From: Guillardia theta CCMP2712 | Lineage: Eukaryota > Protista > Cryptophyta | Length of the DNA: 64,000 nt | Assembly: GCF_000315625.1 (NCBI RefSeq) | Contig: NW_005434660.1 | Location: forward strand, 804,738 to 868,737 | Reading direction: 5' to 3' | Shown here: one piece after another, positions 1-64,000 of the stretch | Layout: each line of letters begins with the position of its first letter | Position numbering within the stretch: the stretch's first letter is position 1 | Position numbers and translations under genes: made by a program | The notes under the pieces: model-generated | What the model was told of the DNA's origin: nothing | The model's database searches: none | The model's input: only the letters and a program-made list of their open reading frames with translations

Positions 1-1700
<1,700 letters not shown>

Positions 1701-1822
1701 AGGAAGGAGGAGGCAAAAAACTGTCCTGAGGTTAACAATCTTTTCCTCATGTATCTTACACTTTCATTAACATCTCACAACCTCTTCCTTGTCTTATCGT
1801 ACATCTTCCCTTATCATACACC

Positions 1823-2947
1823 TCACCACACAGGCTGCAGGTCACCATGGCTGATCCTGTCCTGCCCGTCCAGCCCCTGCCCCAAGTCCCCTCCCCTCAT
1901 CTCGACATATGAGCCCCCAGCTATGCATTGCATCAGCATCGCCATGAAATCGTCGCTCTGAACCGGAAGAGACTTTCCGCTCTCCTGCCGCCACAGCGCT
2001 ATGAAGTGCTTCAGCTTCTCCTGCCTGTCCAGCTCAGAGTCTGAAGCGAGCCCGAGGAAGCGGAGGATGGCGCCGTTGATCTCCATGAAGAGGACCTCTC
2101 GCCGAGAGAGGTCCAGCAAGTCCCCTGCAGGGTTTGTTTGCGCGTTCGATTGCTTGACTGTGAGTACGCTCATCGTGTCTTCGATCTGCTGGAGGTAGCC
2201 GGGGTTGCACTCGGCGAAGACTGAGATCTGCTGCTGGGCATAGCTGAGGGCCTGCTGGACATCGCCCTCCCTCACAAGCTCGATGAACTGCTGTAGCACC
2301 AGGCGGAGGAGGAGCTCAGGATGTGACGACCAGAACTCCTCGCCAAGATGCTCGTCGACGAGGAGGCGGCAGTCAGTCAGGTTGCCGTCAAGGACGGCCT
2401 CTCTGACTAGCGTCCTCACATCGATCCTCGAGTTCTCCATGTAAGCCGTGATGTTCGGGTCAACCGAGGGATGGGATAGATGGGCTTTCCACATCTTCAG
2501 CCTCTTCGCCTTGTGCCAGACCCGCTCGGCTTCTTCTCGGTTGCAGTAGATGACAAAGTGTCGCATCAGCTCCAGAATCCTCAGCTCCCTGCTCGACAGC
2601 ACCTTTAACCATCCGTTGAGGTACTCCTCGTTCTCCCCGTAGCTGACCACGTGGAAGATAGAGTTCCCTCGCTCATCGCCGAACGGGTGCGCCATCAGGT
2701 ACTCCTTGAAGTACGGATCGTCGGAGCTTTCCGACTGATCGTTCATCGTCGCGTCCTCTGCTCCTCCTCGCAAGTTCAGGACAGGGCGATCGACTTGGAA
2801 GAGCTGGAAGGGCGCAGGTCTCCTTGCAGGCTCGACACCTGAGAACAAGGTGGTCGAGCACACCGCCAAGGTCCCGAGAAAAATGAGGCGCAGACAATCT
2901 GAGAGAACACAGTCAGTTTGCACATCGAGTTCAATTGTAACGAGCAT
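1823..2947 (-). CDS. CTLH/CRA-domain protein (GID8/TWA1-like) with an N-terminal hydrophobic leader and an LRGG motif
   Basis: The 374-aa ORF contains R..VREAVLDGNL..., ELLLRLVLQQFIELVREGDVQQALSYAQ (CTLH) and LLDLSRREVLFMEINGAIL (CRA). The true start is uncertain; there is a possible acceptor at ~2900. Confidence 0.8.
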   Translation of the reverse strand: MLVTIELDVQTDCVLSDCLRLIFLGTLAVCSTTLFSGVEPARRPAPFQLFQVDRPVLNLRGGAEDATMNDQSESSDDPYFKEYLMAHPFGDERGNSIFHVVSYGENEEYLNGWLKVLSSRELRILELMRHFVIYCNREEAERVWHKAKRLKMWKAHLSHPSVDPNITAYMENSRIDVRTLVREAVLDGNLTDCRLLVDEHLGEEFWSSHPELLLRLVLQQFIELVREGDVQQALSYAQQQISVFAECNPGYLQQIEDTMSVLTVKQSNAQTNPAGDLLDLSRREVLFMEINGAILRFLGLASDSELDRQEKLKHFIALWRQESGKSLPVQSDDFMAMLMQCIAGGSYVEMRGGDLGQGLDGQDRISHGDLQPVW

Positions 2948-3794
2948 GCAACCATCGCACAGATGTTATAGTCAGACCCTTAGATGTTCATTGTTTTTAG
3001 AAAGTTTCAGACACAACGCTGATTGATAAGGATCATCATGCTAACATCGTCCGCACAGCATTAAACCACAAACAACATGCTCTTCACCTTTCGGGTCCAT
3101 GACCATCTCCTCGTGCCTCCTGATGGATCCCTGTGTGAGTAGTCAGACCAAAGCTTAGCTCCCCACAACCATGATGAAGATGAGGGGAGAGAGCCTCGGA
3201 TGGTAGTGCATGTGTTTGAATCATCACAAAAATCAGCGTGGAGTGATTCTAAGTGTATGGTATCCTCATTGGCAGCGGACGTTGATGCGAACGTTGATGG
3301 GTAAAAGGTTGAGAATTCATACCTAAGTCACGAGGAGCAGCCAAAGCAGAAGACTCGCAATGCTGTGCAAGGCGTCACAAAGGGCTCAAAGGAATCTTTG
3401 CAGACAAATAAGCCAAGACACTAGAAACGAGTGGCATGGTGAATAGGTACTGCAGGCATCTAGCGCCCTTCGTTCATCACATTGCCAGAGACGAGGGCAG
3501 TGCAATGCTTTGTGGACGCGTGATCACTACAAGGGGTTTCATTGCAGTGAATGCTCACCTTGTAACATCTCAGGATTGCAAGTAAGGTCAGCCACGGAGT
3601 CGCGCAGCGCAAGAGACGAGCTCCTGATGTTGGGACAACATCAGATCCTTTCTCATCTCGCGAGCAAAAGGATCAACATTCGCTACGTTCTCCATATCCT
3701 CAATGTCTCTCGGTTGTCTGAAATGATTCGGCAAGGCGATATCCGATCACACGTGTATCCGAGATGATCTCTTTCGTCCTCAGCCCCGTCCCTT

Positions 3795-3998
3795 CCTCTC
3801 TCCTCTCTCCTCTCTCCTCTCTCCTCTCTCCTCTCTCCTCTCTCCTCTCTCCTCTCTCCTCTCTCCTCTCTCCTCTCTCCTCTCTCCTCTCTCCTCTCTC
3901 CTCTCTCCTCTCTCCTCTCTCCTCTCTCCTCTCTCCTCTCTCCTCTCTCCTCTCTCCTCTCTCCTCTCTCCTCTCTCCTCTCTCCTCTCTCCTCTCTC
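3795..3998. repeat. (CTCTCCT)n heptamer tandem array, ~29 copies
   Basis: Directly visible; it produces the spurious SPLSSLL/ERREERG ORFs. Confidence 0.95.
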
Positions 3999-4442
3999 CT
4001 CCTCTTCCTCCTATCGGCGTCGTCTCTCTTACCTGCATTGCAGGGGTCGGCTCGTGCGCAACAGGACCCCTACCTGATTCTTGAGTTCTTCCATGGGTAG
4101 GGGTAGTCGGGGGGTCGTATCCCCCTTGCCCGAGGCGGGCCGGAGAATCGGCCCGAGGCCGGCCCGCAAGTTTCAAACAGCCTCACCGGACTCCGGACCG
4201 TACTCGGAGCTTCACTGACTGTCAAGTTCAGCCCAGCTCACCGTCAGCACACTGGACTGACGTAAACTGATTTTTAACTGAACTTTGGCCGGCGGACTCC
4301 CCGCGGCACGGCGGAGTCCGGCCCCGGTGACACTGGAACCGCTGAGCGGCGACTCGAGTCCGACACCCGGCCGTGCCACCGTGGGGACCGGCGCACCGTC
4401 AAAGAACTCCGAAGTCCCAAGTTTCATTATTAACAAGTTAAC

Positions 4443-4859
4443 TTATCTTGCGGCAGCAAAAAGTTCCACGAAGCTCTCCCAGCTGAGGCAGCGACGATCA
4501 GCAAACGGATTGACAGTGTTGAAGAGATTGCAAGGAGGAGGAGGAGGAGGAGGAGGAGGAGGAGGAGGAGGAGGAGGAGGACCTGTAATTCTGGATGAGG
4601 GTCTGGACAGAGGAAAGCCTGTGTTTGACGTTGACCCCTTTGAACTTGAAGCGATCCAGGAAGAGCTGCAGCAAGTCGGTTAGGTGGGCCCGACAGGAGA
4701 CGGAGGTGAAAGTTGACCTGCTCGAGTACTTTCTCCATGAAGGCGATCCGCTTCTCGTTGTTCTGCCACCATAGCATGACTGACTGACTGACTGACTGAC
4801 TGACTGACTGACTGACTGACTGACTGACTGACTGACTGACTGACTGACTGACTGACTGA

Positions 4860-4904
<45 letters not shown>

Positions 4905-7900
4905 TGACTGACTGACTGACTGACTGACTGACTGACTGACTGACTGACTGACTGACTGACTGACTGACCCCCTCTACCCCCATCCTCGCAAGTTCATACC
5001 TTATGCTCAGCCTTCAGCTCAGCAGAGTTCTCAAGGATCTACAGCAGGTGTGAGGAGAGCAGAGAGGAGGAGGTTTGAGAGGACCTCGCGCATGCTTGGA
5101 GAAAGGTTAGCACGATCCTCGTCACTTGACGCCAACTGCTCCAGGGCCTCTAGGCAGAGATAATTCTCCTGCAGCAAGGAGGAGATCAATGGGTCCCTCC
5201 TTCTGCTCACTGTCCCCCACTCCTGTCTCTCCTCTTCCTCTCCTCCTGGATGAGACGGATTGCAGTGTCTCTCCTCGTCCTCCCCTCCTTCCTCGTGCCC
5301 CTTCCTCACCTTGAGCTTGAGCAGTTTGCTGACCTTGGGATGCAACAGCTTGAGAAGCTGCATGACGCAAGATTCGTCGAAGATAGGAGCTGTAGAAGCA
5401 AGGCCATGCCTCAGTTGTTCCTCTCCCACCACCACCACAAGATCATCTGCTACAGCATCTACCTCATCACTGCCCTTATATCAGCAGCAGCAGCAGCAGC
5501 ACAAGCAGAGGCAGCAGCAGAAGCAGCGTCAACAACAATTGTAACAACAAGAAGGTAATCAACTACATTTTCGCGTCATGTCACCTTTCACTTCCAGCTT
5601 CACTTTAGCGCTGTTTGCTTCCCTGGATATGACATCCTGCATCCCCCATTGTTACAGACCATGATTCTCCCTCAGCTCGACTCCACCTTGATCGTAGCCA
5701 ACGTCGTGAAGTTTGTGCTACGGAATAAGGCTTCACCCTAGAGAACCGATCAGCAGTCAACAGGAGAAGTCAGCGGAATTTTAGATTGTGAATGAACAAG
5801 ATCATCTCAACTCTTTCACAACCGCCATCGAATGGTTCTTATCCTCGTCTCCGTCTCTGCTTCCCCCTCCCCCTCTTCCGCTACAACTTCACGCTCATCA
5901 CAGTAGCATTCGTGCCCTGTCTCTGCCTCTGTCTCTGCCTCTGCCTCTCGCGTCCTGCCCCCTCGTCCACTCACCTTCGAATATTCAGCAGTCACTCTTG
6001 TCGATGCGAAGGTCGACTCAAACGCGAACTTGACAACGTCAGACTCGGGCACCTCAAGTACAAGTCAGCACGGATCTCCCTTCCCCCTGCTCCCTTCCCC
6101 CTGCTCCCTGCTCCCTGCTCCCTGCTCCCTGCTCCCTGCTCCCTGCTCCCTGCTCCCTGCTCCCTGCTCTCTCCTCTTCCATCTTCTTCCTCCCTCCTAC
6201 TCTGCTCCTCTCTCACTCTCTGCTCCTCTCTTCTTTCACCCTCCTCTCTGTCCTGATCTTCCCTGTGTTCCTTCCTGCAGCCAACAGCCCGCACCTTAGC
6301 AGGGATGGACGGGAAGCAGTGAGTAAGCCACGAGTGCATCTGCCCCTGACTGAACGTCCCCTGTGGACCAGCTCGTCAACAGCTGCCACAAATCATCAAA
6401 CCCTTTCCTGGATCTTCACTTCGCAGTATGGCGACGATTGCCAAAGTTTGTCGTCCCATGGCAGCTGCCAGAGCATCAGCAAGTCCACTGCTCCACATGT
6501 CCCACCCACCGACTGGTGCAGAGAGAGAGGAAGCAGGATGTGCTCCACCCGATGAACCACCTGGTTCGAGCGTAAGTGAAGGAGGAAGTGAATGGGGCTG
6601 TTAGAAGAAATGAGGAATGGAGACAGACAGACAGACAGACAAAGACAGCGACAGAGACAGAGACAGAGACAGAGACAGAGAAAGGGACAGAGAGAGGGAC
6701 AGAGAGAGAGAGGCAGAGAGAGTGTGTGTCAGAGAGGGAGGGAGGGAGGGAGGGAGGAAGAGGGAGAGAGAGAGGAGGGAGGGAGGGAGGGAGAAAGAGA
6801 GCACGGCAGGACGGGAAGAAAGAAAATCAAACAAAGCGAGTTGAGGGGTAGTAGGAGAATAAAACAAAGCGAATGACTGAGACTAGGGATGATGGCAACT
6901 TGTACTGCACGGAATATCTGAAGCAAGAGAAGAGGAAGGGGAGGGAGGGAAGGATTATAAACCTTAGGAGAGACGCGCATGACAACGTATGCAACAAGAG
7001 TTCCCACTTGCCCTTCGTCGCACATCAACTGAATCTGAACAAGATCGTCAGCGTCGTGAAGCTGTTCAGAGCTCCTTACCTGGAGTCGATTGCTAGATCC
7101 ATGCACGCGCAGCGTTGCAACGAAAGCATTGTCTTCACCTGGAGGGAGAGCCAACTCATGTGTAAGGGGAGGCGAGCAAGGAGGAAGGAGATGATGATGA
7201 GCTCCTGGCAGACCTGGATCAGGTGGGGAGATGGAGGGGAAGGCGACGCCAGTGTCGAGGAGGACGATAGGGATGTTGCTCTGTTGCAGGTATCAGTCAG
7301 AGAGTTTCAACGGTTTGAGCAGTAAGGGAGCGAGTGAGGGCCTGACGTAAAGGGGATCCGCTCTGCCAGCCTTCACCGTCTCCCCTCCCTCAGTCCCCTC
7401 CCTCTCCGTCCCTCCCGCGTCTCCTCACATGCAGCGCCACCATGTCGATCGGCATTTCGCTCTCTAGCGTAAATTTCTGGCATGCGAGGTTCGAGTCCAG
7501 GAAGAGCCCAGACTTGACCTTGGACCTTGTAGAGACAGGAACGCTGGAGAACGGAGTTGTGAGGTCATAGATGGAAGAGGCAGCAGGAGTAAGAGCAAGG
7601 AGGAGCAGGAGCAGCGGAGGCAGAGGCAGAGGAGGAGGCAGGGGGAGAGGAGAGGACCAGACCTCTCTGTGGAGAGCTTCTGATACTTGAGCTTCTCGTC
7701 CTGCACCTTCTCCTGCAGAGCCGTGATCTCCTTCTGCAGCGCCTACAGGGAGGGTCAGGGAAGGGAAGGGAAGGGAAGGCCTCCCCCGCACGCCTCTACC
7801 TCGATCTTTTTGTTCCTCTCCGTCGGATCCGTGCGGGTCGCTTCCTCCCCTTGTGACGCTGGCGATTCTGGCGCTGAGTCGTCGAGAACCTGGAGGCATC

Positions 7901-9562
7901 CATCAGCATGATTGCGTCGACGATGACGCAGACGGCGACGATCAAGTTGATGATCGTGATCATGAAGGGTAACAAAGTTTGTTGTTTGCTTCCCGTTGGT
8001 TGTGATTGTTGTGCTGCTGCTAGTCTGCAGCTGTCTGGTGATGAGGATGAGGATGGAGGACATGACGAGGGTGATGTTGGAAGGCCCAGGAGACTGCTGG
8101 TCGACTTACCAACCCCGAGATGTATTTCGGCTTGTCCGACTTCTGCGAATGAGAAACTGTTTAGAAGGGCAAACAAGATCATCGATAGGAAACAAGGACC
8201 TTGTCCTTGTCCTTGTCCTTGTCCTTGTCCTTCTTCTTTCCTAGGCCAGTCAACGCTCCGATGGAGGCAGCGACAAGCTTCAGGCCGGACTGCAGGTGAT
8301 AGTGAGCAGAGGCAAGAGGAGAGGAGGTGAGCAGGGCTCCAGGGATAGTACAAGGGGAGGAAGCATAGAAGGGGAGGGTTGACGTCAACCTTCTTCTTCT
8401 TGAGCTCCTTGTCATGACGAGGCTCTCCGTCCTTGTCCGGCGAAACTTCTCCTTCCACAAGGTTCTTCTCGATGAGGCGCGGAGCCCCCGACAGGGCCTG
8501 TAACCAGCATGCTCGTCATGCGCGTTCAACAAGAAATCGTCCCGACTCGACCTGAGCAGCGATGGGATCGGAGAGCGGCTCTGAGGTGAACGAGATAACT
8601 TTTCCAGAGTAGCTGGCAAGCACCACCTCGTCGAAGCTGGTCGTGCAGACACGCCCGACTTCGACATCCTGGATGCTCTCGTTGATACACTTGGAGAATA
8701 TCTGGTGCATATCGCCCTGAGAATCCAGGGTGAACACTTGGAGCTCCCCGTCATCACGCCCGACGATGATATCCTCCATCCCATTCTTGGTCAGGTCGTG
8801 CGAGGCAATCACGTTGATCGCCCCCAAACTGCGCACGTTCTGAATCGTCCATCCAGGTCGCACGACGGTAGCGTCGGCCTGTAGCTCTCCCACCAGGCCG
8901 TTCTCAGTGCCGTAGACAATGTTCTTTGCCTTGGTTTGCTTCATGACGTCCTCATAGGTGGTACTCTGCAGTTTTGACAGGCAGGAGACCGGGCCATCGA
9001 CGAAACTCTCAAAGAGAACCGAGGTCTTGTCAAGGATCCTGACCTGCCGATCCTGACAGCCAAGGACGGGGTTGTACTCCGACGGAGACTGTATGTGCAG
9101 GAGCAAGCCATCGTTGATTTTGTCCGGTGACATGTAGTATCCGGACTCGACATTGTCGACGTAATAGTTGAACAGGTATTCTCCGCTTGTCCAAAGTTTC
9201 GTGTCCTCTACATGCAAACCCCGCAGCGACTCTGCTCCGTCCGTGCTGAACTTGAAGAACTCCTTGCCCTTCTTGTTTACTCCCCTCACAGTCTGTCCTG
9301 ACGTGAAGAAGATCTTATCGCTCTTATCCTTGGACCCTCCGATGATCAGGCGGAGCACGGGATAGTCCAGGTTCCCCGTCTGGAACTCAATCTCCGGCTC
9401 GCCCTTCTTCACTTTGAAACATGTCACTATCCCGTTGTCAGCTCCCACCACCACCCTATGACACTTCTTCTTGTCCGAGGGCGGCATCAGCCCCAGACTT
9501 CTTCCTGTGATGCATGTCGACTGGTAGAGGTCTTTCCTGGTCAACTGAATGTCCAGCTCCAT
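4443..9562 (-). CDS. BBS7: Bardet-Biedl syndrome 7 protein (BBSome subunit), multi-exon
   Basis: The first exon MELDIQLTRKDLYQ..VVVGADNGIVTCFKVKKGE..DKIF..VRGVNKKGKEFF..YYMSPDKIND matches the BBS7 beta-propeller. Internal exons include FTLESEMPIDMVAL, IQLMCDEGQVG and LLKLLHPK. The C-terminus TDLLQLFLDRFKFKGVNVKHRL..Y|SWESFVELFAAAR* has its stop at 4443-4445. Confidence 0.95.
4777..4967. repeat. Compound (GACT)n-(GGCT)n-(GACT)n microsatellite within a BBS7 intron
   Basis: Directly visible. Confidence 0.95.
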
Positions 9563-12500
9563 CTCAAAAGATGAACTGAGGCAGGGTAGACACAGGTCAC
9601 GATCAGCAAAGCCTCAACACGGCGACAGCGACGTCATGGTCGATACATCACCACGTCATCAGAGCTCCTACGAACACACAAGATGTCAACATCGCTCATC
9701 GCACATGCAAGCTCGCTCTTGTAGTCATAATAAGGTGCCCCGAAGACCAAGCTCTACAACTATTCTCCCCTCAATTTCACCCAAATCAGCCAGTCGCTGC
9801 TCGTTATCGTAGTAGCTAATCATGCTTTCTGCATGCATCACTCGTGTAGAGCTCGGCCCACCAACTTTATCTGTTGCCACAAGCTTGAAATGGCTGGCTG
9901 GACCAGACATTGTTCAACTTGCATGTTTCAAGTCCTGCTCGCATACTCTGATGTTGCATACCTTACCGACAACATCTTCGAATCTATTCAACTACTTCAT
10001 CGTCCTCTCTCGTTCTTGCAAACAGACTCAATCTTCTTACGACTGTCCCTTTTCCATCCTTCTGCTCCTCTACCTCCTCGTCTTATGCCTCCCATCCTCT
10101 CCATGACCGGCATTCCTTCCCCTTCCCTTCCCTTCCTCAAAATGGCGCGATCCGCATTTTGTCCCCACCCCCACGACTGACAGTGATAACCCATATTTGA
10201 AGTACCCCTACCACCGAACGATATTCAGAAAGTACCCCTACCCCCAGCATTTCCACTCATCTCGTACGAGCCTGCCTCGCCTCATTTAACTCAACTTTGA
10301 GCAAACAACCACCACCTTTGCTTTTTGACGGCGTGGGAAACTTGAAAACCGGGCTCTGATCAGCGGCCATGATCGTGTGCGGCCGCGTGCGCCAGTACTT
10401 GGTTCGTTGGAAAGGATATGACAGTGACAAGTCGTCGGATGATTCATGGTTGTCTACACGTGAATTTCGCACTTCAGAGTTGAGGAAAATGCCACCGGAC
10501 AAGTTCGTGATTTCAATCTTGTGAATCATGCTCGGTGACTCTTGGGGCGGCCGTACTACCCGTATGCAGCGAAGTTGGAGCTGAGAACTTTCGGAACTAC
10601 GAAGTGTCACACGGTTCTCATCTAGCAGCGCTAGGGAGCGAAATGATAGGAGTGTCCTAGGCAGTATCGATTCTTAGCCTAATTAGATTAGTTACTGCCA
10701 GTTTCTTTATTTCTTACTGTTACGCCGAGTTCGAGTAAAGTACCCGGTACCCGTTGGAATTGTGCTGTGTTGACGCACTCGGCGGCCGGCGTGAAGTCGG
10801 ATCCATCCGATGATCCGATCATGAAAGTAGGGATAACTCGAGTATGACACAGGGACTCTCATCGGATGCGGCTAGCCTGGGCTCGGCTCAGAGCAGATAG
10901 ATGACCGCTGCGACGGTTCTCTAAACGCCGCCGAGTACTATCATCGGATGATTCAACGGTTGGGTCACTGTGACTGACGCCACGCTGACAGGCTGGCACG
11001 GGTGACGGGTGACGGTGCCACACCGTGAGTCACCCGAACCGTCGTGGGCCCAGCCGGGCCGGCGCTCGAGCAAAAGAGATCGTCCCCTTGCGAATCGCAG
11101 GCTCCAAGGCTCGCTCATAGCGTTGTCCGATCGCTCTCAACTGACCCCTCTGGTTTCCAATAGTTTTCTGTGGGGGTATCCTTCCACACATGTGAATAGC
11201 AAATGGCAGTTGGGGTCTGGGGTGGGTCAGACGGCTGGGAGCTGATTCAAATTGGTAGAGACCTGTTTAAGGGGGTAGGGTACTTCCTGGTAGCAAATAA
11301 TTGTACCAACAGTACCAATTTTATGGTACATATTCGAGTACTGTTAGGAAAACTTGTACCAAAATAGTTTATGCGGTACCTCCCCTGTTCAAACTATGAT
11401 GCTTTGGACCCACCTGTTTCCCAGTGAAAGTCCCTTCTCCGATGGGGTCAAGTTTTGGACCCTACCCTGCCTCCGACCAACATAGACCACCCTTGTAGAT
11501 CAGAGGGAGCTCTCAAGCCTTGCCCCTTCCCTTCCCTGGTTGCATATCCAAGGTTAGCAAGTGAATGTTACGCAGACGTGACTCATCTGCAGCAGGAGAG
11601 CTCAGACGAGGACAAGAAGAGGCAATCCCTGCAGAATCTGGTGTGAGCGCAGCAGTCTGAAAACATCTCTGTGATTGCAAACACATGTAAAGAGGGTTGA
11701 TCATCATAGATTTTAGCAGCTTGAATAAGGAGTACTCCGCACGGACCGTCCGCTAGTGGCGCTGTACGATGGATGACATTGACTCTCATGAGCAATAAGT
11801 AGGAAGTCATGAAGCATGTCACGGAGACAGCATGATCTATACTTATTTCATAGGAATCTGCTGCAAAGAGTCGGGCTTGAGGGCGGTCTGAGCAATATGC
11901 AAGAGTATTGCCAAGGCATGTAAAGAGTTTCAAGGAATACCAGTGCATTCATCAAATGGCAGTGATGAGGTACCACATGAAGGCATGACTTGCAAATTGA
12001 TTGCATGTCGTGTTCTATTTCATGACTTACAATCAAGACGCTTTGAGCGACAAAACGATACCCCTTATAGCATTGTAAATCATAGTTCATTTCCTTCACC
12101 TCGAGTCGAAGCAAGAAATTTTCAAGGTGCTGATATCTTTGTTGTGACTAGACTGACATGGTATCAGGAGCAGTTAATTGATGTTGGATGCGATTGAATC
12201 ATGCAGACGAAAATGGACATACCCTTTTGAATAAATTTTTCTTCTCGAGTCTCATACCAGAGCTTTCTTGCCTCTTTCTTTGTAACCTAACATGTACAAA
12301 GCATTGGCATTTTCTTACACAAAGTAAACTGAGCCTGACCAGCTTCTCTTATTCGCTGCATTCTCGCCCTTCCATCATCCTGATCTTTTCCTCGCTTGAC
12401 ACCCTTGGGCCAATGCGAGTTGCATGCTGCGATATCATCAATTGTTTGGAAGGAACCAAGCGATAAGTGGAACAAAGCGCTCAGGTGCTATGCAGGCTGC

Positions 12501-14166
12501 AATGCATCGCCGGCATTCCAACCATATGGATAAGTTTGCCAACTTTGCGCTGCTCATATTACTTGCAGCAAAAGTCAACCATTCCAGATGATAAGGACAA
12601 TGTATGAGACTTGCGCAGAAGAATGTGCAAACACTTCCACACGACGGTGAGTGTGCACGATTCCACATACACAAGAGAAGCATCTACCAATTTCTTGTCT
12701 AAACACTCTTTTGATGAATGAGCATCGACTTCTCTAACATGTACATCAGGTCATGCAGGCTCATGGAGAAATGATGATGTTGTTAGCAACAACTTGGCTT
12801 TGTTTTATTGAAGTACGTTGAAAACATCACCTAGGCCGCTACATATTCCCATGTCCGCTTTGCAACAGTTCTAAACCACGTATCACCATAAAGTTGTACA
12901 TCATTCGACTAGTCCGATAACATCTTCATGTAGAGTCTCAGGTTTAAGCACAACGCGGTTTGGAGCGATACTGTGACTTGTTTGCCTGGTATGATTACAT
13001 GTGACATGCTCTCTTACACAATTGAAGAGTATTGTAGAAAATTCAGTCAAGCGGTGCACAGTTCAGCCTTGCTTTCTTGCTATTCATCAAACATAGTGTA
13101 TCAAACAGATGTCATCGTGTGGATCGACGCAAAATAAAGATGAACTCGAAGTTCTGTCTGAAAAATGACCCTTTGCAAGTACTGATGGATCGAGAGCAAG
13201 TTCTTGATGCTGTATCATTGAGAAGTAAAATGACAGTCATAAGCCAGTGCTATACGACTCGTATCCATCAGCTTGAAATATGAACCACTGAGTTTCATTC
13301 CATGAATCATCTTTCCTCCCGCATTCAAACTGAGAAACTCAGTGCTTGTCAACTCATGGGCATGGTTTCAGAGTTTGAATTTCCAGCAAGTTGAGGAAGG
13401 ACAAGGCAGACAGAAGCGTCAAAGAAAGTTGAGGGTCATCAGGGAAGGTCTGACGAGAGTCTGAGACTCATGGACAGGGAAGGATAGGGATGCGCAAGTG
13501 CGGAGGGCAGGGAGATGGGGAGGGAGACCCCCTCTGCTAAATGTATTTTAAAAGGTACCCATTACAGTACCAGACCAAGACCTGTACCCCCCACCCCCCT
13601 GTCGCGTCCGTTGGGTTCGAATATTTGAAATACTACCACGCCTACCCATCAGGTTCTGGTACAAATCATTACTCCACTATACAAGGGCCTAAGTGATCCT
13701 ATGCAAAGGCAATAGGAACAACTGTTTACTTATCTAAGCTCTCAATTACCCCCGGTTGCCGTTGAACGTGCAGCGCTGGAAATGGATTTTCAAACCTTCC
13801 AATCCTTCGATTTTTTACTCACACACAATTTTGTACTGGAAAATGCCTGGATCTGGTACAAATCCCAATTGTCAGCAAGTTCCTTGACCCGACAACGCTA
13901 TGGGCAGTGCTACCTGCCGGGCAGACTCAGAGTGTTTGTGATAACTTGATCGCTGCCGGTTGCCAGGAAAGTTGCCACAGTGTACTACGGTACCCGACCG
14001 GAAAACTTTCACGATTGTCAGAACAATCCGACGCGTCCTGAGGCGGGCCCGTATACAGCGGTATAAGTTTTTCAATTATTTTTGTTAACTTATATCTCGT
14101 CAAATTTTGCCTAGCTAAGAAACCTAGGGAGGCCACCACCCCACCCCCACCTTCTCACCAAATCCA

Positions 14167-14173
14167 TATAAAA
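14167..14173 (+). promoter_or_regulatory. Putative TATA box of the armadillo-repeat gene
   Basis: TATAAAA ~135 nt upstream of ATG 14306, followed by a C-rich leader. Confidence 0.5.
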
Positions 14174-14305
14174 TATACCTGACAACCACCCTCTTCTTAA
14201 CTCACACACCGCAGCCCGCAACTCGCAGCACACCCTCCCTCCCCCCCCCCCCCCCAGCTGAAAACCACCAACCACCCTCCCTCCTCTTCTCCATTCCATT
14301 TCATC

Positions 14306-17300
14306 ATGCAGAGCAGTGATCCTCCCTCCTCCCCACAAGATCAACACAGTGACTTGTCCCTCCAAAAAACATTGATCATCACCAAGGAAGAGCTCCAAAG
14401 AAAGCACGATCGAATTTGTGAATCGGACGACGACGATGACAGACCTGTACGCCCGAAGAAAAAGCAGAAAGCATCAAGCTCGGAGTCAGATGACTATGAA
14501 GAACAAACAACAAGCAATGCTGCCAATGCCTCCAATCCTGTGTGTTCGATTGATACCTCAACTGCAAGCGGTCCTTTAGCAAACTCGAACGTTACTCAAG
14601 TTGCTGAAAGAGGGCCTGTCCATCCACTCGACCAAGCACGGAACGCGGGGGAAATCAACAAGATCTTGAAGGATATGAACATGCCCGGGAACAAGGGCAA
14701 GATCGGGAAGGGGGGTATCAACTCCATCATCCGAGCGATGCAAAGGAACGATGTACAGTTGACTTCAGATACCAGGCTGCGTGCCTTGACGCTGCTGGCA
14801 AACTTGACCGCCAACAACATGAAATACAGGGATGCAGCAGCAGGAGGCATCTCTGCGATCCTGGCAGCAATGCAGACCTGCTCTCAAAACGGGGAAGTGC
14901 AGAGGGAAGGGTGCAAGGCGATTGCGAACCTTGCTCTCAGTGATAACCTCTGGACATTGATGGGGTGGCAGACAGGGTGCATCAAGACTATTGTGAAAGC
15001 CATCAAGGCTTATTCACAGAGAATGGAGGTCTTCACGCAGGCATGCAGGGCTCTGGCGAACTTGGCTGACTCCAACGAGCATGGTAGAATCGAGGTCAGG
15101 GAGGAAGGGGGCATCGACGCAATCATCAAAACAATGGAGGAGCAGCTGGAGGGCGAGAACAACGGGGAAGTACCTGAGCACGCATGCAGGGCGCTGAGGT
15201 GCTTGGCTTTCAACAACGCCGATAACCAGGTCAAGATCAGGGAGGAAGGGGGCATCAAGGCGATCGTGGGGGTGTTGAAGAAGCACTCCAATTATAAACA
15301 GGTATGTGAACAGGCGTGCGGAGCGCTGGGGCATTTGGCTGCAAACAATGACAACGCGGTCAAGATCAGGGAGGAAGGGGGCATCAAGGCGATTGTGGAG
15401 GCGATGCATGAGAACCCAGGCCATGAGGAGGTATATCAGGAGGCATGCAGGGCACTGGGGTACTTGGCTGCAAACAACGATGACAACAGGAACAAGATCA
15501 GGGAGGAAGGGGGCATCAAGGCGATCGTGGGGGCGATGGAGCGGCACAAAAGAAGAAAGGAAGTACAGGAGCAGGCGTGCTGGGCGCTGGGGTGCTTGGG
15601 TACACAAAACGATGACAACAGGAACAAGATCAGGGAGGAAGGGGGCATCAGGGCGATCGTGGGGGCGATGGAGCGGCACAAGGGGAGCAAGGAAGTACAG
15701 GAGCAGGCGTGCTTGGTGCTGGGGTGCTTGGGTACACAAAACGATGACAACAGGAACAAGATCAGGGAGGAAGGGGGCATCAGGGCGATCGTGGGGGCGA
15801 TGAAGCGACACAAGAGGAGCAAGGAAGTACAGGAGCAGGCGTGCAGGGCTCTGGGGTGCTTGGGTACACACAACACGGCAAACAAGGTCAAGATCAGGGA
15901 GGAAGGGGGCATCGAGGCGATCGTGGGGGCGATGGAGGGGCACAAGGGGAGCAAGGAAGTACAGGAGCAGGCGTGCTTGGCGATGGGAAATTTGGCTGCA
16001 AACAGTACAGAAAACGAAGTCAAGATCAGGGAGGAAGGAGGCATCAAGGCGATCGTGGGGGCGATGGAAGGGCACAAGGGCAGCAAGGAAGTACAGCAGC
16101 AGGCGTGCTGGGCGATGGGGCACCTGGCAACCAACAACGATGACAACAGGAACAAGATCAGGAAGGAAGGGGGGATCAAGGCGATCGTGGGGGCGATGGA
16201 GGGGCACAAGGGGAGCAAGGAAGTACAGCAGCAGGCGTGCAGGGCGCTTGCAATCTTGGCTGCAAACAACACGGCAAACAAGGTCAAGATCAGGGAGGAA
16301 GGAGGCATCAGGGCGATCGTGGGGGCGATGGAGGGGCACAAGGGGAGCAAGGAAGTACAGCAGTGGGCGTGCTGGGCACTTAGTAACTTGGCTGCAAGAA
16401 ACGATGACAACAGGAACGAGATCAGGGAGGAAGGGGGCATCAAGGCGATTGTGGAGGCGATTGTGGAGGCGACATGGGAAGCAATGGCAGCAAGGAAGTA
16501 CAGCAGCAGGCGTGCTGGGCGATGGGGCACCTGGCAACCAACAACGATGACAACAGGAACAAGATCAGGGAGGAAGGGGGCATCAAGGCGATCGTGGGGG
16601 CGATGGAGGGGCACAAGGGGAGCAAGGAAGTACAGGAGCAGGCGTGCAGGGCGCTTGCAATCTTGGCTGCAAACAACACGGCAAACAAGGTCAAGATCGG
16701 TGGAGGAAGGGGGCATCAAGGCGATCGTGGGGGCGATGGAGGGGCACAAAGGCAGCAAGGAAGTACAGCAGCACGCTTGCAGGGCGCTGGGAAACTTGGC
16801 TGCACACAACGCCGATAACCAGGTCAAGATCAGGGAGGAAGGGGGCATCAGGGCGATCGTGGGGGCGATGGAGGGGCACAAGGGGAGCAAGGAAGTACAG
16901 GAGCAGGCGTGCTTGGCTCTGGGGTACTTGGTTGCACACAACGCCGATAACGCCTTCAAGATCAGGGAGGAAGGGGGCATCGAGGCTATCGTGGGGGCGA
17001 TGAAGCGACACAAGGGGAGCAAGGAAGTACAGCAATGGGCGTGCTGGGCGCTGGGGCATTTGGCAACCAACAACGAAGACAACAGGAACAAGATCAGGGA
17101 GGAAGGAGGCATCAGGGCGATCGTGGGGGCGATGGAGGGGCACAAGGGGAGCAAGGAAGTACAGGAGCAGGCGTGCTGGGCGCTGAAGCACTCGGCTGCA
17201 CACAACGCCGATAACACGATCAACATCAGGGAGGAAGGGGGCATCAGGGCGATCGTGGGGGCGATGGAGGGGCACAAAGGCAGCAAGGAAGTACAGGAGC

Positions 17301-18437
17301 AGGCGTGCTTGGTGCTGGGGCACCTGGCAACCAACAACGATGACAACAGGGTCAAGATCAGGAGGAAGGAGGCATCAGGCGATCGTGGGGGCGATGGAGG
17401 GGCACAAGGGGAGCAAGGAAGTACAGGAGCAGGCGTGCTGGGCGCTGGGGCACCTGGCAACCAGCAATGCCGATAACCAGGTCAAGATCAGGGAGGAAGG
17501 ACGCATCAGGGCGATCGTGGGGGCGATGGAGGGGCACAAGGGGAGCAAGGAAGTACAGGAGCAGGCGTGCTGGGCGATGGGGCACCTGGCAACCAGCATT
17601 GCCGATAACCAGGTCAAGATCAGGGAGGAAGGGGGGATCAAGGCGATCGTGGGGGCGATGGAGGGGCACAAAGGCAGCAAGGAAGTACAGCAGCAGGCGT
17701 GCTGGGCGCTGGGAATCTTGCCTGGAAACAATGCGGAGAACGAGGTCAAGATCAGGGAGGAAGGGGGGATCAACGCGATCGTGGGGGCGATGGAGGGGCA
17801 CAAGGGGAGCAAAGGAAGTACAGCAATGGGCGTGCTTGGCGCTTAGTATCTTGGCTGCACACAAAGATGACAACAGGAACAAGATCAGGGAGGAAGGGGG
17901 CATCAAGGCGATTGTGGGGGCGATGGAGGGGCACAAGGGGAGCAAGGAAGTACAGGAGCAGGCGTGCTTGGCGCTTAGTACCTTGGCTGCACACAACGAT
18001 GACAACAGGAACAAGATCAGGGAGGAAGGAGGCATCAGGGCGATCGTGGAAGCGATGAAGCGACACAAGGGGAGCAAGGAAGTACAGCAATGGGCGTGCT
18101 TGGCGCTTGCAATCTTGGCTGCAAACAACGAAGACAACAGGAACAAGATCAGGGAGGAAGGGGGCATCGAGGCGATCGTGGGGGCGATGGAGGGGTACTC
18201 GTGGGCTCCAGGTGTTCTGGAGAAGGCTTTTGAATCTTTGTTGACACTGGCTTCCACTTCAAGGAACAGGGTAGTTGTTGTTGTTGTTGGTTATTCATTC
18301 ACACTTTTCTGCAGGACTACATGCGACAGAAGCGCGTGAGATCCTGTGTATCTTTTTTCATGGATGAGTTTCTGCAGAATGCTACCATCCAGGATAAAGG
18401 GAAGAGATTACTTGCCTTGTTGTTACTAGATTTTTGA
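14306..18437 (+). CDS. Large armadillo (ARM) tandem-repeat protein with a putative NLS; frameshifted in this assembly
   Basis: Acidic N-terminus with RPVRPKKKQK, then ~5 diverged ARM repeats, ~20 near-identical 44-aa units (KIREEGGIKAIVGAMEGHKGSKEVQEQACWALGHLATNNDDNRN) and a capping repeat. One intron at 18271-18314 precedes a last exon DYMRQKRV..KRLLALLLLDF*. Indels occur at ~16475, ~16699, ~17360, ~17378 and ~17811. Confidence 0.9.
15495..18195 (+). repeat. 132-bp coding tandem repeat array (~20 units)
   Basis: aagatcagggaggaagg recurs with a 132-bp period (15495, 15627, 15759, 15891...). Confidence 0.95.
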
Positions 18438-18495
18438 TTTTGTGGAATGAGACACATGCAACATACTCATGCATGCAATTTCTGCAATAAAACAA

Positions 18496-19318
18496 TCAAT
18501 GTGTGTTCAATGCAGTTTTGGTACCGAGGCTGCACAACTGTCGCAGATCGGACCTTGTCTTCCTGTGATCCCTCGATGTTTTCAGAAGTTGGATTCTTTT
18601 GGAGTCAAGGAGGGTTCGGTTGGAAGAAATTTGATTGTTTGGAAAGGATGGGCATAAGAGAGATTGAGAAGCCGGGCCATCGTGCTCTTCCACTCGTTGT
18701 CGATATCGGATAGCTCTTTCCTGGTGCGGTCTATCAGGTCTGATCCTGGGGATTTTGAGGGGGGGAGATGAGCGCGTGGTACTTGTTGACGGTTTCTACG
18801 GACAGCCTCAGGCGGCGCAAGAACTCATTTCAGCTGAGCTCAGTTCAGCTCAGCTCAGCTGAGAAGTATGAGGAGGAAGTGTTGGGGGTCGAGATTTCCT
18901 GCATGAGGGTAGAGAGCTGCTTGTTCTTGAGCTTGATAAGGGAGCGGGCGGAATGGATTCAGTTGTTTCGTGTTATACTCTGGGAAGACAACCTTCCAGA
19001 GGGATCTCTTCTTGAGGATTCGGTTCATCAAGGACACTCACGCCGCAGTCAGGGTTAGCTAGCACGGATCATCTGGTGCCTACTGTTGCTCCTGTCGCGG
19101 GTGAGGGTGAAGTAGATGCAGTCGAACAGGCTGAATCTCTTGTCTGGAACAGGCCATTGATTGACCAAGTTCAGGAACAGCTCTCCCACGAATGCTTGTG
19201 AATCGGACCAGAGTCCCGGGCCTTGGCCGGCGTCGCCATCCTGGGTGATGACTCGTGTCGGACTCCCGGAGTCCGTCCGACATGGCAGTTGTGACTCAGA
19301 ACTTGAAGCCCACTCCAC
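18496..19318 (-). pseudogene. Possible degenerate ORF relic of unknown origin
   Basis: Protein-like fragments in shifting frames (..FVGELFLNLVNQWPVPDKRFSLFDCIYF.., ..LKKRSLWKVVFPEY.., ..RKELSDIDNEWKSTMARLLNLL..) are interrupted by stops and a (GCTGA)n-like insertion at ~18830-18862. Confidence 0.3.
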
Positions 19319-20040
19319 ACTGTCACATCAAGTTGATCGGACACTGATTCGCCGCGATTCGCGGCGCCGGGACTATGACTGCGGGCCTGCGCCGGCCCGG
19401 TTCAACGGTTCAACGGTTAGTCACTTTAAGTTAGCGGCCCAATGTTCTCAGTCACTGTCGGTGGGGCCACGGAACAAGCCGCCGCCCGGCAGAGCCCCGG
19501 CAGTCGCCGAGCCTCGGAGGGCAGGCGCTGGGAGGCCTCCTCGGGGCTACTACGGCCTTCAACGGCTCCCGGGCCCAGGCTGCTAGCCTCCTGGCTAGCC
19601 GGCCTCCGGGCCGCGGGCCCGGCCCGGCCGGCGAATCGGATCATCACCCGGCCTTGTGCTAGTACTGAGGGGTAGGGGTGTTCCTCCGGGCTTCAAAGTA
19701 CCCGTCCTGCCGCCGTTTCGAGCATCATGATTTTTGCTCCTACCCCTATTTCCCTATGGAAACGTCAGTATAAGGACTAGGTGGGGTGGTAGCTGCTCCA
19801 AAAAAGGGATGGAAAAAAAAAGTCGAGGCACCAGAAATAGATCCTCCCCCGACCCACCCTACCCCATCCGGGATAGACTGTTGATTCAGTTTGAACCCTC
19901 GTGAGATCACTGATTCGATCTCTGAATAAGGGAGGGGGTGGGGATCAATGATCACCCCTCTTTTGACACTGATCCATCAGTAAGAAATATTGGTGGGTGG
20001 TCTGTTGTATAGGGTGATTTCCAACGAAAGAGAGGATATC

Positions 20041-20085
20041 GGGGTAGGGGGTGAGGGGTGGGGGAGAGGGGTGGGGGTATATATA
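20041..20085 (+). promoter_or_regulatory. G-run cluster (potential G-quadruplex) abutting TATATATA
   Basis: ggggtagggggtgaggggtgggggagaggggtggggg has six runs of 4-5 G and is followed directly by TATATATA (20078-20085), upstream of the small gene at 20424. Confidence 0.55.
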
Positions 20086-20423
20086 CAGGAAGCAGAAATT
20101 GACGCAGTAAGCGCCATGTACGTATGGAGGAATATGAGAAGATGATCTGTTGCATGCTGGAATGGAAATGGGGATCTAACGACCAGGAGGGCTTGGAATC
20201 ATGATGCTTGAATGTCTTCATTGTGTCGGATCACAGAGAATTGTCACGTCTTGTGTTGATGGAGATGCACTTGGGAAAGGACATGGTTTTCTGCGCAGTT
20301 TTCCTCTTTGAACGCTCACTACTGTTCCCTCCACCCTGATCTTGTCAATGAGATTTTGTTGCGTTGATACATATCGTTATGTACTCACATTCGTATCCCG
20401 CATTCTCACCAGCTTTTGGCAGA

Positions 20424-20709
20424 ATGTTCTCCGTCCTCGAGTCTGTTGCTTTTGACACCGGCTATGCTGGCTCCAGCGGCATTCAGCCCCAGTCCTGGGT
20501 GAATGGCAACGGAACCTCCTACATCTACTTCGGATCCGGAGAGTTCGATGGCCAGGGCTCTGGACACGACTACTACGGCACCGTAAGTTGCTTGTTCATG
20601 CGCACTGCGAGTCTCACCTTGTTTGCAGCTCTACATGCCCTCCACCGGCTACGTCAACAACTGCGATGGAGGCCGCTCCCACACCTACTGCGACTACCGC
20701 CAGCAGTAA
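20424..20709 (+). CDS. Small (79 aa) Gly/Tyr/Ser-rich orphan protein starting MFSVL
   Basis: Exons 20424-20582 and 20629-20709 flank a canonical 46-nt gtaag...gcag intron. Codon usage is strongly C-ending. Product: MFSVLESVAFDTGYAGSSGIQPQSWVNGNGTSYIYFGSGEFDGQGSGHDYYGTLYMPSTGYVNNCDGGRSHTYCDYRQQ. Confidence 0.8.
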
Positions 20710-21130
20710 GATGCTCAGTAAAAGCCTTTAAGACAATTTAATCCAGACTGCTTCTCTTGTCTTCTCCGCACACTGATCATCCGAAAGCGCTGTGGTGCCA
20801 TTAGTCACATGATTGACCTGACGTTAATCTCTCAACTATGTGTTCATCACTTTCATGGAGTGTCTCAGTCAACCGTGGTTGTGTGCATATGTTCCCTGTA
20901 TACCACTGTGCGCTTGCTGCAAAGAATACATTCATCCTGTTCATCACAGGAATGATGCGCAACAAACATGATGGGAGCAGGTTGGTGTCAGTAGTTTTTA
21001 TTGTAGCACAAGAGACAGAGCACAGGCTGCTGTCATACAGTTCAGGTCAGAACCACTTCACGAGTTCACTCTAGTTTCACACGAGGTAAGCACTGTTAGC
21101 GTTAGAAGTACAGGAGAAAAAGCAGCTTTT

Positions 21131-21277
21131 TCAAGTCTTGCGCGCGATCTCGGAGAGGCCGATGATGAGGCCGAAGTCGTCCTCTGCTTTCAGGTCCTGC
21201 AGGCCCGCGCGATGATCCTTCCCGCCAAACCTGCGCGGCAGAACATGTGAGATGGTGGCGGCTGAGGAGAAGGAAGG

Positions 21278-21316
<39 letters not shown>

Positions 21317-22974
21317 CGACGACGATCACGACGACGACGACGACGGTGATGGTCATGAAGGTGGTGGTGGTGGCGATTATGATGATGAGGAGGAGTAGGA
21401 TAGAGAAGCTCACGAGGAGTCGTCGACCAAGCAGCTGTAGTCCTCGAGCATGTTGGTGTATGCTAGCGAGTTGAAGCCGGCGATCGGCGAGGCAGGTGCC
21501 TCCCTCCCGTCCTGTGGAGGCACTTTAGATCGCTGATTCCTCCTCTGCTCCCTCAATATTCCTTCGGTCCCTCCAGCTCTTTCCTGTCCTCCTCTGGTCC
21601 CTCCAGCTCTTTCCTGTCCTCCTCTTTCTCCTCTACACCTACACCTCTTTGTCTGCTCTACCACCCCTCATCCACCAGTCGATCCCCTTGCCCCGCTCCT
21701 CGTTCTTTCCCTCCTCCTCACCTCAGCGTCGTCAGGGGAGGGTGAGGGATACTCGTGCAGCAGCGGGAGCCTGCTCACCCTCTCATGGGCAGAGGTCGTC
21801 CTGCTCGTGTGTGTCTCCTTCCCAAAACACTTGAGCATCTTCGTCTCTCCTCCTCCTCCTCCTCCTCCTCCTCCTCCTTCCCCTCCTCGTCCACGTCCTC
21901 GTCCTCCTCTCCCTATCCTCCTCCGCTCCCCCTCCTTCACTCACATAATGATCATCCAGGACAAAGTCAGCCGCGCAGTTGTCCTTGCCAGAGCCATCGA
22001 AGTTCTCGTCCTCGTTGGGCTCGTGCGGCGTGCCCTCGTCCTCGTGCTCCAGCGCCAGCAGCGAGTCGTAGGCATGCAGCGCCTGCTCCTCCCCCACCGT
22101 GGGCTGCACGGAGAAGGTCAGCACGAGATGGCGACGACAAGCAGCAGACCAGATCCATCGGGTCCTTGTTGAAGTTGGAGGAGGTCGAGGAAGAGCCCGC
22201 GGCCTCTGCGTGGGAGTAGTGGCGGGCGAGCAGCTTGGCTGATGGTGAGCCTCGCCGGGCGGAAAGGTGAAGCTCGGGTGCCTTTGAGCAGTTTTCAAGA
22301 GAGGAGGGAGCAAAAGAAAAGAGAGAAGCAGGAAAGGGAAGCCACGAGGGGTCCGAGGAGGAGGAGGAGGAGGAGGAGGAGGGGACAAGCGCACGAAACA
22401 GAACAAAGCAACAAGAGGAGGAAGGGAGAGGGGAAAGATAAGGACACTGAGGGGGAGCGGAGGAAGGAAGGTACCTGCCCCGGTATCTGGACGATCTTGA
22501 AGGAGACGTAGCCCTTGGCCATATCCTCTGCGATCTCTCCTGGCAACGTGAGCTCGACCTTGAGCGATTCGTCTCCTCCTCTTCTCCCGCCCTGCATCCC
22601 GTCCAGCAGGTTCGGCATCGGGATCACATGCGTGACCTCCTCTGTCTCCTCCCTGCCACCATGCGCCGCTGGCCCAGCCCGTCAGCTCCTCCTCCTCCTC
22701 CTCCTCCTGGTAATCTTTCTTCTCCTCCTACTTTTAGTGATCCTCCTCATTGATCCTCCTCCTTCCAGTAATCCTCCTCCTCCTCCTCCTCCTCTCTCAC
22801 CTTTTTGCTCCGTCCTCATCTCAAGATTCTGCCTGAGTTTCTGCTGGAGGATTTTCCTCTCGAGCACACGGCCCTGCTTAGACTGCGTTTAGAAGCGAAG
22901 GGGGGAGAAAGCAAGGCAAGCCATGCAAGGACAGAGATGATGATGGAGATGATGTAGATGGTGATGGTGATGGA

Positions 22975-23015
<41 letters not shown>

Positions 23016-23056
23016 GGAGGAGGAGGAGGAGGAGGAGGAGGAGGAGGAGGAGGAGA

Positions 23057-23135
<79 letters not shown>

Positions 23136-25068
23136 CGATGAGACCTTCGGGATTCCATTGGCATTCAGTCCTCCTGTATGGCTCATGGAAACTTCATCAT
23201 GCCCTTCAGCTCCTCCCTCGTGAGTCGCTCCCATGGTCCTCGGGCTGCGTCCACACATCAGCACCTGCTGCCGGGTAGGCATCCTCCTCCCGCTCCTGCT
23301 CCTGCTGCCTCTACCGAACCACCCCTATCACTACCACCTGGTACCCCCTTGTGCTCAACCCTCGCTTCGCTTCCTGCTCCTCCTCCATCACCTCGCAGCA
23401 ACTGTGCTCGAAGTAGACACGAGGTCGCTGATGTCAGAGTCTTCCGAGAGTTCAGCCTCCTGCTGCTCCTCCCCTTCAGCGAGACACAAGAGACGAAGCA
23501 AGCTCACGTCTCCCTGCTCGCTTGCGGCAGAGCGCGGGCGGTAGCTGAAAGCTTCCAGTCAGCAGAGCAACCTCCTCCTCCATCTTCCATCGCTCACGGC
23601 AAGGTTCTCCTCTCCTGCTCTAAGGCAGCTTTCTTCTCTTGAAGGTGAGCTCGCTCCTCTTGCTGCAAGACAAGTTTCATACCCCTTCCTCCTCCTCCTC
23701 CTCCTCCTCCTCCTCCTTCTCCACCTTCTCGCAAGTCGCCAGCGCTGCCTCGAGCTTGTGTAGGTGCTGCCAACAGGTTCTCAGCGGGCTGACTGTCTGC
23801 TCGTGCTTCCTTGCCTTGTCTATGGACTTAATCTTCCTGTGAGGCCACCTGCAGTTGCTGTTTCAACACAAATCGCTCTCCTTCTCCCCTTTCCCTTGCC
23901 CCTCCCACTCCAGATCCCTTCCTGCTACCATCCTTCCTCCTCCCCTTCCTCTTCCTTTGCCATCCTTTGTCCTCCTCCTCCTCTACCTGTAGATGCCATA
24001 TTGACGGCAAGCCTTCTTCAGCGAAGTCACACATATGCCCAACTCCTTTGCTACAATCTTGACAGCAATCAATCAGAATCGCAGGAGGAAGGAAGGATGG
24101 GAAGGCAGCGTCAGAAGAGACGAGGAGGAAGGAAGGGGAAGGGGAGAGTACAAAGAGCCGTAAGGAGAAGAGAGGAGCGGGTCAAAGGGAAGTGAGCTGA
24201 AAGAGGGCGAGGGAGACAGGGAGGAAGAGTGGAGAGTGGGAGGGAGAGGGCGGGAGTGACAAGGAGGGAGTGACAAGGAGGGAGTGGCAGGAAGAGGGAG
24301 GAAGGAGGGAGAGGGCGAGGGGAATGGGGGGGGAACGGGAGGAGGGAAGAGCTGTTACTTTCTCTGGTAGGTGGAGGAGCTGGACCAATTCTGCATGGGA
24401 TACTTCTTTCAATTCACGGTTCCCCGGCATCGTTTGCTCCTCCACCTACCACGGCGGAGATCTACGAGCAGAATCATCGTTAGCAGACGTCAATCATGGA
24501 GGGAGGAGGAGGAGGAGCAGGAGCAGGAGGACGAGACGTTCGAGGCATTTCCCAACCTTGTCTAGGCCAAAATGGTCGGCATGGTGACCATGTGTGACAC
24601 GTTGATGGTCATGGACTACCAACAGGGTCAGAAGGCTCTCCCTTCCCACACAAACACGCCCGAGGCTTCCTTCCTTTCTACCGCAGCTCCACAACAAATC
24701 CCTACCGCTCGTCTAACACCACACGCTGTGCCTTGCGCGCAGCCCTCGAGGTACTGCGGATCCTAAGTATTCGTGCTGCTTGTGCTCTTCTAGCTTTGTT
24801 CTGGGTGGCGTGCAATCGAAACAAGGAAGTTGGCGTGATATGCGGAATTGAATATCTGAGAAGAGGTTGCCTAGCCTCAACGTCTCTATTCCCAAGAGCA
24901 AGCAGAGGTGAGCTGATAGTTTGATCAAGAGGAAGGTTTGATTAGCGTAAATAGGTAGATGGGACGAGAGGAGCATCGAGGAGGATGAGAGGGAAGAAAC
25001 AACACTCTTACGCCACAAACAAGCTTCGTGGTTGGAAACATGTTCTTGACGGAAAGAGTACGAGCATG
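21131..25068 (-). CDS. Multi-exon hypothetical protein (coiled-coil/acidic segments); start uncertain
   Basis: Coding-like exons are bounded by GT/AG between microsatellite introns (e.g. LHKLEAALATCEKVEKEE.., VLERKILQQKLRQNLEMRTEQK, LKVELTLPGEIAEDMAKGYVSFKIVQIPG). The last exon FGGKDHRAG..IARKT* has its stop at 21131-21133. No family recognised. Confidence 0.55.
22930..23140. repeat. Compound (GAT)n-(GAG)n-(GAT)n intronic microsatellite
   Basis: Directly visible. Confidence 0.95.
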
Positions 25069-26894
25069 GGCTAATCTCTCTTTGTTTTTCTCTGCACCAT
25101 CCTAAGTCTTTCTTGCTTTTGCATGCTCGATCACGAGCTCTCGCTCGTTCTCGTGCTCCTTGCAGCTCCCGGCATCGTCCGATTTTACGGATCTCTTCGC
25201 CACGCCATTACGGGACAAGAAAGGGGGGGGGGGGGAGGAGCAGCTACGAAAGGTGGGGTGATCAGCCCATAACACAGGGGTAGTCTTGGGATTCGGGGTC
25301 CTCGGTGTCGGATGCCCTGGTAGGGGTACTTTTACGAAAAAGAGTGTTTACGCCAAATATGTGGTACGAACCTTGCTGGTGCAAGTTGTAAGATATCGAA
25401 AAGGAGTACTTTCACTATCTAAACTCAACTCTTCGCATTGAACTAAACCATTTAAAATATCCTTATATATATATATTGTTTTTATTGTCCCCTGGGAGGA
25501 CTACCCCTACCTTCATCCAAGCCACTCAAATGTGGCCAGCCGGTACTCGATTTGAGAAATTTGTGATGAATAAAACTGAACTATTTTAAAATATATAGAA
25601 ATATTTTCATTCTTTTCCCAAAACTTCAAGGGGCATTGGCCCCTGGTTCACCCAACAGCCGCGTCCCTTGACACGTCTATAGTCAATATATATTCAGTAT
25701 TTTAGTCAATACTGGATTAGATAGTTTAGCGATATAGTCAATTGGAAGCACTACCCCCCTGGGAAGTACAACTGTCATAGTCAATATCTGAGGAGTCAGT
25801 AAATAATAGAACGAAATGAATTGTTAACTAAACTTTGATATTGAGCTTATCAGTAACTAAAACTTGATGTACAAAAGTAGATCCAACCGATGTACCACTT
25901 TGAATTACCGTACTAACTTTTAGTTATAGCAACGCTTCAGTGAAACAGTAGTACCCGGCGACCAGCAGGCTGTTGGGGTGGTACTACATTGCCGGTCAGA
26001 CAGCACTGCAGCACCACCGTAGCCTACTGCAGTGCTGTCACTGCCAGTTCGATTTGAGTACGGCTGCTGTTGATGATGCTTTTATCACGAGGACGGCAGT
26101 AAAACAGCAGTAAAAAATTCATTGCCATGTCAATCTAATTAAGCCGTAGTGGCACACTGCTAATCAACTCCACTCAGTCAGTAGTAAGGCAAGCAAAAAT
26201 GTTCTTCGCTTACCCGAGATCTGGGGCTGCATTTAACGAAAACCTTCACTGAATTGATCTTCAAGAAGTCAGGGAAAGGATCTCTGAAAGGACTGGCAAA
26301 ACGGCGAAAGGTGCTATGGAGGATGACCCCTGGCGGCTGAGAGAGCCTCTTGTATGGGTGGTTTCCCTAAATCTTCAGTGGTGAGAAGAGGAGCAGAAGC
26401 TTGTGAGAGGCGAGAGCTCGCACAAGCCGAGTTCGCTTGTGGAGCAAGGAGCACTACCCCTAGTCCTTCCCTTAGCCTATATAAGGATCAGCTAGAAGGG
26501 CTGTTCTCGCATGTTGTACGTCACGCTTATCTAGCATACGTTGCTGGTAAACTAGATATCACAGCACTACTATCAGAGCTCTTCTGTAGACGTCTGCAAC
26601 CTGTAAGGCTTCGGGGGGTGAAAACTACACCTTTGTGTGTGCTCCAGTGGAGGTGCCTTGATGACAAGAAATAGATCCTGTTCCTCTCAAAAGTGTCCAA
26701 ATACCCCCCGAGCCTCACATGTCCAAGTACAAAACTTTTATGTGAAACTTTCTGCATGATGTTTTCGGACCAAGTATGCACTGTTGCATATTTATAGACT
26801 ATGAGATGTTTTCATAAAGACAACAGCAGTTCATCTCGTTATCTTGCTGAAAGCGTTTTGCAATTTAGAAGAAATCGATAACCTGGAGCGCATC

Positions 26895-27179
26895 TCACCA
26901 AACCTCAAGATACCGTGCCATCTCTGGTGTGACTTCGCCTCCTTTCGAATACTGGGTTGAGCGAGCCCTGCTGAGGTACTCGTTTTCCCAAAGCGCTCTC
27001 TCCTCAATCATGTCGGACTGGAAGAGCACAGTGGTGTCGGGGGCGTCGTAGTCGGAGGAGTCCCGGAGACCTTGAGCCCATGCGCGGAAGTCGATCTTGT
27101 TGGAGGAAGTCTTCTTGTCCTTGAGCATGTCCTCGTCTGCAGGGGAGGAGTCGGGGAACCAAAGGCCTGTCTCTTGCAT
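26895..27179 (-). CDS. 94-aa intronless orphan protein, paralog of 27975-28256
   Basis: Shares KDKKTSSNKIDFRAWAQGLRDSSDYDAPDTTVLFQ..EERALWENEYLSR..PEMARYLEVW* with the + copy. TATAAA lies on the minus strand at 27403-27408. Confidence 0.75.
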   Translation of the reverse strand: MQETGLWFPDSSPADEDMLKDKKTSSNKIDFRAWAQGLRDSSDYDAPDTTVLFQSDMIEERALWENEYLSRARSTQYSKGGEVTPEMARYLEVW

Positions 27180-27974
27180 GCTATCAACCGATTGGATGAA
27201 CGAGCGCTACAAGGTCAGAGTAGCTCTCAGTCCCGTGAGATGCGGGGGGGCTACGAACAGGGCAGTTAGAAGAGGCGGATGGGGCGTGCAAGAGGTCGGA
27301 TATCACGGGGATCACGATGCACAGGGAACTGAAAATCGTGGTCACGAGGGCAGCACGATCCGATTCCTTCGAGAGACGGATGGCGCTTCCGAGGGGACGT
27401 GGTTTATAAGTCTTTTTGCCAATAAGGGTCTTTTTGAGGTTTCTGGGTTTTAGAGCTGTGGTAAAGTGCAGTGACCATGCCAAGATCATGCGGATGGCCT
27501 CTTCATTCCTCTTAAAGTACCAAATTTTCCTTTTAGGTTTCCACGTAATTAACATGGGGTTTTATAAAATCCCCAGATCTTGGTACCATAACTGTATCAT
27601 TCTATGATCTGCCGGTACCGTTGGGAAGGTTTGTACCCAAATTTCTAAATCATTGTACCAAGTTTACCACATTGGAGCACACTAGCTTTTTCTATATTTG
27701 AAAAAGGCGGACCCGACCCTCATAACTACTACCCTCCCATGAAGCGAGCAATTGTACCCCCTGGATATTCACCACCCTGACACACTTCGTTACGATCTTT
27801 ATACACCCATCTTTTTATCTTCCAAAACACCGGTACAATGTGAGCACCCACCCCTCAAAAGAGTTGATAGGCTAGAAATGAGCCTACCCACCACCCCTGT
27901 TCCTGTAGTAAAACAAAAGGGCCAGTAGTATATAATAAACTTTGAGTTCCGGGCTTCCCACCACAACGCTCCCA

Positions 27975-28256
27975 ATGCACTGCCACAGTTGCCCGATGTC
28001 TGAGAACCAACACCCTGACATGATGAAGGACAAGAAGACTTCCTCTAACAAGATCGACTTCCGCGCATGGGCTCAAGGTCTCCGGGACTCCTCCGACTAC
28101 GACGCCCCCGACACCACTGTGCTCTTCCAAGCCGACATTATGGAGGAGAGAGCGCTTTGGGAGAACGAGTACCTTAGCAGGCCTCGCTCACCTATGCACA
28201 ACAACATCGAGGTCACTCCGAATCCAGAGATGGCACGATATCTTGAGGTTTGGTAG
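27975..28256 (+). CDS. 93-aa intronless orphan protein, paralog of 26895-27179
   Basis: Same conserved core and C-terminus as the - copy. TATATAA at 27929-27935 lies 40 nt upstream of the ATG. Confidence 0.75.
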   Translation: MHCHSCPMSENQHPDMMKDKKTSSNKIDFRAWAQGLRDSSDYDAPDTTVLFQADIMEERALWENEYLSRPRSPMHNNIEVTPNPEMARYLEVW

Positions 28257-30097
28257 GAAATAGCTGTGAACTATTTATTCTTTTGTACAGATGTAATAAA
28301 TTTGAATTGGACCTTACCTCGAATAGATTTATTTGTTACTTTCAGAGCTTGCAATTTGTATTTCCTAGCTACTGAATGAGATTGTTGGAAGATGGATCTT
28401 CCACCGTCATGTCGATGAACGGACGTTGGGTAAGTCCACTCCAATGTTGTTGGCAAGAGACATGCAGCAATCAAAAGCATGCAGGACAAAAATGCTAGTT
28501 GCCTGCTGTGCTCGCTGGATGTTTCCTGGGCTCTGTGCACGCTAGACAGGTGTTCAGCATCCATGTATGAAAGAGATCTCTCGGAGTTGACGCTGCAATT
28601 GCTATGGCAGGAAGCAAAAGAGTGCCTTGACCTGACTCGCAACTCGGCAAGGTTGAACAGATCTGCTGAGGGGCACTGAAATGATTCCAAATTTTTGAGG
28701 ACTGACAAACACATCAAGTCACAAGCTCTGTCACAGGGCCAGCAACTCATCGAGGCTCACTCAGCACTGCACGGTCACAGCCATCAATTATTACCATGCG
28801 AGGCGAGTCGCCGGTGTTGGCGGTGACACCGCCGACCGGCCTGACTCTACTTCAACTCGGAGCTTCACCGTTAACCTGACTGGGAATCAGTAACTCACAG
28901 GGGCCGCGTAACAACAGCACTGCGCGGCGGCAGCCTGCCAGCCTCCGAGGCTACAGTCATCACTGACCGGGCGTATAGGACAGCAGTCACTGAGTCGCCG
29001 ATTGGGTTTGGTTCTCCCTGTCTTTGCTCTTCTCGCCGTTTGGCCTGTGCGACAGTGTCAGGGTCACGCCTCCTCGTCTCTCCTGATTGTCCTCGTTATG
29101 AGTTTTAACTTACTTGGACGGTCACGTTGAAAGCATGATTAATTGCTACATCAGGTCGTGTAACTTAGGCTTATAAAACTTGAAAGTTTTAGCATCTTTA
29201 AGTCGCTCAGTCCTCTGAGTCCGATCTACTGCTGCGCGGCCAGCCTGAGCCCCCTGAGCCCCCGGTTTGTGACCCGTGACTCTCAACCGGGTCGGACAGT
29301 TGACTCAGTGACTCGGACTCCGCCGGCCCGGCCCGCGTTTCAAGTTTAACCGTGGAGGATGATATTGCCAACTTGCTAGTTGAGTATCACGAGTACGGTG
29401 GTGGCAAATCAGTCCGCGGTCGGCGACTCTGAGCTAACCGTTGAACCGTTGGGCCGTGACTGCCACCTCGGAGTGCCTCAAGTTACTAAGAGTGACAGCC
29501 TTGACTCGAACATACTTGACTCAGTGAACTTAAGCGGGCCCGGGCCGATCGGCACTTTGCGGCCCGGGACCCCGGCAGGCAAGTTGCCCCGGGCCGCGGC
29601 GCGGGACCCGGCCCAGTCCAGTAAACTTGCCAGGAAAGGCCCGGCATTTACCGGCCCGGGGACAGTCACTAGTGTCAGTGCCACGAATTTGCCTTTGTTG
29701 GTGTTTGCTGAGGTCAGAGAAAGCGCGGGAAATAGAGCATGCGCTTAGGGGGGGAGGGGAGGGAGCAAGGAGGGAGGGGGGAGAGGGGAGAGGGAAAGGA
29801 GAGAGGGACCAACACCGAGATGTATGCAGAGATTGAGACCAGAGCAATGTCGACGAGGGAGGAATAAGTGAGAGAGCATATAAGATGGCAAGGGTCATGG
29901 AAGGTTCGACAGCGCTTGAGATTTGAGAGCCGAAAACATGGCAGCGAGAAGTAGAGGAGAGATGATTCTCATCAGTCCAGATGCATGGCAAGTGTGTTCT
30001 TGTCCAAAATGACGGTATTGAATGTGAACAGGACGGAGAGCAGGCAAAATGTCAAGCACAAAGATTTTTGGTTGAGAGGAAAAGACCGGTCTCTACG

Positions 30098-33000
30098 ATG
30101 CCTATTCGGAGATCCAACCGGAACAAAGGCGATGTCGCTCACTACAGTGATGCTGAGCTGGACGATGAGCGCCAGAGGAGAAGAACGCGCCGAGGTCTGA
30201 ATGATCAGGCGGAGAAGGATAAGGAACAAGAAGGGTCGGGCGCCGACGCCATGGCCGTGGATACAGGGAGTCCTGATCAGACAGCAAGCGAGCAGCTTCC
30301 TTCTCGAGCTACAAAAGTGTCGGTGAAGCAGTCAAAGAACGAGTCTGCTGGGAGTATGGAAGGTCAACGCAAGTGTGACATGTGCGTCCAACAGGACTTC
30401 GCTGTGTGCCGCTGTAAAATATGCGACGTCTTCATGTGCGATGAATGTGGGAAGTTTCACTCCAGGAACAAGTTGACGTACCTGCACCCCACGGAGACGA
30501 TGGAAGAATTGAAGCGAGAGCGTGCAAGAGCATCGAAAGGATCCTCCGAGAATGAAGCTGAAGACAGTGAGGATGTCGTGATAATGGATGATGACAGCAA
30601 TGTGTTGGACGAGACATGTAAGATTGATGCTGCAACTTCAAGGACTGCGATCTCCAACAAAGAAGATGGGAAAGAAAACCAAACACAGCCCTGTGATGTC
30701 TCTGCATCAGGCGATGATCAAACATCGAAAGTGAATCCAAACAGTGCCAAACCGGCTGACGCAATCGATGAATGTTCAAGCAAACAGCAACAAGCAAACG
30801 CAGCCTCGTCATCTGGTGACGATTACTACCATGACACTGAAGATGATGACTTAGATTTGCAACGAAATGAAAGAAAAAGTACTAGAGGGAAAACTTTGCA
30901 AAAGAAAGGCCAGAAAAAGTCGATGTCTGAAAGAAACCAGCAAAACAAGAAGAAAACGGACTCTGAACGATCGAACAGTTCCAAAGTCTGCTTCAAATGT
31001 AAAATCAAGAATGATGCGGAATTGCTCGTTTGCAAAGGGTGTGATAAAGTTTGGCACAGGACATGTGCCAAAGTAGAAGAAACAAAGACATTGTCAGACA
31101 GTTGGCGATGTGAGAAGTGCAAACCAGGTAAGAATGGGACAAACAAGATGCGGCGCGCCGTTGTCGAGTCAGAGAGTGAATCTTCGGCAAATGAGGAGTC
31201 CATTGGTTCGTCAGACTCTTGGAGTGATGCTGAAAGCACAATGATGGTCGCGGAAAAAGAGCTCTCCACGACAAGTGGAAGGGTCACGAGGTCAGAAGCC
31301 CGAAAACTTGGGGTTGGGGCCAACAACAAGGCAAAAGATCAAAGTCAGGGGAAGCAGGTGCAGAAGAAAGTGCAGAGAAGAGCATCAATGACTTCGTCAA
31401 GCTCTGATGAAGAGTCTGAGGTCCGATCCTGGATGCTCCATCCCCATTATAACCTTCCCGTGACATGTTTTCAGCAGGAGGATTCTTCAGATTCAAAGCA
31501 AAACAAAGAGGAAAATTCTCGGCCCATCAAGAGGAGGAGATTACGAAAGCCACACCAGCTCAGGTAAGAGTGCTCCTCCCCTCTCCATGTACCCTCCCTC
31601 GCTCTCCTCTCTTAGTCATTCCTTGATCTCTTGCCCCCTTGCCAATACAGCCTGACTCTCTGCCCAGCACCGATATGATTCGAGCGGCTGAAGAAGGTCA
31701 GAAAGCCGATCAAATGCGCAAAGAGATGAGAGAAGAATCTGCTGAGAATGTTGGAGCTCCTCTCGTGCTCAAGGCATGCAGGGAAGGGGAGGAAGACGTC
31801 GCACTTCCTTCTTGTCTATACGAAGAGTTGCAGGCGCATCAGAGGGTCGGGGTGCGATTCATGTGGGAGACGACGATGAGGGAAGGGAAGGGTTGCATCC
31901 TTGCTCACTGTATGGGGCTCGGCAAAACGTTGCAGGTCATATGTGTCCTTTATGCGGCTCTGGTGTCTAAATCAGAAGAGGGCAAGAAAAAGACGATCTT
32001 GATTCTAACGCCAGTCAACACCTTGAGAAACTGGGAGGCGGAGTTCAGGAAATGGATCCTTCCAAGCATGTCTTTGCCGGTACGCGTGTTGATGGATGCT
32101 GGATGTCAGAACAAGGCTAGGCTGGCTTACATAGAAGAGTGGATGGAAGAAGGAGGAGTGATGCTGATAGGGTACGAACAATTTCGAAATCTAGCTCTTG
32201 GGAAGAACGTCAGAGGGAAGGGAAGCGTGAAATTGAAACAGCGACTTGCGGAATGCTTGGTAAGTGTCCTGCTTTTTTGACACTCAATTTCCCTTTTTCC
32301 TGATTCGTTTCCTCTCGGTCTACCTTGGACATTCTAGCTTAAGCCGGGGCCTTGGGCTGTCGTTTGCGACGAGGGCCACGTGCTACGGAATGAAGATTCA
32401 GGCCTCTCGTCGACTGTGCGAGATATTAGCACACTGAGACGGATTGTGTTGACTGGCACACCACTGCAGAACAACTTGAGAGAGTACCACTGCATGGTTG
32501 ACTTTGTACGCCCTGGACTGCTGGGAGAGTCAAACGCCTTCAAGCGAGATTTTGTCAACCCAATTCTCCACGGACAGTGTATAGATGCGCAACCAGACGA
32601 GGTGAAGCTGATGAAGAAACGATCCCACATCCTTCACAGCCTCCTCAAGTGTTGTGTGGACCGAGCGGACTTTAAGGTGAGTTTCACAGTCCGGTGCTGC
32701 TCTGATTCCTAGCAATTGACGGTAGATTGCAGGTCCTTGCTCCGTTCCTCAGCAAGAAGTACGAATTCGTTATCGCAATCAGACTTTCAAAACTCCAATC
32801 TGATCTGTATCAGAAGTACTTGTCGGACGTGCTTTCTATGGAAAGTCCGGAAACAGGAGGGTTGTCATCAAAAGTCCGTCTATTCGAAGCCTACCATAGG
32901 TTGCGATTATTTTTTCGATGCGCCTCTTAACTAGAATCCAGCCTATCCAAAGTTTGGACCAACCCCAAGGTGCTTGAGATGGAGAAGAAGGCGGAGGAAG

Positions 33001-34812
33001 ATGATTATGATTCCATGGAGGATTTTATTGTTTGGTCGGATGAGGAGAGGTTAGTTTTTGTCTATGAATGTCCACGTCTTGAATTCTAAAGTTGGATGGG
33101 ACAGCGCCAGCAGCAGCAGCACTGAAAGTAGCAGTGGTGGCAAGCCGAAGAAAAGATCGAAATCGAAGAGATCAAGATCGTCTCTTTCAGATGAAGGTAG
33201 CTCGAATGACTGTTGATTATCATTCTTCTCAGAGCAACTCATCCCAGATCCTGTAAAAAGCTCAAGTTCAAAGGAAGATAGGAACAAACTGTGGTGGGAC
33301 GATTTCAGGTGAAAGACAAATCTTCCATCCACTGCTGAATCTCTGTCTGCAGAGAATCAGTTGAACAGATCGAACCTGAGGCAACGGGCAAGTTCTTGTT
33401 CCTCAAGCTCCTCCTGAATGAAACCTGCGAGATGGGAGACAAGGTCAAGACCTTCTTGAATCTCAAGGGACTGAAAGTGACTCGATCGCCAGGTCTTAGT
33501 GTTCTCTCAGAGCTTGGGGGTCTTGGATCTCATCGAAGAGATGCTTAAGATGGCTGGCGAAAGGGGAGAGGGGCTCAAGAATTCTAAGGGAGTGTACAGA
33601 CCATGGCGGAAGGGAAGGGACTACTATCGCCTTGACGGATCTGTTGGGGGGAACAAGAGACAGAGCGACATTGAGAACTTCAATGCGACCAAGAAGGCAA
33701 GGCTGTTTCTCATCTCTACCCGTGCAGGAAGCCTAGGAATCAACCTCTTCTCCGCCAATCGGATCGTCCTGATGGACGCGTCGTGGAACCCCAGCTTCGA
33801 CACGCAAGCGATCTTTCGCTCCTACAGGCTCGGACAGGAGAAAGAGGTCTACGTATACAGACTGCTAGCGCATGGTACCATGGAGCAAAAGATTTACGGG
33901 CGTCAGATCACCAAACAAGCCCTGGCATCCCGCGTCGTTGACTCGGAGGAAACAGGGAGGCTCTTCACTGACAATGAGCTGAAGGCCTTGCTGGAGTTCA
34001 AGCCAGGTCCTGTTGCCGACTCGTTTGACTCACTCGACACGGCGACCAACACGCCGAAGCAGGAAGCGCCGGCCAAGGAGGACAAGGAAGACAAGGAGGC
34101 AGGCCGGGGGTAGAAGACCTCGACGAGAACTCACCGAAGCAACGGAAGAAGCTCTTCGATATGAGCAGTCTGCCTCCTGAGGATGTGGTCCTCGCTCGCA
34201 TTATGACTGAGATCTCGCCCAAGTGGATGGTGGGCTACCATGAGGCAGACTCGTTGGTGGAGCGAGACACTGAGCTCTCCAAGGAGGAGATCGAGGAGGC
34301 GTGGGAGGAGTGGTCAAACCGGGAGAAGCGAGCGAGGGAGGAGGCGGAGAGGATCCAACGAGCCAACGACGAGGCAGCACGAGCAAGGCGGTTCCAGTTC
34401 GAGCTCCAGCGGAAGATTGCGGAGTCTCAGCGGCTGCTCCAGCAGAATCAGCTGCAGTCCGGGATGATCTTCAACTCTCAGATGCCCCCCCGGCAGCAGC
34501 ACTTCCTCAATTCCGTCCCTTCTCGCCCACCACCAGTGGAGATGGTGACGTCACTGTACATCGTTCCTCCCAGAGAGCAGTGGATACTCGAGCACAACGG
34601 GGTCAAAGGGCCTTTCATCGCGATCCTCCCGCAAGGCTACGAGAGGACGAGGATTGTTCGCATTGACGAGAAGCTGAGAGTCGGGGACAAGTTCTCAGTT
34701 ACCATGCCCTCCCGTGAGTTGTGACGGGGGGCGCGAGTACTGAGATGGGGCAGGTGATGCAGCGAGAGGAGAGGAGGGAGAGGAGGAGATGGTGGTATGG
34801 TGTTGTATGTAG
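30098..34812 (+). CDS. ATRX: ATRX/ARIP4-subfamily SNF2 helicase with N-terminal B-box-like and PHD zinc fingers, multi-exon
   Basis: Motifs: GCILAHCMGLGKTLQV, PVNTLRNWEAEFRKW, VVCDEGHVLRN, RRIVLTGTPLQNNLREYHCMVDFVRPGLLG, FVNPILHGQC, MKKRSHILH, RLFLISTRAGSLGINLFSANR, DASWNPSFDTQAIFRSYRLGQ, GTMEQKIYGRQITKQALASRVVD and VGYHEADSL..EAWEE. The last exon is inferred. Confidence 0.88.
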
Positions 34813-34943
34813 ATTGAATCCCCACTTATCTCAACGATTGTTAACTTCTCTTTCCCAACTCCACTCCTCCCTTGTCCTCCTCCTCCTCCTCCTCATCATC
34901 ATCATCATCATCATCATCGCCTTCGTCATCATAATTTCTTTCC

Positions 34944-38064
<3,121 letters not shown>

Positions 38065-38792
38065 GCTTACAAAACATGGAGCAACAGATGGAAAAAATCG
38101 CAGATTGAAAACATCGCGCAAGAACGCTTTCTTACTCCTCTTGGATTGTATTGCACATCAAGTGCCTCATTCCTTTCCTTACATGTTCCTCTCTCTAACC
38201 TGACCTCCTGGCTCTCAATTAACACCATGTTGCATCGACATCAATCAACATCGATCCTTTCCCATGCCAAGTCAAATATGCTAAGTTCGTCATAAAAAAT
38301 GCGTGCAGACTTCTTCCTGCTCTCGTTCTTCTCATGGGTATGATCTTTGTCATCACCCCTCTATCCTTATCTCGATCAACGTCTTCATCATTATCTCCAT
38401 TTTCCACATCGATATCGGCATTATCATCATCATCAACACTTACATGATCAACATAATCAATATCCTCCCCTCCCCTCCTCCTCCTCCTCCACCACCACCA
38501 CCACCGGGCCACCTCATCGGCTTTAGCGCTCCTATTGCATGCACCTGGCACCTGGCCCTCTCGTGAACAACAACCTTGTCAACCGCATCTTCAAAAAATA
38601 TAGTTACGGCCCGCTTCAATACAAACTGAAACAGGCGCCTGGCCGCGCAAGGCATGACGGCGGTACATGCTTCTACCTCATTAAGCGGGGAACATCCGCC
38701 CCTTCTGATCTGCGACGTCACGACGGACGGATAGCATCCCGACTACGGCGTTTGTGACTATATAGTGAATTCGCACACGACCCTACGAGAAC

Positions 38793-38892
38793 NNNNNNNN
38801 NNNNNNNNNNNNNNNNNNNNNNNNNNNNNNNNNNNNNNNNNNNNNNNNNNNNNNNNNNNNNNNNNNNNNNNNNNNNNNNNNNNNNNNNNNNN
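38793..38892. other. Assembly gap (others at 44096-44979, 45974-46094, 52460-52833)
   Basis: Runs of N. Confidence 1.
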
Positions 38893-39251
38893 GATGATAA
38901 GTCATCATATGGGTCAACTCAGTTCACCGTCCATCCGGTCCGGTCACTGCCGGTGCGGCCGGGCACTGACTACTATGAGTCGCCTCCCCACCCCCCCGCC
39001 GGCTTCACTGAGGTCATCGGTGATCCAAGTTCCGAAGTTCCCACTCGGCTCAGCTGGAACTCAGTGCCAGCCAGTGGGCCGACACTGAGGGGCGATGGAC
39101 TGGCAACAGCTACTAGGGTCGAGTCAACTTTATTAGATTCAAATGCACACTCTGAAAAATGTAGTGTCCATGCTTCAAGAAGGAGCACGAGAACAGATCG
39201 GACTGGGACAGACACAACCAAAACTAAACTTGAACCAAATTAGTTAAAAAG

Positions 39252-39656
39252 TTATCTAGAGTCATTAGGGTAGAGCGTAGCATGAAGACTGTCCAACATC
39301 TCCCACGTCTTCGCCTTGTCCTGAGGGGATGTGCTGTTCTCTGGGCATATGGCACCATGAAGACGATCCAGCATATTCCAGCAACACTCGTGGTCGATCA
39401 CGTACGAAGAAACCGAGCTGGCTTCTTCCAGCACCAACTTGTTCGCGGGCACATTGGCCACTCCCAACCCAGCTTGAGAGTAGGTATCACCGAAACCTTG
39501 TGCCGAGGTAGTCCAAGAGCCTTTCACGTTGGACTTTGCGCTGTTGGTTGAATTGGAGTGGAAGAAAATTGATTGGAGGTCGAGGAGCGCGTCCTCATTC
39601 TTCCAGTTCTGGTTTGCGACAGAGAGGGCTGAAGAAACGTCGTCACTGAAGTACAT
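39252..39656 (-). CDS. 134-aa intronless orphan protein with a duplicated C-terminal WxMLDxLHxxxxP motif
   Basis: Clean ORF containing WNMLDRLHGAICPENS and WEMLDSLHATLYPNDS. TATAAAA on the minus strand at 39954-39960 is followed by a C-rich leader. Confidence 0.65.
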   Translation of the reverse strand: MYFSDDVSSALSVANQNWKNEDALLDLQSIFFHSNSTNSAKSNVKGSWTTSAQGFGDTYSQAGLGVANVPANKLVLEEASSVSSYVIDHECCWNMLDRLHGAICPENSTSPQDKAKTWEMLDSLHATLYPNDSR

Positions 39657-40875
39657 CTTAAAACCAGGGATCCAAGATGCGATTATGCAGGTGTTATTGG
39701 ACCAGGGAAAACTGTGTGAGCAATCAAAAATATGGAGTCTTCACCAACAGCTTCTTGTGGTTGTGAACGACCGACTGTGCTATGTTGCTTCTTTTGACGC
39801 TGAGGGTTGAGAGGAAGGATAGGAGGCAGGAGGAGGTCCAGAAAGTTCAGAAACAGGGATGGGAGGAGGATGCCGGATAGTTCTGGGTCAACAAGGAAGC
39901 AGCGAGGACGATGGCGCGGCAAAGGTTTGTGGAGGTTGGCGGGATGCAGTCCTTTTTATAAAGCGCCGGTACGGGTGGTGATGCTAAAATTGGACAAGGA
40001 GGGGAACTTTTATAGTATGAAAAGGGGGTGGTATCAAGCTTTTAAAACTAGACGCCAGCAATGAATAGGTGGGTGCGTTGCTTGTTGACCTTCAGATGTG
40101 GAGGGGTGGTCAACAGGCTGGGCTCATCCCTACTACCCCTACCACCCTCACTACCCCTAATTGAAAAGAGGGGTGCAAGTCGTTAGATGTCACTATCTCA
40201 CTACCCCCTACTTGGTGGGGTCCACGTAGAGGTCAGATACACAAGTGTAAGGGTTGATCAAATTTATATAGTTTTAGAATTTTCAAAATATCTACTTTCA
40301 TGGATATATAAAATATTGTTTTAAATAAGAGAGTCGTAGAAGCTTTGCTGTATTTTGTATCTTTCGGCGGAAAGGGTCAACCGCAAAATTTACAGATTTC
40401 AAGTCATCTATGAATATTACACGTAAAATTAGAAACTTGAATGACACATATCTCAACCCTTCTTTAAATTTTATTGCTAGGTTCAAAAACTGATTTCAAA
40501 CAGTCGGTTGGACCACCAAAATAAGCAATGGCTTTTCGGAGATCCCTCAAACTCCGTGGCTCTTCGTTACCGCGGGGGGTTCATGAATCTTCACGAGTAC
40601 CCCTCAAGTCTGTGTACCCCCGATTTCCCTCCTTTACCCTCTCAGAATGATGTGAACGCACCTGCCACGCTGTACTGGTACAAATTTCCGTTACAAACTT
40701 GAGGTTGAATTGTAACCGCCGACCAAGCTGATGAGTGAAAGGAAGAGTTGGGCGGTACTGTACGGGGCAGCTCAAAATCTGACTATATCTTTGACACAAA
40801 GTTTTGCTGCCCTGGTATATCCAATAATACTCTGAGGCAATATTTGCAGACCGGTTTCCCGCGCTGGCCCTTGTG

Positions 40876-42102
40876 ATGGCGGCTCTTACCTCCCTGGCGG
40901 AGTCCCCGCCCATGGCGCCGGAAGCAGAGGCCTCCTCCGGCGTCAAGAAGCTCTCCGAACCATCTTCTACCTCCTCCGGTGTCAAGAAGCTCTCCGAACC
41001 ATCTTCTGCCTCCGGCGTCAAGAAGCTCTCCGAACCATCTTCCTCCTCCGGTGTCAAGAAGCTCTCCGAACCATCTTCCTCCTCCGGTGTCAAGAAGCCC
41101 TCCAAACCACATTCTTCCTCCTCCGGTGTCAAGAAGCCTTCCGACCAATCTTCTTCTTCGTCCCGCGTCCAAAGAACCCAACGGATGAGCTTCAGGGGGT
41201 ATCCCGGCAATGCTGGCTTCAAGAGGTTGGTGCTGTTTACCAAGACGATGGCGGACGCCCTGCCTCGCCGGCGCATGGCAAGAAAGAGGGAGAGCAAGAT
41301 TTTCTTCGAGAAGCTCACTGAGACTCTCAACCGAGATCCCCTGTTTGGCGGTGCGCTCAAGTACTGCACTGCCAGGGACAAGGGCACGGAGGTCATAAAG
41401 ATCACGGACAAGATCATTGCGGACGGGGAGGAGGACTACCTGATGACGATTGAGAATGAAGGAAGAGACATAAATGAACTCGATGAGCTCTATATTCAGA
41501 TTGCCCGGATAAGAAACTCCTTGGCCAAACAAGAAGGAGACGTGAAGACCAATGGGGCTCCTCAGCCGACAGATGGTTCACTGTCCGAGAAGCTGAATGA
41601 TTGCAGCGCTGCCAGTGCTGCTGCTATGGAGGATACTCCGATGGTGAACCAAGAACCGTCAGCCCGTGAGGAGCGAGAGCCAGAGGCTGAGCAGAGATCG
41701 TGCAAACGTGCGAAGCCAAGCAGGGATGTCGAGGTCGAGCAGGAGAGCGAATCTAGCAACGCGGACGAGAGCGACGCTCCCGATGCAATCCTCGACTTTG
41801 TGGACCAGATTGAGTCGTCGTTTACAATGATGGTCCGTTCTTTGGAGGCAAAGGCGCGGGAGAGGGCTGAGATGGATCGAGAGTTGCAAAAGGTCCAGTT
41901 GGAAAATGAAAAGAAGCTCAGCAATTTCAGGTCTCAGTACGAAACCCTCCAGAAGAAGATAGCGCAGCAGATGCAGCACAACAAAGAGATGGAACACAAG
42001 ATTGAGATGCTGAAGTCAATCCTTTCACGTGAGGAACAGAACGCCAAGAACGACTTGAGAAGTTTGACTGTCCTCGCTCAGTCAGTAAGTTCCTTGGATT
42101 GA
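40876..42102 (+). CDS. Intronless 408-aa protein: SGVKK tandem repeats, Myb/SANT-like (trihelix-type) domain, C-terminal coiled coil
   Basis: Long open frame. FFEKLTETLNRDPLFGGALKYCTARDKGTEVIK and the downstream NELDELYIQI resemble Myb/SANT-like domains (by eye). The C-terminus is heptad-rich. Confidence 0.7.
   Translation: MAALTSLAESPPMAPEAEASSGVKKLSEPSSTSSGVKKLSEPSSASGVKKLSEPSSSSGVKKLSEPSSSSGVKKPSKPHSSSSGVKKPSDQSSSSSRVQRTQRMSFRGYPGNAGFKRLVLFTKTMADALPRRRMARKRESKIFFEKLTETLNRDPLFGGALKYCTARDKGTEVIKITDKIIADGEEDYLMTIENEGRDINELDELYIQIARIRNSLAKQEGDVKTNGAPQPTDGSLSEKLNDCSAASAAAMEDTPMVNQEPSAREEREPEAEQRSCKRAKPSRDVEVEQESESSNADESDAPDAILDFVDQIESSFTMMVRSLEAKARERAEMDRELQKVQLENEKKLSNFRSQYETLQKKIAQQMQHNKEMEHKIEMLKSILSREEQNAKNDLRSLTVLAQSVSSLD
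40931..41160 (+). repeat. Six 36-39-bp coding tandem repeats (SSGVKK[L/P]S[E/K/D]xxS)
   Basis: cctccgg(c/t)gtcaagaagc is repeated six times. Confidence 0.95.
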
Positions 42103-42226
42103 AACGAGAGAGGGGGGCATTAAACGGGAACTTTCACAAAGAGGATCATTCAGGCATGTTTAGAAATATCTTTCCACGATCTACGATCCAACCGATCACC
42201 CTCGCCTTCGACCAGAGCCGCAGGAA

Positions 42227-43725
42227 TCATCGATCACCCAGTACAGACGCAGGATCATCCTCGGGGATATCTCCATGGTACCTTGTGAAATCCCATTAGC
42301 CATGGAGCGGTACCCTACATGCCAGGTGCATGGCGGAGGCAGGAGAATTTCTCACTTGAAGTCCATGGGCAGGCTTTCGCTGGAGAGCGAGGGGAACTGT
42401 TTGTTTATCAGCTGCAAAGAGATTTTCTGTTATGTCGACAAATGATTTCATGGTGAGTTCCACCTCAATCAAGGCGTCGAACAGGATCTGGTTCCCAGAT
42501 GCCGACAGGTGCAGGCCGTCGGAGAAGTGAGCTTCCCACCCCTTCTCCTGACCGCCGCAGACATGGGATGGGTAGGAACGAGAGAGAGAACGTCAGGCAA
42601 GGAGACGAAAGTTGAATTGAGAATGAATGAAGAAAACCTTGTGCAGGATGTTGAAAAGATCCAACACAGGACAAGACATCCTAGCCGCCAACTCTGAGCA
42701 TGCTACCGTCCCCATCAGCTCGAAGCAACCTCACGTCATCAGCTCACCTCTTGCGTACTTCTCTACATGCTCCAGCTCCCGCTGTCCCAACCCAGGACCG
42801 CCCTGCAGTGACAGGGCACGTGTGACTCCCTCCTCACGAGCAGCATCTGCCGACCTTGTTCGCATCCCATGTTGCGGCATCGACCGGAGGAGGAGAGATG
42901 AGCACCTGCGGTGGAGGGAGACACTGTGTGAGAACACGCGGGGTTGAGGTGAAACTTACTATGACAGACTCCGGCCAGCCTGCCCTCATCATCTTCACCA
43001 ACTCCTCCATGTTCTACACAAGGACTATCAGCGATGAACTGGAGCGCACGCGGTGCTTGCTCACTTGTATGTACTCCGGCAGAGGAACATGCTGTCTGCA
43101 GCTCTCGACCTGCCATCAGCACTCACAACCCTGGCAGAACCATGCGCAGGCCGTCACAGCGGCGTCGTTTGCTCCGAGGAGGATTGTCGCCAACACCGGA
43201 GGGTTCGATTTGTGCTCCTCGATTATGGCAGGTAGGATCAGCTTCGCCCACCTGCTGTTGTACCTGGAGGAGCTCGTCACCGTCCTCAAGTGCTCGCCCT
43301 CCTCTCCTCTCACCCTGAGAATCCTCTGTTGACGATGTCTACGCTACGCTTCTGTGCCACATAAAGATCCTGCAACAGTGACGCCCAACCCAGGGGGTCA
43401 ACCTGCGCGAAGCTGAGTTGATGATTGCCGGCCAGTGCATGCAGAGAGCAAGAAATATGTCTCTTTGATATCTCCTGCCACACTCGGCATCGAGCATCGT
43501 CATCGTCTTCTCTTACCCACCTCAACAGCACATGTACTCCTTGCTCTTGGAAATCCTGCCCTCCATCTCTTATCCTCAAGATCCTCTCGCCCTTCCTCTA
43601 GCCACCATGGTCTCTTCTGCTCTCCCTCGTCATGGCTTCGCTCCTCTCCTTACCTTGCTTCCAAACTGCGTGATCGAGTCTCCGAACAGCAGCATCTGTC
43701 TCCTGCCCCGAGCCACCATCGCCAT
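42227..43725 (-). CDS. IAH1: GDSL/SGNH hydrolase, isoamyl-acetate-hydrolysing esterase (IAH1-like), multi-exon
   Basis: Spliced product MAMVARGRRQMLLFGDSITQFG|..GWASLL..DIVNRGFSGYNSRWA..ILLGANDA..QHVPLPEY..LISPPPVD..FSDGLHLSASGN..YHGDIPEDDPASVLGDR*; all four SGNH blocks are present. Confidence 0.9.
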
Positions 43726-44979
43726 CGCCCATCAGTCTCAAGAAGGTACCCCACCCCCACCATGACACACCCTCTCTGACTCTCATCGCTCGATTTTAAG
43801 ACCCCTTTATATTTAGATAAATGGTGGGGTACTATAAGTTAATTTGAGGGTAGGGTACATGACACCCACCCCTTGCAGAGAGTACCCCACCCAGTCTAAT
43901 ATACTCGTCCTCTGTATTTCTTGATCATGCTGGGGGAAGAATGTGAGAGCGCGGGGGACTTCGGCGGGAGGAGGAGGAGGAGGAGGAGGAGGAGGAGGAG
44001 GAGGAGGAGGAGGAGGAGAAGGAATTCATGGTACACGATAGCGAAGGGGGATCACAGGCTTTGAGGAAGTGCAGTGGGAGGAGAGGAGTAGGGAGNNNNN
44101 NNNNNNNNNNNNNNNNNNNNNNNNNNNNNNNNNNNNNNNNNNNNNNNNNNNNNNNNNNNNNNNNNNNNNNNNNNNNNNNNNNNNNNNNNNNNNNNNNNNN
44201 NNNNNNNNNNNNNNNNNNNNNNNNNNNNNNNNNNNNNNNNNNNNNNNNNNNNNNNNNNNNNNNNNNNNNNNNNNNNNNNNNNNNNNNNNNNNNNNNNNNN
44301 NNNNNNNNNNNNNNNNNNNNNNNNNNNNNNNNNNNNNNNNNNNNNNNNNNNNNNNNNNNNNNNNNNNNNNNNNNNNNNNNNNNNNNNNNNNNNNNNNNNN
44401 NNNNNNNNNNNNNNNNNNNNNNNNNNNNNNNNNNNNNNNNNNNNNNNNNNNNNNNNNNNNNNNNNNNNNNNNNNNNNNNNNNNNNNNNNNNNNNNNNNNN
44501 NNNNNNNNNNNNNNNNNNNNNNNNNNNNNNNNNNNNNNNNNNNNNNNNNNNNNNNNNNNNNNNNNNNNNNNNNNNNNNNNNNNNNNNNNNNNNNNNNNNN
44601 NNNNNNNNNNNNNNNNNNNNNNNNNNNNNNNNNNNNNNNNNNNNNNNNNNNNNNNNNNNNNNNNNNNNNNNNNNNNNNNNNNNNNNNNNNNNNNNNNNNN
44701 NNNNNNNNNNNNNNNNNNNNNNNNNNNNNNNNNNNNNNNNNNNNNNNNNNNNNNNNNNNNNNNNNNNNNNNNNNNNNNNNNNNNNNNNNNNNNNNNNNNN
44801 NNNNNNNNNNNNNNNNNNNNNNNNNNNNNNNNNNNNNNNNNNNNNNNNNNNNNNNNNNNNNNNNNNNNNNNNNNNNNNNNNNNNNNNNNNNNNNNNNNNN
44901 NNNNNNNNNNNNNNNNNNNNNNNNNNNNNNNNNNNNNNNNNNNNNNNNNNNNNNNNNNNNNNNNNNNNNNNNNNNNNNN

Positions 44980-45462
44980 CAGGAAGGAGAGGAAACTGAA
45001 TGAGGTGAAGGTGAAGGGCCTGGACGACAAGTCAAAACACATTCTCCTCGTCATGATGGAGGTACTTCCTTCTCCCTTCTCCCTCCTCCTCCTTCCCATC
45101 TCCCTCTCTCAATCCTCTTTCCCGTCTACCTTCCCTCGTTGCTCTTCCCTCTACCCTACTTTCCATCCTCGATCTTGCCCCCCCTGCCTCTCCCCAGCTC
45201 GCATCCTTTCTGGTCCTCATTCTCCTCCCCTTTCCTCTCCCCTTCTCCTCCTCACCTCTGCCCCTTCTCCTCCCTTGCTCTCATCCTTCCTTTACCGGGG
45301 ATTCTTATCATTCTTTGGCAGAAAAATCAGGTCGAGACCTCCAAGTGGAAAGAGTATCTTTCCAGCTGCCCGAAGAGTTTTCACAACGTGAGTGGGAGGA
45401 TGCGGGGTAGGCATGCGCTACTATGCTTCCATGCATCCTGCAAGCGGATGATGGCGGATGCG

Positions 45463-45545
<83 letters not shown>

Positions 45546-46094
45546 TAGGAGCAGGAGTCTCTGTCTGGACTGAGACAGTGCGTGACAGGCTCTGGACTTG
45601 ACCACTGAGGAGATCGAGGAACTGCAAGGAAGGTGAGGGTTGAAGAGAGCATGCTTCTGAATCATATCTATCTACCTAGCTAGCTATCATCACCACCATC
45701 ATGTAACATTTTGCTGTTTAGCCCGGCGCTCGATTATCTCGTGCAGCAGAAGAATGACTTGCGGCAACTTTATGAGGATCTTTTCCCCAAACTGTCTCAA
45801 GCGTTTCCAGAGGTCTGACCATCCCTTCCCCTCCTCCCCCTCCTCCCCCTCCTCCCCTTCCCCCTTGCCATCCCCTACCTGCTTCTCCTGCTTCTCCTGC
45901 TGCTGCTGCTGCGGTGGTGGCGGTGGCTGCCGCGGCCACGGCCGCGCTGCTGCTGCTGCTGCTGCTGCTGCTGNNNNNNNNNNNNNNNNNNNNNNNNNNN
46001 NNNNNNNNNNNNNNNNNNNNNNNNNNNNNNNNNNNNNNNNNNNNNNNNNNNNNNNNNNNNNNNNNNNNNNNNNNNNNNNNNNNNNNNNNNNNNN

Positions 46095-46126
<32 letters not shown>

Positions 46127-47976
46127 TGCAGCAGCACCAGCACCAGCAGCAGCAGCGGAGGACGAGGAGGAGGAGGTGCAAGAGGGGGAGGAGGAGGAGT
46201 TGGAAGAATGTACCGGGGAGTGTAGGAACGAAAGAGGGGGAGAGAAAAAGTCTAAGACGTTGACCTGTATGACGTCAGGGCCTGGGCAACAGAAGCAGGA
46301 TGCGAAGTATCGAGCCTCGTACCTTGTGCGGATATGATGTAGGAGGAGGAGGAGGAGGAGGAGGAGGAGGAGGAGGATTGATTTTTGGTCCGCCATGTAG
46401 GAATCATCATATTTGTGCCCAGGGGGAGGTATACATATTCCTTCACTCTCTCCCCTCTTTCTTCTCCTTGCCTCTTCCTCCCTCGCTCCACCTTCCTCCT
46501 CCCTTCTCACTCCCCTCTTCTCCTCCCCTCCCTTCGCTCCACAGCTCCTCCCTTCCCCTCTCTTCTCTCCGTGTTGCTCACTGTTGTCCTGCAGGTTCAG
46601 AGGTACAAGTCAGAGCTGGGAAGAGTCGAAGTTCAGCTGCTCGCCCCTGTCAAGGCAGGCGAACAGGTGGAGCTGAGAAACTCCTCTACCTGCTGGGGCT
46701 GAGCTGGGCTATCCTATCAGATCTTCATCTACTACGGCGCGTTGAGCACAGCGTCCGAGCTCACTCGCTTCGGCTTCTGCGACCGAGACAACCCCAACGA
46801 CACCGTGAGGCTTCCTGCCCTGTTCCCAGCTCCTCCCCAGCTCCCCACCAGCAGCTCCTCACTAGCAGCTTCTCCTTCCCTCCTCTCCCTCCTCCTTCCC
46901 TCCTCCTTCCCAGCTCGCCACACCACGCCACTCTACCAAACTTCCTTACCCCTACACTCACTCCCTCCTCCTTCACAACTCCCTCCCTCCGCCATCCACC
47001 ATGGAGCGTCCCAGCTCCCTGTCAAGGACGCGCTACCTGGCTGACCGCAGACCACCAGGTCCCCTTCGAGCTGGACTTGTCTGAGATGACCGAGCTGCAG
47101 CGCAAGGCCATGGAGGTCTGGGAGTTCCGGCCTGACGTCCAGCAGGTCGGACCCCTCCTCCAACCACAGCGACCACCCCGTCCCCTGTTTGAGCTCAGCT
47201 GAACGCATCCGCAGCTCCTCAAGCGCGACGGCCTGCCCTCCTGGCGCCTCCTGGCGATGCTCCGCATCCTCCACCTGTCCCCCAGCTCCTCCGCCCCCGC
47301 GCGCTGCTGACTGGAGATGCTAGGGGGAGCGACAAGGATGACGTGGAGGTACTGGAGGAGATCGTGAACAAGAATGTCAACCCAAGGAAAGCCGCTGCTC
47401 CCTCTTCTCCCTCCCTCCCGTCCTCTCCCTTTTCTTCCCCTCCCACCCCTCTCTCACTTCTCCTCTTCTCTACCGTGGGTTTGATCCTTTTCTCTCTTTC
47501 CCTCTTGCATTCCCGCTCACTCTCTCATCCTCCTTGGTTCCCTACCTCCCCTCCCCTCTCCGCTAACCATCCCATCTCTCTTCTCCTCCCTCTTCTCCTC
47601 TCTCTCCCTCCTCGCCCCTCCCTCCCCTTCTTTCTCTGCCTCCTCTCCTTGCTCTCCTCATCCTCGCAGCAGGAACCAGCTCTCAGTGGCCAACGAGAAG
47701 CTTGTGTGGGGGACCATGGAGGAGCTGCTCAACGCCGTGACAGCAGGATACCCGACGAGGCTAGAGGAGGACATCAGCCGCCTGGAGGAAGGAAAGCGAA
47801 GCTCTAGGTGAGAAGAGGGGCTGGAGGAGGAGGAGCGAGCTGAAGGAGGAGCGAGCAGCATGTCGGCCGGCATGATCGCGTGCATCTCGCACGTGATCTC
47901 GCAGAAGCTCATCGTGGAGGAGAACCTCAAGACGGTCAAGAACAAGATGATGAACCTCCTCACCCAAGACCAATAA
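44980..47976 (+). CDS. SET-domain protein methyltransferase (Rubisco-LSMT/SETD3-like); partial, interrupted by N gaps
   Basis: Exons include SKWKEYLSSCPKSF, EEIEELQG, VKAGEQ|IFIYYG..ELTRFGF..NPND, LLAMLRI, SVANEK..YPTRLEEDI and SQKLIVEENL..QDQ* (stop 47974-47976). Confidence 0.85.
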
Positions 47977-48360
47977 TGCTCGTCAGAACGGCACGTCTCT
48001 CCTCCCTCATCTTCTTCCTCCCTCACCCCTCACCCCTTATATTCCTCCTTCCTCCTTCTCTTCCTGCCTCCTCCCTCCTCAGAATCTCCCCTACATCCCC
48101 CGTCTCGTGCTCCTCCATCTCTCGTCCTTTCATCCTTCATCCCCTCTTCACATACCATACCCGAAGCGCCGGTGACACCATCTCTTCCTCTCCCACCTCA
48201 GTCCCTCCCTGGCTCTCCCCTCTCCTAGTAACTTTCCTAATTGCTCCTCGTCTTCTCTATAAATCTGTCCCTCCCTGTTTCTTCAGTAAGAAGCTCGAGC
48301 TGTTTCCTCTCGTTTCCTTCATTCCTCTCGTTAGCGAACAAGATTTTCATCTCCTTGCAC

Positions 48361-50319
48361 TCAGTCGCTGTCGCTCACGCTCCCACTGTCGCTCTCGCTA
48401 GACTGCAGGTGGGTAAGTTCGTCAGCTGGGTAAGAGCTCTGCGTGCAGTTACCTTTGCTTGCTTCGCCGCAGCCGCTTTCTTCGCAGCATTCAAGTTTAC
48501 AGCACTCTGAACGAGATCGTCAGTGAAGGAGAGAGGAAGGGAGTGAGTGTATCGAAAGATGAGGTAAGGAGGGAGGGCAAAGGAGGGAAGAGAGGAGGGA
48601 GGAAGAACACGACAGGACAGGGGGGAGGAAGATGAATAAGAGGAAAGGAGAGAGATTTCCTCACCTTTCCCTTTCTTCGAGCGTTAACTGATACCTTGGG
48701 CGCCCTTTTCTTGCCCTGTGGAGGGCTCAGTGTTGGAGAGAGAGACAGAGCAGAGGGGGGGTTCGACAAGAAGAACATGTGTACAAAGGAGGAGGAGAAC
48801 GACGAGGGCGAGGAGAAGAGGAGGAGGGGAGGGAGAGGTCGACGAGCAACCGACCGTCTTAAATCCCTTATCTGTAAACTTTCCCTGGCCTCTCTCCCGC
48901 GACGGAGGAGGTCCCATCATCATCTCAGCCATCGCCGCCATCATTTCCTCCATTCCAGCAAGATCCTGCAAGTGGCACGAGGATTCTCAAGTGAGGAAGA
49001 GAGTCAATGGGAGGGAACAAGACGTACGTGTCCGCTCTGAAGTTCCTCGTACCAACTCATGGCCTCCTTCTTGTAGTTCTGAAACAAACATTTCACCACC
49101 GGCATAACCATCTCCTCCTCCTCCTCCTCCTCCTCCTCTTCCTCCTCCTCCTCCTCCTTTCTCTCGCGTTCACTTCTTCTCCCCTCCTCACACTTCAACT
49201 CTTTTCATTTTCATCCATCCCGTCTTTCTATCTCTTTGGAAACGTCCAACCATTCTATCATCAAACGACAAACATTGACATCATTCTGTAAGATCATCTG
49301 ACCTTTTCAAAGTGAGCTCGCAAGATATTCCGTGTTGAGAATTGCTGTGTATGCCGATCAGATTTCAGCTTTCAAACAGCATCGCAGTCCCACCTTTCCA
49401 TCCAAAGTACAGACAAATTTCTTTGGTCCGATCTTGACACAACTCTCAGTCTACCGATACACAAACACCGTCAGCACACCTGCTCGCTGTGCGCATCCAT
49501 AAACTCTTCAAGTATCTCTTCCTCCTGCAACTGCATGAGAAGTGAACAGGTGAGAGACAGCAGCCCTTGCCTCGTCCGATCCTAGATTCTCCATATCAAA
49601 CATCCCCGGCATTCCCATCCCCGGCATTCCCATCCCCGGCATTCCCATTCCCCCCGGCATGCCGCCCATGCCCTTCATGAAGATAAAGTCGTCCATGTCA
49701 TCATCGTCCATGAACATCGCCGCGCCTACAGGACAAGAAGGTACCCGATGTCAACAACACGAAAAAACATCAGGCAGTATGAACAACCATCGGATGGTCA
49801 AAACAATTATCACATAACAAAAACAATCAGATTGTGAGAAAAACTTTACCGAACATCTGTCCGAACATGTTCATGAAGGCATCGAGGTCCATATCGTCGT
49901 CCTACGACGAACTCAGCAACCATGGGCGCGAGTCCCGACCAGACTTACCAGGTCTTCCGCATCACCAAACTTATCGTATCTATCTCGCTTGTCCTTATCA
50001 ATCAACACGGAATATGCATGGCTGATCTCTTGGAACTGGTTGAAGAAAGCCATCAAACTACCAAGTGCCCATCTATCAACGTTTCACCTTGGCCTTCGCG
50101 TCTGGATCATCGGGATTCTTGTCAGGATGCCATTTCTGTCTTTGGATCAGGCACTGGTAGACCCAAGAGCAACACCGTGTTCTACCATCGCAAGCTTCCT
50201 GTAAGCTTTCTTGATCTCGTCCTCCGACGATGCTCGTTGAACGCCGAGCACCTGAGTTGCCGTCACGTAACAAGTCATGACACCCAGCAGGGAGGTACCT
50301 CATAGTAATCCTTCGACAT
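48361..50319 (-). CDS. DnaJ (J-domain) protein with a G/M-rich region and a degenerate C2H2-like segment, multi-exon
   Basis: MSKDYYE|..LGVQRASSEDEIKKAYRKLAM|KWHPDKNPDDPDAKAK|FQEISHAYSVL..KRDRYDKFG, followed by GMPGMGMPG repeats; ends SSESDSGSVSDSD*. Confidence 0.92.
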
Positions 50320-51963
50320 TGCAGATGATGCTACTGCCTCCTGCAACATCGTGAGAGCCTCGTCTCATTGAGCTCTGGCAAGCCAGTGTGCCAATCAACG
50401 TGCATGTTTCGTCCAGCACGTATTCTTAGTTGCTTCTGGTGACATGAGACTATCGATCGATCCTGTTTAGATTGCAGAACGTCCGTAGCTCTCATAAAAT
50501 CTCTCACCAAACTCATTCTCTCACTTCACTTCTTCTGCTTCTACCAGCCATTAACCCCTGCCCCACCCTGCCCCCTGCATTCCCTGACTCTTATTTCTCC
50601 TCCATCATCTTTCCCTTCCAATCCATCTCCTACTCCTCCTCCTGACATACTCTTCCTGATGAAGATAGCTTTCTCCCTCCCATTGTCTACATCGCCGCCT
50701 CCATCGCCGCCTCCTCCCTTCCTCCCTCCTCTCCTTCCTGGTCTTTGCAGCATTGCGCGGGAAACCGCACTGGCGAAACAGTACCCCACCCGTGCTCGAG
50801 TTTCTCAGGTTCATGGACCCCTTCATTATGAAGTACCCCCTCTTTTTCCATAATTAATGACCCCTATATTCCCTCAAGTACCCTGTATTTGACTACCCTC
50901 TACCTCAGTCCAAGTACCCCCACATGGTCCACACCCCCCATGGAAATTCTCAAATAAGTGCTCTCCCTGATATTTCAAACCCCAAGGAAAGGGGTAGGGT
51001 ACTTGAAAAATGTGGGTGGGGGGTTATACGGAAAAATCCATTAAGGCAGAGAAATAGACATTTCAATATCTGATGGGGGGTAGGGGTCACTTGAATGGGG
51101 GTAGGGGGTATGATAAGTAGGGGTGAGAAATTTGATAATCCACGCGCATGGAGGTGAGTTCCAGGAACTTGGGCGATATGAGCAGCAGCAGCAGCAGCAA
51201 GCAAGCAGCATGCAGGAGCAGGAGCAGCATGCAGGAGCAGGAGCAGCAAGCAGGAGGGGGAGGACGAGGACGAGGACGAGGGAGGGAAAGGAGAAGAGGA
51301 GACGAGAACAGGAGATGATGAGATGATGAGATGAGGCAGATGAGACAAGGAGAAGATGATTAAGTACAGACCCGAGTGAGGAGAGGGTAGGGCAGGAAGA
51401 GATGGGGAGGAGAAGAAACCAACCATGGGTCCAGACAGCGAGAGGATAAGAGAGGAGGGAGGAGCGATGGATGGCTGGAGAATTTCTGTGTGTTAAGTAG
51501 TTTTGACCTCACCCCAGTCCATCTGTTCTGTCTCTGACGTCTGTATGTTCTAGGAGCTCGGATCGCTGTTAGACAAGCTTTCAATCGGCTCTGAGAGCGA
51601 AGCTTTCATCTCGTAAGAAGCCCTCCCTCCCCGCTCTTCTCCTCTTTCCCTCCCCACTTCCCCTCTCACCTCACCTCCCTGCTTTTACCCGTCTCTTCTC
51701 TTGTGGTCCTCGCTCCTCCTCGTCTCAGCTACCGTCTTCCATGCTCCCTTGGCTCCCCTTCACACCATCTCCCTCCTCTCTCGCGTCCATGTCCGGGTGT
51801 TGAAGCAGCGCACGCGTTGTGATGTGCTGCTTTGGAGTGATCTGAGCGCAGACAGGAAGGGTTCTGGACTAGCGAGGGGGGGGAGACAACCCAGGTAGAC
51901 AGCTTGCCTGCCGCCATGAGTATGACGATATCGGACAGCGAACTGCGCTCCTCTGCTGAACAG

Positions 51964-53900
51964 GAACCATGGCTGCCTCAAGACGGAGCAGAAGGAGAAT
52001 GCGGGGATCCTTGAGCGGACCTCCAAATGGCCTGCGCTGTGTGGGGCAGATGCGGTCAAGAGTCTTCCAAAGGTGAGATGAGGAGGAGGGAGGGGAGAGT
52101 AAGGGCACAGGGGGGAAGAGGAGGAGAAAGCAAAGAAGGAAGGTGTTGATCCAAGTGTTGATGAAATTGGGAAACGGGAGAAAGAGCAACAGGAACAGAT
52201 TGAGGTAGTGGGCACAACGAGGGTCAAATTGTCAGAGGAGGTGGAGGAGGAGGAGGAGGAGGAGGAGGAGGAGGAGGAGAAGTGGATTGAAAGTCTGGTG
52301 TGCGCGGCGATGATCGTTTGTCCAGGTCCAGCCAGTGAAGGGAGCAGGGACGAGCGAGAGCATCCTCTGGAGAGACGCGGAACGAACGTGAGAAGAGGAG
52401 GAGCATGAGAATGAGAGGAGGAGCAGAGGTGCAGGTGGAGGTGGAGGAGGTGGAGGAGGNNNNNNNNNNNNNNNNNNNNNNNNNNNNNNNNNNNNNNNNN
52501 NNNNNNNNNNNNNNNNNNNNNNNNNNNNNNNNNNNNNNNNNNNNNNNNNNNNNNNNNNNNNNNNNNNNNNNNNNNNNNNNNNNNNNNNNNNNNNNNNNNN
52601 NNNNNNNNNNNNNNNNNNNNNNNNNNNNNNNNNNNNNNNNNNNNNNNNNNNNNNNNNNNNNNNNNNNNNNNNNNNNNNNNNNNNNNNNNNNNNNNNNNNN
52701 NNNNNNNNNNNNNNNNNNNNNNNNNNNNNNNNNNNNNNNNNNNNNNNNNNNNNNNNNNNNNNNNNNNNNNNNNNNNNNNNNNNNNNNNNNNNNNNNNNNN
52801 NNNNNNNNNNNNNNNNNNNNNNNNNNNNNNNNNCCTCCCGCCTCTCCTTTCCTCCGCCCTCCTCCTCCTCCTGCCCTTGCTCCCCTCCCCTTCCTCCTCC
52901 TCCTCCTCCTCTCCCTCTGCACATCTCCCTTATTGCTCCTCCTCCTGCTCCACCCTCGGCTCCTCACCCTCCTGTCCCAGGCGTTCCTGCAGGAGGGGTA
53001 CATGTTCCTCTTCAAACTCTCCGTGTCCATCGTGGAGGCAATCAAGGCACAGATACTGGCAACGAAACAGAGCGAGGTCGGTGCTAGTCTCGTACGATGC
53101 GTCCTCTGACGTGACGTACAGGTCAACAAACTTTTCGAGCTCATGAGGCTCGACGAGAAGGTCTTTCCCGATGACAACATGGACTTCTTCAAGTCCATCC
53201 TGCAAGCTGCCAAGGTCCCATCATCCCCCTCCTCCCTATCCCACTTCTCAGCCTCTCGTCCTCTCATTTTCTCCCTCTTCTCTGCCTCTTTCCCCTGCCC
53301 CCTGTCCCTGTCCCTCACCCTTCCCCTCGCACTCCCCATCTCTCTTCCTCCTCTTCCCCCTCCCCACATATCTCCCTCTTCTTCCTCCTCCTCCACCGCC
53401 ACCACCGCTCACTCTTCCTTCCTACTTCCCTGCTCTAGATGTTCTTCTCTCTTCACCTCTTGACCTGTCACCCTCCCTGATTTTCTTCTCCAGGATTGCG
53501 ATCTCAAGTCCTCCGACATCGATGCCATGCGCGCAACACAGATGAAGATCCTCCAGGAGAAGCTGGAGAAGGTGAAAGACCTCCAACCTTCCTCCCCTCC
53601 TGCCTCTCCTCCCTCCCTCCTTCCACCTTTGCTCCCGCGCACACTTCCCTTCCTCGCTCCTTCCTGCCCCTCCCTCCCAACTTTCCCATCCCTCCCCTGC
53701 CACTTCTGAGCTGTCATCGAAGGTGCGAGAGAGAGAGAAAGAGCTCAAGGACGACAGCGACGATGAGATCGTGTTCTCAGACGAGGACGAGGACGAGGAG
53801 GTACCTTCACGTTCTCCTCCTCCCTTCTCCCTCTCCCCCGTGCTGAGCTAGCGCTCCACAGGACGAATCCGAGAGGCTCGCGCGGCTGGCAGCGCAGTGA
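51964..53900 (+). CDS. Probable TBC/Rab-GAP domain protein (core probably in or near the N gap); start uncertain
   Basis: AFLQEGYMFLFKLSVSIV resembles the TBC C-terminal F..EG...LF helix. An upstream exon R..KWPALCGA resembles the TBC R..xW..L.G motif. The acidic tail ends ARLAAQ* at 53900. Confidence 0.55.
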
Positions 53901-54145
53901 CAGTCCTGGCAGTCTCTCAAGCAGCTAAGGCCATGGAGGCCAAGCATGGAGGCGCCTGTAATGGCTCTTGTCCTTAAGTTCAATAGCAATGAAACCAACG
54001 ATCAGTCAGAACTCAGCAACTCTATCCTCTCCTATCAAATACTGTGACAACCATCCCTGATTGAATTCAAACCCGACGGGACCGCTCTCTCTCCCTCCTC
54101 TCCTCTCTCACCTCCTCCTTCCCCTATGAGATCTTCTCGCTCTCC

Positions 54146-56563
54146 TCACACCATCATCCGACGAGCCGTCGACTGCTGCGAGGCAAACGAGCTGCCGCCG
54201 TCCACAGACCTCGTAGACTTGTCCCTCTGCTGGGCCAGCAGCTGGTATGTTGTGCTGCACACGTTGTGAAGGTTTCGCTTCACGCAGTTCTCCACGTAGT
54301 CGTAGTTGAAGCCCATCTCCACCATCTGACGAGCTATCGCCTCATCCACCTCCAACTGCTGCAAACAACAGTTAGTCGAGCAGCAGCAGCAGAGGAGGAG
54401 GAGGAGGAGGAGGAGGAGGAGGAGGAGGAAGACGCGAAGATAGCAAGACTTACATCTTCGCTCGGAATCTCCGCAGAGTAATCCTCTGATCTCTCGCTGT
54501 CGATCACCTTGACTCGCACGTTGGCAGCCTCGTGCCTGGCGAAGGCTGTGCGGCACCAGCTGTGCTGCTTGATCTCCTGGATCTGCGCTCGCTTCATGGA
54601 GTCAACAGTAAGCATCCTGCGGATCAAGTCCTTGCAGTCTTGCGACATGAACGACGGGCAGTCAAACTTTCCCTTCACGATACGACGGCAGAGCTCCTGG
54701 TTGCTGCTCCCTTGGAAGGGAAAGTACCCGCAGACCATAGCGTACAGCACCACCCCGAGGCTCCAGATGTCAACGCTGGTGGGGTTGTAGGGCTTTCTCG
54801 CCACTATCTCTGGTGCAGCGTAAGAGGGAGATCCGCAGGCTTTCTTCAGCTTCTGTCCGGGCTTGAAGGAGACGCTGAAGCCGAAGTCAACGATCTTGAT
54901 GTTCTTGTTCTCGTCGATGAGGAGGTTGTCCAACTTCACGTCCCTGTGAACTATGCCCGAGTTGTGGCAGTGCTCTAGACCCTGCACGATCTGGACGAAC
55001 AGCCGGCATGACTCGGCCTCGGATAGCTTTCGATTCTCACGCACATACTTGCACAAGTCTCCTCCACTACTGAACTGCATGATGAGGTAGATCTTGAAAG
55101 GAACGTCCACCACCTCGTAGAGCTTGATGATGTTCGGGTGGGACAGTGCCTTGAGGATTCGTATCTCCCTCGCTACTCTGCTTCGTGCTTGGGGTTCCGT
55201 GAGCTTGCTCTTCTCGAATGTCTTCACTGCGACTCTCTCATTGGTCAGCAGATGAGTGGCCAGCCTAACTTTGCCGTACGCTCCTTCCCCGAGTGTCTTG
55301 CCAATGTTATAGAAATCAATAGACGAGAATGGCTGAGATGTCAACTATCAGGTGACCGCAATCGTCAGGCAGCAAGGCACACACCTGTTTCTGTGAGTCT
55401 TTGGATAATGTTGAAATAATTCGACGCAGCTCAATCATGTCAACTTTCTTGGTCTCAGCACTCTCTTTCTCCGACGCCGACGACTGCTTGCTCGAGGATT
55501 TCCCGTCGTTGTGGGCATCCGCATCCGAGGTCGCTTTGTTGGAATGCGGCAGCTTGTCCTGGTTGGCCTCCCTCTTCCCTCCCCCTGTGATGCCACAAGT
55601 CAACAAGACGTCAGAACAACTTCGAGGCTCCAAGTGCAAGACGCAGTTCAGCACCTGGATGCGATGGACCAGCGATCTCGACATCCCCTTTCTTTGTTTG
55701 CCCATCGTTTGCCGTTTGCGTCTTGGACACAGACAGCAGGCTGTCCACGCTGACCTTGTCCAAGTCGCCAACCCCTACGTTCGCCTCGACCTTCGCTGCA
55801 ATCGACGACGACCCTGTTGAGTGCTTGGCCTGTCCCCCGTACTAGCTCCACGTTAGTCAAGCTCTTAACAGTCAAGCAGCAGCACCTTGACAGGTTGAGA
55901 ATCTCGTTGAGAGAGAGGCCGCAACGTCCCACTCGAAGGCCTTCCATCCGCAGTAGACAGGCGAGAGTGAGGGGCTTTAGAAGCTCTGTTCCGATTGAAA
56001 GCAGTCGGGTAGAGCATGGCGTCAGATGGCGGACCTGGAAGACCAACAGGGTCAGCATGCATGGAACAAGACGCTTCTGCCCCTACCTGATCGCACGGCT
56101 TGAGAGCTCTCGTTCTCCTTTTGCTGCGGATTGTATGGAGCTTGTTTGATGGACAACTTTTCAGTTCTGTCCGTGATGGATTCCACGATTTCGTTGTCAC
56201 CTACGGATGGTCAGGACAGCACACAGACTCGGCATTTACATACCTTCTACAGTCTGCTGAGCTGATGTAGGAGCCAAACGGAAGTTCAGAGGTATTGTAA
56301 CTTTCTTGGCATGCTGGCGCTTCCACCTTAACGGTGAAGCTTCAGTTTTCTCCCATGTCAGACTTTTCCTCTCAAGCTTACCTTGCGACTCTTGCATCCT
56401 CCATGGCATGCAAGCGGGCAAAGTCTGGAACTCGACGGGCAGCAAACTGAAACTGATCGTCAGCACTTTGAGGCTTTAGTCAGAGCTGCCATTTCCAGAC
56501 CTTAGACCGCGGATCATCGCGATTCAACTTGTCGCCTCTTCCTGATGCAACAGCGACCGACAT
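54146..56563 (-). CDS. AMPK/SNF1-related (MARK-like) Ser/Thr kinase with a UBA domain and a long N-terminal extension
   Basis: Kinase motifs GKTLGEGAYGKV, VAVK, HRDVKLDN, DFG, CGSPSYAAPE and DIWSLGVVLYAMVCGYFPF; UBA EAIARQMVEMGF..NLHNVCSTTYQLL. Upstream exons can be joined back to ATG 56563. Confidence 0.92.
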
Positions 56564-57471
56564 CTTTGCTTTTTCGCCACCCGGTTCAGGGTTGTGACAT
56601 CAACAATGGAGAGCTGTATGGGAATGTGGCGCGAGGAGCTAACAGCCCATGGACAAACTGAGGGCAGTCCGTTCAGTTTAACTGACAAAGCGTTTCAGTT
56701 GGGTGCGAAAACATGGCGTCCATGAGACTTGTCGTCGGGACTCTCCTCGTCCTCCTCTTCCCTTCGCTCAGCATCTCTCCCACCTCATCGATCGCTGTAT
56801 CCTCAACATGCGCACCCCCATCGCCTCTCTCAATCCCGATCGCCACAGCAAGGTCGATACTAGGCGCTCTCGGACACCTCATACCTTCTTCCGTTCACCT
56901 CTACACGTCTCCTTTCTCCTTGCCTGCATATCTGAAGTTTCGATCCATACAGCTGTCTTCGCCTCACTCCTCCTCCCTCCCTTCCCCTCTCCTCCCTCGT
57001 TTTCCTCATCTCTGTGCCGCTATGCAGGGATTTCAAACTCGGAATCCCGTCCCACACCGGTCATACACCTAAGAATTTACATACCGGTTTAATATACCAT
57101 AAAATTGTTGAAACAGATAGGGTTGGGTATATCACCCTACCTATTCATTCTTTTTGGCCGAACGGTCAACATCCAATAAAAATTGCATGTATCTGTGAGT
57201 CCGCCTCAGCGAAAGGCTATGATAATGATGTTGGGTGGCGATGCAGATGGGACCTCAAGCCCCATCATGCTTGTTTCAGGAAACAGCACAATGCAGAATC
57301 AACCAAGAACATCTATCTACATGCCATGTACTGCAATGCGAGAAATGCCGACGTGAGAAATGCCGACGTTGTTTTCATGCAATATGTGCGGGAAGTCCAG
57401 ATAAACCCAATACATGCGAGCAAGAGCCCTCTTGCTCGCAACTTGGATTCCAGATAAACAGGTCAAGGGGA

Positions 57472-57566
57472 AGATGTCAGATGTCAGATGTCAGATGTCA
57501 GATGTCAGATGTCAGATGTCAGATGTCAGATGTCAGATGCCAGATGTCAGATGCCAGATGTCAGAT
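57472..57566. repeat. (AGATGTC)n heptamer array, ~13 copies, intergenic
   Basis: Directly visible. Confidence 0.95.
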
Positions 57567-57659
57567 TGATCAGCAGAGGCTTTGAGTAGATTGCCAAGAG
57601 TCGAGGAAAGGGACAGGAAGCTAACAAGTGTTGGGATCAGCAAGTGAATTGGTTTTCGC

Positions 57660-58586
57660 TCTCAGGAGCAATCGTTTGGAAGAAAGAGTAAGATCGTGTG
57701 GAGATTGAAAGCAACCTTGATAGTGGATGATGAAGGATCCAAGAGGAAGGAAATAGAGACGGATCGCTGGGAACAAAACTACGAGAAGACGTTGTCCATG
57801 ATGTAGAAGACACCATCCATGGGGACGGGCCCTTCTTCGTAGATGTTGAGATTGTGGACAAAATTAATGCACGGTCCATTGCTGACATGCCTGCTGATTG
57901 CAATGACATAATCATTATCGTATGGGATAATGAGTTAACATATCACACATCCATCCCTGTTCTGGGCGTACTTGTACTTGACGACTCTCCAGGTCACATA
58001 CACGTCCTCTTCCTCAAGGGCATATAACTTCAAGCAAAGATGGAATGGTATTAAACTGGTATTTGTATTGTATATCAGGCTATTTTTCAATCCATGCGCA
58101 CGCTTTAGCAAGTTTAGTGAAAACTATACTGTGATAGATCCTGGCCTTGGTACAGACATCATAGTAGCCAAATAAAGGGTAAAGTTTCATCTTCCAAACA
58201 CACTCAATGCATGTGTGCCCGGTCCCTTTACCTCCTTCTCTTCGATTAGCCTTGCAATCTCCTTGAGTTCTCTTGCATACAGCACTGTCATTATCTTTCC
58301 ATCCTCCCCTCTATCAGCTCGTTGTACAAAGTCTTGTAAAAGCTCAGGCGTTCCGAGAGGTCGGCAGGCAGCGAGGAAGCCTCGGACCCGCCGCGAAGCC
58401 GGACCAAGGGTAGGGGGCGCGACCTGCATAAGGGTGTCACTGGTCTTGATATCCCAGTACGACTTGGCATGGACCACAAGACGACCTCGCTGATGCTACT
58501 GGCCAGGGGGAGCAGGCGGCGGCGCAGGCGGCGCTGCAGGCGGCGGCGAAGATGGCGGCGAGGCTAGTGGATCGATCCATGCCCAT
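57660..58586 (-). pseudogene. Probable decayed gene with a signal-peptide-like leader and an RLRGG motif
   Basis: MGMDRSTSLAAIFAA /frameshift in cgccgcctg duplications/ LLPLASSISEVVLW..PLVRLRGGSEASSLPADLSERLSFYK.., then protein-like frames broken by stops. Confidence 0.35.
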
Positions 58587-58805
58587 GAGCTGTTAGTAGA
58601 ATCGGAGGATCAGCGAAGGATCCTATTCTACTCAAATATTCGTAGGTAGGAAGTCCTTCGCCAAGATTTATAAAGAACTTTCGGGAATGAACAGTACATG
58701 GGATGTAGACATGATATAAACGAAGACATGGACTCGAAGACTTCAACAATTCCACGGTTCTCCCGCAACGGGATTCATAGCAGTCTCTTCAAAGTGGTCA
58801 GAACG

Positions 58806-59608
58806 TCAACGAATCTCTTTCAGACCAGCGCATGCCCATTTGCGATTGAGATCCACGGAGTACACCTTCCCTTCTCCCCCTTTCCAGTTCGAACCTCGAC
58901 GCATTTGCAAGGACACAGCCGAGCCAACAGGGCCTATCAGAAACTGCCCAAGGTCCTTGGTCTTCATGCCAATTACCTGCAAACACAATCAGGAACCAGA
59001 CTGCGAAACAGGTTTCAAGAGCGTCTCTACAAGAATAAATGCATTATGAAAAATGCTCGATCATGCTGACAAAGAGATGCGGCCCTTACATCCTTGCCGT
59101 CGATGCGGACCAGGACGTCGCCCTCCTGGATCTGCTTGCTGGTATCTGCCGGTCCCCCGACGCTCAGGGCCTTGACATAGACATTGTAGTTGTTGTAGGT
59201 CGGATTGGAGCAATCTTCGAGGATCAATCCCACACCACACTCTCCAGCGCTGAAACAGACACGCTCAGCTTTGCCAGCTCATGAACGATCATACATGTCA
59301 TTTGTACGAACCTTGTGTCCGGGAGGTCGGGAGGACGGGAGGACACACAACAAGTGATAGCAGCTCCAGAGACCCCCAGCCAGTCTCGTACTGCAGGAGG
59401 GATGACACTGAGGAGGTTTCCAAGAGCTCCGTCCTGCACTTCATCCTGGCGTGGCTCCTCCTCCTTCCCCGCTGTCGTTGGTGTCGGCGCACCCCTACCG
59501 CGATGCTTGGAGATCCCAGCGCTCTGCATCACGAGCTCCTCGTATTCTCTGTGCACAGCAAGATGAAACACTTGGCGCCGTTCACCTTACGCAGTTTGGC
59601 AGTCTCAT
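58806..59608 (-). CDS. Small single-PDZ-domain protein, multi-exon; start uncertain
   Basis: ECGVGLILED..VYVKALSVGGPADTSKQIQEGDVLVRIDGKD|VIGMKTKDLGQFLIGPVGSAVSLQMRR is a canonical PDZ pattern. Confidence 0.85.
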
Positions 59609-60891
59609 ATTTCGCTAGTTTCCTGGAGGGTACCGTAGAAGTCAGCAGGCAGTGCCAACGTTCCAACACCCGTCAGTTACAGATCGGCAGTAATGGTTGC
59701 AATCAAGATATTCAATCATCTATGGCCCTTGAAGAAAAACCATGCATTTCCCGTGGTGCAGGGAAACAATCAATGAGCATCATGATTTACAATGTTGTCG
59801 GTTCGTTTCAAAGAACAATCCAATCAACCTTCCATTCCAAACCAGAAGAACATGCGTTTGGAATGCTTCACAGCAACCCAACATCGATTGCATTCACAAG
59901 CATCATTGCACCATCAACTCCTTCTCTCCTTCTCTCCTTCTCCTCACCTTCCCCTCACCTTCCAAGGGCCCTGCCATGCACTGTGTGACCAATCACCTAT
60001 CTCGCTCACCCCTGCGTTTACTAGCAGATATGTACCCCTGGTATGATAAATTTAAACTCTAACTTGAATTTGATCAGCTTTAATTTGAAATTTAAATTTA
60101 TAACTCTAAATCGCTTCAACTCTGGAAACTGCGTTTCCGGGAGTCCGGGCCGGCCTCAGTTGTGGTCCGGGCTCAACTTATCGCCGGAGTCGGACCGTAC
60201 CGGTGACCTGCGTGCTGTCCGAGTCGGAGTGCCGCAGTGCGCCAACGGTGGCCGCTGAGCGGCCGGGCGAAGTTCAAGTTTGGATCGGATCCGATCAGAC
60301 GGTGCCGCTGTCCGATCCCCAAACTTGGCTTGAAACTTTTTACTGATACCTCAACCTCTCCGAGCCTCGGACTGAGGCTGAGGTGACTGCCCGGCCACCG
60401 TCGGACGGGCCGCCGCGACTCCCGTCCCCGGAGCCTCAGAGTCCCGGTCGGGGGCCTCGGAACTTCGGAAGCCGGCCTCGATCCCAACGGTTTGCCGCTC
60501 CGATCTCCGTTAGCTTACTGATTTTTTTCTGCATCAACAGTGCGCCGCCGCCCCGCGTCGTTAATATCCTATACCCGGCCTCTGTGGAGTGTTCTATGGA
60601 AATCGCCAAGAAACCTGATGGATTAGTTACTCGGAGCCGGGCCGGGCTGATGAGTCCAACGGACGTACGACAGGGGGCAGCTCAACTCAGAAGTGATGAG
60701 GCCCCGGGGGTAGGGTCCGACGGACCTGACATGGCCCAGTACGGTAGTACCGGGTACCGGAGTTGTACTCACGGTACTGCAGTCATGATGGTAGAGGGGG
60801 TGGTACCATATAGAACGGTTCGACGGTCACCGGGTCCCGGTCGGTTCGGGGGGCCAGGTGGGGTGGTACTACGGCTTGGAAAGAAGCCGCC

Positions 60892-62866
60892 ATGTCGGGG
60901 GAACGTTGGGTTAGGGCAACATGGCGGAAGGAAGAATGGCAGCTGGGGGAGGACGGGATCGTGACCCTGCCCGAAGGTCTTGATGAGGTGAGCAAACAGC
61001 TGCGAAGCTGATCTTCGTAGATTCGTGATGCACAATCGAAAGCTCCTCTGAATCCAGGAGGAAGAGAGGGAAAGGGCCTGAGAGTCCGTTTGTGCATGCG
61101 AGAGCAATGCCCGATGCCCCGATGTTGTTCCATAGCGAATCTGTGCAGTCTTGATGATGCCATGGGTGGATATGGTGTGAGAGTAACTCGATCATCTATG
61201 ATCTGTCCTTCTAGATCTGGAGGCAGCGTTGTTGGGCTAGCTCAATCCTCCCGACGTTTCTGCCATCAAAGATGTTGCACAAGGTTTGTGTCTGACTGCA
61301 GTCACGTGCTCATATCATCTGACTCTCCTCGGGTCTGCATCAGGATGAGCGGACGAATGTCGAGATTTGGGGAGCGCTGGACACGTCGGGGAATGATTGC
61401 TCTTGCATTGTCCGGTATGAAAACAGGGACGCCATGTTCAGTCGCTTCGAGCAGCATGTCGACTTCCTTCTCAAGTTCGATTCTGTAAACCCCTCCCTCT
61501 ATGTCTTGCCATCGCCCTGAAGCCTTGCTCCTCTTGCTAGGCCTTCGTTGTGAGGTTTGCGACTGCGTTTGCTACGGAGAGTGCAGTCTGCATGGTGCTG
61601 CAGCCGGTGGAGATTGTGAAGGATCAACGAGCCATGTCCTGATGTCCAGCTCAGGTGCCAGGAGGGAACTTCGAGAGCCTCGTGCAGATGAAGAACTGCG
61701 GTCCTCTTCCCGAAGCCTTTTTGTCGGTACGACCTCTTCTCCCAGCTCGGTCGTCGCCGGTGACGCAGGAGATGAAGATCATGATTCGGAACCTCCTCTT
61801 TGCGCTGCAGGATCTCAGCAGGAGGATGTCGCTACCTCAGGTCCCAACACTTATGATCGCTGTCTCTTCTCACCTGCTCCTTCCATAGGAAATCTCTCCG
61901 CAGACCGTGTGGCTGGGGTCGGACTCGGTGACTGCTGGTCCTGAAATGTTGCTGACTAGCTCACGTCCTGCTTCAGCTGAAGCTGGGAATATGCGACATC
62001 TTTGTGAAGCTCTCGAGTCCAGCTGAGCGTGACGAGTACCTGCAAGCTCTGCTGCTCTCCCTTCCCAGCCTGGTGACTGCCGGTGGCTGGAGGAATGGGC
62101 TGCAAGGCTGATGAGAGGCAGATGATTTCGCTGAGCGGGACCCCTCCTGAGAGGAGGAACGAGGACGGCAAGGAGGATGTCGGCGATGACGTCTGTCCTT
62201 GCTCCTTGCTGACTGCTTCATGTTAGCTATGGGCACCGGGTGGATTCGTTCCTGATAGGAAGTACGCGGATGTAGCAGCAGCTCTGTGGCCCTTACGGTT
62301 CGGGCAGGAGAAGGATAATTGGTATTCCTTTCTGACCCTTGCAAGCGCTCCTGGTTGAGATGAGGGCAGGAAAATGAATTACTTCATGAAAGCTTGTACG
62401 GACCCTTCGATCACCATGTCTGAGCTGCTGGAGCTGGAGTTCATAACCTTCTATGAGAACCTGCCGTACGAGCTGCTCTACTCGTGGTACAAGATCCAAG
62501 GAGAGTACGAGAGATTCAAGTAGTGTTTGACATGCCCCGTCAGTTGAAGACCTGAAGTCGTGACGTGCAGGTTTGCTCGAAATTTCCATCAGTCGGAGGG
62601 AGGCAATAAGGCGGCAATATCCAACTGGAATCGCTCTCGGCGGAAGAGTCAAGTGCCCAGCTCTGCGGACGCTCCTCAAAGCCCAGAGGTCTGAACGATT
62701 CTGCATTCAATGACGACGATGAAGGAGATGATGATGATGGTGATAGTGATGGTGGTGGTGATGATGATGATGAGGTGGTGATGGTGGTGGTGATGATGAT
62801 AATGGTGATGTTGATGGCGATGATGACGACGACAAGGACGATGGAGATGGAGATGACGACGATGAC

Positions 62867-62897
<31 letters not shown>

Positions 62898-64000
62898 GAG
62901 ATGGAGATGACGATGACGATGGAGATGATGACGACGATGGAGATGGAGATGGAGATGGATATAATGATGATGATGATGAAGAAGAAGAAGAAGAAGAAGA
63001 AGAAGGACGAGGATTGACAAGAGGTGCGTCGGCAGAGAATAGAAGAGAAGCGATATACCTTCCAGAACGCTCAGAGGTACAAGATGAACAGACAGTGGCT
63101 GGTGAGGGAGATGGAGCTGCTAAATCTCATCTCAACGCCCAACCCCGAGAAAGAGAGCGACCTGGTACGTTGCCATCATGTAGACATGCAGCTGGAGGCA
63201 GTGACCTTGTGCTCTAGATCAAGAGGATCTTCAGGTCGCATGAGAACAGCAGCGGGATGCTGTCAGGAAGGGGTCTGCGGACAGTGTTCCTGGAGCTCAA
63301 ACTCGACCACCTTGTGGATTCGATCTCATGGAGGGTCAGAGCGGCGGCATTCTTCTTCCCGTGACTTGTCGCAGGACGTTCGTTACATCAGCATGGACGA
63401 CTTCCTCCAGCTGTGGGAGAATCTCAAGCTCATGGACATTATCCGTGACCTGCAGATGTACTCGTGTCCCCTTCCCGCCTGCCTCCCCCTCCTTGTCTGC
63501 CACTTCCTCCCTCCCTCCCTCCCTCCCTCCCCCTCCCTCCCTCCCTCCCTCCCTCCCCTCATCCTTCTGGTGATTTCCTGTGCAGTCAACGGCAGTCGTC
63601 ACGAGGCCACGAGCACAGCCTACAGCCCTTCCTCTTCTCCTCCCCCAACGGCAGAGGAGACGCAGACGCCAAGACCTCAGGTGACCCTCCACCACGAGCC
63701 CAGCAGCAGCTGACGGGGAGGTGGTAGAGACGATCAAGAAGATCCTCAAGATCTGCATTGAGCACTGGAAGAAGACGCTGGCAGCGCTGAGAGCGCGGCA
63801 AACCCTGAGGGAATTCCTGAGGGTTTCCATATGGGGAAAAGTCGGCAAGGTGGGAGAAGAGCGATGTGCTGTTGGCTGACGGCTGGCAGGCCTTCATCGA
63901 GAGGAACTTCGAGGACTGGCACGTGCACGTCATGACGAGGAGGCTGGGGGAGAAGAGAGACGAGCTTCGAGCCATATTTGCTCGCAACCATGTCAAGCAA
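60892..64000 (+). CDS. Divergent MAP2K/STE-like pseudokinase followed by EF-hand-like helices; continues beyond the window
   Basis: Starts at gccgccATG (60892). Short exons splice to ..EIWGALDTSGNDCSCIVRY..FLLKFDS|AFVVRFATAF..VCMVLQP|VPGGNFESLV..GPLPEAFLS|..IRNLLFALQDL..LPQ|EISPQTVWL|LKLGICD..SGTPPER..KED|LWAPG..FMKACTDPSITMSELLELEFI, then IKRIFRSHENSSGMLS and ISMDDFLQLW. Confidence 0.65.

What the first reader, a model, noticed from the sequence alone, without database searches (positions are those of the whole stretch)
14306..18437. Possible combinatorial armadillo binder: ~20 homogenised 132-bp repeats varying mainly at the ligand-binding positions
Seen: the scaffold (KIREEGGI.AIVGAM..HKGSKEVQ) is nearly invariant even at silent sites. 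Helix 3 varies from unit to unit: [Q/W/H]AC[W/L/R]A[L/M][G/A/S/K][H/C/N/Y/I/T]L[A/G/V][T/A][N/Q/H/R/S]. The following segment comes in a few cassettes (NDDNRN, NADNQV, NTANKV, STENEV, NADNAF) that are paired with different helix-3 variants, and one two-unit block (WAMGHLATNNDDNRN + RALAILAANNTANKV) recurs three units later. Established: aligned to importin-alpha (EQAVWALGNIAGD), these variable sites are the groove-facing residues, including the WxxxN pair that binds peptide. Inference: the array is under concerted evolution with diversifying selection and unit shuffling, conceptually like TALE repeat-variable residues, VLRs or fungal NLR repeats. A PKKKQK motif suggests a nuclear location. It could be an undescribed algal recognition or defence system for extended peptides or nucleic acid.
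Basis: partly seen in the sequence, partly recalled or inferred. Interest (0 to 1): 0.88.

Follow-up and report, generated by a model that had tools for sequence, protein, structure and literature searches.

The report
Hypervariable armadillo-repeat array in Guillardia
This is a real gene-sized array of about 24 near-identical armadillo repeats whose differences sit on the predicted ligand-binding face, and it belongs to a large, undescribed cryptophyte family whose other members join such arrays to protease, ADP-ribosyltransferase or ubiquitin-ligase/kinase domains; this copy has no such enzyme domain and may be broken.

Summary
Window 14306-18437 is one gene. It has an ATG, a linker, 3 degenerate and 24 regular 132-bp ARM units, a 44-nt intron, a C-cap exon and a stop. 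Twenty core units are 94% identical in helices 1-2 but only 73% in helix 3 plus loop. Amino-acid variation peaks at six helix-3 codons. These align with the pocket positions of designed and importin-type ARM proteins (30, 33, 36, 37, 40, 41).

In this array groove dN/dS is only about 1.1-1.6 and not significant. Silent divergence is also three times higher in helix 3.

The same six positions are hypervariable in at least nine other arrays of the genome (Guillardia theta CCMP2712). One array shows dN far above dS. Those paralogs carry CHAT/caspase-fold, ART-like or U-box+kinase heads. That pattern resembles fungal NLR repeats with high internal conservation, but without a NOD domain.

This copy has no head domain. 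A 2.8-kb transposon ends 400 bp upstream of its ATG. The assembly shows four frame breaks, and reads contradict at least one. Transcription is weak. A defence role remains inference.

The scan noted a CHAT-ARM fusion elsewhere in this genome (s1-432857).

The parts
14306..18437 (+). Whole gene: ATG to TGA. Exon 1 is 14306-18270, the intron is 18271-18314 and exon 2 is 18315-18437.
   Evidence: ORF and three-frame translation. GT..AG intron and last exon read from the sequence. The C-terminal cap is homologous to the ends of the C118 paralogs.
14306..14701 (+). N-terminal acidic/Ser-rich linker with the basic motif PKKKQK (14453-14470) and a helix LDQARNAGEINKILKDMNMPGNKGK. It is homologous to the linker that follows the CHAT-like head in paralogs. 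No Pfam domain.
   Evidence: tblastn of the C118 head plus linker hits only 14462-14824, E 1e-5. BLASTP to P0013. Pfam finds no family. A basic K-rich motif is conserved after the head in six of eight aligned paralogs; the alignments of the other two stop before it.
14702..15493 (+). About three degenerate N-terminal ARM units followed by the diverged units u1-u3.
   Evidence: Unit-HMM hits from 14843. Identity to core units is 63-84%.
15494..18144 (+). Homogenised core: 20 units (u4-u23) of 44 codons. The scaffold is codons 1-25. Helix 3 is codons 22-38, with hypervariable codons 27, 30, 33, 34, 37, 38. The loop and helix 1 are codons 39-44.
16446..16474 (+). Frame break 1 in u11: a 12-bp duplication (16446-57 / 16458-69) plus a CA insertion at 16473-74. 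The net change for the unit is +11 nt.
   Evidence: This read-depth bin is low (13 against a flank depth near 20) and X1 contig depth is 2.4. No run was listed for its two sampled words.
16699..16701 (+). Frame break 2 in u13: +1 (T at 16701) with A>G at 16699. It restores the frame of the ATG.
   Evidence: This is the lowest-depth bin of the array.
17360..17379 (+). Frame break 3 in u18: two G-run contractions (GGG to GG) at 17361-62 and 17378-79.
   Evidence: Six of 14 DNA reads and the X1 contig carry an extra G behind 17360.
17811..17813 (+). Frame break 4 in u21: AA becomes AAA (+1).
   Evidence: Low-depth bin.
18145..18437 (+). Last unit and C-cap, split by a 44-nt intron (18271-18314). 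Stop codon TGA is at 18435-18437.
11116..13903 (.). A 2.8-kb dispersed repeat (transposon-like) that ends about 400 bp upstream of the ATG. It is not part of the gene but probably explains the missing 5' part.
   Evidence: At least 19 near-full copies at 95-99% identity. Read depth is about 300 against about 20.

Best explanation
The locus is one member of a large cryptophyte family of armadillo-array proteins, with at least 50 places in the Guillardia theta genome.

How the arrays evolve: unequal exchange and short-tract conversion between tandem 43-44-codon units keep helices 1-2 nearly identical. Six side chains on one face of helix 3 (plus one in helix 1) are kept different from unit to unit. 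Those positions line the ligand groove of ARM solenoids. Each array therefore presents a long row of non-identical pockets, that is, a modular binding surface for an extended ligand, most likely a peptide.

In the paralogs this sensor or recruitment array is wired to an enzymatic head: a CHAT/caspase-fold protease, an ART-like domain, or U-box plus kinase.

The window copy keeps the family's linker, its array and its C-cap with the short intron. It has no head, a transposon sits just upstream, and it is at best weakly transcribed. It is either an ARM-only derivative or a recently decaying copy. The four frame breaks are at least partly assembly errors.

Shown: the fold, the position-specific hypervariability, its replication across arrays, the head domains of the paralogs and the absence of a head here.

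Inferred: selection for diversity, peptide ligands, and any role in defence or self/non-self recognition.
For: - Array and fold.
- Variation on helix-3 groove positions: with PMC4756613 and PMC11228518 for the pocket residues 29, 30 and 33.
- A priori replication of the six positions in ten other arrays: groove w is 0.7-2.3 and about 32 in the C2 array (dS 0.01, dN 0.33). Other helix-3 codons give 0.1-0.5.
- Event counts: groove nonsynonymous rate is 1.1-3.1 times the array-wide synonymous rate, with p<0.03 in 3 of 7 arrays. Non-groove positions give 0.4-0.95.
- Other surface loops (codons 16-23) stay nearly invariant, which argues against simple relaxed constraint.
- Edges of the array are more diverged than the core. 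Mosaicism gives Rm>=8.
- Heads of the paralogs: U-box 4.5e-18 and kinase 4.4e-55; ART 1.4e-4; CHAT 0.0034. The head model matches the SAVED-CHAT filament 8tl0 at E 2.8e-10, then Csx29 and caspase-3.
- There are 22 head loci in the genome, and the same head with ARM domains occurs in Hanusia phi.
- Linker and C-cap homology of the window gene.
- Transposon.
- Reads: an extra G behind 17360, fixed differences at 17502 and 17865, and the four break bins being the four lowest-depth bins of the array.
- X4 contigs cover 14393-15258 but neither the transposon nor the flanks, so X4 behaves like RNA.
Against: - In this array groove dN/dS is not significantly above 1.
- Silent divergence is also about 3 times higher in helix 3 than in the scaffold. 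Uneven homogenisation or old cassettes could produce much of the pattern.
- The four C118 arrays are not independent replicates.
- The Asn37-equivalent that binds the peptide backbone in importin-type ARMs is not conserved.
- The CHAT and ART Pfam hits are below the gathering score. The head model has pLDDT of only 66, and the putative catalytic Cys is R or S in two paralogs.
- No ligand, no expression response and no strain polymorphism has been seen.
- RNA raw reads from a 2026 run are almost absent: 4 reads.
- The assembly of the array is unreliable in detail.
Confidence: 0.62

Rival explanations
1. Neutral by-product. A recently amplified tandem array is being homogenised unevenly. Helix-3 surface positions simply tolerate change, and older cassettes survive where conversion tracts end. 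There is no selection for diversity and no combinatorial function.
For: Groove dN/dS is near 1 in this array and in several others. dS is raised in the same segment. The PHI-like test shows no distance dependence.
Against: The same six codons are hypervariable in arrays with different scaffolds. The C2 array has groove dN 0.33 at dS 0.01. Other exposed loop residues are not variable. Combining the per-array p-values for four independent arrays by Fisher's method gives about 7e-4; this combination was worked out by hand, not in a tool call.
Confidence: 0.2
2. Dead relic. The window copy is a 5'-truncated, frameshifted pseudogene of a CHAT-ARM gene. Whatever the family does, this locus does nothing.
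For: No head domain in 64 kb. A transposon ends 400 bp upstream. There are four frame breaks, one of them a non-homopolymer CA insertion. A large RNA run gave about 0 reads.
Against: There is no stop codon in the ARM register of any of the 24 units. The splice sites and the C-cap exon are intact. Scaffold dN/dS is 0.27. Reads contradict the assembly at 17360, 17502 and 17865, and coverage is poor at all four break bins. X4 transcript-like contigs cover 14393-15258.
Confidence: 0.35
3. Ordinary structural or adaptor ARM protein, for example a flagellar central-apparatus or trafficking scaffold, whose repeat similarity only reflects recent expansion.
For: Foldseek also matches an ARM chain of the sperm central apparatus (9ijj, TM 0.87). 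ARM proteins are mostly scaffolds.
Against: At least 50 paralogous places, tandem clusters, and heads of protease, ART and U-box-kinase type. The position-specific hypervariability. No orthologue-like conservation outside cryptophytes.
Confidence: 0.08

Closest known systems
Fungal NLR repeat domains with high internal conservation (Podospora HNWD/het-e WD40; ANK, TPR and HEAT arrays; Dyrka et al. 2014, PMC4986451)
   Same: Tandem repeats are kept nearly identical by concerted evolution. The hypervariable and positively selected codons map to the binding face. The families are expanded, with varied effector heads.
   Different: The repeat type here is ARM. No NACHT or NB-ARC domain was found in the ORFs examined. 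The window array is 76% identical at the protein level, below the 85% criterion (the C2 array meets it). Strain polymorphism and function are untested.
Brown-algal candidate receptors (Ectocarpus NB-ARC-TPR and LRR-ROCO; Zambounis et al. 2012, PMC3341825)
   Same: An algal lineage-specific expansion of repeat arrays with shuffled, fast-evolving units, proposed to act as recognition receptors.
   Different: There each repeat is a separate exon, shuffled by exon shuffling. Here the whole array is one exon and diversifies by exchange between units. The repeat type and the heads also differ.
Importin-alpha and designed armadillo repeat proteins (dArmRP, e.g. 5mfl, 5aei; PMC4756613, PMC11228518)
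   Same: The same fold (TM 0.77-0.87). The same register, with the variable codons aligning to the pocket positions 30, 33, 36, 37, 40 and 41 that define or are engineered for side-chain specificity.
   Different: The W33/N37 ladder is not conserved, there is no IBB domain, the units are 44 aa with a longer H2-H3 loop, and there are 24-27 units instead of about 10.
CHAT proteases coupled to repeat sensors (TPR-CHAT/Csx29 Craspase, SAVED-CHAT 8tl0)
   Same: The paralog heads have the CHAT/caspase fold with an H...C dyad motif and are fused to a long repeat array.
   Different: They are eukaryotic, ARM replaces TPR or SAVED, and no nucleotide or CRISPR trigger is apparent. The window gene itself lacks the head.
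Plant U-box ARM (PUB-ARM) E3 ligases
   Same: Some paralogs (C192, C207, C38) join a U-box to an ARM array.
   Different: Those paralogs also carry a TKL kinase and have homogenised, hypervariable units. The window gene has no U-box.

Membership tests
Armadillo repeat superfamily (Pfam PF00514) | Repeats of about 42 aa that match the Arm profile above the gathering score | tested here: met
   E 2.5e-67, 221 bits against a cut-off of 20.6, with 8 stretches in residues 1-715. The three later frame pieces also match.
Armadillo repeat superfamily (Pfam PF00514) | Three-helix units stacked into a right-handed superhelix | tested here: met
   AF2 on 7 units gives pLDDT 94 and pTM 0.91 with three helices per 44 residues. 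Foldseek matches 5mfh, 4rv1 and 5mfd at TM 0.77-0.87.
Importin-alpha-type NLS receptor | Conserved Trp/Asn (WxxxN) ladder on helix 3 of consecutive repeats | tested here: not met
   Codon 30 is W in 9 of 20 units and codon 34 is N in 3 of 20.
Importin-alpha-type NLS receptor | N-terminal importin-beta-binding (IBB) domain | tested here: not met
   No Pfam family matches residues 1-179. A test of cis-binding of the basic motif gave no verdict.
High-internal-conservation repeat receptors (fungal NLR type) | Repeats more than 85% identical over at least 100 aa | tested here: not met
   Core units are 76% identical at the protein level and 84% at the nucleotide level; the scaffold half is 94%. The paralogous C2 array would meet the criterion.
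High-internal-conservation repeat receptors (fungal NLR type) | Positive diversifying selection at binding-face codons | tested here: inconclusive
   Window w is 1.08-1.65, p 0.06-0.3. Evidence is significant in the C2 array and in two C118 arrays.
High-internal-conservation repeat receptors (fungal NLR type) | Central NOD (NACHT or NB-ARC) domain | tested here: not met
   No such Pfam hit in the window protein or in the paralog heads examined.
High-internal-conservation repeat receptors (fungal NLR type) | Repeat-number and sequence polymorphism between isolates | not testable with these tools
Guillardia CHAT-ARM family (e.g. GUITHDRAFT_113481) | N-terminal CHAT/caspase-fold head | tested here: not met
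   tblastn of the head against the whole 64-kb window finds nothing upstream of the linker.
Guillardia CHAT-ARM family (e.g. GUITHDRAFT_113481) | Family linker (basic motif, Ser-rich stretch, LxQAxxxxEIxxILK helix) and a C-cap exon after a short intron | tested here: met

The most novel reading that the evidence does not exclude
Cryptophytes have a NOD-less intracellular recognition repertoire. Dozens of genes would use a concertedly evolving ARM array with hypervariable pocket residues as a sensor coupled to a death or signalling head (CHAT protease, ADP-ribosyltransferase, U-box-kinase). Headless arrays such as this one would act as ARM-only adaptors or decoys, or as sequence reservoirs for unit exchange.
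Probability: 0.2. Interest if true: 0.85.

Novelty: new variant of a known kind. Interest (0 to 1): 0.62.

Why it matters
Repeat arrays that are kept uniform except on their binding face are the hallmark of fast-evolving recognition receptors, such as fungal NLRs, lamprey VLRs and brown-algal TPR/LRR genes. They have not been described for armadillo repeats or for cryptophytes; two literature searches found nothing.

If the family is a recognition system, it would give a handle on innate immunity or self/non-self recognition in an ecologically important algal group. It would also be a natural counterpart of the engineered modular armadillo peptide binders, with ready-made pocket variants.

For this particular locus the value is mainly as the entry point to the family. 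The copy itself lacks an effector domain and may not be intact.

Tried and rejected
- Complex prediction of the N-terminal linker (residues 26-85, with PKKKQK) against ARM residues 101-715, to test cis-binding like an importin IBB: no verdict, score 0.00. This is not evidence either way.
- A second look-up of sequencing runs on the u11 break (16432-16500): only two sampled words and none listed. Too weak to decide.
- The PHI-like permutation test for recombination was not significant (p 0.28), because incompatibility is saturated at all distances.
- Search for a CHAT head or any other domain upstream: none. The region is a transposon, then an unrelated gene on the other strand.
- No annotated protein for this locus was returned, so the public gene model could not be compared.
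- The structure model file is not exposed to scripts. Groove mapping therefore rests on the sequence alignment to dArmRP and on helix periodicity, not on computed solvent exposure.
- HyPhy and codeml site models were not available. I used Nei-Gojobori and minimum-spanning-tree event counts instead.
- Rejected: a TALE-like nucleic-acid code (nothing bears on it), and a misassembly artefact as the explanation of the whole pattern (it recurs at many loci).
Full report
**1. What is there**

The window is C14:804738-868737 of an 87.1-Mb, 669-contig genome. A hit to GUITHDRAFT_113481, on a contig whose length equals that of C67, identifies the genome as Guillardia theta CCMP2712.

TRF reports a 132-bp period with 22.9 copies at 15166-18195. 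Anchoring on the KIREEGG motif gives 24 units from 15092 to 18276. A unit HMM adds about three degenerate units from about 14700.

The ORF opens at 14306. The last unit runs into a GT..AG intron of 44 nt (18271-18314). A final exon (18315-18437, TGA) encodes a cap that is homologous to the C-termini of the paralogs.

Pfam Arm scores E 2.5e-67. AF2 on seven units gives pLDDT 94 and pTM 0.91 with three helices per 44 residues. The best structural matches are designed ARM proteins with bound peptides, at TM 0.77-0.87.

**2. Where the variation lies**

The core units u4-u23 are 93.6% identical over nt 1-75 and 72.7% identical over nt 76-132. Amino-acid entropy peaks at codons 27, 30, 33, 34, 37 and 38 of helix 3, at codons 40, 43 and 44 of the loop and helix 1, and at codon 9.

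A phmmer alignment to the dArmRP chain 5mfl sets codon k equal to dArmRP position k+3. The six helix-3 codons therefore correspond to E30, W33, S36, N37, S40 and G41. PMC4756613 describes Glu30 and Trp33 as surface residues of the peptide site. PMC11228518 describes pockets built from helix-3 residues 29, 30 and 33 of adjacent repeats.

The block u8-u9 recurs as u11-u12. Loop cassettes pair with different helix-3 cores. In all, 182 of 351 informative site pairs fail the four-gamete test, giving Rm>=8 within one unit. The edge units u1-u3 and u24 are far more diverged than the core, which is the usual signature of unequal exchange.

**3. Is it diversifying selection?**

In this array the Nei-Gojobori values are as follows:

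| Codon class | dS | dN | dN/dS |
|---|---|---|---|
| Scaffold (1-25) | 0.16 | 0.04 | 0.27 |
| Six groove codons | | | 1.08 |
| Other helix-3 codons | | | 0.26 |
| Loop | | | 0.41 |

Silent divergence is about three times higher in helix 3 plus loop (0.53) than in the scaffold.

Event counts give 22 nonsynonymous against 3 synonymous changes at the groove codons (w 1.65, p 0.30). Measured against the array-wide synonymous rate the ratio is 1.63 (p 0.064).

**4. The family**

A seven-unit query finds 139 matches on more than 40 contigs. Arrays on C118 (four tandem genes), C2, C10, C192, C207 and C38 each have their own nearly invariant scaffold, and each varies at the same helix-3 positions.

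I used the six codons defined on the window as an a priori set. Results in the other arrays:
- Groove w is 2.25, 1.09, 1.18 and 2.09 in the four C118 arrays.
- It is about 32 in the C2 array (dS 0.010, dN 0.325).
- It is 0.70 in C10 and 0.84-1.34 in C192, C207 and C38.
- Other helix-3 codons give 0.10-0.50 everywhere.
- The groove nonsynonymous rate exceeds the array-wide synonymous rate 1.1-3.1-fold, with p<0.03 in three of seven arrays.

Exposed loop residues 16-23 do not vary, so plain relaxed constraint is a poor fit. I read this as good family-level evidence for selection, or targeted diversification, on the groove. For the window array the evidence is only suggestive.

**5. What the arrays are attached to**

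- The C118, C10, C67 and C207 genes start with a 250-aa head containing HLACHG...LNLCWSG. Pfam CHAT gives E 0.0034, below the cut-off. An AF2 model (pLDDT 66, core 76-92) matches the SAVED-CHAT filament 8tl0 at E 2.8e-10, then Csx29 and caspase-3. The Cys is R or S in two paralogs.
- There are 22 such head loci in the genome. A Hanusia phi protein has the same head with ARM domains.
- The C2 gene has an ART-like head (E 1.4e-4, just under the cut-off) followed by hydrophobic segments.
- The C192, C207 and C38 genes have a U-box (4.5e-18) and a kinase (4.4e-55).
- More distant ARM arrays from other protists are fused to TIR_2, Peptidase_C14 or PARP domains. Pycnococcus and Pseudoscourfieldia arrays show the same style of repeat.

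**6. State of the window copy**

The N-terminus is homologous to the linker that follows the CHAT head, but no head exists anywhere in the 64 kb.

A 2.8-kb dispersed repeat occupies 11116-13903. It has at least 19 copies at 95-99% identity and read depth of about 300 against about 20.

The assembly breaks the frame at four places: 16473-74, 16701, 17361 with 17378, and 17811-13.

DNA reads disagree with the assembly:
- An extra G behind 17360 appears in 6 of 14 reads and in the X1 contig.
- 17502 is C>G in 5 of 5 reads, which turns R back to the consensus G.
- 17865 is A>C in 7 of 7 reads.
- The four bins that contain the breaks are the four lowest-depth bins of the array, while several other bins reach 1.5-2 times the flank depth.

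Unit order, unit number and the breaks are therefore not reliable. The CA insertion in u11 is not a homopolymer slip and may be real. No unit has a stop codon in its ARM register.

A large RNA run gave 4 reads. The X4 contigs cover 14393-15258 and parts of the array, but neither the transposon nor the flanks. X4 therefore behaves like RNA and indicates low-level expression.

**7. Verdict**

A recognition or defence role is inference from architecture and from analogy to fungal NLR repeats (PMC4986451) and brown-algal receptors (PMC3341825). No paper on such ARM arrays in Guillardia was found.

Noticed in passing
window 11116-13903: A 2.8-kb AT-richer dispersed repeat with at least 19 near-full copies (95-99% identity) across the genome. 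It has no long ORF and shows about 15-fold excess read depth. It looks like a recently active non-autonomous transposon.
   Followed up: partly
L034:4965-9999 and L047:1-398 (G000:C2:438965-444398, minus strand): A gene with an ART-like (NAD:arginine ADP-ribosyltransferase) head, hydrophobic segments and 34 almost identical 43-aa ARM units. The same frameshifted units recur two or three times (HC*SSLAMTTTWSR; WALTEARRQ*). This is either a higher-order duplication of a broken unit or reuse of reads by the assembler.
   Followed up: partly
L039:2694-6014 (C192), L037:5491-8427 (C207), L041:1700-5578 (C38): U-box plus TKL-type kinase plus homogenised ARM arrays. This architecture recalls plant PUB-ARM ligases but adds a kinase.
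   Followed up: partly
L031/L043/L032/L044/L033 (G000:C118:124-168 kb, minus strand): A tandem cluster of at least four CHAT-ARM genes that share one scaffold (KIAGLGGIEAVLAAMRAHPASQ) but have different helix-3 residues.
   Followed up: yes
alignment A1, columns about 245-255: A basic K-rich motif (PQRKKVKT, PKTKKLKA, PTVKKMKI, PLKKKIKS; PKKKQK in the window gene) is conserved just after the CHAT-like head in six of eight aligned paralogs; the alignments of the other two stop before it. It could be an NLS, a cleavage site or a cis-ligand for the groove.
   Followed up: partly
window 8516-9562 (minus strand): A 348-aa ORF of an unrelated upstream gene on the opposite strand. It was not examined.
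   Followed up: no
window 38793-38892, 44096-44979, 45974-46094, 52460-52833: Four runs of N (assembly gaps), 1479 bases in total. The scaffold is a draft.
   Followed up: no
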